A stretch of 63,539 nt of DNA, filler included, from Rhabdomonas costata (GCA_019059605.1; 48 parts of 48 records of this genome joined end to end with filler, not necessarily neighbours in it), one strand, 5' to 3'; positions 1 to 63,539 are shown, counted from the whole stretch's first letter. Program-made: numbers and translations. The notes: generated from the sequence alone by a model not told the origin.

Positions 1-98
1 GGTTTGTTTTTACCCATTTTCTTGCATCAAACCTTTCCCGTCTATCTGAGCGCCCTTCTTCTTATATCTCTGGTGCGCTTTATCTCTTCTCCTCTCTG

Positions 99-1227
99 CT
101 AGCTGGCTGCTCTCCTTTCTCTTGTGCCTTTGGCTTGCCGTGCCTTACTGCTTTTCGCGTCTTTTCCACTTTCCTTCCCAATCCTTTCTCTCACTGCCTC
201 GCTCGAGGGTCTTGTCCTTCTCTCTCTCCGGTTCGGCCTTCTCTCCACTTTCCCTCTATCACTTTGCTTTTCTGCAGGGCATGGTGTCAAATACTCGGGT
301 TGTGATTTTTCCCGACTTGCCTCGGTCAGATGTTCTTGCTCTTGATTCGCCTTCGTCCTCAACTTTCTTCCCATTCAACTGCTCCCATATATCTCCCGTG
401 ACTTCCTCCACTGGCTTTATCCAAATGCACCACTACTTCATCAACTCTTGAGCTTTTCTGAAGTCCCATCTCACCAACAAAATTTATCCCTGCTCTTGCG
501 GCAACAATGCTCTCCTCTCTTCTCAACTCAAGCGCTGAACTTGCAATCTTTAGCTGGTCAACCATTCCAATCAAATCTCGTATATCGATCACTCTCTCTA
601 CTTCGTCGAAAGTGACTCTGAAATTTCTCACGACTGCGAACGCGAACGTGTTATTAATATCTTCATCCACTAGAAGACTCTCCTACGTGTCATGAGCCGT
701 TACAAACTACCATGCTAGAGCGGGTGGAGTCTATATGACGACGGAGGACAGATCTCTCTAACGGCTTGCACAATATAGCTCTGCTCCAGTCCACAGTATA
801 CCTTGTTTCACTCCCTCTCTCGCACGTTTATCCTCTCATGGAAAGTCTTGGCGCCACGATGACTCTCTCTTTCGCTCTCTCCCCAATTTATCACCTCTTT
901 GTCACCTCTGAACATACGCGACGTGGGTCTCCTAGTCCACCTTTGGCTGCACTTCACCAGCTGAAACAAAATGACGACAGGAATCAACAATGAACTACCA
1001 AAGCCGCCCACTTTATCCAATATCATTCGCGTATATCCGCTGCTCCACTTCGTGATGACTCCGTATATCCAGTCTTTTCTCAATGCTCATATACCTTCCA
1101 CTACTTTTCCTACCACGTAAGAAAACAAAGTAGCCCACTTGGGTCTGGGTCTCAACTTCCCAGATTTATCCAAATATATACTTCCTTGCAACTCCACACT
1201 TCCACCCGTGAGATCCTTTAACAACCC
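99..1227 (-). pseudogene. Possible degenerate intronless ORF chain, perhaps a mobile-element relic; product unknown
   Basis: Strong purine bias on the minus strand; consecutive ORF pieces (808-1083, 359-670, 99-374) broken by stops and shifts; no motif recognised. Confidence 0.2.
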
Positions 1228-1229
1228 AC

Positions 1230-1329
1230 NNNNNNNNNNNNNNNNNNNNNNNNNNNNNNNNNNNNNNNNNNNNTTAATTAATTAANNNNNNNNNNNNNNN
1301 NNNNNNNNNNNNNNNNNNNNNNNNNNNNN
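1230..1329. other. Artificial contig linker N44-TTAATTAATTAA-N44 (first of 47 identical linkers, about every 1.3 kb)
   Basis: Identical 100-nt spacer with stop codons in all six frames recurs throughout, last at 62214-62313. Confidence 0.99.
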
Positions 1330-1802
1330 TGTGGTTGTTTGTTTGTGTGTGTCTGGTTGTGCGTTCTGATAGATGAGAGATAAACCTTTCTCATCATCAT
1401 CTCAAGTCTAGCGACTGCTTGAGACTCCGGTCATTTTCAGGCAACTTATGTCCTCAACCAGAGGCACCTGCTGCCCCCACGTTCCACAGGGGGAAGACCT
1501 GGTTGGGGTGGGACCAGAGTTGCCTTCAGCCTAACACCTAATCAAGACCAGCGTGGTAGACCGTGATATGGATTCGAGCCGACTTCGGTGCCTGACAGTA
1601 TCCGCATCAGAGTTTACCCTTCACACCCAGCTCAGTGTGTTCTGATAGATGTGGAGGTAGATGTCATATCTCCCTTTGAACTCGGTGCACGCAGCGACGG
1701 CGGCTCGGTGCGGTGACCGGTTCTGTTTCGAGGGTGAAGATCGGCAGGAGCCGATTGATCAATGCTTCCGTGTCAGCTGCATATGCGCGCACACTTTTGT
1801 AG

Positions 1803-1897
1803 GGATCACCACGCACATCGAGGCGGACACGGAGGAGGCGTTGAAGCGGAAGGACTTGTACCCCCGCCCTCTGAATATTATCGAGGGCCCGCTGATG
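1803..1897 (+). CDS. metH: Internal exon of cobalamin-dependent methionine synthase (B12-binding cap domain)
   Basis: ttttgtag|exon|gtgtgt; encodes GITTHIEADTEEALKRKDLYPRPLNIIEGPLM, matching the MetH cap motif GI..IE.DTEEA...RPL.IIEGPLM. Confidence 0.9.
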
Positions 1898-1992
1898 GTG
1901 TGTGTGTATGTGTATGTGTATGTGTGCCAGTGTTGAACAGGGGCCACCGAGCAGCAAACGCAGACTGGGCGAGCGCTAAGATGGTTAGGGCT

Positions 1993-2072
1993 CCCCAGAA
2001 CCGCGGCGGAATGCGCCATCGAGGTTTCCCAAGAACCTCCGCCCAGCAGCAGAGGGGTACACCCCAAGAAGC
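1993..2072 (+). repeat. Dispersed intronic repeat, copy 1 (36-bp core identical to reverse complement of 38517-38552)
   Basis: aggtttcccaagaacctccgcccagcagcagagggg at 2022-2057; flanks (agaaccgcgg, gaagc) also shared. Confidence 0.85.
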
Positions 2073-3601
2073 GTAAAGGCAGCGGAAGAGCTCTTGAAAT
2101 CCCAGACCTCCCCCCCCAAAACCACGCTTTGCGCACGTCGTGTGTGTGTGTGTGTGTGATGCAGACTGCCTGAATCTCAGGCAAAAGAAGAAGCAAGCGT
2201 CGGCGTCCGAGCCACTGAAGCCAGAGAGCTGCGCTTCCATCACTCTTTATCGCCCTTTGAAGCTGTCGCCACTCTCTCATGTTTTCTTTCCTAGGCCGGG
2301 ATGTCCGTTGTGGGCGAGCTGTTCGGCGCTGGGAAGATGTTTTTGCCCCAGGTGCGTGTATGTAAATGGAAGACAAAAATCGGAGGAAACGGGAAAATAG
2401 AATTCGCTTCAACGACCAATTTTGCTACATAAAATCGTCATTACAATTGCTCTTCTCTCTGAAAGAGAATACACGCAACAAAAAAACACAGGTCGTGAAC
2501 GTACAGTCAAGTGTGAAGCTCTGTGGCGGGGTCCAAGTTGTTGTTCCCAACACCCCNNNNNNNNNNNNNNNNNNNNNNNNNNNNNNNNNNNNNNNNNNNN
2601 TTAATTAATTAANNNNNNNNNNNNNNNNNNNNNNNNNNNNNNNNNNNNNNNNNNNNGGTTTTTGGTTGACGTTCAAGCTGAATTTGCCAATTCGGATTAA
2701 CCTGACGTTTCGCAATGCCATCAACGCAAGTGACATCCAGTATCTGTTGCGCATCCCGGGTGAGTAACCTCCACAACCACTCAAAGAAGAGCAAATCGAC
2801 GACGCCTACCCCTCGGACACCCCACCGCCAGAGGGACCGTGGCGGTCCATCCACCACGCAGGCGATAGCCCCACTGCCGATGGGGATGACGTGGAAGAGT
2901 TCCTCCACTACTGCGGCTCGGATGACCAAAGTATTGATTCCAAAGTCCATTAGAGGATTCTCGTCCACTGATGCCACACCATCATCAAACCCGCTACCGC
3001 GTGAACAGTCAACCACAAGCCCTAAAAAGACAAGAAGAACAGCACCTTCTTCGGTGCATGCCACATACCATGGACAGTTTGGCGTTCCGCCTTATCCAAG
3101 AAGTTAAGACTGGTAGTAAGTGCTGTAAAGAATTCAGTGATTCATGATTATCTAAAATTTCAGAACGCTGTGTGACAAGTGGAATGTAACTGCTCGTTCC
3201 GCTTGCTCCGCCACGTGTACAGGCTGCCGGGGTGGTGATTGATGCTTAGGGAAATGGTCTGGTTGTGCGTCGGAGCGCTGCGCGAAGAAGGAAGATTCGG
3301 CGGAAGGCTTCACCACATGGATCGATGTGACATTTTAAATCAGCTTTATCTAACGCAACTGAGAAGTCATTTCAGGTGGTGGTCCGGTGGTTACTCATCT
3401 TGAAGGTACCAAAAAAGTACTGCTAACAGACACTGGTGAATTGAATGATGCTGTCGTATGATATGAGATTAGGCGATAGATATTCAACTGGTGTTCAAGA
3501 CTTGGCGGCGGTTCTGGAAGCTCAATTGTATGGAGAGCACTGCTGATGTTATCGATTGGAGACGCCAGGTAAAAGGTGGGTTTTGAAGTTGTGGTTCGAG
3601 C

Positions 3602-3875
3602 GTTTGTAAAACACTGTCCGCTCTGAATCTTAACTGTTTGTGTTGAAGCGCTGTTTTTACGAAATCAGCAATGTCACAAAAAAGTTTTTCTGGCAGAAGT
3701 GCCAACTTGTGGACACACGTTTTAGTTTTCTTGGACCTAGGTGCTGTGGATGTCACAGCTTGTAAAATGTTAGCGGTCTTTCTTTTACAGCGTTTCTGCT
3801 AGCTTGTAATTTGTTTCCCATGTCTGCCCTCTTGTTATATTAAAACGCTTTCCGAACGGACAGTGTTTTACAAAC
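3602..3875. repeat. 19-bp perfect inverted repeat (3602-3620 / 3857-3875) ending at the contig end; probable fold-back artefact
   Basis: gtttgtaaaacactgtccg / cggacagtgttttacaaac, with imperfect inner extension. Confidence 0.8.
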
Positions 3876-3982
3876 ACACAACNNNNNNNNNNNNNNNNNN
3901 NNNNNNNNNNNNNNNNNNNNNNNNNNTTAATTAATTAANNNNNNNNNNNNNNNNNNNNNNNNNNNNNNNNNNNNNNNNNNNN

Positions 3983-4942
3983 TGTTGTGGTGGTCCCCTT
4001 CGACCCCGGTGATGACCCTAAGCCGGTGAGCAATCTGGAGGAGCTGCTTGAGCTGTGGGTGGACGTCCCCGGCCTTACCACTGAGCAAGAAGTCCAGGGT
4101 CTCCCGGAACGCATCCACCGTGGCAGGGGAGATCAGACCGGCCGCGCATGCTCTCCCATACTGAGATGCCCCCGCACCCACCCACCCAGGGCTCACATTC
4201 CAACTAACGACTGCTCACCAAGCAAGGGCTTGACCGTCAAGAGTCGAACTGTGCCATTTTGTGCAACCGCGGCTGCCCTCATGGTGATGGTCGAAACGGG
4301 AATATTCTAGTTTTTCCCCCTGATGTTCTTTGTTCTTAGTATAAAAAATAAAGCACTGAGTACTGTAGGCGGGTATCGGATGATACGTTCGGAGGATTTT
4401 GGATTTGGACTAGAAAAGTGGTTGAATCCTCAACAATGCTAATACAATTCGAAAAAAAAACAAATTTAACACAATTCGGGTATTTCTTGCTTCTTATCCA
4501 TTGACCAATGCCCACTCAACACCAGTGGATTTCAAACAGACTGTGTTGCTCGTAGTTTGGATGACCCAAAGTTCCACATAATTCCATTCCAAAAAAAGAA
4601 ACGACACCATACACAAGCAGCTAAATAGCGAGAGGAGAGAGGAGGACAGGGAATGGCACAAAAGAGCCACAAAACGTATGGCAATGGAGGTCCCGCGCTA
4701 GATGTCCAAGAAAAGAGAGCGGCGCGCTCAAGCACCTTGATCATCATGTCAATATCTCGCAGCCGGGAGTAGGCTCTCAGAAAGGCCTCGCGCAAGGACA
4801 CCCAAGCGGAGTTCGGGGAGCTCCTGTCGATGTCGCTCTGGCGGAACCATGTCCGCACCCCAAGCACCCCAGCCTCATCCCCGGCCCGACTGTGCAGGTC
4901 CAGCAAGGAACAGAGCATCCCAGGGGTTGCTTTACCTCGAAG
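3983..4942 (-). CDS. Two in-phase exons (4942-4736, 4160-3983) of an unknown, probably alpha-helical protein
   Basis: AG/GT boundaries; phase-0 join ...RLRDIDMMIK|YGRACAAGLISPATVDAFRETLDFLL. Confidence 0.5.
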
Positions 4943-5526
4943 CTGAGAAAAAAAAGGAAAGTCCCACATGGAAAAGAACCTGCGAGTGTGAGGGTGTCCC
5001 AGCTTATACCCATCTCAGTATATGTACCTCAAAAGTGCTAAAAGAGCAGAATCAAAGCAAAAATTTGGCGCCCTTAATCACTGCGAGCTGTGGGACGACA
5101 AATAGGAGATGTGAAACGCAAACGAGCACGGTTGGAAACCGGTCCGCTCGCAGTAATCCCAAAAAGACGATAGAGAGGGGGAAAAAAGCAAAAAAAAAAA
5201 AACCAAAACNNNNNNNNNNNNNNNNNNNNNNNNNNNNNNNNNNNNNNNNNNNNTTAATTAATTAANNNNNNNNNNNNNNNNNNNNNNNNNNNNNNNNNNN
5301 NNNNNNNNNGTGTGGTGTGGTTTACTCTTATGGCCTTTGGATGTGTGGTGAAGTGCCTGGCTTGGCCACTGTGAGAGCCTTTTCTAAATGATTTCATTGA
5401 GTATGCACCCGTCTCTCTTCATCACACGGCAGATACACCGATGCACCGATCACTCGGTACTCTGCACACACACACACACACACACACAGACGCGAACTCG
5501 CACAAGCACCCCCCTCTCTCTCTCAG

Positions 5527-6424
5527 CACTGCTGACAGTCCGAGAGGGCGGCCTGGCCTGCTTTCGTGTGCCCGCTTCGCTGAAATACGGGCGTGCTTCG
5601 ACGAGAAGGACTTGCATGGAAGGCCTGGAGTCAGCGAAGAGGTGTTATCAACCCCTATGAATAGACTCTGTCACCCTCACCACTGTGCTCCCTTTGGGAT
5701 TTGTTGCTATGCAGCCGTACACGCGCGCTCCAGCGGCGAGGTGCATATTTCTTCGACAAAAATGAGATGAGCCCTATCTTTTATTTTGAAGTTAGAGTTG
5801 TTGCTTCATGCTTTAGTTTGCGTTTCATGAAAGTTGTGCGATTGGAAGCTCTTTCAGCCGCACGCAGGCACCTGTTTTCTTTGATTTTTATCAGCATTCC
5901 GTAGACCTTCTTCATTTCCTGCGGATGGGTAATTTGAGGTTGCCTTTGACATCTTGGTTTTGCTCTCATGGTAGTGCTGTTAGAAAGGGAATCGTATGGG
6001 GTTTTTGTTGTAAACTTAAGCGGAAAAGTGCACACCGTAATACCAGCGGATGGGGCGTGAGGGTGATGGTATGAGACCTCTGGATTCGTCCAGTGCACCG
6101 CCATAGCCCTGTGTGTCACCGCCTCTCCCTTGCTCCCTCGCCGTTTCCCCGAGCGCAATTGTGGACCTTGCAGGACTTTGTGCGGCTGTTTGGAGCGCTG
6201 CTCCCCGAGGAGGCCCCGCCATGCACCACAGGGCTTCTGCTGCGGGAGTGGTTTGCGGAGATGGATGCCTCGGCGCAGGGCAGGCTGAGCTGGGCGGACC
6301 TCACCTCCGCTGTGCTGCATGGGATTCTCCGTGGGGATGGGCACGCGGGAGGCAGTGGGGATGCGCCTGAGGCCCACAGTCCGCCAAGGGTGCTCTGCTC
6401 CGTCAGCGCGGCCGAGTACAACGA
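5527..6424 (+). CDS. Two exons (5527-5641, 6174-~6424) of an EF-hand-containing protein (WDR49/EFCAB8-like N-terminus)
   Basis: Splice gives FAEIRACFDEKDLHGRPGVSEE|DFVRLFG...EWFAEMDASAQGRLSWADLTS, two EF-hand-like helix-loop-helix units. Confidence 0.55.
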
Positions 6425-7134
6425 GCGAGTTCCAGGCCTGCACCCTCCCTGGCCACACACAGAACACAACTTTGGACAGGTTCCTCCTGTGGCCGACTGC
6501 AGTTCACTGTGCTGAACTGAAATAGCACCAAAAAAANNNNNNNNNNNNNNNNNNNNNNNNNNNNNNNNNNNNNNNNNNNNTTAATTAATTAANNNNNNNN
6601 NNNNNNNNNNNNNNNNNNNNNNNNNNNNNNNNNNNNCTCCAGTTTGCTGGCCTGGAGAATTTTTTGTAATGCCATTTCCTAGTTCAATTTAGTTATTCAG
6701 CCTTCCAGCATCTTAGAGCTAGCTTGCGTTCACGTGCTCCGCGTGCTCCTTTCTCTCCAGATGAACCACCGTTTACTTCAGTCTTTCACGCGCACAAGAT
6801 GAAAAATGGATGCCGCCCGTCAGGATGATGTGGGGTTCCTTGAACGGATTGGAGAAGGCTTGGAGAGAGAAAGAGAGAGAGAGTGTGTGTGTGTGTGTGC
6901 CCCATCGCTGAAGTGAGCCTGAAGATTGCATGACGGGTGCTGGAGTCCAACCCATTGTTCCATCCGAAAGCACCACGTGCATCGCGCTCGAAAAATCTAG
7001 ACCAGATGGGTTTCTTCTTGTTCGGGTGGTGTACGCCATGATGAGCAAGCTAAGGGCATGCAGTCTCCACATGATGAAGGATGGCCACTGGGCTGGTGAC
7101 AGATCTCAGATGACGGTGCCGCTGTGCTTTCCAG

Positions 7135-7662
7135 GTCAGCTACATCAGCCCCACGGGCAGCGGCGAGAGCACCCGCTGGGGACCCTGTGGGCGCTGCAAG
7201 AAGACCTTCTCGGGCTCGCAGGTGGGGTTTGAGCTGGAGCTGGAGCGGAAGTTGGAGGTACGTTTCTTCTCCGCCACCGCGGCACCATATGCACGAAAAT
7301 GTGATGTCGATTGGGGGTTCATTGGGGCCCATTTCGTGACTGTGGTTTTGGGACGGGAAGAGGCCTAGGGGCGGGCATTCACCATTGCGGGTGCCACCGG
7401 ATTTATATGGATTTATTTTTCTGTTTAGGCGGTGACGTTGAATTTAAGGTATAAGGTATATAGCGACAGCGTACGAAACAGGGATTGCCCGGCCGTTTTT
7501 GAGCATCACTTTTTGGTAGCTGTCTTGGCCTCTTTTCGGACCTGATTGGTGAGGTGCAGTTTATTTTTTCATAGGAAAACGTCCTGGCCCTGAAGTCGAT
7601 TGTGACGGAGGTGCGCTACGAAGACCTCTCGCAGTGGTTCATGGCCTGCGTCAAGATGTTGG
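7135..7662 (+). CDS. Two exons (7135-7257, 7575-7662) of an unknown protein with a CxxC motif
   Basis: GT-AG intron; in-frame VSYISPTGSGESTRWGPCGRCKKTFSGSQVGFELELERKLE|ENVLALKSIVTEVRYEDLSQWFMACVKML. Confidence 0.6.
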
Positions 7663-8041
7663 GTATGCTCAGTCCTCGTTTCGTTCCCAACAGCAAACCT
7701 CTCCGGACGAACCGGGCGCGTACCTGTTATCTTATACCCCAAAGTGGCACCATTTTGGATTCCCCTTCTGCTTTCCAAACACATGGCAGGTCGCCGGCAT
7801 TGGAGCGTGGCCTCGGTGCTGGTGCTGCAGGCAGAGTTCCTCCGCGAGGCCACCCCCCCCACCNNNNNNNNNNNNNNNNNNNNNNNNNNNNNNNNNNNNN
7901 NNNNNNNTTAATTAATTAANNNNNNNNNNNNNNNNNNNNNNNNNNNNNNNNNNNNNNNNNNNNGGTGGTGGTGTTCGATGGTGCGACTCCAATCTCCTTC
8001 GCACCATCGAACTCCAGCGCCTGATCTCCCTTCTCCTTTGC

Positions 8042-9184
8042 GTGCTCCCGTCCTTCTCCGGTTACATAGACCCTCACAGCCCACAGATGCGTCTGGTGCA
8101 GCCATTCTGCTATCAGCGCTCAGATACTTTTGAGCTCCAGCGCGAATACTGGGAAATACTTCTTTATCTCCCGATTCGGTCTTTCCCTCTTCCGGGACGC
8201 GAGCTCATCGTGAAACAGGATGTTTTTGACGCTTTTCCCTTCGTCTGCCTGGCAGCTTCGGACGACGAGGTGTGGAAAAGGGGTCCACCTGGAAATTTCA
8301 AGAGGGCTGCTCCCTCAGGCAACCTGCATCGTTGACACTCCCGCCTTCCAGTGGTACGCTAGGTTTCGTGTGGCTGAATACTTTGCCACCAATGCCGAAT
8401 TCAGGAAGTTCACGCGCACCCATGAGGCACGCTGCCATGTACTGCGGGATCTGATTACCCGCATTCACCTGCTGGGGCTTCGGAGTTTTAGTGATTCCAA
8501 CTCTAGGCGCCCTGACTGGGCCTATGTGCGCGAGTGGCTTGAGCACAACTTCGCCCAGCCGTGGATGCTATGGGATCCCGAGGATCTTGACAACAATATC
8601 CGCTTGGGGCAAATGCTTCAGGATGCGGAGCAGCAGTATGAGGGGTTACGTGCAATTATGAGAGGGTCAGACTGCAGCGAACAGCATTGGCTGTCGACCC
8701 CATCGCAGGTGCAGGATGTCTCAAACCACCGAACGCTTTTTGCGTTTGATGACTACTTCGCCTTATTGGATCTGGGCCGTTCCAACGCGGCCCTTATTAG
8801 ACGTGCTGGACAAGCAACTGCCGCTCAGTTGCACGTGTCGGCCCCTCCCCACAACCGACTGATCACGCTTCTTCGTCCTCAGCAATGGTTGTCGCGCCAC
8901 CATCAATCGCTCCATTGGCCGGTGCGGAAGAAGCAATCTTTTCAACTGATACCACGCGCAATGCGGAGGCCGCTCCTTCAGCTCGGTTCATTGTCTGCGA
9001 TGAACTCACGTCAGGAACACCACATTCAACAACGCATGATCCAGCAGCCGCTCCGCTGGAATCGGGGATGCACACTCCAGTGTCACCCTCCGGGAAGCCC
9101 TCACCGCAGGAGAGCCAGCAACAATCGGCACAGGCGACTAAAGTTTCCGCATCGCCTCCATCGACTCCGCGGCCAACCAACCCC
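8042..9184 (+). other. Intronless overlapping ORF chain of unknown function (possible mobile-element gene)
   Basis: Overlapping ORFs 8042-8335, 8220-end and 8885-end; no obvious introns, unlike host genes. Confidence 0.3.
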
Positions 9185-10771
9185 NNNNNNNNNNNNNNNN
9201 NNNNNNNNNNNNNNNNNNNNNNNNNNNNTTAATTAATTAANNNNNNNNNNNNNNNNNNNNNNNNNNNNNNNNNNNNNNNNNNNNTGCCTTTTGTAATTAG
9301 GTAATGGCTGACAAAACTCGAAATAAAAAGGGGCTTGAAGTGGACAATAATTGTGAAACTCGGTGCTCCCTTTTCCGACTGGGCAATATATAGGCCAGCG
9401 AGGCGCACGTCCCGATGGGACATTCTGCCATCAACGTTTCGGACTCCATATTCACTGTATGGGGGGACTCGAGCATGATGTGGAGGGAAAATGCCCTAAA
9501 ATAGGGCAAAACCAAGCAAAATGGTCCCCAAATAGGGCAAAACAGTCGAAAATAAGGGGGAAATATATGACCTTAGAGTCATTGCGAGTGGAAGTTGTGT
9601 ATTTTCGAAACTCTCCTGAGATCCCATCATACCAGGGGGTAAACGGGAACGGGGGAGAACTTGTATGCGAGCGATTTGACGCACCGACATACCCAGCTTT
9701 GAAAAGGAGCAGGCATGAACCAAACGGTCAAATTTTTCATTTGTCAAGGTTCTGGTTTGCCGCCGACATTTATGAGCAACAGCAAGCAAAATATAAGTTT
9801 TAGGCGCGCTTTTGGTGAAAAATAGAGCCTGCCCCGTAAGAAAAACGGATTTTTCAATAAAGAGAAGACCTCCTACCCGACCGGATTCGGTAGGGTCTCT
9901 TCACGTTTTGAACTTAGTGCTTTAATTCAATGCGGGACCATCACCATAGCTTTCGGCTGACAAGGCGAGTGGCGCGAAAACCACTTCGATTCTTCAATTT
10001 GTCGTTGCCTTCTCATTCCTTCTGGCTCACTCCGGTTCCTGTTAAGCCTGAGATGGACATGTTTACTTCCCGAGAAGTAATCCTAGATGAGCTGTGCAGC
10101 AAAGAAGTTTAACCCGCTTTGCTGCGACGAAGCTAAGACACAAAACGTCACAACCGCGGGTCTTTCTGAGTGTATCTATACACTGTCTCCGGCAAGGGGA
10201 ACCTCAAGTTCCTCGTCCAAGTCACTGTGCTGAGTCACAGAGGTATCGGGCTTCCGAGCCATCACCCACAGTGTGGGACGAGTTTGCAGGCGAAAGTGGC
10301 GCCAGTCGATCCGCGAGAAGGCGGGCACCTCGGCTACTGTGCTAAACCACTGCGTGTGGTTCTGAGGAGCGCTGGTGACGAGATGGGTGAACGGAGGGGG
10401 CTGAAGGTCCCCACCGATGAAAGAAGGGTCCTTGGAGTATCTAAAAGCGCAGAAGACAGGCGTGAATTAGCACACAGCAAAAAAAAAAAGGTGGCGGTCC
10501 TCCACCACACANNNNNNNNNNNNNNNNNNNNNNNNNNNNNNNNNNNNNNNNNNNNTTAATTAATTAANNNNNNNNNNNNNNNNNNNNNNNNNNNNNNNNN
10601 NNNNNNNNNNNTGCTGTCTTCTGCTTCCTTGGACCTCATTCTGCATGATACCTAGTTTGTTGTCGCTCACTTTCATACGGTGCTTTCGTTGGGGGCTGTG
10701 TTTGGACTGTTTGTTGCGTTGTGGGGTATGCCTGAGTTCTTGTTTGGTGTGTCGATCTGTGATGGTGCTGC

Positions 10772-11826
10772 TGTGCTTCACGCGTTTCTGTTGACTTGTG
10801 GTGCTTGTCTGGTGTTCGGTCCTATGCACGCTCTAGGGGTCGTGGGTATGTCGCGTCGTGTTCCTGAGTTCTCGGATGTCTAGCTGCCGTTTGTGTCCCT
10901 CGGTTCCTTGGGTTCCTTGTTGTTGTTGCCATCTGCCTTCCTTGTCTTGCGTCTCCTCTCCGGTGCTGCGTTGAGTGTATCGTCTTATGTGTCTGCTGTG
11001 GGGCCTCTGCGTGAACTTCCAGAGGGACACAGAGTCCTTTCGACTGGATTGAGAGCAAAGGTGAGCACAAGGTGCTGCTTGCGTTCTGGAAGGCAGCAAA
11101 ATGACCACTGCCTTTTCTTTCTCAAATCGAATACCGAAGCACAGGAGAAGAGAAAAACGACGGTAGTGGGGAGGCGTGGGCACCATCCCACCCACACTCA
11201 CACATACCCACAGTTGGAAGGCTGAAACAGACACAGCAATATCAGCAACCCCACACTTTCTTCGTAGAATTTGCAGAAAGCGAATCCAGGCCAAGGCCAG
11301 ACTTCGCGTAAACTAGAAGGCTGAATCTCTCCTTCGGTATTGTGGCTCATTAAAACCACACTCCCACCCACCGCAACCCAGCTCACAAGGCCGTCGATGA
11401 TCAATGCCCACCAGATGAGTTTCGCGTTGTTGTGGGATTTTTCCGAGCAAGCATCTTACTCGATTCTTTTTAGGATCTGCTTTCGCCATTAATGGGGCAT
11501 GAAGGGTACCTTTGACGAGGAAAGGGAGGGAGTAGTTGATCACACAGTCAACGTGCTCGATGTCCAGCCCACGACTGGCAATGTCAGTGCTGACCAGGAC
11601 CTTCACCCAGCCCGTGCGGAACCGCTCTGCAGATTATTGCAACCCTCCCCTCAGACAGCAAACGAGCAAACAATACAGATTCTCACAACACAAAATTCAG
11701 GCACGGAGCGGCAGCTAGATATCCGAGAACTCAGGAACACGACGCGACATACCCACGACCCCTAGAGCGTGCATAGGACCGAACACCAGACAAGCACCAC
11801 AAGTCAACAGAAACGCGTGAAGCACA
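10772..11826. repeat. 118-bp inverted repeat (10772-10889 / 11709-11826), one mismatch
   Basis: Direct comparison; single mismatch gatgtc/gatatc near the inner end; outer arm ends at the contig end. Confidence 0.92.
11510..11626 (-). CDS. Exon of a DEAD-box RNA helicase, C-terminal domain (motif V)
   Basis: ctgcag|exon|gtacc; RFRTGWVKVLVSTDIASRGLDIEHVDCVINYSLP. Confidence 0.92.
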
Positions 11827-14309
11827 CCACCACACCCCNNNNNNNNNNNNNNNNNNNNNNNNNNNNNNNNNNNNNNNNNNNNTTAATTAATTAANNNNNN
11901 NNNNNNNNNNNNNNNNNNNNNNNNNNNNNNNNNNNNNNTGTGTTTGTGCATGAACAAGAATCCGGGCAAGTGAAAGCAGGATAGCTTCAGGCGATCCATG
12001 CCCTGTGGTTTCGACCCATGATGAAGCAAAAAGCGTCCGGTCGGTGCCCCAGAAAGCCTGTGCCAAGAGTCTCGGGCACTGCGGTGGGAGAGTGGGAAGA
12101 TGCGGGAGCGACAAGAGAAAAAGCTTGCAGGCAGAAGGCTTCCTCATCACTTGTCTTCCTAATACTTCAGTCTTCCATTTTTTTCACAGGTTAACGATCG
12201 GGTAGAATGCTACTGGACTGAAACCAAACTGGTGGCAGCAATACTGAGGCTGATGAAGCCAAAGTGCTTCTCCATTCCAGGGGAAGTTTGCGTGGGGTAC
12301 AAAACACTTCGCTCCAAGCCCACAGACACTTTTCCAAATGACACCCCCCCCCAAAAAAAAGAGATATAAATCGGCAACCTGCGGCGCGGGCCATCCACGT
12401 ACTTCTCCAGGTATTCTGCGTGGATCCGGCGAGCCTCCGCCACCGGGTCCTGCACCAAAGAAAGGAAAGCCCTGTCCGACTGTTGGTGAACGTCAGATCT
12501 CCACTCAGACCAGAAAGCGACCTCTGTATCAACATTATTGGAAAAAAAACATATGCAAAGCACCCACTAGCAAAACCTGCATGTCATTTAGTTGTTCTCC
12601 ATCCGCTTTGGTGGGCCGCTGTATTACCTGGACCATACCATCTCACCAAAGCTAGAAAGAAGGCCTTTTCGGGAGAGAGAAAAGGGACCCCATTACAGCT
12701 CAATTCGCTTGGTCTGTAAACTGGGACAACTAAGCACACGAAAATTTCTGCCATTATATATTTTATATTTTGCCTCAGAAAAACCCCAGCCAACACCAGT
12801 AAACTTCAGTAAACAGGCCAGGCACAACAGCCATCCTGTATCCCTAGCCCTAAGCTAAAAACCACTGACACTGAGATGGAGGAAAGAAAGAACAGAGTGA
12901 AAGAGAACGGTGTGACGCAGCCAGAAGCAGAAGGACAGCAAAGCGTCCAGAAAGCGCAAGAAAACCGCGACCAGGAACCTGAACATTCGTCTCCACCCCA
13001 GTGATGAGAAACATTGCTTTGCACAAGTAAATGAGCATGCCATCAATGATGAGGCGGACCTACGAGCAGAAAACGCAACTTTCACAGACACAGACAACTG
13101 TCCCTAAGTCAAAGAAGAAAACATTCCACGGGGAGAAGGGCAGTCCCGATCCTCCATTCCACCAANNNNNNNNNNNNNNNNNNNNNNNNNNNNNNNNNNN
13201 NNNNNNNNNTTAATTAATTAANNNNNNNNNNNNNNNNNNNNNNNNNNNNNNNNNNNNNNNNNNNNGGGTTGGTGGTGGGTTCCGGCGGGGCTCCGCCCCG
13301 CGCAGCGGGCAGCAGCCCGGCTCGCAGCGCACCTCCATCTCCAATTCCTCGACGGTGTCCCCGCGACTGGGGCTGCAAGGTGAGCGTGTGCATATCTGGG
13401 TGACCCCTGGGGACCACACCACCGCGGTGTTGTGGGAAGGGGATTCCAGGCCGAGAAGAAGATTGCAAGAGAGGCCAAAGGAAAATTGAAGAGCAAGTGA
13501 CAAGCAGAGGATCTGGAATTGGGTGTAAGGGCTCGAAGCCAGCGAGTCAAGGAGAAGTTCGAGGAGCATGGGATTGAGGCTAGCCTTGCGTAGCAGCTCG
13601 AGCCCAAGAACCAGTGAAGCCCAAAGAGATCTGCGCAGACCGGAGAGAGAAAGCAGAAGCAGAAGCAGATCAGGATCACTTTCCCTCGCGAAGAGTGCCA
13701 GACACCGTCACAGTTAGGCTCTCTGTGGCACAACTGAAAAAGCCGAACTTAACTTTTTTCATGTTTGGAAAAAGTTGTAGACCTGTGGTGGTTGTGCAGT
13801 GGGTAGCTTTTGACCTTGTGGTGATTCATTCAGACTCCCCTGCATCCCGACAGGTTTTGTTTTCTTTGCCTGCCACTCGCTGGTCGCAGTGCAGGTTTCC
13901 GTAGCGGTGGGGTTGCGGTTTGCTTTGAAGAGCAGGTTCGCACGCCTCTACCTCCCGACCGCGCACCTCGTCTCAGGCGAAATCACTTTCTCCAGAAAAA
14001 GACGCCAACTAAGCAACGTCTGCTTGGGTCCTCGGATGGTCTGAAAGCAGATCGTTTCGACAACGATTCGCTATTGTTGATAAAAAATCGCCCACTTGGT
14101 GCTTGAGGACTTTTGATTGAAAATTGTTTCTCCACCTTCTTCTTGCTGCACCGTTTTTTGATCTGCTGCAGCATGCTCTCGTGCTCTCACTTGCTCGGGG
14201 AGACCATAGGTGCTTTATGTAAGAGGATACGACTGCCCGTCCCAACGTCTGCTGCATCCTCGTGCCAATTTATCTGGCTTTTTTGCGCGCCTTGTCTGTC
14301 TTTCTCAGC

Positions 14310-14492
14310 CACCACCAGCTTTCGGCCGGACCCGGCCTTGCTCGGACGGTGGCTGCAGCTGCGGCCGGTGACGGCGCTGGTGGGGGAGCTGGCAGGATTC
14401 GAGCGGTGGTGCGAGGGGTGCGAGCTGGGGCGGATCCAGGAGGTCCACGGCGAGTACATCGCCGCCGTCGAGGAGGCCGCCACCACCACCCC
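14310..14492 (+). CDS. Exon of an unknown protein (runs off the contig)
   Basis: Pyrimidine tract + AG followed by a GC-rich open frame TTSFRPDPALLGRWLQLRPVTALVGELAGFERWCEG. Confidence 0.45.
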
Positions 14493-15989
14493 NNNNNNNN
14501 NNNNNNNNNNNNNNNNNNNNNNNNNNNNNNNNNNNNTTAATTAATTAANNNNNNNNNNNNNNNNNNNNNNNNNNNNNNNNNNNNNNNNNNNNCCGCCTGA
14601 GCCCCCGTGCTCCACGGACCCGACCTACCTGCAGCACCTGGAGTACAAGATCACGGACACCCAATTCGTGGAGGCCTGGGTGGCCGTGGTGCGGGAGTCC
14701 TGGGGCGAGGAGTTCACCCTCTCTGCGGTGCCCTCGGAGCAGCCTGGTGTGCTTCTGGTTTCCCTTTCTCTTCCTCACTCACTCACGCACACCCACACTC
14801 GCTGTTTGGTCCTAGTCTTGGTTGTGTTGTGGGGGATTGGCTGCCCCCGGATTCATCGGACCAATTGCAATTACACCGTTTCGGCTTCAGTGTTGAGCGA
14901 CCACCAGAACCTATGCTTGCTGATGAGCGTCGTTGGTCGCAGCTCAGTTTGCCAGCATCTGTCACAGCTCTTTGAGGGCGCCGAGAAAAGGTCGCAAAGG
15001 TACAGCACATTCGCGCAGGAAAGCCTCGATGAACTGCTCTTGGTTGCGGATCGCCGGGATTGTTTTTTTGATCTGCGGGTCAACTGCATGTGTTTTATAC
15101 ACGCTGAAAACCTCTGTGTATACATTCCCTGGGAGCAGGTAGGGGGTGCGTTGTATCACCTCCGACCTCGTGCTCCATTGTTTGCATTAATATGAACATA
15201 CAACCTCCACAGGAGAAGCCGTGGTACATGGGCTACTTGATAGAACCCAGGATAAACGTTGAGCTCCTGTCCTGTCGCCACTGTATAATAGCTGTCCATG
15301 GCCATAGTGAATATGAATATGGACTTTGCTTTATTATAACACAGTGGTGCATTAAAACTATCAGTGGTCCCTGCTGGTGTGCCTAGATAAGAGTGAACGT
15401 TTGCATCCGGGGTTTTTGGCTGGTTGTTTGCAGGTGCGGCGATGCACCACTTGCTCGCCTTGGTGGAGCTCGCGGACGGCACCCGTTGCGCACACTCCCA
15501 GAGCCCCTCCCGCGCCCTGCTGCATACCCTTCTGGCCAACTTATGCAAGGTGCATTCAATACTGACTTGTTTTGCAGCAGGATCTGCTTGGTAATTTTTC
15601 GGACTCTGTCTGCATGCCTTATGTCTTTCAAATGCATCGCAATGCTGGCAAATAAAAATCGGCACCGTGGCATATACGGGAAAGATCAAAAGGCTTGAGG
15701 GTGCTTGTTGCAGCGAGAACCACCTCCGCTCCAACCTGGGCTGCGGCCTGAACGGCCTGCGGGTCCACTTGGTCAGCCGTGTCGTAGTCACTGGAGACAA
15801 AGCAGCATCACCACAACCCNNNNNNNNNNNNNNNNNNNNNNNNNNNNNNNNNNNNNNNNNNNNTTAATTAATTAANNNNNNNNNNNNNNNNNNNNNNNNN
15901 NNNNNNNNNNNNNNNNNNNGGGGTGTTGTAATAGAAGGGATGTTAGATGGGATGGGTGCTTGATGGGTTCTGTGGGCGCTGTGGGGCAG

Positions 15990-17146
15990 ACCGCTGCGGA
16001 GAAGTTCAAGGAGATTTCTACGGCGTTTGCCATTCTTTCTGACCCCAACAAGAGACACCGCTATGACCTCGGTGCTAATTTCTTCCCTTCTTCCTCTGTG
16101 TATTTGCTTGAACTCGCGCTCAGCTCTCAGAAGAGAGGTTTCCCTTTCCTCCGGGCTGAAGTATCTGTATGATTGTACTGTAAAATTTCCTCAGCGGCTG
16201 AGCAGTGGAATGTGTTGTCAAACGATGGAAGCTCGTTACCAGATGCTTTTCCTATGGCCTATCGTCTCTTCTGCGTCTTCTTGTTCTGAGACGTTGGAGA
16301 TGTGGTGTAGTTCTCAACTTTAGCTCTTCCCCCCCCCGAGGCCTTTTTGCATAATCGATTGTGTCACGAATTCGTGGTGATGGGGTCTGGTTAGGTCTTC
16401 CCCTTGTGACAGAGTGTTGTCTGGGTGGAGATTTGGAGATGTACACTGAGTTCTCCCTTTCGGAAGAACTTATTATGCCCAAGGCTGCTGGAAGCTCGTA
16501 CTGCCGCTAAGGAGGGACTGCATGTCCAGAGGCAGCCTCGATAGCCCTATTAACAGACAGCGTTATTTTGTGGATGCTGGAAGAGAGGAAGGGAGGGAGG
16601 GATGCACCTGCTGGCAATGTTCCATTCCTTTCTAATTGAGCTGCTGCAATGTTCCCGTTCCCAATTACCTATTCGGGAAAAGGTTTTGTGTCCGCACAGG
16701 CTTTCATCATACTCGCCTGGCGGTTTCTTTCTGTATCCCCCGCCAGCCAGAAACGGCTCTTTTTGAGTTCATGAAAGCCTTTTTGAGAGCTGTTAAGATC
16801 AGAAGGTTTGTGTGTTGGAGAAACTGTCTGGATTTTTTTCTGAGTGTGATAAACGCTTTGGTTTGAGAACAAGCCGATTGGGCATTCCGATATCCTCCCC
16901 CTCCCCTCTCCTCCGGTTTCCACTGTCTCTGCACGCTGCAGGGGAGGTGGACACGGCAGAGGTGGACAGCCTGGACCTGGAGTCCCTCGGGGTGAAGGCC
17001 AAGATGCTGCTGTCTGTGCTGTGCAAGCTGGGTGTGAACATGCCCACAGCGGTCACTCCGAAGGTCCTCGCGGAGGCCCAGGAGGCCACCGCCGCCGCCA
17101 CGGCCTCCGTAGCCACCTCTCGCCCCGCCAGGCTGCACCTCAACGC
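15990..17146 (+). CDS. ARG1/ARL-type DnaJ protein, exons 15990-16071 and 16942-contig end
   Basis: J-domain end AEKFKEISTAFAILSDPNKRHRYD spliced in phase to GEVDTAEVDSLDLESLG...LCKLGVNMPTAVTPKVLAEA, resembling ARG1 DLSNLG...FSKLGVPIKTTV. Confidence 0.8.
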
Positions 17147-17289
17147 NNNNNNNNNNNNNNNNNNNNNNNNNNNNNNNNNNNNNNNNNNNNTTAATTAATT
17201 AANNNNNNNNNNNNNNNNNNNNNNNNNNNNNNNNNNNNNNNNNNNNTGTTGGTCCTTGAAAGTTGATTGCGTTTTCCCCTGCGACACAG

Positions 17290-18473
17290 GAGGACGCTGT
17301 AGGCAACCTCCAGGATGTCACCAATAAGTTCAAGTTCGGGGTCAGCTGCGGAAGCATCCAGGCCGATCCCAGCGATGCCACAGCCGCGGAGCCCGAGCCC
17401 GAGCCTACAGAGGAGGAGCGCCAGGCCGAAGAGGAGGCTCACGCCCGCCTGACGGCTCTGGCCGGGCGGCGAAGGATCACCGTCAGTGCGGAGGTGTACG
17501 CGGCGGAGGCGGAGTCCGAGGTGTGGGTCCCCCCGAAGACCCCGAAGGGACGCGGGGAGGAGGTCTGGCTTGAGCAGCTGCTCTCGATGCACATGTTGTT
17601 CCGGCATCTGGACGACCGCGAGCTGCAGACCGTGGTGGGAGCTCTTGAGTCCGTCCACGTCGATCAGGGGACCACGCTGTGCTCTCAAGGTGAGCCCTCG
17701 TTTATGCTCGTGAGCCCTTTTTGTTCGCGATGTTGGGGACGTGGTTTTGACTCGGTGTTTACGTTCGCGAACTTTTCATACACTGCTCCAGCTCCGTCAG
17801 CGCATGGTGGGGATGGGGATGCCATAAACTGCTGTTCGTCGAGTGTTATAGTATTGAACTCCTCGCTGTCTGTCGTCTGTGCTTTGTTTGTACTGTCCTG
17901 CGAATTCTAACCGTAATTAATGGCCTGGCTGAGAGGTGTGTTCTTCTGCTGTGACAAATAATGTGGCTTCAGATTCGCGGGCTTCTGGATGGACGCACAG
18001 TTTTTGATTGACAGACTCTTTGGTTTAACTTTGCGGCAGCTGCGTCTGTTTGTTTGTGTGTATATTTTTTTGCGAGTGTATGAAGCGAAGATAAGCACAG
18101 AGCAGATGGCGAGTGGGTTGTTTGCGATATATGTCGAATCGAAAATCTGTGGTGAAGGCATTCCACCTCCCTCCGAACGACGTGCTGATCTCAATTCTTT
18201 CGGAAGACGTTGCAAAAGAACGAACCAGTAGCACAGGGAACACAACAATGTCATGCAATCTCTGCAAAATGTTTCAGGTGACGAGGCAACCGAGGACGAC
18301 AAGTTCTATGTCATCAGCAAGGGGACCTGTTCCGCCTTCAAGAAAGGAGAGAATCCAGTTATACTCCGCCGCGGAGATACCTATGGAGATGAGGAGCTTC
18401 TGTACTCCTTGCCGAGAAGGTCCACACTCCGAGCCCAGACCCCTGTGCTGGCGTGGACCCTGGACCCCAACAC
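17290..18473 (+). CDS. Protein kinase A regulatory subunit-like (exons 17290-17689, 18278-contig end)
   Basis: Inhibitor site RRRITVSAE, PPKTPK linker, LFRHLDDREL, in-phase splice CSQG|DE..DKFYVISKG, phosphate-binding cassette YGDEELLYSLPRRST. Confidence 0.9.
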
Positions 18474-19539
18474 NNNNNNNNNNNNNNNNNNNNNNNNNNN
18501 NNNNNNNNNNNNNNNNNTTAATTAATTAANNNNNNNNNNNNNNNNNNNNNNNNNNNNNNNNNNNNNNNNNNNNGGTGATGCACCCTACAGTGGGTATGAT
18601 CGCTCCGACCACTACCATTATCGCCATTACTACTGCACGTGGGTTCCTCAAGGTGAGTTGTACAGTATGCCCTTACGCATGGTTCTACTCCATCCATGAG
18701 TCCTGCACTCAGGTTCATGTGAGATGTTGGTAGGGCGCCAGACTCCCTGTGGCTCACAGGCATTGCCACTCATCATGGTTACACAGCAAGCTCACCCCAG
18801 GCACCAAGATCGGGTTCAACATCACGACTTGAGTGTACTTGGTAGCGATACACGTACAGATACGCATACCCTTATCCGTTCCACCGGATATCGTGCGCCT
18901 TATCTCATCAAGGGGCTGGTTTACGCCATAGCCTAGCATCCATCACTAGCGCTTTCGTCAGAGGGACCACCCTCTGGAACAGCGCTATGCTACTCAAGGT
19001 AACATGCACACGTATCTCCAGGCATACATGGTACCACCTCACCCATCAGTGCGGTCACCTCAACTTCGCATGCGGAACCTCTTCTGCGCATGGTACTGGG
19101 GCCTGGACTGTGCTTTGGTGTACTCGTGAAGTCGCGTAAAGTGAGAATAGGCGTCTTGTTATACTCTGTCCTCTCGCGGAGGTATCTGAGATGTAAAGAC
19201 ACGACGAAAGATAGAACCCCTGGATTCCAGGTAAGGCCACACAATGATAGAGACCGATGAGATAGGAAAGCACGACCGAGGCACAGAAACGGAGACGGAG
19301 ACAGAAACCGCTACGCCAACCAACCCGACACATCACCAACCACTTGACAATCACAGAGACCAACCATCAACAAAATCCAGCTACATGGGCAATTGCCTAC
19401 TAAATTCGTTCATCACTACGTCACTGGAATAGGCGTTCTACCCCCTAAACCACGGTGATACTTCCGGCTGTGTTTGTACGAATACGGGGGTTATGCCAGT
19501 GCCAACTGATCCTTCTAAATATGCGCAAAGAGTCTCCGA

Positions 19540-19735
19540 AGCGACCGAGAGAAACCGAAACCGAATACCGGATAGCCAATGCAAAGAGAGCCTGTGTTCC
19601 AACCGAAAGCGAATGCCAAACCCCGAACCACGACTCCGAATGCCGAACCCGAATACAGAACCCAACTACGAAGAGTGAAACCAAAGACTCAAAGACCAAA
19701 ACACAACCCTAAGACCAAAACACAAATACCCAAAC
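19540..19735. repeat. Degenerate CCGAAA/CCGAAT-type low-complexity repeat plus duplicated aagaccaaaacacaa
   Basis: Visible repeated units. Confidence 0.5.
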
Positions 19736-20540
19736 ACGCGAACCCGTGACACCCCCAACTCGCAGAAACTAAAGCAAAGGCAATAACAACTCAGAAGAAC
19801 NNNNNNNNNNNNNNNNNNNNNNNNNNNNNNNNNNNNNNNNNNNNTTAATTAATTAANNNNNNNNNNNNNNNNNNNNNNNNNNNNNNNNNNNNNNNNNNNN
19901 TGTGTGGGGGGGGGGGCAGGCGGGGCGGTGGTGCGGGTCACCCGTGCCCTGCTTGCCGCAGCCGCCCACGGGGAGCCTCCAGAGGAGGTACCCTCTTGGC
20001 ACGTTGATACTTCGCGCACTAATATGCCTCATCGTTGGACGTTTGCTCGGGGACATACCCTTCTTTGCAACGTAGTGCCTGCTGCCCCACACAAATACCT
20101 CTCTCTCATCTCTCTGCATAGCACACCTCATTCTTTCATTCTGTGTCATCAAAAAAAGAACTCCACACAAACTCCATATACACACAGAGAGAGACTTGAG
20201 AAGTTCACAGGGGCTTGCTGGTGACCCGGGGCAGCTGCGTGCAAACAGCAAACACTCTTCCTTTCACCCAGCTTTGCATCAAACACCGGGAGCACGAACC
20301 TCTGTGCCCCATCCAACAATTCAAGTAATGCACGTTCACCCTTTCATCTACTGCGTTTCTGTGTTCCTGCTCTCCTCTCCCACCCGTCTCGCACAGGTAC
20401 TGCAAGCCCCTTCGCAGTCATCGGGTCATTCCCGAGCGGTGGGTTCTCTTCCTTCACCGGCTTTGGGCACGGGGGCTCCTCCTCCTCCGGTCGCCAGCGC
20501 CTCGAGAAGGCCGCACCAGCACAGCACAACTCCCATCCCA

Positions 20541-21120
20541 TCAGACGGCACCTCTCGGGCGGCTCCCAGCAGCCGTTCTGTGGGGGTTCCGGACACCGAG
20601 AGTCGCAAAGGCCCAAACCTAGAGGAAAGCAAAGGGGAAGTGACCTTGCAGTGCACCGATAGGAGAGGAAAGAAAGGAAAAGATTAAGAGTCCCGGCTTG
20701 CATTTCCCAACAACGCGGCAATTGCATCAACATAACAAATACCGTGTTGGCAACTTCTTGGGGTTTCAGGGTGCTCAGCACCTCAGGATCAGAGGCTCGC
20801 TTTGCAACCACGCTGAGGATAATCTCTGAGTCAGTGGCCAGCTCAGGCTGCAGGCGGCCTATCTTCGCCATGGCCAAGCAGCAATTGCTGACCGCTTGTG
20901 CGTCAAAAGAGTCGATCATCTCAACGACACAGCGTAGAAGCTTCCGCAGAGCCTCTCCGCGCCGGGCATCCCCTCCTCGGGAACCTTCCGGAGTCCAAAA
21001 CTTGATCAAGCGATGAAGCGCTGTGGTGACATTAACCTCGTTGGCAAATTTTGGATCCATTCGATCCATAATTAAGTTCACCAGCTCTCCTTGTGTGGAG
21101 GCTCCGACAAGTGCCCACAC
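20541..21120 (-). CDS. Octotricopeptide/RAP-family helical-repeat RNA-binding protein fragment (exon ~21120-20743, intron 20742-20619, exon from 20618)
   Basis: Repeats FDAQAVSNCCLAMAK and LKPQEVANT|VWAFATLG restored by a 124-nt GT-AG intron; also VNVTTALHRL. Confidence 0.8.
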
Positions 21121-23878
21121 AAAACANNNNNNNNNNNNNNNNNNNNNNNNNNNNNNNNNNNNNNNNNNNNTTAATTAATTAANNNNNNNNNNNNNNNNNN
21201 NNNNNNNNNNNNNNNNNNNNNNNNNNGGTTGGTGGTGTGTCTCCTCGCACCAACCGCCGTCGACCACTTCGTCAGCATGGGTCGCAGTGGCCAACCGTCC
21301 GCTGACGCTGCTCTCTACAACGGGCTAGGGGCCACGGGCTGCGCAACTCTTCCTCTCCACCTTTGGATCTCTTTCTGCCTCCCCTTGGATCCCCCTCTTC
21401 TCCCTCGTCACTCTCCCGCAGTGCTTTGGTCTCTTAAGGTCATGCCACCAAGCATCCCAGTGGACTTCGCTGGTCCATTTGTGCCTGGACTTCTTCTGAT
21501 CATTTCCTGGAGCTCACTAGATCTTCCATAGCTGGGGGGGGGGAGTGGCGCCCATTCCCGAATTCTCGGATTGGGAAATACGACGGAAAAAAGCACGACC
21601 TGAGTGCTCTTGGGCCGCTGGGAGAAGGAAGTGGGTCATCAGACAATAAATATTGTAAGTAAGAAATCCCGGAAAATACGGAGGTCTTTCGCACAAAACC
21701 CGATGGACTTGAACGTCTGTTTTGTTCGAGTGGTTCCGGCATAGCTCATGAAACTCGAAAAAAGAACAGGGGGTGGAAAGGAGATGATGGTCGGGCATTG
21801 TGGGCCACGATTTCGAGGGAGTTGGTGTGGTTGTGCAATGGCGGTACCCTTGTCTAGGTCGGTTTCCGAACTTCGGAATTGACCTCTCTGTTGCCGTGGT
21901 CTTGGGATTTGGCATCCCAGATTCCTTCGAATTTTTGCCGTCCAGGTGTTACACACGCCTTGACATTCCCGGTTAGTGGCCTTACGGATTTTAGAGGCAG
22001 GACACGGGGAGTGGTGCGTCGGCTTTTTCGCACACAACAGGACAGAAGTCACCAGAAAACTCGTCAACAGACCTTGGTGGCCTTCGTCGTTTCGGCTCAC
22101 TACTTCGGCTTCCGACTTGTCCTTCGTCATCACGTTCCTCTTTACTTCTGCCGATTTCTCGATTTAGTGATATATGACCAGGGGCGGTGGTTCCAACCTC
22201 CTATCGGAAGCCATAGACATGCGTCCTCGACTTCTCGACTTGGGCTCGGAGTCCTGTTCAGCATCCTAATGGGTCGGGACTTTTACATGGAATAATCTGA
22301 CAGGTCCAATAGATAGAGAGGCACAACTATACAAGGTTGGAAGCTCTCGGTGTTCTCCTCCGTGGAGCCTAGATTGGCATCGGAGGTGTGGTCTAGTGCA
22401 TCCAAGGTTTACTACGACCTCAGCCTCTTTCCTACCAGATCCCCCCCCACAANNNNNNNNNNNNNNNNNNNNNNNNNNNNNNNNNNNNNNNNNNNNTTAA
22501 TTAATTAANNNNNNNNNNNNNNNNNNNNNNNNNNNNNNNNNNNNNNNNNNNNAGCGGGAACGTGACGAAGTACCTGGGGGCTTTTTGTGACGAAGTACTC
22601 TTCGATACATACAATTGTTACCACCAGCAACGGCTACCAGTGATAACCGTTACCCCCCCCCCCAACGTCAAGCGCACCGAAATTAGAGTGACATTTTTCT
22701 CACCTCTTCCCCTTCAAGTTTGTAATGGCAATCTTTGTATCTCCGTCACAGAACACATACTTGCTCCGAGTCCGAGGGAAAAAACTTAGTCGAAAAGGTC
22801 CGTGTTAGCACTTCAGGAGTCGAACACTCAAACACCAAAAAGCTCAAACCCTATGAGGGAGTTCGACGGCGGGCCGGGAATCGTGGGCCGCCGAAGAGGC
22901 GGTGCACCAGGAGTGGCTCCAAACAGGGGTGCCTCCGCAACGTCAGGAGGTGCACGCACCGAAGCACGCGCAGCCACAGGGGCAGCGGCAGGGGCAGCCC
23001 GGGGCGGCTGTGGTGGGAAGGGCGCATGAATGAGACACAAAAGCGGGTAACAAAAGCAACAGGTCTTCCACTGGGAATACCAGTCAGGCACCGAGCACGT
23101 ACATCCATCCATCCAAACCCAGGCGGAATGAAATGGAATGAAAGGCTCGTGGGAAAAACAAAGTGCGGGAGAGGCTAGAAATAAAAACAAGATGAACTCT
23201 CGAGCAATAATTTGAGAAAGCCGGTAACTTTGGGCTGACTTGTGCCGAACCTGCCTTCGGACGACTGACCCAAGACGACATGTTGGTTCGTGTCAAACTC
23301 TCATTTTTAGTTCCACTTCTCGAACGTGGGGAAGTTCCACCTGAACTGTTTGCACAGACGCACAGTCACTTTCCCACCTACATGCCGCCTCGCCTTCCGA
23401 AGCGAGCTGGCTTCGGTGCACCTCCTTCCCAACCATTCCCCTGCTGCACCCGTCCTTCCCGGTTTCGTGCTCGACCCAGCAAGTCGCAGAAGCAGAAGCA
23501 TTGATACCTCCATATCTCATTCGGAAATCCCAAAAGAGGGCTCACTGTGTCGTCCCACGCTTATGCATAGTGTTCGGGACCGCTGCTTGTCTGCTGTGCT
23601 CCTTGTGTACCCATTTTGCACCTGAGCTGGAAATAAGATCTTGGAGCCGTATTCCGTAGTTGCCTTGCCTTTAGTCAAATTCATCCTGCGGTCCGTTTGT
23701 CATAAGACCACTTGTGAGAAGCTGCGGGTGGTTGACACCCTGTGGAAGGGGAATTGATTGCATCGGAGCGGAACCACNNNNNNNNNNNNNNNNNNNNNNN
23801 NNNNNNNNNNNNNNNNNNNNNTTAATTAATTAANNNNNNNNNNNNNNNNNNNNNNNNNNNNNNNNNNNNNNNNNNNNG

Positions 23879-25104
23879 GGTGGTTTGAATATAGGAGATA
23901 TTTATAATGTAATTATGAATGATTTTTATTCGATTTTGTAAATGGGCGATATATGATATTTTTACAAAAACTGATATCGATGATAGTGGTAATATATATC
24001 CGTTACTTATTATATTACATAAATTACTAAATTTAGATAATTGTGTTAATAATATTATGTGGAAAAATTTATCTTTACACGATAAACAATCTTTTTCTAA
24101 CAAATGGAAAAAATTCTTTGATAATATAATATATCATCGTACTATTTATCTTGATGAAATTGAGTTAACATATATTATGGCATTAAAAATTGTATCTTCA
24201 ATGTATACTTTTTTAAGTTATGGTGTAAAAAATACTACAATGCGTTCTAAAGTTATTTTTTTAAGAAAATATAATATGAGAAGATTATACACTTTTTTTC
24301 TTTATTCAATTCAATCTTTAAAAACTACATGGTATGGTCATTATTTATTAGATTTGAACACAAATACTATTCGTTCAAGATTAAATGATCCTATTTTTAA
24401 AAAAATATCTCTTAAATATATTTATAATTTTTCTAAATCATTATGTTATTTACCAAATGATAAAAAAAATATTTTTCCTACAAATTGGTGTTCTATGACT
24501 TTTGAACATAAAAATTTAGTTTTGGAACGTCTTAATAATATTGATAATCAATGGTTTAATATACGTGGTGTGTTAAAAACTATATTTGTTGGTGTTAATT
24601 TACGTATTTTAAACACAAAAATTTACGAGTTGGTACGTTCAGTATTAATACGATTTATTTTTGAGACTCTTATCATTAAAGGAACATTGAGTAAATGTGA
24701 TTTTGGTGTTGACGAGAAAAACTTATTAAAATTACGTACAACAAACAATTTTTATAATAAGTATTCCTATCATTTTTTAAATAATAAACCTTATGAATTA
24801 ATTGAAAATGGTAAATATATTGAACGTTTAATCAATACTAAACAATACAATAATTTTACACTTGATTGGATCACTCAAATTAGTATTTTTCATCATTACA
24901 TAAACAATCGAGTTATCTTTTTAACTGGTGCAACTGGTGTTGGTAAATCAACTCAAATACCTAAATTATTTTTATATGCATTAAAAATGATATCTTATAA
25001 CAATTATGGTAAAATAGTATGTACCCAACCAAGAATTAAACCAATTAAAAATAATGCTACATATGTTGCAAATGATATTGGATTTCCAATACAAAATGAT
25101 AATT
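23879..25104 (+). CDS. Partial giant-virus-like (Mimiviridae/Imitervirales, Mimivirus R366-type) DEAH/RHA helicase; main frame 23919 to contig end
   Basis: About 20% GC by eye, no introns, ~395 open codons; Walker A GATGVGKST (24927-24953), motif Ia CTQPRI (~25020-25037); long N/I/K/Y-rich extension ending DWITQISIFHHYINNRVIFLTG. Confidence 0.8.
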
Positions 25105-28100
25105 NNNNNNNNNNNNNNNNNNNNNNNNNNNNNNNNNNNNNNNNNNNNTTAATTAATTAANNNNNNNNNNNNNNNNNNNNNNNNNNNNNNNNNNNNNNNN
25201 NNNNGTTGGTTGGTATGATGCGTGTGACAGGGCGTGCTCGAGAGATTTGCTGTGTGCTGAAAGGACGTGGTGCTGGACTCGGGACCACCATTGGTTTTTG
25301 TGGGTGGTGAGACGTTGCTGCGTCCACTTGGTTGGTGAATCCTCGGACCCACCTCAGGTCTGGGGAGTTCTGGGTTGGAAGACTGAGGCATGTGGTGTGG
25401 AATGCTCCTCCAACAGCAGCTGGCACCTCTGGTCAGGAAGGTGGCTGCCTCTGCTTAGTATGTGAGCGAGGTATAGGGCTATGGAGGCGATGGGCGCTTT
25501 TTCGACCATGTTCCTGCCCTCCTTCAGATGACTGGGTGCTGACCTTTTCCTGAGGGGAAGGAAGGGTCTAGCATTTGTTTTTCTTACCTGTGTATTTCAC
25601 TTTGTGTGCGTGTCTGTGTGGCGCATGCACGTGCGAGTGGTGTGCGGTGTGGTTTTCCGGGGTTTTACCTCCTGTGGGTTTGGTTTACTTCTCCTTTCGC
25701 ACTCGCCTTGTGCTGGGAAATGGCGGCTTGCACTTGCAGTCTGCATCCGGGTAGAGGTCTCGTCTTCTTCTTCTTCTTCTACCTGTTGTGGGTATTGCAG
25801 ACGGGTGCTTCGGGTGCGGCGTGCCCTGTGGCCCGCCTCCCCCAGGAAGGCCTCGTTTGGTGGTCCCCACTCACCCACCCACATACATACCAACCGCCAG
25901 CGCACTATGTGCCGAACACACACACACACACACACACACAAGGCGCCTTGGCGCGGTGTGCTGTGGCGTGTCCTTGTGCTGCTTGCACACACGCACATGC
26001 ACATGGATTCGTTTCTGGTCCACCCTTTCACCCACACCTGTCATTACACATTGGTGTTTGAGGCCAAAACGTAGGAGTGTGGGGAACGAGTGCTATCAGA
26101 AGTCAGAGTGAAGGGTGGTCCTTTTCTTACTTGATCTGTGAGGTTGCTGTGCTCTTCCTTGTTGTGCAAGCCCACCTCCACGCATCCCTTAGCCCAAGGC
26201 GCCCGCCTGGAGCGTGCAGCGTTTTTTCTTGGGGATATCCTTGTGATCTCTTTCTCGAGCAGATTGGACTGTTTGGCATACTTTCGAGTGCTCCGTACTT
26301 AGCCTGGATCTCGGAGGCTGGCTTTTCAAATCTTAGGTTTGCATGGAAACGAGGCAGCTTACCGCGCGGCCCTCCATACGCCTTCCATACGACAGCGCTC
26401 TCGGAATGCGAAAGCAGTGTACCCCCAACACNNNNNNNNNNNNNNNNNNNNNNNNNNNNNNNNNNNNNNNNNNNNTTAATTAATTAANNNNNNNNNNNNN
26501 NNNNNNNNNNNNNNNNNNNNNNNNNNNNNNNGTCGGCGTTTCGGGTTCTGGGTTCGGAGTGAGCTAAGGAAGGATGGGTAGGGGGGCTTCGGCATGGCTG
26601 CAGTGAGGTCCAGCCAGACCTTTTTGATTCTCCTTCTTCTTCTTCGCTCTGTAAGTTCTCATCTCAGTTTCTTTTGCAGGTGCTGGCACCACACTTCCTT
26701 GAAGTGATCTAGTTTTTGGGGAGTACGAGCTTCCTCAGGATGTCGTCCCCAAACGTTCGCATCGTGCCCGCTCTTTTGTTGTGTGTGTGTGTGTGTGTGC
26801 GTTCGCATTATGTTTGAGTTGCACCCAGTACGCAATTCGGTGGCTTACGGCTTTCTGCCTGAGATTTTCCTTGGGGTGTCACTTTCCGGGATTTTGGAGC
26901 TGTGGTTTACTGTTTTTGCACGAAAAAGAAACGCAGGTGTATCTGTGAAAAGGCCCCAGATGTTGATTGGTGGGAAGCCTCTGATCCCTCTTCTGCTCCG
27001 GGCGGGAAAGCTTTCGCTGAGTGAGGAAGCGTCGACGGTTTGCTTTTCGCGCGTAGTTATCGGTGTAGGTGAGGTTGCCTTCCAAAATGACGGTGCCCTG
27101 AAAGGCAGCCATGGGCATCGGCCTCGTTCGGCGGCTCTTTATCTTAGGCGAAAGATCAGCCTCACTGCGGCGTTTTATGTGGCGGATGAGAGTCGGGTCC
27201 ACGTGGACATGATTGACTGAATTATCTGCGCTTGTTGAGCGCTTCACAGCGTTACATGGGGAAGGATCTTTTGGATTGGGCAGGGAAAATGAAGCAGAAA
27301 ATACAAATACAAATACAAATGCAAGTACAACCTAAAGCGTACGAAGGGTAGTCTTTTTTTCACACCCAATCTTATGATGGACCCTGGAGCCTATTCGAGA
27401 TTGCTTTTGCTTTGCTTTCCTTTAGAACTGAAGGGATTTCATTGAGGAATACCCACGAACGATCACTCGGTTGGGGTTCTGGGGCGCTAACTTCGCCTTT
27501 GCAGTGAGGAACGAGGGGCGAACTTTTCTCATAGGGTATTGTGGCCGTGGTGTAGAGTTGCAGTTGACAAACCCTGCGCTGTTGCCTTGGTGAAAGTCTG
27601 TGCTGTGGTCTCTGCTGCACAGCTTTGCCTTCTTCTTTCCGTCTTTTTTTGCGCAAGCGGCCACCAGGCCTTTTCAGAGACCGCTTTCCCCTCCTCCCGT
27701 CGTGAGCGGCCGAGCCGGGTCCCCTTCGTCCCCGGGACCTTTCCCCCCANNNNNNNNNNNNNNNNNNNNNNNNNNNNNNNNNNNNNNNNNNNNTTAATTA
27801 ATTAANNNNNNNNNNNNNNNNNNNNNNNNNNNNNNNNNNNNNNNNNNNNTGTGTGGGGTGTGGTTGGGTGTTGTTGGTTCCTCACTCATATCTGCTCTCA
27901 GCTCACACTCATCTCATTTCAACACCACTGTATGCGTTGGTGCTCTCCTGACAGCCTTGCACGCACACACACACACCTGATGCGCAAAACCACCCTCAGC
28001 TGAAAAGCGCCTCCTAAAACCAAAACAGATGACGACCTAAAACACAAACGAAATAAAGGGAGTGAATACCCGACCGATTCAACGCGCACAATCTTTGCAC

Positions 28101-28438
28101 GCAAAACCAGACTCCCCCCACAAACAGCAACGCAGTCAAACACACTCAACGAACGGATGGATTCATTCAGAAGCCCAACTTCCCTAATTCTCCAAAAGAA
28201 GAGGGGCCTTCAATCGTTGATGACCTTCCCCTTCTGGACTTTTCCAACCTTCCACGTGGACGCGTTTGGAGCCAGCACACATGCTTCGTACCTCCAATCT
28301 CAGGTGCCAAGGAGGCCACCCACCACAATACAGACCCAACAGAAGCGCTCACCCCCAAAGGTAGAAATACAGAGTAGAAATACAAACTCTGGACGTCCCC
28401 TTTCCCCCGGTGAACTCTCAGCTGCAAATTATCGCCTT

Positions 28439-28857
28439 TCAATCCCACCCTTCCACAACGGAATCTATTAGAAATACATCCTGCTCAATATTGCGCCCGC
28501 AAGTTGTCCCCATCTCTTTAACAAGGCGGTCAACTCGAGCAGACTTTCTCATAAACCATTGCACACCCAAATCTTTTCGTGCCTCGCAAGTGCGGATACA
28601 AAGAGAGTGTATGAGCATGAGGTTTAAACAAAGTTGTGCCAACCCATCCAGACGAAGCCTGGATGGGAAGGCTAACAATGCTCTCCTCACGCGAAGAACT
28701 ACGGGATCGGAAAGGCCTCCACTATTTAGCAAGCTACCCATCGAGCGCACCGAGTCCCACCTCGTGGATCGAGGTGGGGTCAAGATAATGCGACCTGCTC
28801 GTACGCGCCGGGCGGGGAGAAAGTCAAACTTCAGTCGGTTCAGTGAGCCAGAATGAA
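28439..28857 (-). mobile_element. Possible degenerate hAT-family transposase fragment
   Basis: Intronless frame with HSGSLNRL...LTPPRSTRWDSVRSM, resembling the hAT P..TRW.S..M motif. Confidence 0.35.
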
Positions 28858-28889
28858 AAAATCTTCACAGTTGAGGTAGATTCCATTTA

Positions 28890-29069
28890 TTTGAGCGCTA
28901 GGAAAATCGCATTCACACACGAGAAGGAGCTCGCTTCAACGTAGAATATTGAAGCTCTGAAATGTTTGAAAAACAGAACAGAACAGAAAATAACGAACCT
29001 TCCAATGAACAATAAACAATCGCTAGAAAGAGCTGCTCGTGTGTGAATGCGATTTTCCTAGCGCTCAAA
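28890..29069. repeat. 34-bp perfect inverted repeat (28890-28923 / 29036-29069) at the contig end; probable fold-back artefact
   Basis: tttgagcgctaggaaaatcgcattcacacacgag and its reverse complement. Confidence 0.9.
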
Positions 29070-30502
29070 AACAAANNNNNNNNNNNNNNNNNNNNNNNNN
29101 NNNNNNNNNNNNNNNNNNNTTAATTAATTAANNNNNNNNNNNNNNNNNNNNNNNNNNNNNNNNNNNNNNNNNNNNTGTGGGGTGTTATGGATTTCCATCG
29201 ACTTTTTGTTTTTGCACTGGGTTTTCATGGAGGATAGGCGAGCTTTGCTGCGTTTACCTCTTCCCCCACCGCCTGCTGCGTGTTTGTGGTTGTGTGTGTT
29301 TCTTTTTGCGGGATGTGTTCCTGCGATGTTCTCCCTGCTTGTGCGCTGGTGCTCCCCTTACCTGCAACTTTTTGCTTGGTGAACTTTGTGTCATCATCAG
29401 CATTTAGGCCGCTAAGGGTGAAGAACTCCCGCTTGAACACGTGACGATGCAGATGTGAACCTTGTTGTTCAGTTGTGAACCTTCATTCAAGCGAGAACAG
29501 CCCACTGCGAACCACGTCCCCTGGGCTGCGCGCGTTCCTGATGCCCCAGCCTACCCTCTCCATTTCTTGGCAAGTGCGTAACTATGTCCCCTTGCCTTGG
29601 TTAGGTTTCTTTCTTGGTTTTTGTGCTGTCGAGTGCCGACCGCTTGTTTCATGGAAGTCTCGAATGTGCTGTCTTGATGTGGTCGTGCCATTGCGAGTCC
29701 GGTTGTGTGCAGTAGCATGTCTTTGCGAGATCAGTTTTGTTTTGGTCCTGTTTGTGTTCAGCAACGAAATGAAGCGGGTTTTGGTTTTGTTGAGTTTGGT
29801 GCAGCTTTTTTTTTGATGTGCTTGAACAACTATGCCTGTAGTGCTAAGAAAGATGCTGGATGTTCAAGTCTGGAGGGTTCCGTTTTAGGTTTTGGATTTT
29901 TGTTTGTGTGTTGAAGCGGAGTTTTCCCACCACAGAGGTGAAGGGGCTGAGGTTTTTCTATAAAAAAATCCAGTGCTTTATTGCACATTCATGCGTCGAT
30001 GCAGGTTGTATTTGACGCTTCTGTAAAGGCGGCGTTGCTGGCACAGACTAGGCAGAATTGCTTGAAATGCCGTCAGCGTTAGCAACCCACTCATTAGGTG
30101 AATGTTGCCATTCGCTGCCATGTGGCCCGACACATTTCCCGATTTTGTGCCTCTTCGAAGCATGCACCGTAGGATGCACTCAACTTATTGGCTAAAACCG
30201 AACTCCGCCCTTACGTGCACCCGTGACACACGCTGACTCGACATCTGGTGTCATATGTCTTCATCCCAACTTAGGTCTGTCATCTAAAATGACAGGGCGT
30301 GGCTGGCTTTATGTTGCAATGCGAGGGGGCTAGCGGATGTCCGCGAGTCTTCATTCGCATTGGAATGAGCCGTCCCAATCCAAAACCAAACACACCCACC
30401 ACNNNNNNNNNNNNNNNNNNNNNNNNNNNNNNNNNNNNNNNNNNNNTTAATTAATTAANNNNNNNNNNNNNNNNNNNNNNNNNNNNNNNNNNNNNNNNNN
30501 NN

Positions 30503-31632
30503 AGGCCCTGCAGCAGTCCTAAAAGTGTTCAAGGTAGTTCTTCTGGAGCAGGGAGCGGATGTACTCCATGCTGAACTCGTCGAAGTCCTTTCGCTCGGTA
30601 CGTTGAAAGAACTTTCCCAGCGGGGAGTCAATCAACACCGTCTCAAACATATCTGCCGAAGAGGAAAAGACAAGTGATCTCGCCTTTTGGCAATTAGACG
30701 TGGGATTTGTTTCTCGCTTAATGGCGCATCAAACTCCATCATGGTGCTCTGAACGACCTTGCACACGACTGTGCAAACTAACAAAGACGACTTGAAAGCA
30801 CTCATATTTCCCGAAGGGAGAGAGGCTATAGCCGGTACTGATGTTTACAGAGGTTGACAGGTTCCCGCCAGTTCCCGAAGCGTGCGTGTAAGAGAGGCAA
30901 GTGAAGGTAAAGGTGAAGAAACACGAACTTGGGGTGCTCTGTTCAAATGGTTACAAACCATTTTATTACCTATCCATTGATTGTGGTGTGAGGTTGGGAG
31001 AAGGGGAGGGGTCCAACCCATACCCCCCCCCCCCTGCCTCGCCTCGCACCACGGGAACATGAATTGTTAACAGTGGTGAGCCCATTCACACCATCGATGG
31101 ATGTCGCGGAGGTCAGGGCACCAATTCCCTCGAACAGCCCCAAGGGGTGGCACTTGTACAGCAGCTCCATCGTCTCTCGGCCGCTGCGGGCGCCGCTGAT
31201 CAACTTCAACACCTGTTGGGATGCCGTCGCTCTTCCTTCTGTCTCTAATTTTCCTGCCTTCAATGCGTTCATTTGTTGAATGCTTTCGGAAGAGAGCAAA
31301 GCCAAAGCAGGCCAGAAAATCTTGTTTTGTGCAAAAGATAAAAGCTCTTCCGAAACGCAGCGTGGCCGGGCCTTGCGCCCTCGGCCAGTCTGTGTGCGTC
31401 CGTCCGTCCGTTGGTTCGCTGAGTTCATTCGTTAGCCAGAGCGATGATTCGGGGTCGATGTGAAGAAAGAGTGGACCGAACGAGGGGAATGTAATGGGGG
31501 CCTGCCACATACATTTCCAATCATGTAGTCGAAAGTGATGTAGTCCAGAAACTCCCCTAGCGGTTGATCCACGTTGCACCGAAGCTCCATGAACTCATCC
31601 ACAAGCTTCTCGAGGGCGCGCTCGGTGATGAC
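30503..31632 (-). CDS. ATP6V0D: V-type H+-ATPase V0 subunit d, exons 31632-31513, 31212-31092, 30652-contig start
   Basis: In-phase GT-AG splicing: ...PLGEFLDYITFDYMIGN|VLKLISGARSGR...KCHPLGLFE...SID|DMFETVLIDSPLGKFF...DEFSMEYIRSLLQKNYLEHF. Confidence 0.95.
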
Positions 31633-32239
31633 CTGGACGTATGTCGGCACAAAGAGAAGCCTTGTCTTGTATCGCTCATGCTCATCGCCCCCCACTCCCA
31701 TGACAAAAACCACCAAACACACACCCCCNNNNNNNNNNNNNNNNNNNNNNNNNNNNNNNNNNNNNNNNNNNNTTAATTAATTAANNNNNNNNNNNNNNNN
31801 NNNNNNNNNNNNNNNNNNNNNNNNNNNNACAATGTAGACGAACCCGTGGAGTTAGCCGGGGGCAGCGTCGTGGGAATGGACCCGGCATTGCTGAAGTTGC
31901 GAGACTTCCGGTGGCCCTCATTCGGCTCATGTACCTGCGGCGCCGCAACTCATGCTGTTCCTGCTACCGCTCACGCTCCTCAACCTGAATCGCTCGCTCC
32001 TCGGCCTACGAGAGACAGAGAATTCAGAGCACAATACGTATCCATGTATCCCTGATCTGCCTGCGATATTCTTGACTTACAGTTTTTGTCTTTGTATTCT
32101 CAGAATATCAAGCAATATATAAAGTCCGTCGAAGACCGACGCTATGATCCGCACCTACACATGACCCTCCTCATACACTCACACTAACCGGTGCGCATAC
32201 ATTCAACACGGGTGTGCATTTGACGGCACACCCACAAGA

Positions 32240-32291
32240 CATCGTGCCCGCATTGACAGGGTGCCATCGTGCCCGCACTGACAGGGTGCCA
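32240..32291. repeat. 25-bp tandem duplication (catcgtgcccgca[t/c]tgacagggtgc x2)
   Basis: Direct reading, one mismatch. Confidence 0.85.
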
Positions 32292-34244
32292 ATTGTTCGC
32301 AACTGTCAGCGACACAAAAGCGCAACAAAGTTTGGAACCAGTGGAGCACAACAGCACAGAAGAGCATGTGAGGCCCCCAACACACCAAGACAACAAGAAC
32401 CGACGCAGGGCGAAAGGGTCTAACACACACCACACGGGATGACAAAAAACAAGAGGGACAGGAAACTAACCTCGAATTTTCGGCAGGCGCGGGCAGGTAC
32501 CCACATTGCCAGGCAATGCATTTTCGCTGGGCACTGTATTTTCTGGTTAACTGATAGACCTCCCCACAAAGTCGCAACCTTCACGATGGCTTCCACGCGG
32601 TCAGAGCGGATCCGAGGCAGTCGAAGCATCTTCAGGATAACATTCAACTGCCGATACCTATTCCACACCTGATCCGAAAAGAGAAAGGCGTGCAAACCCT
32701 CTCAGCAAGACACATGATAGAGAACCCTTCGTACAAGATCAGTCACTTGGTTCAACCCGCACACTGTTTTCAAAGTTCCCGGGCTAGCCACAAACTCCAT
32801 GGGGCGTAGACCCATGGCCCATTTTACAATCCAATCTATGCCCCGCTGTGCCTTGCCGCTCTCCGCGGTCATGCAGGGTTGCCCACACCAACCGGAGTAC
32901 GCAGAGCCTTGGGAACTGGCAAATCTATAGAGTTCAACTTCCGGGTATCTTCCGCGCAAGTGCTAGCGACGTGCATAGTGCTGCCGTTGTACCCTCCGCC
33001 CAAATCCAGGCTCAAAATATGTGGGCACTCAAACCAACACATACACCCACCACCNNNNNNNNNNNNNNNNNNNNNNNNNNNNNNNNNNNNNNNNNNNNTT
33101 AATTAATTAANNNNNNNNNNNNNNNNNNNNNNNNNNNNNNNNNNNNNNNNNNNNGTGGTTGGTTACCACTCCCCTTGGATCTTCAGAGGCCGCAAAAACA
33201 GCATGTGATCGATGCATTAAGGAGAGTGCTCAGCCTCCTGGAAAGCACGCCCTCGCCAGCAACGTGCGAATGCAGGGAATGCGACTGGTGGAATGAAGCT
33301 TGTGACCACTTCCTTTTTTTGGTTGGGGGGCACCCCTAATTCCGGCTTTTTATCACACCCAGAACAGTCAGATCATGACAGTGCCGCGCTGGGGTTCTCA
33401 TGATATGCTTCTGCTTGCTTCACACGAGAATCCCCTCCTCTCCGAATCTGGAAAAGGTCCATTTCATCAGTTCAACAATGCGGGTATTCTCAGCAGCAGA
33501 AGGTGCACCACGGCAGAAGCCGTGACGCAGGAGAAATTTGAAAGGGATACAATATTCATTGATGTCGAGCTGAAAGAATCACTGCACATATGATGAATGG
33601 CTGCTTCACAGCCATTCAAGCCAGCCGACCCAGAATGGGACCTTTCAGCTCCCTCTTAAAAGCGGAGGAACCACGGGGCTTGCAACGGTTGGGTGGCAGC
33701 GGCACGATGGTCAGCTCAATATAGCCATTCCTACCGCCACGGCACAGCACGGTAACCAGCGAGTCGGTCATGCCCTGGCGGACGGCTTTGGATGCGAGCA
33801 CGCCCGTGGAGACGTTGGCGAACCGGGCACTGCCGGAATGAAGTGAGAAGGTGAGAACGTGGAGCAGGCGTGAGGTTACCGGAAAGCAGGATTAGCTGCG
33901 ATACGCAGGGAGTATTCCTTGGTATACACGATAAGATCATGCAGTGGGTTTGCACGGGATGGTGCAAAAGACAGAAGCCATGACAGGTTCTTCAACCCGA
34001 AACCCAAAACCAACCACACCACGGCGGGACACACAGAACGCAAAACTGTGCGCAGAAAGAACATAAGGAGCACCCGGGTTATCGTATAATGCCCCACCTA
34101 AACTTCACAGGGCCAAAACGACTTGTCCCCTTAGGAAGATATATGAACCGAAAATCTGCCAAAGGCATGCCATTCCTTCACTCCGAGATAGCACACAATC
34201 ACCCACACACCATTGCCGGGTGCTCCCCCCAAAAGCTCCAAGGC

Positions 34245-34378
34245 GTGGGTAACATAGGCTGAAAGACCTCAATTTGGTGTCTGGCCTGGGCATGGAAACC
34301 CGAGACGGAAAGGGGGGGGGGGAAGTGCATCCGTGAGGCCGGACACCAAATTGAGGTCTTTCAGCCTATGTTACCCAC
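34245..34378. repeat. 43-bp inverted repeat (34245-34287 / 34336-34378) at the contig end; probable fold-back artefact
   Basis: One mismatch, 6 nt from the inner end. Confidence 0.9.
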
Positions 34379-35948
34379 ACNNNNNNNNNNNNNNNNNNNN
34401 NNNNNNNNNNNNNNNNNNNNNNNNTTAATTAATTAANNNNNNNNNNNNNNNNNNNNNNNNNNNNNNNNNNNNNNNNNNNNGGTTTGTGTCTCACGTTGCT
34501 CATTATTGTTTTCTTTCTATTTTGGGGTGTTTTGTACACACAGCAGGGCCTCCCAAAACGCTGCGTGGCCGGTCCTTGGGGTCAAAATAAACGCATGGCG
34601 AATAAATGGTGGCACCACTGTTCCTGACAAATGAAATTGAAGCCCCTGACCCAAAAGTACTCTGTGTATTCAAGCGACATGGGAAATAAGTGGGATGCTT
34701 GTACAGTTGTGGGCGATTCTTGACCCCGTCAGGACAAGACGTGGGACGAGGGCGTTTGCAGAAATTAAATTCAAGAAAACACCCTTGCCTAGCAAGGGTG
34801 TTTGCTCAAATTCTTGCAGTCGGAGTCCTCGAATTCCTGTGCACCGTTTCATCGGGTGTTTTATTGGCGCACAGGATATCGTGGGGTAAGTTTACCATGT
34901 GGTGCATGTATTCCATGCTCCTATATCGGCTTTTTGACTGAGCGGCTGGGTGCCTTTTTCGCTGGCAGCGTCGAGTCACCCACAGACGTCCTTTCCCAGC
35001 TTCACTGGGTCCGCCTTTGGCAGGTTTCCCGGAAAAGCTGGCCACGGATTCCTATCCCGTGGTAATGGCCACGGAGACGGGTGCCGTTCCCCCTTCGACC
35101 TTCGCCAGACTCGACGGGGAAGATTGCTACGTGGAGCCCCACCCCTCGTCACCTCGCAGCTCTTCCGGTCGTCCTCTCCTTCCCCACTCGCTTCCTCGCT
35201 CCCCGGCACCTGTCGCTGTTCCCGCCCGTTCGCAAAATTTGAATGAAAATGGGAATTTGGGAACATACTGGCACCATCCCAAAGAGGAGTGTTGAAAGTA
35301 GCATTTTTTCGCTTGGAAAAATACCACCATACTTCTGACGAGAAGTCCACAGGAATGAATGGAAGGAAAGAACCGATATTCAGTAGCATAGAAGCAAAAG
35401 CGTGGGTTGCCTTCAAGCTTAATTCAGCTTCATTTAGATCAAAAGCTCGATCCTCCTCAAAGCGGTAGGATTTGGACATAGCGCTTCTCAAGATTGACCC
35501 AAGATCACTTAGAGCGATGAGAAAACGATACAGCTGCGGTTCGAGCATGTTTTCCTCACCTTTTTCTCCGTCGCTTATCATGTTTTTGTGGTATAACCGC
35601 ACTTCTTCTCGGTGGTTTTTTTGTACGAATGAAGATTTCTCTTATTTCCGCCGCCTGCGCCAAGTGAAGTGGGTTTATCTATCTCCCCGCCCCCACCCAA
35701 CCCACANNNNNNNNNNNNNNNNNNNNNNNNNNNNNNNNNNNNNNNNNNNNTTAATTAATTAANNNNNNNNNNNNNNNNNNNNNNNNNNNNNNNNNNNNNN
35801 NNNNNNGTTTTTGGTTGCATTGAAAGTTCCGCCGGTTTTTCTCAACATTTGTCACTGTTGCGAGTGCGGAGATGAAGAAGGCAGCACATTTTGCCACTGT
35901 GGGTTTGTGTGGTGGCCCGCTCTCTCAAGTTTGTGTTTTGGTGAAAAG

Positions 35949-36614
35949 GCTTGAAAACGTTTCGCTGCTGCTGCGCTACGGCGCCAACGCCGCTGCTCGC
36001 AACTCGGATGGCCTCACGGCGAGGGACAAAGCCATAGAAGGCCAGCGCAGCGGCAAGCATCAGGGCCCGGCCCACCGGTAACTACCCCCACACACATACA
36101 CACACGACCCCGGGAGTCACTGGTGCATCGAAAGCGGTGAATTGTTGGCAGCAATTGTTCGGTTGGATCCCATCAGCTTCTGGCACACGCTCTCTCTGCG
36201 TCGCTATTTATTGGGATGCTCTGGGACAGCGTTGTCTAAAGCCTCCTTCATCCACCAAGACTAAAGAGGGCATTCCCTTGCTTCCCCATGGGGACAGTGT
36301 TTGCTTTGTCACGTACTGTGTGTTAATTTTGGTTAGAAAGGAGCTCCTCCGGAATGCACAAACGGCGAGGTGCCCATGGCGCCCATGGCTTCAGCTGCTG
36401 TCCCCAAGTGGGTGTCAACCGTGACGAGTGCGAATTATCCGAGCGGTTCCCTTTTTTTATTTTGTGTGTCCGCGGAAAAGGTATACTGAGGTGATCGAGC
36501 TGCTGTCCCGCCAGCAGGGGGTTCCGGTTGCCCCAGTGCAACAGCAACAGCAGCCACAGCCGCAGCCGCAGCCGCAGCCGCAGCAAGCACCCGCGGCTTA
36601 CCCGGCTATCCAAG
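35949..36614 (+). CDS. Ankyrin-repeat protein with Q/P-rich tail, exons 35949-36077 and 36481-36614
   Basis: LENVSLLLRYGANAAARNSDGLTARDKA is an ankyrin consensus; in-phase join HR|YTEVIELL; QQQQQPQPQPQP. Confidence 0.8.
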
Positions 36615-38497
36615 GTGGTCTGCAACGCAACAAAGACTGCAATACACAAGAGATCCCGAGGGGTTAAGCCAAGTTTAAGTTAACTGACCTGGCTTGGATC
36701 TGCCACTCCACATAATCTTTCCTCGAGAAGGAATTGGTTCAGCCAATACATGAATGAAGAGCTCTTGCGTGTGACTCTTCTGGATCTAGGTTCTTTTTCT
36801 CACCTCTTAGTTTTTCATCATGCCTTTTAGTGATAAGCACAATACCTTTACAGTGGCGTTCAACCACGAAGTGAGGCGTGGGGTTGTTTTCTTTGCGCGC
36901 ACGTAAGAATAGCGAGGGACGCATATCCCTCACTCTTTTCATCATTCCGAGCGCAGAGGCGGGGTGGACTTGGCTGTCCGTTCATGGCTACTGCAAATCG
37001 AGCCACACCTCTACCCCACCCCCACCCAACACNNNNNNNNNNNNNNNNNNNNNNNNNNNNNNNNNNNNNNNNNNNNTTAATTAATTAANNNNNNNNNNNN
37101 NNNNNNNNNNNNNNNNNNNNNNNNNNNNNNNNAAAGAGAAAAAGAGAAATGGTCAGCACACGTAGACACGTCTGGAAGTGAGGAAGAGACTGAACTTGTA
37201 TAAAAAAAATAATGGAAGTATGCAGGGAAAGCCGAAAACCACTCCAGCTGCCTCGCGAAGCCCGTGATGTGGAATAACTGCGCAGGAAACGGATAGTAGA
37301 AAAGAAGTGGAACAAGAAGGCCGCCCAGGAAATGGTAAAACTGCTTGAATTCTTGGAGGCTTGGATGCTTGAATGGCGGTTGCAGCCCAAATGCGATTCA
37401 CTTCATTGATTGAGGTGGAGATGGTGGAGATAAACGATTAACGATAAAGCTAAAATAACTTGCGAAAAGGTCAAGTCAGCACCCTCAAAAACGCTTGGTT
37501 TTTAGTGCAAAGGGGTTAGGAAAGTGCTCCCTATGTTATTGGTTTATCTTACCACCTCAAACCTCAAAGCGACTGCTCGCCAAGGACCGACTTTTTGTTG
37601 GGATGCGAGGGACGAGTGGGACATTGGTTAAGAGCGACCTTCAGTTTAGGGGTGAGGACCAGCGACGCGGCCGCCGGAGCGGGCGACTTGGGCGGTAAAT
37701 TGACCTGGGAGGGGTAACGCCTTGTTTGATAATATTTTCGAACATAAAAAATTGGTGCCACTAGTAACGGTAAATAGTGAGAACGGGTACGACGGGCAAC
37801 GACACATCAACCCCACCCCCAAATATAAGAGCACGGTACCGCAAGACCCCCAGCATTGCCGGAACTGCCGCAAAGCAGCCCGCAGTGCAAACCAGAGACA
37901 CACCGGCAAGGTTCGGAGCCACGACTGCGACGTGAACCAGCAGCGGGTGCAGATCCTCACAGAAGGAATGCCAGGAAACCCCCGTGGGCGGGGGGGCTCT
38001 GGCCCCACGACGAGAGACCCTTGGTGTGCGGGCGAAGGATGGGGCGCTGTGATGCTTTTGCTCTCCCCGCCTTGCGAAAATCCGCGGCACAGGAAGGGCC
38101 TCCGAGGGCAAGACCATCCCGAGGGACAGCCCACCCACAGCAGCAGAAATTGCCGGCCAGTCCTTCTTCTGGATTCCACCCAGTTCAGCGGGCGTTGCCA
38201 GCCAGCTTTTCTGGGTTTCGCCCACAGATGCGGACGCTACCAGCCCGTCCTTTCTGTGGATCTCTGCGCAATGGGCACTTCTCCACGCCGGACTCGCGCT
38301 GAAGGCTGAAAGGGAAGAAAGTGCACCGAAGAAAGGGAAAAAAAACANNNNNNNNNNNNNNNNNNNNNNNNNNNNNNNNNNNNNNNNNNNNTTAATTAAT
38401 TAANNNNNNNNNNNNNNNNNNNNNNNNNNNNNNNNNNNNNNNNNNNNGTGTTGGGTTCGATTAGGCTTCTTTTTGAATCTTCTCCCGCTGCATGGCA

Positions 38498-38582
38498 GCT
38501 TCTCGAGGGTGCAGATCCCCTCTGCTGCTGGGCGGAGGTTCTTGGGAAACCTAAACGGCGTATAGAACCGCGGTTCTTGGGG
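38498..38582 (-). repeat. Dispersed intronic repeat, copy 2 (see 1993-2072)
   Basis: 36-bp identity at 38517-38552 with similar flanks. Confidence 0.85.
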
Positions 38583-38721
38583 TTTGCTCTCACACCGCTC
38601 ACTTTTAAGGTTGGGCGCAATCCAGCAATCTTCACGAAAGATAACCGGAAAAAGGGAGAAACAACCCTCGCACGGTTTGCGAGCTTAGGAAAAATGGGGT
38701 GTGACCGGGGGGGGGGCACAC

Positions 38722-38872
38722 CGATCCGTGATCCTCGGTTCGCTTCAGCAGGTTGAAGATGGCCTGGTGGTTGTACTTCCCTTCCCTGGGGTACAGGTCC
38801 AGGTAAAAGTGGCCCAGAAGCTTGTCTTGGGCCGGATCCACAACAGCGAAGAGCTTGACGCTGTCATGCCAC
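38722..38872 (-). CDS. Exon of an M3A metallopeptidase (thimet oligopeptidase/neurolysin family)
   Basis: cacag|exon|gtgtgc; [12 protein letters not shown]...[20 protein letters not shown]. Confidence 0.92.
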
Positions 38873-39959
38873 CTGTGCATGGGGTCAAGTGCCCACTGTG
38901 ACTAGAAGTGATCCCTTGATTTTGTCTGAGTACAGACGTATACTGTAGCATTGCAGAATAAGAGAAAGGCCACCGCAACCAAAAAAAAACTCTGCACATT
39001 GACACAATTGACAGTCGCACCCACGAGGACCTGTAATGAGTCCTGCAAAAGAGGTAAGGTGGCCCAGAAGGTCAGGCGAGGGGACAATGCGAAGCGTCTG
39101 CGATTCTGCCACTGGGTTATATCAAAGTGGAGATTACCCCGCTTCTTGCTGATCGCAGATGAGGCCCAATTCAGCCTTGATGGCAGTATGAACAAGCAAA
39201 ACTGGCGATTGTGGGGAACTGAGATCCACATGCCATGGCGGTAACCCGGAAACGCAGAAAATGGTATGTAACCATTTTTCAAAGTTTTTTATTGGCCTAT
39301 TTTAATGCTGCTGTCTGAGGACATGACATGACATAAAACCCGAAGTTTTCTGGAGTGCGAGCTGAAAAATGGGTGAGATATGGAGCAATGCTAAGTGATT
39401 AGTGCACCGAAAGCGCGATTCTTTCTTTCGGTTGATTACGTGTTTGCGTTATAATTTTTGAAGGGATCTGTGACCGGAGAGGGGTGTTTAAAGTCGGGAT
39501 TGAACACAACCATAAAGTTGTGGTGCAGTTCTGAGTTGTAGCACACTTTAGCTTGTTTTTTTAAACACCAAGCAAAACGCACATTCAGTTTTCCAGTCCA
39601 TCTCAGGCCCGAGAATGGGAGCAATTGAGACAAAACACCGCGTGCATACCTGCAAAAAAAAAGACAAAAACACNNNNNNNNNNNNNNNNNNNNNNNNNNN
39701 NNNNNNNNNNNNNNNNNTTAATTAATTAANNNNNNNNNNNNNNNNNNNNNNNNNNNNNNNNNNNNNNNNNNNNGGTGGGGCCACACTGTCGCAGGAAGGT
39801 GACAATGGGAAGTTACATCTCGTGGCGTGCCGGCCGAGAAAGCTGTCGACTGCAGAAAAGAATTACCCGGTACACGAGAAGTAAATGCTAGCGTTGGTGG
39901 ATACATTGGAGGAGTGGAGACATTACCTGTTGGGGGAAGAAGTTAGAGTGCACACGGAT

Positions 39960-40990
39960 AACTTAGCGTTGAGTTACCAGCGGAAGAACACCCGACAGTC
40001 TACAAGACAAGTTAGATAGCTAGAAAAGTTGCAGAGATATACGCCGAAGATCTCTCATGTTCATGGAAGACTAATGTGGCAGCGGACGCGTTGTCGCGTC
40101 ACCCGCTAGATGAAACGAGCCTTGGAGCGATAAAGGAAGGTAAATGTTTTGTGCCAGTGTTTTTCGACTGACCGCTGTGCGCACATGCGCGTTGTAACAG
40201 CAGAGGAGCCAGAAGATTGGTGGAAGGACTACTCGATCGACCAAGCTGTAGGGAGAAAGTACTTCAACGTGACGACGGCAGAGCTGCTGGACCAGACAAA
40301 GTGGCATCATGGACGTGTTTGGGATAAAGCGAAAATTGTGGTGCCATACAATCGGATCGAGAAGTTATATCGCGTTATCATTATTCCCCAGACGCAGGAC
40401 ATTGGTGAGTGGCTAGAACTTCAGCGATGATAAAGAGGACGTTTGTTTTCAAGAACATCAAGAGAAAGGTGAAAGCTTATGTGCGGACTTGTGATATAGT
40501 CAACGTTGCAAGGCGGATCATCATCTGCCGATAGGCCACGCGCAAGTGCTGGATGTGCCAGTGAACAAGTGGGAGTCTATTTTTATGGACTTCGCCAAAA
40601 TTCCAGAGGGGCCATGTAAGTTCTCTGGAGGTGGTCAAGCGGTAAATACGATTTTGGCGGTGACGGATAGAGCGACCAAGATGGTGGTGTTGATTCCATG
40701 CCACAATACGATAAATGCGTACGATATAGCAGAGTTGTTTTGGTTGGAAGTAGTTAGATATCATGGTTTGCCGAGGAGCATTGTGATTGATAGATACCAG
40801 ATTTTCATGTCGTTGTTTTGGAAAGAGCTAATGGCATTTATGGACATAAAGTCGAGGATGTCGTCCTCATCCTCAGACGAACGGTCAGGCAGAGAGGACT
40901 AATTATACGATAAAACAAGTGTTTCTGACGTTGATGTACGCGCACCCAGGTACAGCGTGGATGGATTTGGTGGTGCTAACCAAGATTGCG
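39960..40990 (+). mobile_element. Ty3/Gypsy LTR retrotransposon pol relic: RNase H end, integrase zinc region and core
   Basis: NVAADALSR (~40073), VKAYVRTCD, WESIFMDF, HGLPRSIV, HPQTNGQAERTN (~40867-40902); several frameshifts and stops. Confidence 0.92.
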
Positions 40991-42829
40991 ACAAACAACA
41001 NNNNNNNNNNNNNNNNNNNNNNNNNNNNNNNNNNNNNNNNNNNNTTAATTAATTAANNNNNNNNNNNNNNNNNNNNNNNNNNNNNNNNNNNNNNNNNNNN
41101 TAGAAGGAGAGTGCAGCGTCGGCACTGAGGGCAGGGGCTTCCGCAGGATTTGATGTGCAATAATCATTCACCAGAGTGCGGAGGGAAAGAAGACCCTCCC
41201 TCACGCGCCTCAGCATCTGGAAAAAGGTTGCAAGTTGAAGCCGAGCAGAAGGGACCAAAGCGAACACTTCGCTGTGGAAAAGGAAACACTCACACCTCAT
41301 TTTCACCCAAAACAGTTTTGAAAATTGTGGTTTGGTCGCGGAAATATTGGACAATAAGGTATGTTTAGGAGGCGCTGCTGGGTATCAGGGTCAGAGAGAG
41401 GGTGGCGTCAGACGCCTGACACCAACCGTCATGCCTTCTAACCAGGGCAGGTGGAATTGCAAATTGGTGAGACCGAAAATACGATGCAAAAGAAAGAAAG
41501 AAAGAAAGAAAAAAAGCACGAAAATTTGGAAAACGAGGAGTGGATTACCCGCGGATCCTCAAAACCCACCTTTTCACCCGGGTGAAAAATCCCAAATCGA
41601 TGATCCATGATGCTCCAAAAGTTATGGGAAGCAAGCCCTCGGCAATTACATCCGAACCTATTGTGGAAGGAGCGAGCGTCACCTTCAACCGCCGCATCCT
41701 GGAATGAAGAAAGCCCTGGCCGCAGCCAGCGGGGGGCTGGCCCAGGTGCGCTTTACCTCTTCTGCATATGCATGGTTGTGTTTCCTTTGTTTGGCCGTCT
41801 GCAGCAACGGAATCATGGCAAACGTGAATGGGTGGAACAAAAAAAAAGTGGCTTCGGTATGAAAAACTGAGATGGTTGCGTGATTTTCTTGTTTCACCGA
41901 AGACTTCAGAACTTCACCTCGTCTGCACTGCTGGGGTTTTTCTGTCTTGTATTGCAGCATGAGTAGTGTGCGTACGTCAGCGCGCTTGTGGCAGCAGTAG
42001 GTTGAGATGCCTATGATCAGCCATTTGGTTTTCATCGCTTTGTGGAAGGGTGGGGGGCGCGGGCTGTTCAGCTGGTGAGCGCTGCCCTGGCTGAGGCCCT
42101 GGACCGGGTGCAGCTGGTGGTGCTGCACAACAAGATGGACTTTGCATGCCTGGATCTGACTCGCCGGCCGGGCTGCAGCTTCTGCAGCCTCGCGGTGTCT
42201 TTCTTTTTGCCCGTAAGCCCACCACTCTAAAAGTCCAATCGCAGCCTCCACATTCCAACATTCTCATTCCCCGGCACTAGTATCCACATGCCCCCCCCTC
42301 AGGAGTATCCAGATGCCCCCCACACCNNNNNNNNNNNNNNNNNNNNNNNNNNNNNNNNNNNNNNNNNNNNTTAATTAATTAANNNNNNNNNNNNNNNNNN
42401 NNNNNNNNNNNNNNNNNNNNNNNNNNGGAGCGTAAATGGAAAGTCTTTGAGATACAGGCACTCCCAGCGGCAGAGTCGTTTCGTATAACCTGCCCTTCAC
42501 GCCGGTAAAAATCAGTAGGGAAAGCGGCAGTCTTGGCAACGCTTGGTGAGTAAGTTTCAGCTTTAGCAGTGGAGAAAGACGAGCCTAAAGACTCTTTGGT
42601 GCGCTCATGATTAATGGGCAGTAACGAGCCAAGAGAAAAAGAGGAAATATTACCACAGCGGAGGATTAGAGAGCGCTGGCGAGAGCGCAGGAACTAAAGT
42701 GGAAATCTAGAAAGAAGTTGAAGAATTCGCCTCGCAAAACGGTAAAACGGTGGAAAAGTTAATCAAGGAAGTTGATCACACGGTCTGTGGACCAGACTGT
42801 GAGGTGCATACCGTACCTCCTGCGATACT

Positions 42830-43620
42830 GGAGCTTAACAAGGAGTTTTCCCATCTCTTTCCAGAGAAGGTGCCATGGTGACTCAACCCTTCGAGAACGG
42901 ACAATAGAATCGATTTACTGCCAGATAGTAAGGCCCCAGCGCAGAGACTGTACCGGATGTCACCATCGGAAGATCAGGAGCTGATGAAGCAGCTTAAATT
43001 GCTGCAGGACTTGTGCTTCATCGAGTCGGCGACATCGATGTTTGGGGCGGGAGTGTTGTTCGTTCAGAAAGCGACGGGAAGCTGAGGTTGTGCGTGTACT
43101 ACCGCCTTCTGAATGCAATCTTGTACCAGTTTCCGAGGATTGACGAGATGATTGACAGGGCGGGACACTAAACGTGGTTCACGGAATTAGATTTGCATTC
43201 ATGCTTTCACCAGATCAGGATCCATCCGACTCACATTGAGAGTACGGCATTCAAGACAATGTACGTGGCGTTCCAGTTTTTAGTGATTCCGTTCTGGCTG
43301 TGCAATGCGCCAGCAACGTTTCATAGAACCATTTATTTCGTGCTGCAGGATCTGAGAGAGTTCTCAGTAGCGTACGTGGACGACATCTTGGTGAACACAA
43401 ACACGGTAGAAGAATTGAGAGCTGTGTACGAGAGATTGGACAGAGAGAAGTTTTTGGCTAATCCACAGAAATGTGTTTTCGCGCAGCCAGAGGTAGAGTA
43501 TTGCTGGTTCATCATTGAGAGGAATGTGATCAGACCACAGCAGAATAAACTAATGGCCGTGCACGTATGGCCGAAGCTGAGGAACACGGTGTACGTAAAG
43601 AGGTTTATTCTGCTGTGGTC
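42830..43620 (+). mobile_element. Ty3/Gypsy reverse transcriptase relic
   Basis: GVLFVQK, LRLCV, FPRIDEM, LDLHSCFHQIRI, TAFKT, CNAPATF, YVDDIL (43372-), KCVF; in-frame stop and frameshifts. Confidence 0.95.
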
Positions 43621-43753
43621 TGATCACATTCCTCTCAATGATGAACCAACAACNNNNNNNNNNNNNNNNNNNNNNNNNNNNNNNNNNNNNNNNNNNNTTA
43701 ATTAATTAANNNNNNNNNNNNNNNNNNNNNNNNNNNNNNNNNNNNNNNNNNNN

Positions 43754-44863
43754 AGGGGTGGAGGACGCGGTGGCATCGGGGTGGGCCACGCGGAGCAGCT
43801 TGAGCATGCCTCGCACCAGGCTGAGCAGGACCTCGTCGGTAAGGATGTCCAGCTCGCGAGTATCCGCGACTTCCGCAGGAAAGTACACTTGCTGTACAGA
43901 GATTGCCAACAGAGGTTGACAGGGAGGAGGGGTATGTTGGCCCGGTGGTGCTCTGGTGGTTAACAGCGGCGTAACAAAAAGATGGCCGTCAAAGGTTTAA
44001 AAATACAGGTTCGCTGAAGTCGCCCCTACACCTGGAAAGATTTTGCATTTCGGTGAAAAATTAAAGCAAAACTGTGGCACTTCAAATGAAAAATAATGGT
44101 TTCCAAATTGATCTTTTTTCATCTGAACCCCTCGAGAAGTGCAATGGTTTTGGTGCAAGCTTTCCTTTTAAGGTGGCATGGGCAATATCTAACTTGCTCG
44201 CCACACGCAGTGGAAGGCAGCCTTCTCATCATTCGTGTTCAGCCAACTGCAGAAGTAGGGGGATCGTTTTTGAAATCTGAATTCTTTTCAAAGAACGTTT
44301 CCTTTTGAAGATTATTAATCGGAAGACAAGAAAGCGTCGCCGCAGCATAAATGAAAAAAAATCCCAACCAACTTTCGATCGTAAAGTCACGAGCGGATCA
44401 AAGCTGTCAGAATGGCATCCTGGGCCCCCACTCACAGCGAACCTCCAAGCTGAAATCTTCGGCCACGTCACTGCCGTCCACAACGGCCTGCACGATGTTG
44501 AACTGCGGAATGAACTGCGCGGCGGTAGCCCGAACAAAGCGCTTCTGCTCTCGAGGCAACACCGCGTCCTCAACCTTGTTGGGAGCAGACGAGAGCCACC
44601 GAAGCAAACTTTCCGGAGGTGGGTGGGCTGACGTAAGTTGAGGGTGGCCACATGGCGCAGGGGCACTGTTAGCTTTGACGAACGGACAACTGCAAAGCTC
44701 TCACAGGTCTCACGACAAACCGGGCAAAGCCGAAGCAGGGACCCTTTTACACCGCGGGCCTCCCGAAAGACGGGCCTTTTCACCTAGAGTAATGTCGAAT
44801 GAGCCCTTCTGGCTCTCCTGCGCCTTCAAGACGTTGCGCAACAATTTCTCGCATTTTACAAAC
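43754..44863 (-). CDS. Three in-phase exons (44863-44784, 44627-44443, 43891-contig start) of an unknown protein
   Basis: GT-AG joins give FVKCEKLL...FDITL|AHPPPESLLRW...DFSLE|QVYFPAEVADTRELDILTDEV. Confidence 0.6.
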
Positions 44864-45220
44864 CTGCGATGTGAGTAGTGGGAATGCAGAATGCAGGCAC
44901 CTCTGCTGCGCGCCCGCCTCGGGAGGCCTTCAGGGTGGCCCTCCTCCGCTGCGGGCTCAGGAACAGCCCCCCACAACNNNNNNNNNNNNNNNNNNNNNNN
45001 NNNNNNNNNNNNNNNNNNNNNTTAATTAATTAANNNNNNNNNNNNNNNNNNNNNNNNNNNNNNNNNNNNNNNNNNNNGGGGGGGTGTTGGGGTGTGGCTG
45101 GTCTCTGGTTTCTGGTTCCTCTCTGGTTTTCGGTTGGCAGGCGCGAGGTTGGACACAAGGACGCAGCCTGGTCTGCTTGATCCTTTATTTGTGTTATTTC
45201 TCTTGTGGGGGTGGAAAAAG

Positions 45221-46200
45221 GTGGAGCTATTCACGGAGATGGTGGCTCTGGTGCCCTCGGTGCCGGCCTACGGTCGAAAGTCTGTCGGGTTCATGACCCT
45301 CTTCCGGGAGCTTCTGGCTTCCACGTCACAGGTTCAAACATCCCTTCAAAGCGGACAGCTTTCTGCAGGCAATATCATACCATATAATACCATACAATAT
45401 CATAATATCATACAATATCATACCATTTGCTTTGTCCCATATCATATCATACTCCTGGGTGATTGCACGGAAATCCTTTTGTGAGCCGTAGTGGGTTCAT
45501 CACACACCAGTTCGGAGTTTTCGAAAGCCAGCTAACTCTATGGGTTGGCGTGTTTTCGATTGCCTTATCTCTCCGATTGTTTAATGATGGCGAAGATTGT
45601 TATGAGCCCGTCTGCCGACAAGCTCAGTGTGCGACTCTGCCGGTCGCGTTTTTTTTTCGCTGGTGATTCCTTCGCACAGCTACTCGGTAGCCCCGGGGGG
45701 CTTCTGACTTCGGAGGGCAATCTGCGGCTCTCACAGACCTACGAGCGGATGACCGAGTACCTCACTGCAACCTTCCGAAAGCAGAACAGCTTGATTGCCG
45801 GTGACGTGTGTGTGTGTGTAACCCGGTTGGCTTGCACATTGGGGTCAATGGTGGTGGTGATTTTTGTTAGGGCTGTCTTCTTTTACGGTGACGAACGAAA
45901 ATGTGTTGCCTAGCTCTACTTCTTTTTCTTCTTTGCTGTCTTTGCTGCCGAGACGTGCACCACGTGCTACGTTGCCGGTAACCCAAACAAAGCAATGCGC
46001 CATTGCATACGATGCATTGCCTCACCTCCTTGCAATTCGTCCCTTTCGTTCCCGCAGACCACCCCAATGCCCCTCTTTACGAATCCCTCCGGCGAGTGCT
46101 GCAGTCGTTCAGCGGGTACTACTTCGAGTCCAGCCCGTGCCCCGTGTGCAACGATGCCGATCTGGTGCCCTACACGGAGTATATGCTGGCAAATCTGCAG
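45221..46200 (+). CDS. UBR4: E3 ubiquitin ligase UBR4/BIG/Pushover, exons 45221-45331, 45680-45800, 46058-46200
   Basis: PAYGRKSVGF; QNSLIA|DHPNAPLYESL..FSGYYFESSPCPVCND matches UBR4 NHPNS.IY..L...DGYYLES.PC.VC. Confidence 0.88.
45372..45452. repeat. Degenerate pentanucleotide microsatellite (ATACC/ATATC/ATACA) in a UBR4 intron
   Basis: Visible period-5 repeat. Confidence 0.75.
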
Positions 46201-47422
46201 GTCCTCGCAAACAATAGCACTGACACGCACACGCACACGCACACCCACACCCACACCCACACCCACACCTCCCGGCACACCACACCCCAAACACACTCAC
46301 CACNNNNNNNNNNNNNNNNNNNNNNNNNNNNNNNNNNNNNNNNNNNNTTAATTAATTAANNNNNNNNNNNNNNNNNNNNNNNNNNNNNNNNNNNNNNNNN
46401 NNNTGTTTTTGGGTCAGAAGAGGGTCACCGCATTATTTCTCTTGGTGTTACGTTAGAGGTTTGAGTGAGGGTGGAACTCCAGCAATACTGGTGGACGGAC
46501 GAGCAAGACAGCATTCGTTCAGGCCCGTCGAACCGGGCTGCCGAGGAGGGAACGTGACCGGGACCTGGGCCGTTTATGCCGGTAACGCAAGGTCCTGTAA
46601 AAGCAGTTACCACTGATAACAACTTTAACTCCGGTCCCCAGCACAATATCAATGACCAATACCAACAAGGAAGAGGCCATTACATATGTGCATTCATGTG
46701 CATGTAATGCACCCAATGCAGGCGGCAACAGCAGGTGCAAGAAATTTACGCTGGGCACACGGAGCACACGGGGGACAGAAAAGTCCTGAAAATGCCCTGG
46801 CACCGCCTCCACACAGGCTTAGAGGGAGCAAGAGGAGGGGATCATGAAGGCAGCAGATCCGCGGACCTGAGTGTCATCCTTTAGAAGCCTCCGGTAGGCT
46901 TCAGACTGGGAAACCGCACTTCGACGTTCAGAGAAACGGACCTCCGATGCCTGAGGGTGAGAGGTGATGGGCACAAGGAATGCACTTATGCTTTGCGTTT
47001 GTGTTACTCATTGGCTCCCGTTATCGCCTTGCTGCGAACTCACTCCACTGCTTCCTTGCACAGTGCCACTAAACTTACCTCACTTTCCACCCCCCATTCT
47101 CAACTGTTGCTCGAGGTGAGATTTGTTAACTGAAGGACCATTGCACAAGGAACGTCATTTCAATGATACATGTAAGCCTCTCTCATTTCAAACATCAAGC
47201 TTCCTTGGGGATTAACAGAAAGCGCTCGAGTCATTGCTTGATCAACCCAGCACAATCTTGCCGTCCTTTGTCGGTACACAAGCATCCGTGAAAACGCAAC
47301 ACAACCCCCTGGGCCCAGGCTTGCAACTTGGTCCCCTTCTTGCACTTGCTCCGTCATCTCAGGTGTTCAGGCAGTATGGACAAGAACGAGACAAACGTTT
47401 GCAGCGCACAGATGCCACAAAC

Positions 47423-47542
47423 CCGATCCACGGACATATTGCTCAGCCATAGAATGAACACGTCGCGGTCGAACACGGGAGGGTCCCCAACAAAGACCTG
47501 GGCCGTTATCTGCAGCTCTGCCTCTCCCCCGCTGCCCTGCAT
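47423..47542 (-). CDS. FIBP: First coding exon of an FGF intracellular-binding protein (FIBP)-like gene
   Basis: MQGSGGEAELQITAQVFVGDPPVFDRDVFILWLSNMSVDR|gt, similar to the FIBP N-terminus DIFVGN...DEDVYRLWLDGYSV. Confidence 0.6.
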
Positions 47543-49639
47543 CTCAGCCTCTTTCGAACGACCACTCCTCGCTTCAAGGCAACAGGCGAACGAAAGCTGC
47601 AAACAACCCACACCAAACACACCCACCACNNNNNNNNNNNNNNNNNNNNNNNNNNNNNNNNNNNNNNNNNNNNTTAATTAATTAANNNNNNNNNNNNNNN
47701 NNNNNNNNNNNNNNNNNNNNNNNNNNNNNGGTGGGCTTCAGGTGGCCTCCAGCCATTTGCTTGGCCCCCGTTGAGTGGTTTTTCAATACGTTATGGGTGC
47801 TGTCATAAATCCTCCGCTGCTTGAGGCAAGAAGCGGTGCAAAAGGGACACGAAAGAGCCACCAAGGGGCACCAGTACAGGCCGAGGGACCCCAAGAACTG
47901 CCCGCGCAACAGATCGGGAGGCCTGCTGAAAGAACAAAAGACTTCCAGGCTTGATTCGGCGTGGCCCTCTTCCTTTTGAAGCTGCAGGCTCCCATTTACA
48001 AGGTTGGCTGTGGTTTGGGACTTGAAAATTGCCTGAGTGGTCTTGTGGTTTGAGTTACTGTTTTAGGTTTTGTGTGACCTCTTCGTGAGGTGCTCCGTTT
48101 TAGACTCAGCAGCGGTTGATGAGGTTGTCAATGTTCTACCCACTTATGCATCTCCTCAATGCTGCACCACCGACCCAGCAGAAATGCGTTCACCGTCTAT
48201 CCCGTAGAGGTTTTCGCGTATATCAGCATGCCAAAATACCCTCATCATCCCCCCATCCCGTATCTTGCTGCGCGATAAGCTCACGTCCCCCCCACAGTTG
48301 CAGTTTCGTTTCAGAGTTAAAGCCTTTCATTTCAAACACTCGTCTTTTGCCCCGTTGCCCCCCGTCACGGTCCCTCCGCTTCTCTTCTCGCAGGTGCCCG
48401 TTGGTCTCCTCGCGCTCGATGGGTGATCTCCACCGCTGCACCCCTCTCTCCTCGCGGAGTACCACCACAGCCACTGCCTCTCCTCCTTCCATCGTCCGCG
48501 CACCTCCCCTCCGCCCGACCTCCAGCATAGGTCCAAGGACGGCGATCCGGGCCACTCCCATCCTCTCCGGCCCAGAGCAAAAGGCAGGGTTCCTGCCCGC
48601 GCTGTCCAGCGGCAGCCCAGACAGCAGCAACCTGGGCACAGGCATGCACCCGGCACTGTGCTCGCCATAGGGGTGCGGCTTTGAGTTATCCTCACTTCTC
48701 CTCTGAAGGCACGCCATTGCCTATGCTGAAAATGTGCCCATGAGGAGACAATTTTGTTGTGTGGTGAAAACCTTCGGCTGCAGCTTTGCTGTATGTGTGT
48801 GTGGGGGGGGTGTGGTGTAGTTTTACCCGAGATATGCATTCTGAAGCATTCGGAATGGGTGTGAAAAAGCGATTACTTGTGCTAACGTGTTTTACTTTCT
48901 TTGTTGAAAGGTATAAATAATATTAATTGTCTTTCTGTGTCATTTCAACAAAAAANNNNNNNNNNNNNNNNNNNNNNNNNNNNNNNNNNNNNNNNNNNNT
49001 TAATTAATTAANNNNNNNNNNNNNNNNNNNNNNNNNNNNNNNNNNNNNNNNNNNNTGTTTTTGGGACAGCTCAGTTAACAACCTCGCCCTGAGCGATATA
49101 GGTAGTAATGAAAAGGTCCTCTCCGCACTGTGCCAGCAAATGCGGGGGTTGCTGGGCGGTTTGCGAAGGAGTTTTTTCTGCTGCTGCAGAGCAATGCATC
49201 CATTCCGCATTGGATTACTTGCTAATCTGCCGCCACCTTGACAAAAACAAATTGACTAACCTGATCGTCTTGAACTCACTTTCCTGCAAATCCGCAATCA
49301 GAGGAAATCGCACAATACGACCAGAAATGGGCAAAGATGCAATTGCGAAAAGCGGAAGTCTGCGAGTCACCGAGCAATCTCGCATAACATAATTACACCC
49401 AATCAACTGAAATGGGACTGAAAAATTCTCACCATCGATGATGTAGCATCAAGTATAGCGGAAAACAGACGGCAAGCAGAGGCCCAGAAAAAGCCACCGG
49501 TGTCCAGAAAGACAGTGGCCACTCATTTATCCTTCTCGTATTTTTCTTGTACAACAATGGCTCACCCCCACATTCGCTCGAAGTGAGTGATTTCACGACC
49601 TAAGAGTCCTTTCCAGACTACGATGATGGTGACGCCAGT

Positions 49640-49851
49640 TTAGAAGTCAGACGTCGCCACCTCGGCAAGCTCGTGCACCCTTCCCAGAGCATCTACATGC
49701 CCCCGCAGACTGGCGGCGATTCCGCGCCACAGGTCGGAAGCACACTGCAAAGTTCGCAAACTTTCCCAGACGCAGTAGTCACCGGGAAGGGAACGGGCCA
49801 GGAACTCTCCGCATAGATGTTGGATGGAATCGCCCAGGGTGTGCAACGCTG
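49640..49851 (-). CDS. Probable terminal exon of an unknown protein
   Basis: Pyrimidine tract + AG, then open frame LHTLGDSIQHLCGEFL...ELAEVATSDF* (5' boundary approximate). Confidence 0.4.
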
Positions 49852-50687
49852 TCAACGAGGAAACAAGTAAAGTCAATTTTTGAGGCCTACATGGATTTTG
49901 TAAAAATAAAAAAAAAGAAAAGAAACACAGGGCATGTTCCAAAATGCCACATGAGGAAATGCCTGAAAACAGTGTCTCTGGAATTAAGAAAAAGGTTATT
50001 TCGAATAAAACGGTGTGATCTGTTATTCGTGGAACGACGACAGCGAAGCCACGGTCAGATAAGAATACTTGTCAAAGCTCCGCTTTGTCTTCAGTTAGCT
50101 CGGCTTTGAGATCCTTATAGATATAAAATGACGCGATGTCTTGTCCAAACACAAGTCAACAATATCACTCAACTTTCCGAGGAAAGCACACGAACAAGTG
50201 GGCGATTCAGAAACCAGCAGACTCTGTGGTGGCGAGAGCGCCCGTTGGCCCCTGTAGTATATATAGTTAGTCACAACCACANNNNNNNNNNNNNNNNNNN
50301 NNNNNNNNNNNNNNNNNNNNNNNNNTTAATTAATTAANNNNNNNNNNNNNNNNNNNNNNNNNNNNNNNNNNNNNNNNNNNNTTGTGTGTGTCTCAAAAGT
50401 GCAGAGAACACAGTGTCGGACTGTGCGTATGTGTTTCTCAGTAGCAATGTGTTAGTCCGAAAACCTAAACTAGAATTCACTCCCTACAATGGAATATTTG
50501 GTAATTTGGTAACTCCCCCACCCCCATTCTGGAGCTGTGGTGCCAGGAGTCAGGCAAAGCACACGCCCCATGGGGGGATTCCGGCCCTTTGGTCTAAGCC
50601 AAAAAGGATGTCCCGTGGTCCGCAACAGAACTGGATCCAAACAATATATAAGGCGGCACACAGAGGTTGGCAGGAGCGTCCGCTCAC

Positions 50688-51279
50688 CTCCACTTTGTTT
50701 GAGGCCTCTGCGAAGCCGATCACGTGCGCCGGGATCCGCGTGTTGCCATCCGCGTTCATCTCCTTGCACATCTCCGTCACCTTCTGCTCCGTCAGGTTGC
50801 GCTGCTTCAGCACAGCGTAGTAGCTCTCCATGTCCTTCTCTGCCGAACATCCACCCCACCCCAAAGTCGTAAGCCACCATTCAAAAGAACTGGGCCCAGT
50901 ATCTCCGTCTGTACGCCATATCTGCGGTCCTTTTACCCTTGGCAGGTTCCGGTGGCCCCTTGCTGGCGCCGCAGCTTGTTCCTAGAATGCAGCCCCACCT
51001 CGTTATCGAAGCACGCTAGTGTGTTGCTCCAAAACATATAAAGACAAGGAGAAAGAATCATTGCGTACCCAGCCGCTTCACGCAAACCGCGCGGCTGTTG
51101 AAGAGGTGGTCCAGGCGGATCCCCTTCTTCGACACCTTCGAGGCGTGCACCGGGGCCATCCCCTTCAGTGTGCTGGCGTTGGTCGCGCTGAGCAGGAAGT
51201 CCAGCAGCTTGTGGTAGGGCGTCACGATGTGCACGTTGCCCACGAACAGCAGATCCAGGTACGAAACCCCGGCGTTGAC
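50688..51279 (-). CDS. Two in-phase exons (51279-51069, 50839-50688) of an unidentified protein
   Basis: GC3-rich coding; VNAGVSYLDLLFVGNV...VCVKRL|EKDMESYYAVLK...ASNKVE|gtgagc. Confidence 0.7.
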
Positions 51280-52207
51280 CTGAACCAGACGCACCCAGTC
51301 TTCCGGGACACGGGGTATTTATACCATATGCACAAAGGCATTGCTTTGGCGGAGGCCTCTTCTGGAACCGCAACCACCGCAATAGAAAGGCGGAGGCCTT
51401 TTCTGCCTCAGCGGTCTTTGGAGAACTGTCCCGCTGCCTCGCTCCTTCTCCGGGTGCGGATCGCCATGGCTGCTTGGGAAATCTCAGCCAAGACGCGTGC
51501 ACACGCACTTTGCATTGGCAAGGAACTCGAAATTCCATTCAGTGTGAGCCCTTCGGACCTCACACACAGACACAGACACAGACACAGACACAGACACACA
51601 CACACNNNNNNNNNNNNNNNNNNNNNNNNNNNNNNNNNNNNNNNNNNNNTTAATTAATTAANNNNNNNNNNNNNNNNNNNNNNNNNNNNNNNNNNNNNNN
51701 NNNNNGGGTTATTGTGATTTACTACAAGGTGGGAGATTCCGATGTATTTCATGGGTGCGTTTGTGCGCGTGTGCAGGGCATGAACCTGTACAACTCTGCT
51801 GTGTTAGAACAGGGGGACTCTCTCTCTTTCTCTTGTCCACTTGCTTTGGCCGCACCGCGGCTGTTGTTCGAACCACAACCAAACTTTCCAACTCGAACAA
51901 TAACGCACAGCACGAAACAAACCCATAAAATAGAGCGATTCCTCCGGTCGTACCCATTCAATGGCGACCCCCTTCGCTATTAGTAAACCCCAAAAAGGAA
52001 AATCGGAAGCACAGAGCCTCGAAAGCGTGAAGGACCTCCGGAATTGGGTCGCCCTGCTCCATTCCGTCCAACCCTGCGGTAAGTTTTCACTCAGTAGTCG
52101 AATTTCAAGTCATCTTTGGAATTTGGAGAAGGTTTGAGCAGTTTCCCAATGAAAATGGCCAAGAAACACAACAATCCCAGCTTCAGCACAGAAAAAAAGC
52201 TTAGCAC

Positions 52208-52440
52208 CTGATCCCTCAGAACGGCGCACCCCGCAGCAAAGCGCGAGCTGAACGTCGGCGACGCATGGACGTTTGTCCACGTCAGCGCATCCTTGCTCCG
52301 CCACACATCACCCAAAGGCCGCCCACTGGCTGACAGGCCCCCCAGCGCCATGAGCTCACCACGGAACTCAACCATGCAGGGATTCGTGCGGATGGGTAAG
52401 ATGGGCGAGGAGCATTCAAGTGCTACCCAGATAAACTTGG
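52208..52440 (-). CDS. Exon of a Kelch-like beta-propeller protein
   Basis: RTNPCMVEFRGELMALGG...LGDVWRSKDALTW...SSRFAAGCAV; AG/GT boundaries. Confidence 0.75.
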
Positions 52441-53031
52441 CTGCGAGCAGAGAGACAGCGGATTCCCTCCCGTTCTGCAATTTCCATTTCACTAGCACTT
52501 GCAGAAGGCGTACGACATCCCGATGCTACAACGTCCAAAGTCGACACGCCCAAGCATCCGGAGCAAGACGAGATCAAACCAAATTATCCATCCCTCCTGC
52601 TGCCCGAAAGAATAAACCGCTTGTACCTGGACGCTGCCGGGTAGCCCGGGGGTCCATCCTGGAGGTGCCATTCCTGACCTTTCTGGGAAGCCCCAGAGTC
52701 CCTAACAAGCGCCCCCCCCCGCACACACACAGAGGCGCTCGACCAAGAGCTTCGGCAGCCCGTCCGCTGCGGTGTGATAATCCATCCTCTTGTTTAAAAG
52801 AAGAATATGACATACATTTCTTGCAAACAATCAAACAAAAGGTGTAAACCATAAGTGGCATGAGGGCCACGGTGAACAGTTCCCCCTCAGCGATCCCATT
52901 GATCCACCCGTCCGCCTCCCCACCCACCACCNNNNNNNNNNNNNNNNNNNNNNNNNNNNNNNNNNNNNNNNNNNNTTAATTAATTAANNNNNNNNNNNNN
53001 NNNNNNNNNNNNNNNNNNNNNNNNNNNNNNN

Positions 53032-54257
53032 CCTCTCCCACCCCATCTAATGGGCCCACGAGTCAGCAGAAGGAAGGAGTTCCCAGAGTGTTGTTGAGAA
53101 GAGGCAGTCCAAAAAATCTGGAGATGGTCGTACAAAGTGTTGCAGGAGACCAAGTAGCTTTTGTAGCTGACGTCCAGCGTAGTAACCGTGGATGTTTTTT
53201 CAATGCTACCGTTGATGATCACGGTGGAGGTTGCGAGGGCGGGATTCACGGCTTGGGAGTGCAGGCCCAGCTTTGTAGGATGCTGCTGCTTGGGCCCCAC
53301 GATCAGCAATCTGCACAGCTGCGAGAGACAAGCAGGCATTAAACATTCTGATACTGCTCGCAGAATTCGAACCCCATATGTTAGGCCTTTATCTTGGACT
53401 CCACCCAAGGTCGAGCATAAGGGCAGCTCTTCGTTTCTTGGAAACGCAATAAGTTCTTTTTCACGCTATAACAAGCAGCAATCCCCTGTGCCGCCCAAAA
53501 CCACCTCCTTTCCGGTGAGTGGCAGCCACACCGAGCTGTTGCACTCCACAGGAAGGCTTAGCCTCCTCAGCCGCGCAGGTAGGGAAGCCACCCAACCATG
53601 CGGGCAGTCCACGTGCACCTTGCCCGCGGTGACCTCCACCTCGGAGCTGCACGACGCCCCGCTAACAGATACGAAGCACACTCCGTCCCCGCCACACTTC
53701 GCCTGAGTGCACTCGCAGGTCCCGTTGACCGGGTTGAAGGTGTGGTAGAGGTCGCAAACTACTGGCTGCCCGCACGCCGTGCTGGTCCGGGGGGGTGCGT
53801 TGCAGGCTGGTGGGGCCATGATCTCCCACCGCCTTGCCACAGACACCTCACTGACCCTTCCGCTGCCCAAGCGGAACCAGGCCTGGCCACTCCGGCGAGA
53901 GCCTTGGGGCGACGACCCCTTGGCACTCACAGTGGATCCCCACTCCAGAGCGCCCAGGAATCCACCCCCGGCCTCAACGCTCAGCCCAGGCGTGCCCTGG
54001 GATCGAACCTCCAGAGCGGGGACAGGGCTCTGGCCCTGGGCCACAAAGCTCAGGTTGGTGGCAGTGCCGTTCAGGGTGAAAATGTACACCGCTTGGTCCG
54101 GAAGCCCGTCCGAGTAATCGAACAGCACGCAGGTGGACTGCACCAGGTCGCCAACAACCGCCGCCCCATCCCCACCTGAGGCCAAAGGGGGCAGGATCTG
54201 CAGCCACAAGGCGTGGCCGTCCACAAACAGGCAGCTCTCGCATCCTGCCACCACAAA
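53032..54257 (-). CDS. Large, probably extracellular protein with a Cys-rich EGF-like segment (exons contig end-53505, 53318-contig start)
   Basis: ~750-nt exon; CGQPVVC...GTCECTQAKCGGDGVC; several NxT/S sequons; in-phase GT-AG intron. Confidence 0.55.
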
Positions 54258-56314
54258 NNNNNNNNNNNNNNNNNNNNNNNNNNNNNNNNNNNNNNNNNNN
54301 NTTAATTAATTAANNNNNNNNNNNNNNNNNNNNNNNNNNNNNNNNNNNNNNNNNNNNGGATTAGAACCTGAGACCCACCGCGATTCCTTTTTGTCAGTGC
54401 GCGAGTGTGGGAGAAAATTCGGTTCCGGTTCCGTTACGGATCGGACATCAACATTTGTTGTTCTCTTCATTCTTATGGTGTTGGTGTAAATCGGAGAATC
54501 GGAGATCAAAGAGTCAGCGCGCAGCAAGCTCCGCTGAGAACTGGCGCTTGGCCAGAGGCCATGCGTTTTGGCGCTGGGATATCACCTGGGCATGTGAAAA
54601 AAAGGAAGGAAGGTTGCATTTCCCGGTTCCGCTCGTAACAAACATGAAATAAAAAAAGCAGGTAAACGCCGCATAAAATATGTCACTTTGGAGAAGTTCG
54701 AGGGCAGAAAGCTCGGCTACACTTACTTGGTACCCAGACCAAAGTCGACAACCATATTAGCAGCAAAAGTGGGTTGGACTTGTCACCGTGAGCTGAATAG
54801 AACATGCCCCTCTGTATAGGATGGCCAGTTTTCTGCTCGCTTTGATCAATGAAGTTTGAAGTTTGATAAGTTCCGACATAAAAACAGAGTGTCCGCGCAG
54901 GTGCACGCCCACGAGCATCGGAAGGGAGATACCCCATCATCGGAGCAGTGGGGGGGGCTGCGGAGAGGGAGCTGCTGAAGGGCGCAAAGCTGCTGAAGCT
55001 GGCAACCTGGACCCGATCCCAAACACTCGCGTCCATCCAAACAATGACCCTATTCACGCAAGCAGACCCTACAGGAAATGCCAGTACTTTTCTCACTGTG
55101 TGCGAACCAGAGGATTCCTTTCACCCTATGATGCCCCCCCCACCATCTTTCATCATCCCTCATACTTCTTTCAGAATGGGAAGAACGGAAGGTCAATACA
55201 GACGCAAAGCAGGGCATCTGAAATGGACAGCGCTGAGTGACATTCATTCTTCATGCATGTACTGCAGGCTGAGCAGATGAACAACAGTGTGCAGTAGCAA
55301 AGATCCAGACCCAGAAAAAAATACAGAGCACAGAGAGGGCAGAAAGCCACCCATAAAAATCAAAAAGCGAGTCTGCATCTTCAATGAAATGCACGGACAA
55401 AGTCACGGCAGTGTCTCCCTCCCTCCTGTCCTCCCCCACTGTTTTTGGTTGAAAGAGACCATGCTACTGCACAGCTTTCCACCAGCCAGGCAACCAACCA
55501 ACCAACCAGCCACATTTTGACTAAACACCCACATTCACACCCACACCCATACCCACACTCACACGTACCCACCACACAAACACNNNNNNNNNNNNNNNNN
55601 NNNNNNNNNNNNNNNNNNNNNNNNNNNTTAATTAATTAANNNNNNNNNNNNNNNNNNNNNNNNNNNNNNNNNNNNNNNNNNNNGTGTTTGTGTGTGCGCC
55701 TTTTGTCATGCGCTACTGCGCTTGGTGAGGTGGTGAGGATACAAATAGCTGCTTTTGTGCAGAAGTGTGAATATATAGAAGGCCGCGATCTGGGGCACTC
55801 TGGGACTTTGGGTGAGGGGGTGCTAAACGGTAAAAGGTCGTTGTATGGCCTAGGAGCGAAAAAGAACTTGAAATTGATTTTGACCCATTTCGTTTTGGTG
55901 GTTCCCACTGCCTATCTTCCACTGACTAAGTGTTTTCCTTGAAGGATTTTGGTTGAGCAGCGGGTGGGACTTACTTATCTTTGGGACCGCGACGGGCCGG
56001 AGCGCGCTGCTCAGGCGGGGAGAGTGCGGGTCTTGCGTGACATTCCACGACAAAAACATGCGAGTTCGGGAGGCGGAGGACTCAAACCTGGTTTCACTTT
56101 TGCCGAATTACGTGGTTATGTTGTTATACTGTTTAACGTCTCCCCCCCTAGAGTGCCCCGGACCCCAAGGCCGCACTCCTGTACAGCTCTCAGGCACAAG
56201 TTACAAGGTAACCAGGACAGTTCAATAACGTCACCAAACACACACCACCACACATACCAAGAAAGCATGGCACTGCGTGGTGATTAATCACCAAGAATGG
56301 ATCCATAAAGATAA

Positions 56315-56338
56315 AACAACAACAACAACAACAACAAC
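56315..56338. repeat. (AAC)n microsatellite
   Basis: Direct reading. Confidence 0.9.
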
Positions 56339-57526
56339 TCAAGAGTTCATGTTCGGAAAAGAGATTCAACCCCCCCCCCCCCGATAAACACGCATTCGCG
56401 GATTTACGGGTGCGACCAGTGGTGATCGATGGAGAAGTTTAGCAGTAGTTAGAGACTCAATCAGTGCAGCTGCAAGATCCCCCATTCCCCAGAGCGACAA
56501 CAGGCGGCGTGTCAACCTGCAGAGGACGACAAAGGCGGTTCCGCCCAAGGCCTCTGTCTGTGAGGCCAGCCCCACGACAGACGAGCGCTGGCGGAGGCTG
56601 CTGGGAGGCAGCACGGCGCACGTCGGGAGAGAAAGCCACCGCATAGCGGGGTGTCCCCGGAATTCCTCCACGGGAAGCACGTGCAGCGCGCTGGCCACCG
56701 CTGGCGAGGTCGTGGTACCCCCGCCGAACAAGCACAGCGCAGTGAACTGATGCTCCACCCCTAATCCGTTTGCACAAATGGGCGGCAAAGAAAAAACGAA
56801 GAAGGCACGATCTCACTCCCAGTGGGGACATGTCCCACTTCCCGCCGGGACATGAACCCCTGCCACCTCATTCACCCCTCCCCGCACCTTCTAACCCAAC
56901 AAACCACCCNNNNNNNNNNNNNNNNNNNNNNNNNNNNNNNNNNNNNNNNNNNNTTAATTAATTAANNNNNNNNNNNNNNNNNNNNNNNNNNNNNNNNNNN
57001 NNNNNNNNNGGGTTGGGTAAAACTGCTTGCCAGGAATCGTTCGTTTGAACGGGCCACTCTGCCAATTTGGTAGATTTTCTTATCTTGGCTCCTCACATCG
57101 AGAATGCGCAATGGCCGGGAATCTTCGCCGCATTGAGGCAGGGAGTTGAGCAAGTTGCGACGCAGCATCCCTGTCAGGCGCTCCAAATCCTGCGCTCCTG
57201 CACGTGCGCATGTGCTAGCCCTTTTGTGACGATCCAGATTCTGGCGACGTTTTCGAAGTTGCAAGTGTCATCGCTGGTTTTTTCAAACCATCTCCAACCT
57301 GGTCGACAGGGGCCTTTGCAGGGTGAACCGGTATCACTCCAAAGATAATTTCCTCCCTGGGCAGAACAGCAGTTTCCCAGGATTCCTCAAGACAGCGAGT
57401 CGGATGAGTGTTTCTACGCTCGTAAGCCCAAAACAGTATTATGAGAAATTCGACTCGATAGCAAGCTCGAGCCGGGAAATTTCTTGCGAAGTGCCTTTAC
57501 CCTGTGCTTTTCGCCTTTTGCTGCAG

Positions 57527-58145
57527 AACTTGTTGACAAGTGCGTTGGCTCTCGTATATGGATTATTCTGAAGAATGATAAGGAGCTGGTGGGAATCCTT
57601 CGTGGTTTTGATGACTACGTCAGTATGTGCTTTTGTTTTTGTTTTCGAGTTTCCCTTGCGTTTGTTTCTGAATTTCCGTAGTGGCAACTGACTTCCTCCC
57701 TCCTCCCAGAGGTCGACGAACTTTGAACTTTGAACTTTGAACTGGTCGCATTGATTTGAATCGAACTTGGAAGATGTAGTTTTTTTTGACTGTTTGAGAA
57801 AAAGCCACAGATGGCCGCCAGCTAGAGTAAAGTATCGGGACAGTCCACCCCGCAAACCTCAGTCGTTGAAAGGCAGTGTAGATAGGAGGATGTTGGCTCA
57901 AAAAAGCTACCCGAGAAGCGCTCTGCCTGGGTCGGGAACCGGGAAATCCCCCCTCCCTCATCCCAAGACGGCAAGGCGCAACAACCTTTTGACAGGAGAG
58001 CCCATCCGCTGACGAGCAACGTGAGAAACCCTTTATTGGGGCACATAAGAAACCAAACATTCAACTTTGACCTTTTCCCTACCCTGTCAATTGTTCCTTT
58101 TGCTTCCATTGCCGCAGACATGGTTTTGGAGGATGTGATCGAATA
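57527..58145 (+). CDS. LSM5: U6 snRNA-associated LSm5, exons 57527-57622 (96 nt) and 58118-58145 (28 nt)
   Basis: (E)LVDKCVGSRIWIILKNDKELVGILRGFDDYV|NMVLEDVIEY; canonical splice sites. Confidence 0.95.
57718..57743. repeat. (GAACTTT)n short tandem repeat in an LSm5 intron
   Basis: gaactttgaactttgaactttgaact. Confidence 0.85.
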
Positions 58146-58741
58146 GTATGTGACGTGTGTCTTGTTTTTACTTTTGTGTGTTTCTCCTTTTATGTGCCGG
58201 ATCCGTTTTGAGCTCAATGAAATCAAGATCAGAACNNNNNNNNNNNNNNNNNNNNNNNNNNNNNNNNNNNNNNNNNNNNTTAATTAATTAANNNNNNNNN
58301 NNNNNNNNNNNNNNNNNNNNNNNNNNNNNNNNNNNACCGTGTCGTCAATTGTGTGGCGCATAATATAGCTTTGGCTCAGAATATGATGTCACGGTGCGGG
58401 GGAGGGGTGGCTCGATTATTAATCACGCAAAAAAATCAACATCCCTTTTCTGCAATTACCGATAGCCCCCTCCCCCCCGTCAGCCACGCCAGCGATATCA
58501 CCTTTCGGGCCAAAGTCGTTTCGCGGTTTACGAAATGCCAAAACAACTGAGATGCAGTACTGGTAGTGATGATGGCGACCTTCTTTGGTGGCGTGGACAC
58601 ACTGAGTGAAATCCGTTCGGGTTGTCAACCCGTGGAAGTCTTGCGCTACCTTTTTTCTTTTTGCGAATGGAGGTTTTGCACGTATGGCTTTCTCGCCACA
58701 ACCGTGAAAAGAAGAGCGGGGGGGGGGCACGTCAGACACAC

Positions 58742-58978
58742 CATCAGCTCAGCCTCCATCTTTCTCTGCAGCTCCAGCTGCTGCAGCTCCTGCGGAGTCA
58801 GCACTGACAGGGTGCCTTCTTCTGCTTCTTCCAGGATCAAGGCCTCTGCTGAAGGGGAATCAAGCGGCGCCTCCACGCCGCCATCGCCACTGGCGCTTTC
58901 CGCCGATGATGTGGGAATGACTCCAGAGGATACTGGATCAGGATCAGGGGCAGGGGCAGCAGCCTCCGAAGCTTCGCC
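58742..58978 (-). CDS. Exon of an unknown acidic, low-complexity protein
   Basis: Open frame between acceptor and GT donor: EASEAAAPAPDP...LTPQELQQLELQRKMEAELM (boundaries approximate). Confidence 0.45.
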
Positions 58979-61900
58979 TTGCAATGCACAGGAAACCGAC
59001 CGTGAGGCCCACTAACACCCTAACACGATGCAGCGATACAGCGCGGGTGATAGCATAACACTTCCACATGGCCAAATGGCAAACGCCAACGGACTCCCTC
59101 TATCGGTACTGAAGTTTTCCTTTCGCAGCAAGGCCTTTGTTGTCCGTCTATTGTGTCTATTGTGTCCTCCAAGTGCCGCCAAACCCGAACTGGTGCATAT
59201 TCCCTGGCGTATATTCAAAGGCGGTGGGAACTTGATGACAGTGTGTCATGCACCTTGGGCAGCGCCATTCGTTGTGGCTTGGCTGTGGAATGCTGTGGCT
59301 TCTCGCTTCTGTTCGCAGCAAGCTGTCAAAGGGAAACTAAGCGAAGAAACTCCCTATGGAGCATCTCGAACAGCAAACTGATGAGCAGGGCCTAACATCA
59401 TGAGTGAATACCCTGAGTGGAAACAACCCGGAGACTGCCTCGAACAGTCTGACGACGACAAAACTCTCCCTTATTGTGGTCCACCTGAGCAATGAAGATA
59501 CCAAAATCCTTACAGACAGAGGTGTAAGCTCTGGCACCATCAGTAAATAGGAGCGTTCCCTNNNNNNNNNNNNNNNNNNNNNNNNNNNNNNNNNNNNNNN
59601 NNNNNTTAATTAATTAANNNNNNNNNNNNNNNNNNNNNNNNNNNNNNNNNNNNNNNNNNNNAGGGCAAACTCGGTTGATGGCGGTGGGTAGGGAGCAGGG
59701 GAAAGGGCGAAAATGCTTCGATGCCTCGCGTGTCCAGCGCGCGGAGAAAACTTTTTTTGCAGGGTGCCGGACACTTAAAACACAAAAAGTCAGCAACTGG
59801 ATGAGAATATGGTGACGATGACTGACAATAGTAATCACCATTGAAACAGGATATATTGATTCATACCCAGCGCACGGCGACGTCAAGAACACAACAGCGA
59901 CCAGGAGTTCCGACAAGGTCCTGACCGACCAAAGAACAGGACACAACGCAGTGGTTCTAGGGCAGCATAGTACTCAGTCAGCGTTCTAGGGGCAAGCATA
60001 CGGTTCTTTCGGTGAACAGGATTAACACTAAGAACGGTTGGAACTGTTGTCCAAAGTTCGGACCTGAGTTGCCTAGCTGGGCTTTGGAGCTAACTGGCAC
60101 TTCGCACTTCGTGGAAAATGAACTTTTAAGCCATGATTATACGCTCACCACCCTAATGCAAGCACATTGTCGGCAATTTGGTGCGTACTAGACATATCGC
60201 TGTGAGCGCGTTTGCTTGGAAAGTTATTGCAAAACAGGGAATCCTTTTTTGGGGTGGAAATTCGCACATGAAACTTCATTTTCCTTTTGATCCTTAGTCA
60301 TTCCACTCAGCGAAATACTTTTTTGAAGTACAACAATAACGAAATCCACTCTTTTTTCGCACAAAAATCCTTCTCCTTAGGTCCCGATATCCGTTTGCCC
60401 TCCAGTCTCTTCACGCTTTTGCTGGTGGGCGTTGTGCAGGATTTAACACACTGAACTGCTGCTGGTAGTGGGCTCCCCTCGATTTGTTGGGTGCTTTCTT
60501 GTATTAATGGGAATTCAGAGTTTTCTTTCGCCTCTGGTTTCGGGTTATCCAAAGAAAGGACATTTGTATGGAGCAAAGTTCAGTCACAGGTGGAACCCAG
60601 CAGACAGTGAGGGCACGGTGTATCACAGGGACACAGCTTCGGGGTGAACACAAATCAGACAAAAAATCAGCGGTATTCTCGCAGATGCGGCAACCCCTTC
60701 CGGCAAACTTCTGCAGGCGCTGTGGCTTCGGGCCAAAATGAAAGAAGAGGGACACAAAAAAGAGAAAGGGAGAAGGGGTCAAGGGGGCATCCAAGGAGGG
60801 ACCTTCCGCTCGCCTCATCGGCAGGGATTTATTCATGCGTGAGGGTGGAAACGCATCTTACCCAGGCAATAAATTTCCACAAAAACCNNNNNNNNNNNNN
60901 NNNNNNNNNNNNNNNNNNNNNNNNNNNNNNNTTAATTAATTAANNNNNNNNNNNNNNNNNNNNNNNNNNNNNNNNNNNNNNNNNNNNGGTTTTTGTGGGT
61001 AAGTTCTGCACTGAGAAGGATACCACCATTGTTCAGTGCAGGTAGTCGGTCTGCTAAGCCACAGTGGAAGGGCGTCGTACGCGGGCCATCTCGCCTTCGT
61101 TCTGCGATTGTCCTGCTCTGCCGATGTACATAACTATTGTCAAGAGCCGCGAGGCTCTCACGTATGTGTCCCGTTTCTGTTTTGACCTCTTGGGACAGCT
61201 TGACGGTGTCAAGTGTGCACGAGTGTAAAATTTTGATGGCAAACCAATTCTCCAAGCCGGCCCTTATGTCATTCCGGGGCGCAACGTTAGGAGAAACTTG
61301 ATATTGCTGTGTTCTCGTGCCCTTCTGGTTTGTAAAATGACCTTCCGGGTCGATTTAGTTGCGGCGTCCCCTTTGCCGCGAAACGTAAACTCCTTCATCC
61401 GGCGAATCATTCAGGTAATCCGTCCACAAACTGGGATTTGGTTCCGCAGTTAGCCTGGTCTTGCCCCCTGGCGGCCAAAAGCATCGGCGTTGCAACAGCC
61501 GAACGCCAGGTCTCGGGTTGTTGAAAAAGGCTCCCTCCACCGTCGGTGTTTCCGAGCGTTCAATTAGGTGTGCAGTGTCAGACCGCGTGTTGTTTGACAA
61601 AGGCTGTGTTCGAACAGTACCTTTCTGCGCGGGGTCGTCTCCATTCCCCCGGGCCTTCCTACAACTCGAACCCCCGCGGTTTTAGTTTTGCGTAAAACAT
61701 GGGCTCAGACAAACCTTCGTCAGCGTTTGCCCGTCAGTGAGACCACCAACTCTCTACCCGAAGTCCCCGCTATGGGGTCGACCCCAATGGATTTGTACAC
61801 CGCCGCGCCGTCACAAGCCACTCCTGGAGCGATTTAATTTTCCAATTACCGCGGCAACCAAAATGCCCAACGTCGCCGTTGACAGCAATTACTGTCATCG

Positions 61901-63539
61901 GGACGAGCGCCCTTCAGACCTCCGCCACCTGAGTCTTAGCGCGACGTGACATAAGAGAGCGCGGAAAATATCGAGATGAGCGCTCCGAGCAGCGCGCAAC
62001 TACCCACAAATAGATTTCGAACGAGCCGCGCTCTTGACCGCTATAAGGAAAGAGACAGAATGGACTCACATGGATACCGAGTGGGAAGAGAAATAGAAAT
62101 ACCGCGAAACTGAAAATCTTGGAACGCGGTGGGGCTGGAGCCCAGCCGGACGAGGCCCACTCCGTGCTCAATCCGGGCATGGCCGGTGAGATAAAGTTCC
62201 CAAATCATCGAAANNNNNNNNNNNNNNNNNNNNNNNNNNNNNNNNNNNNNNNNNNNNTTAATTAATTAANNNNNNNNNNNNNNNNNNNNNNNNNNNNNNN
62301 NNNNNNNNNNNNNTGGGGGTTTGTTGGTAGCTTCAGCCCGAACTGCTCTGTTCCATTTCTTTTTCACCGCAGGCGTCATGGGGATGCCGTAAAACGAATC
62401 AGTGGCAAAGCACGCTTATGAACGGCATAGCAGGATTGGCCCTCTTTATTCGTCACTCCCCATCCTCCGAATGCTGGAAATGGCTCGGGGATGTTTCCTA
62501 TTTGTTGTTTGGTGAATATTCTCGTTCGTCGGCCTTCCTGCGGATCTTTTTCTTACCTTGCACCCCGAGGGGCCGCTTCCTACCCGCTCCAGAAACCTGT
62601 GCGTTGATAAGTTCTCGTCTCCCGTCCCCCTTTTCGTCAGTCCGTGCATTACTGACCGCAGTGCTCGGGAGAGGGCTGTTGTAATAATTGTATTTTGCAA
62701 TGCATTCTGCTCTGAGTCGTGTCGTCATCTCTGCCACCGCTGAATTTTCCGCACCAACTCCATCCCACCTCTCAATTCTCGCTGCCGCCTTTTCACCCAT
62801 CGATTATTATTGGTGATATCTTATCAGCTCATTATCGGTATTGCATTTCGTGGTGTCCCGCTGCTGATTTTGAGTGCTGCTGTTTTTGTGTGCTGATTTT
62901 TGATCGCTGCCAAACTCATTCTGAATACAGTCGCTGACCATCTTCGTGTGTTTGGTGGCAGGAAAGGGCACTTCTGTGGAGTTTTCTTTGCGTCCACTGT
63001 CGACCTTTGTCCCCAGTTTTTCCTCCCCAGTCCACCTGGCATCGCGTTCACATGGCTTGCAATGCAAAGCATTTTGGATCAAGCTGCCTGTTTTTTCTCC
63101 CTTATCGAACCCGTTCTCCGAACACGCATGGCCACACTCGGCTGCTTTGCACTGAGCTCCAGTAGCTGTTTGGAAAATGGCTGGCTTCCGCTTAAACTGT
63201 GGATGGGCTGGCTTTGTCACTCCGTTCATAGGAGATGGCGGTAGCTAGGTGGCTGATCAGAAGTGTACTCCTTCGCCAAGTTTTCCCTTCTTCACTGGTT
63301 TTCTTTGCGCTTTTTTTTTGCTCTCCAGGTTTCTATTGTACTTCGTGTTGGTGTGGGGTGTTAGGGGGGGTCGTGTGCGAGATCTCCCCCTCTGCGTCCT
63401 CCCCAAGAAAAGCAGATGTTACGGAATATCAGGGCCGTCCACGTCCTGAAGGCCGAGGTGCGCTTGCACTGTGCACTTGCTGCATGTCTGCATCGGTCGT
63501 CGGGTTGAATGCGTCCCCTACTCTTACCACAAACGCAAC

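Follow-up and report, generated by a model that had tools for sequence, protein, structure and literature searches.

A low-GC contig in a Rhabdomonas costata assembly very probably carries a fragment of a giant-virus helicase gene

What is the origin of a short, AT-rich and densely coding contig in the assembly of a euglenid whose other contigs have a GC content of about one half? The window, that is, the whole stretch of 63,539 nucleotides that was analysed, consists of 48 contigs of about 1226 bp each, with spacers of N/TTAATTAATTAA between them. The contig at 23878-25104 (1227 bp, no strand assigned to it as a whole) had a GC content of 22.2%, against 46.9-60.0% in the remaining 47, which confirmed the original prediction of a sole contig of about 20% GC amid contigs of about 50% GC. 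Its two ends lie inside one gene and no host-like flank accompanies it; its shortness is uninformative, because every contig of the window is about 1.2 kb long. No match was found between the other 47 contigs and 1826 ORFs drawn from 1.96 Mb of giant-virus loci, no Pfam domain was recognised in the 10 longest ORFs of these contigs, and a search of the window against Rfam returned no match. Our results indicate that the low-GC contig is very probably giant-virus DNA, containing an internal gene fragment of a DEAH/RHA-like superfamily-2 helicase of a kind typical of Imitervirales, with a length of about 1400-1800 aa.

The plus strand of the contig contains an open frame of 395 codons (P0001, 23919-25103), which exits the contig at the 3'-end and corresponds to approximately residues 230-640 of a helicase of that size, about a quarter of the gene being present on the contig. 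When the contig was shuffled 2000 times, the longest open frame obtained was 151 codons and the mean was 60. The frame was colinear with its relatives and showed no intron-like interruption, in agreement with the intronless character proposed for it. Motif I (Walker A), GATGVGKST, was localised at 24927-24953 on the plus strand (residues 337-345), where G337, G340, G342 and K343 did not vary across 100 aligned sequences; P371 and R372 of motif Ia, TQPRI (25023-25037 on the plus strand, residues 369-373), were likewise invariant in that alignment. Both DEAH/RHA motifs predicted from the contig were therefore found in the 395-codon frame and on invariant columns, and the block DW.TQI..FHHYIN...TGATG.GKSTQ.PKL.LYALK...GK..CTQPRI, which had been proposed as characteristic of the family, was consistent with the consensus of the relatives.

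The contig had also been described as fully coding; it does code from end to end, but with one frame change at 23930-23939. Upstream of this zone, 23879-23929 (plus strand) is a piece of the same helicase gene in another frame, encoding the conserved IGDIYN..NDFY that precedes the main frame in the relatives, where the consensus is DIYNTIxNxLY. In tblastn this piece matched residues 197-213 of P0002, P0003 and P0005 and residues 198-213 of P0004, and 12 of 15 residues were identical to P0002. The frame of the upstream motif meets a stop at 23939-23941 and the main frame is already open from 23919. Because conserved residues flank the stretch, the shift is confined to 23930-23939 on the plus strand, a single zone that includes a T run at 23934-23937. 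The change may reflect an error of sequencing or assembly, or else a genuine lesion. We considered a programmed frameshift at this 5' break but did not retain it, because the relatives all align in a single frame and none is broken there.

Within its span, the fragment matched 59 of about 66 columns conserved at 80% or more, and it bears a Q where a W stands in 98% of 99 relatives. Given the frame break and this substitution at a near-invariant residue, the helicase copy may be decaying. Judging from the sequence, the gene looks recently functional, with 395 open codons in DNA of 22% GC and one frame change near the 5'-end, and long erosion is disfavoured because no stop interrupts those codons.

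Searches for related proteins placed the fragment in a large and diverse family. At E<=0.001, 215 longer proteins matched it, the best being P0002 (1385 aa) with 44% identity over 94% coverage, and a scan of the full library gave 554 matches at E<=0.001 and 507 at E<=1e-10, residues 4-395 of the query corresponding to residues ~230-640 of the relatives. The nearest relatives, P0002-P0005, were 41-44% identical to the fragment, and no protein in the collections searched exceeded 44% identity. A search for near-identical copies among proteins of similar length yielded only two matches, at 40% and 26% identity. Metagenomic sequences agreed with this picture: one scan (A1) recovered 37 loci, whose identity over any stretch of substantial length did not exceed 40% (a single 53% match spans 80 residues), and another (A2) found no relative in 589 stretches. 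The source virus, by this sequence comparison, appears to be one without a close sampled relative. The ESM Atlas provided low-score leads only, the best at 0.88 and one Nucleocytoviricota cluster at 0.85, which were not used as evidence. One relative, P0101, lies on a 454-kb contig labelled as a Thermoplasmata archaeon MAG, a label that is probably a binning error.

The genomic surroundings of the relatives were typical of giant viruses. In an alignment-based scan of IMG/VR, relatives were encoded by 190 of the 375 candidate stretches; 80 loci were kept, 35 of them with GVMAG names. Unlike it, a scan of viral contigs with the single protein detected no relative. The NCLDV capsid domain PF04451 was present on three of four long records searched, the record lacking it being a fragment. 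Of 28 records 50 kb or longer, 20 carried MutS_V, in most cases at a distance of 5-10 kb from the helicase, and the eight records lacking it were fragments as well; these contexts belong to metagenomic and viral-record relatives and not to P0002-P0005, and no neighbouring gene accompanies the fragment on the contig. Among the 80 loci, a MutS gene was found within 10 kb upstream of the helicase in 37, a SNF2/DEAD helicase immediately upstream in 22 and a NUDIX gene downstream in 34, and Pfam recognised MutS domains I, II, III and V in the neighbour at one locus (L018). The median GC content across 88 related giant-virus loci was 23%, close to the 22.2% of the contig. MutS7 is described as the one protein that is confined to Mimiviridae and shared by all their members (PMC6163669).

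In the phylogenetic tree, the fragment grouped with P0002-P0005 (support 100/98) inside a clade of 56 rows (99/93) that also held 15 MutS-linked loci, and FastTree on 295 rows gave the same placement; both trees were built without the named references Mimivirus, CroV and BsV and without labelled Asfuvirales sequences. Since the tree holds no named references, the Imitervirales rank of the fragment rests on the synteny with MutS, on the names of the matches in BFVD and on composition, and we infer it from these three together. At E<=0.001, BFVD gave five matches, all of them RNA helicases of the Mimiviridae lineage (Bandra megavirus, Homavirus, Moumouvirus Monve, Megavirus courdo11 and a Megaviridae environmental sample), with E values of 9e-12 to 9e-7, identities of 20-28% and TM scores normalised to the query of 0.50-0.70, and no other virus family was significant. 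No Asfarviridae helicase was among the significant matches, an unrelated ASFV protein appearing at E 1.2.

The best matches, like the place of the fragment in the trees, fall in a giant-virus family with a MutS-linked clade. The original prediction of a Mimiviridae/Imitervirales type, distinct from Prp2/16/22/43 and HrpA, is upheld by the homology of the N-terminal domain, the BFVD names, the capsid and MutS context and a search of 600 candidate stretches from prokaryote genomes in which no relative was detected. 'Mimivirus R366 type', the label proposed originally, may suit this helicase family; presumably Mimivirus MutS lies at L359 and a SNF2 helicase at L364, near R366. In the literature searched we found no statement on a helicase for Mimivirus R366, and 'R366/337' is used as a viral-factory marker in a preprint that says nothing on a helicase (bioRxiv 10.1101/2024.09.01.610734).

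The fragment comprises two parts. From 23919 to 24767 on the plus strand (residues 1 to ~283), it encodes a mostly helical N-terminal domain specific to the viral helicase family and conserved across the relatives, which extend about 230 residues further upstream than the fragment. From 24768 to 25103 on the plus strand (residues ~284-395), it encodes the start of a RecA1 domain of DEAH/RHA type, as indicated by the predicted model and by profile similarity. The region ahead of motif I had been described as a ~330-aa extension rich in N, I, K and Y; a region of this kind does precede motif I, but it forms the rear half of an N-terminal domain of about 600 aa that is conserved and folded with good confidence.

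The predicted model of the fragment had a mean pLDDT of 81.6. Foldseek found no match to it in the PDB at E<=0.001, and a wide comparison with solved structures by VIA-align gave nothing at Z>=5; the VIA-align rows over residues 1-280 were scattered helical proteins with Z of 3-4, which we took as chance. On the model, the N-terminal domain appears to have no solved structural relative, which does not by itself make its fold a new one. Residues 283-395 of the model aligned with DHX9, Prp43, DHX8 and DHX36 at Z 3.7-4.4 and 22-28% identity, a weak similarity over a short stretch, and the overlay of DHX9 and Prp43 on the RecA1 part had Z of 4.1-4.4 with 23-24% identity. The profile of the viral family matched Prp43 with an E value of 1.6e-59 starting at profile position ~593, and 70 PDB sequences at E<=0.001; the solved cellular DEAH helicases (Prp43, DHX15 and HrpA) aligned to the core of the profile only, from ~593 on. 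Pfam gave weak P-loop matches only on the fragment. The relatives carry a DEAH-type box, [IV]DE[AS]HEH, and the Pfam domain Helicase_C, both of which would lie past the 3'-end of the contig in the query gene.

Compared with known proteins, the fragment resembles the 'RNA helicases' or 'HrpA-like RNA helicases' of the Mimiviridae lineage (Bandra megavirus A0A2K9V8D2, Homavirus A0A3G5A576, Moumouvirus Monve H2EEB2 and Megavirus courdo11 K7Y9C6) in its fold over the whole length, N-terminal domain included, in motifs I and Ia and the block around them, in its AT-rich composition and in having metagenomic relatives that lie near MutS and a SNF2-type helicase. It differs from them in sequence, with 20-28% identity, as well as in the frame break and in the Q at the near-invariant W. 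With the cellular DEAH/RHA helicases (Prp43/DHX15, Prp16, Prp22/DHX8, DHX9 and HrpA) it shares a related core with motifs I and Ia of DEAH/RHA type, and its viral relatives share the DEAH/DESH box. HA2 and OB domains define the cellular DEAH/RHA helicases. In contrast, neither HA2 nor OB_NTP_bind was detected by Pfam at E<=0.01 in any of the five full-length viral relatives searched (the C-terminal part is absent from the contig), and the cellular proteins do not have the viral N-terminal domain of about 600 aa.

These comparisons also bear on whether an AT-rich contaminating organism could have supplied the contig as part of a cellular DEAH helicase gene, with nothing viral about it. The kinship of the ATPase core with Prp43, DHX15 and HrpA and the Thermoplasmata label of P0101 would be in keeping with such an origin. 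However, cellular helicases match the core only, whereas the ~310 residues ahead of it match the viral family only; the relatives adjoin NCLDV capsid and MutS genes; and none of 600 prokaryotic candidate stretches (185,579 species genomes) encoded a relative. A cellular origin is, in our judgement, very improbable.

As a viral gene piece, the fragment comprises the rear half of a helical N-terminal domain specific to this viral family, followed by the beginning of the ATPase core with motifs I and Ia, and the remaining core (DEAH box and RecA2) lies past the end of the contig. The full-length protein would use NTP to unwind or remodel RNA (or RNA/DNA) during viral transcription or RNA handling, and the viral N-terminal domain would probably supply the binding of a partner or substrate.

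Among Euglenozoa as a whole, Bodo saltans virus is the sole giant-virus isolate that we know of, and we know of none from a euglenid. The further claim of the original prediction, that no giant virus of euglenids had been described, is outdated, because eight giant endogenous elements assigned to Asfuvirales are reported from Euglena gracilis (PMC12455990) and NCLDV core proteins were listed for an E. gracilis assembly in 2017 (PMC5294986). As far as we know, these eroded elements and hints of co-occurrence between Mesomimiviridae and Euglenozoa are the only published links of giant viruses to euglenids. The elements resemble our contig in being low-GC giant-virus DNA (25-37% GC) in a genome of about 51% GC. 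They are classed as Asfuvirales by trees of PolB, MCP, RNA polymerase and A32 (PMC12455990), whereas the named matches of the fragment are all of the Mimiviridae lineage and its relatives are linked to MutS.

Giant-virus DNA is present in the sample, and this presence is compatible with infection as well as with integration. The contig could be free or carried-over DNA of low abundance, from a virus whose host is some other protist of a non-axenic culture, from environmental carry-over or from ingested particles, having no tie to the host genome. This origin is quite plausible, though short of probable: the contig is viral throughout with no junction to DNA of 50% GC, none of the other 47 contigs matches any of the 1826 giant-virus ORFs, the gene is near-intact as expected of a live virus, and the published E. 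gracilis elements are Asfuvirales and not Imitervirales (PMC12455990). A decaying copy would, however, account equally well for the broken frame and for the Q in place of W. Such a copy would fit an endogenous giant-virus element in the host nuclear genome, either a new insertion derived from Imitervirales or a stretch belonging, so far unrecognised, to the low-GC elements described for E. gracilis. The E. gracilis precedent agrees with integration, as do the description of CP87_12 (25.4% GC) as a distinct lineage and a curation that kept eight of 28 candidate regions (PMC12455990). Against it, all the named matches obtained here are of the Mimiviridae lineage, the 395 codons without a stop do not fit long erosion, and the fragment holds neither introns nor pieces of transposons, so that we consider integration possible but somewhat doubtful.

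Active or persistent infection of the sequenced euglenid by a virus of Imitervirales would account for a near-intact gene distant from all sampled relatives, as expected for the virus of an under-sampled host. Bodo saltans virus offers a parallel, being AT-rich and a member of Imitervirales (as inferred for the fragment) that infects Euglenozoa, its host being a kinetoplastid (PMC5871332; PMC8061765), and a link between Mesomimiviridae and Euglenozoa has been drawn from co-occurrence (PMC13396486). No helicase of Bodo saltans virus was among the significant BFVD matches, where its sole row, at E 1.8, is that of an unrelated protein. Deep and long viral contigs would as a rule be expected from an active infection, whereas the window contains a single viral contig of 1.2 kb, and we regard this explanation as distinctly unlikely. 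Taken more broadly, the suggestion that an unsampled lineage of Imitervirales (no protein above 44% identity) infects a euglenid, or has recently entered the genome of one, is tentative and on the unlikely side.

At present, the contig is one 1.2-kb gene fragment from a well-populated viral family, and its value lies in directing a screen of the remaining assembly. The N-terminal domain of the helicase, conserved and apparently without a solved structural relative, is a small question of its own. If the suggestion of an unsampled lineage were true, a second giant-virus order would be tied to euglenids, beside the Asfuvirales elements, and it would be the first link between Imitervirales and euglenids to come from host-derived sequence. 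A near-intact Imitervirales gene in a euglenid assembly could then lead to a second, perhaps active, virus-host pair, and would be a target for isolation.

The window was made up of 48 contigs of about 1226 bp each, with N runs around a TTAATTAATTAA spacer as joints, and does not represent one stretch of genome. As had been predicted, the contig at positions 23878-25104 (1227 bp) was a genuine compositional outlier in the window, with a GC content of 22.2% against 46.9 to 60.0% in the other 47 contigs. On its plus strand we found an open frame of 395 codons (23919-25103; P0001) reaching past the 3' end of the contig, whereas the longest open frame in the shuffled contig had a mean of 60 codons and a maximum of 151 (2000 shuffles), which shows that the frame is kept by selection or was until recently. 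Helicase motifs I (GATGVGKST, 24927-24953) and Ia (TQPRI, 25023-25037) lay within this frame on the same strand, and the longer block proposed around them matched the consensus of the family alignments. The observation of a viral helicase contig was confirmed, with two corrections, one concerning a frame break and the other a folded N-terminal domain.

Pfam gave just weak P-loop matches on the fragment. At E<=0.001, a word-indexed search among longer proteins detected 215 relatives, of which P0002 (1385 aa) matched best, with 44% identity across 94% of the query. An exhaustive HMMER scan of 1.84 billion representatives gave 554 at the same cut-off, 507 of them reaching E<=1e-10 and 165 E<=1e-30. 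The Pfam domains DEAD and Helicase_C were present in the full-length relatives scanned (n=5), and no HA2 or OB domain was found at E<=0.01 in any of these five. When a 20-member family profile was compared with solved DEAH/RHA helicases (Prp43, Prp16, DHX15, DHX8 and HrpA), E values went down to 1.6e-59, and in every solved helicase listed the best-matching stretch was at profile position 593 or beyond, which corresponds to the ATPase core. Residues 283-395 of the model overlaid the start of RecA1 of DHX9, Prp43, DHX8 and DHX36 (Z 3.7-4.4, identity 22-28%). The closest relatives, P0002-P0005, were unusually short for the family (1373-1385 aa) and had ITVPRIKP at motif Ia in place of the CTQPRI shared by the query and the family consensus. 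Another relative, P0101, was on a 454-kb contig and bears the NCBI name 'MAG: helicase-related protein [Thermoplasmata archaeon]'; the contig probably comes from a giant virus and was placed in the archaeal MAG by binning.

The original prediction described the sequence before motif I as an N/I/K/Y-rich extension, but these approximately 330 residues aligned residue for residue with the relatives and folded confidently. The AlphaFold model of P0001, based on an alignment of 46 sequences, had a mean pLDDT of 81.6, a pTM of 0.81 and 157 residues with a pLDDT of at least 90. Its first ~283 residues (23919-24767, plus strand) formed a predicted helical domain specific to the family, and the N-terminal 280 residues had no PDB match by Foldseek at E<=0.001 or by VIA-align at Z>=5. 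The modelled architecture is a DEAH/RHA-like core preceded by a large helical domain for which no solved structural relative was found. Since the relatives have about 230 extra residues upstream of the start of the fragment, what the contig holds corresponds approximately to residues 230-640 of a 1400-1800-aa protein.

An alignment-based scan of IMG/VR gave 190 relatives in 375 candidate stretches, and the contigs of 35 of the 80 helicase loci kept from it carried GVMAG (giant-virus metagenome bin) names. The GC content of 88 loci (80 helicase, 8 capsid) was 16-39%, with a median of 23%. Several NCLDV major capsid genes were found on each of three of the four long records searched. In the 260-362-kb viral records behind L009, L019 and L067 (G002, G003 and G004), there were three to five capsid-family matches each, some of which lay within very long frames (1449-2399 aa). 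Among the 28 records that were 50 kb or longer, 20 carried a MutS gene. Local tblastn revealed a recurring gene arrangement, with MutS within 10 kb upstream of the helicase, on the opposite strand, in 37 of the 80 loci, an SNF2/DEAD-type helicase (~470 aa) as the immediate upstream neighbour in 22 and, 5-11 kb downstream, a NUDIX gene in 34. Locus L018 (2131-21361) also contained, by Pfam, an eIF2-alpha-like gene, ankyrin repeats and an Rpb7-like gene. A review of the family (PMC6163669) describes MutS7 as the one protein that all sequenced Mimiviridae share and that is unique to them; the MutS genes near the helicase may be of this subtype, and Pfam found domains I, II, III and V in the one at L018.

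All five BFVD matches at E<=0.001 were RNA helicases (Bandra megavirus, Homavirus, Moumouvirus Monve, Megavirus courdo11 and a Megaviridae environmental sample), the best of them spanning the whole query with a TM of 0.70 normalised to the query, and this search gave no significant helicase from Asfarviridae, Marseilleviridae, Phycodnaviridae or Poxviridae. Among 185,579 prokaryote species, with one genome per species, no relative was found in 600 candidate stretches. The BFVD matches are the most direct named evidence for a mimivirus-like identity; together with the GVMAG names and the capsid and MutS genes on the relatives' contigs, they leave the predicted identity of the gene as a giant-virus, mimivirus-like helicase well supported. 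The fragment adds a new member to a large viral helicase family that was already known.

Trees were built with FastTree, using 295 family members trimmed to the fragment's region, and with IQ-TREE (LG+C20+F+G4, ultrafast bootstrap / SH-aLRT), using 65 rows, namely the query, its six nearest relatives, 36 random others and the 22 of 28 MutS-searched loci left after region cut, duplicate removal and long-branch exclusion. Five rows, four with long-branch joins and one very long, were omitted from the latter. FastTree agreed with the IQ-TREE analysis. In the latter, the query and P0002-P0005 formed a clade (100/98), which fell within a 45-row clade (91/93) holding 10 MutS-linked loci and also within a 56-row clade (99/93) holding 15. 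This tree was unrooted because cellular helicases span just the last 70 residues of the region; a root on the branch of the query itself would make the fragment sister to the 45- and 56-row clades instead of a nested member. Identity to the nearest relatives, for which no genomic context was retrievable, was only 41-44%. A first metagenome scan detected no relative at all, and in a second no match exceeded 40% identity across a substantial stretch; no close relative of the virus of origin has been sampled.

The claim that the contig is fully coding held for the 395-codon frame and for a coding piece upstream of it, but not across one frame change. The 41 bases before the main frame were coding in another frame, where tblastn against the closest relatives detected the conserved motif IGDIYN..NDFY (23879-23929, plus strand), which directly precedes this region in them; 12 of its 15 residues were identical to P0002, and P0003, P0004 and P0005 gave the same match. 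The frame of this motif ends at a stop (23939-23941), and the gene therefore contains one frame change between 23930 and 23939. Four consecutive T lie in this interval, and the change may stem from a read or assembly error or from a real lesion. P0001 agreed with the family at 59 of ~66 well-conserved columns. Its residue 313 (24855-24857), just before the DW.TQI block, was Q, with Y-to-F and F-to-I changes nearby; W occupies this position in 98% of 99 aligned relatives, and the Q could be a lineage trait or a sign of relaxed constraint. The 395 stop-free codons at 22% GC and the conserved columns would argue for recent function of this copy, whereas the frame break and the loss of a near-invariant W would argue against it. 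As it stands, the contig cannot give rise to an active enzyme, because motifs II-VI are missing and the frame is broken.

Judged from its sequence, the fragment encodes a portion of the N-terminal domain together with the segment of a DEAH/RHA-like ATPase that bears Walker A and motif Ia. By analogy with that family, the full protein would bind single-stranded RNA (or RNA/DNA) across two RecA domains, translocate 3' to 5' driven by NTP hydrolysis, and remodel RNA or RNA-protein complexes. Because the conserved neighbours include SNF2-type helicase, NUDIX and Rpb7-like genes, we somewhat favour a role in viral transcription or in the handling of mRNA, either in the viral factory or in the virion, with the N-terminal domain as a docking or regulatory module.

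When the other 47 contigs were compared with 1826 ORFs taken from giant-virus loci totalling 1.96 Mb, none showed a resemblance, a narrow screen because the loci used surround helicase and capsid genes. For the host, a putative euglenid, Rfam gave zero matches across the window, and Pfam found no domain in the 10 longest ORFs of the other contigs. Low-level free or contaminant viral DNA is a plausible source, at somewhat under an even chance, and an element integrated in the host genome is possible at a slightly lower probability. A true infection of the sequenced organism seems unlikely, and the remaining weight falls on other sources, among them an AT-rich cellular contaminant, which we regard as very improbable. 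A 260-codon open frame (20347-21126, minus strand) in a neighbouring contig resembled a helical-repeat protein exon over its first ~145 residues; the rest was not protein-like, and the frame, which could help in identifying the host, had no Pfam match.

The statement that no giant virus of euglenids had been described is out of date, given the eight giant endogenous viral elements of Euglena gracilis published by Jivaji et al., all assigned to Asfuvirales (PMC12455990), and the E. gracilis assembly that Gallot-Lavallée and Blanc (2017) list among datasets containing NCLDV core proteins (PMC5294986). According to PMC8061765, no virus that infects euglenids has been isolated. Imitervirales have been connected with Euglenozoa solely by way of Bodo saltans virus and by co-occurrence statistics (PMC13396486). 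A gene of Imitervirales type in the assembly of a euglenid would therefore belong to a different lineage from the published E. gracilis elements. Coming from one 1.2-kb fragment, the association of Imitervirales with euglenids is a lead.
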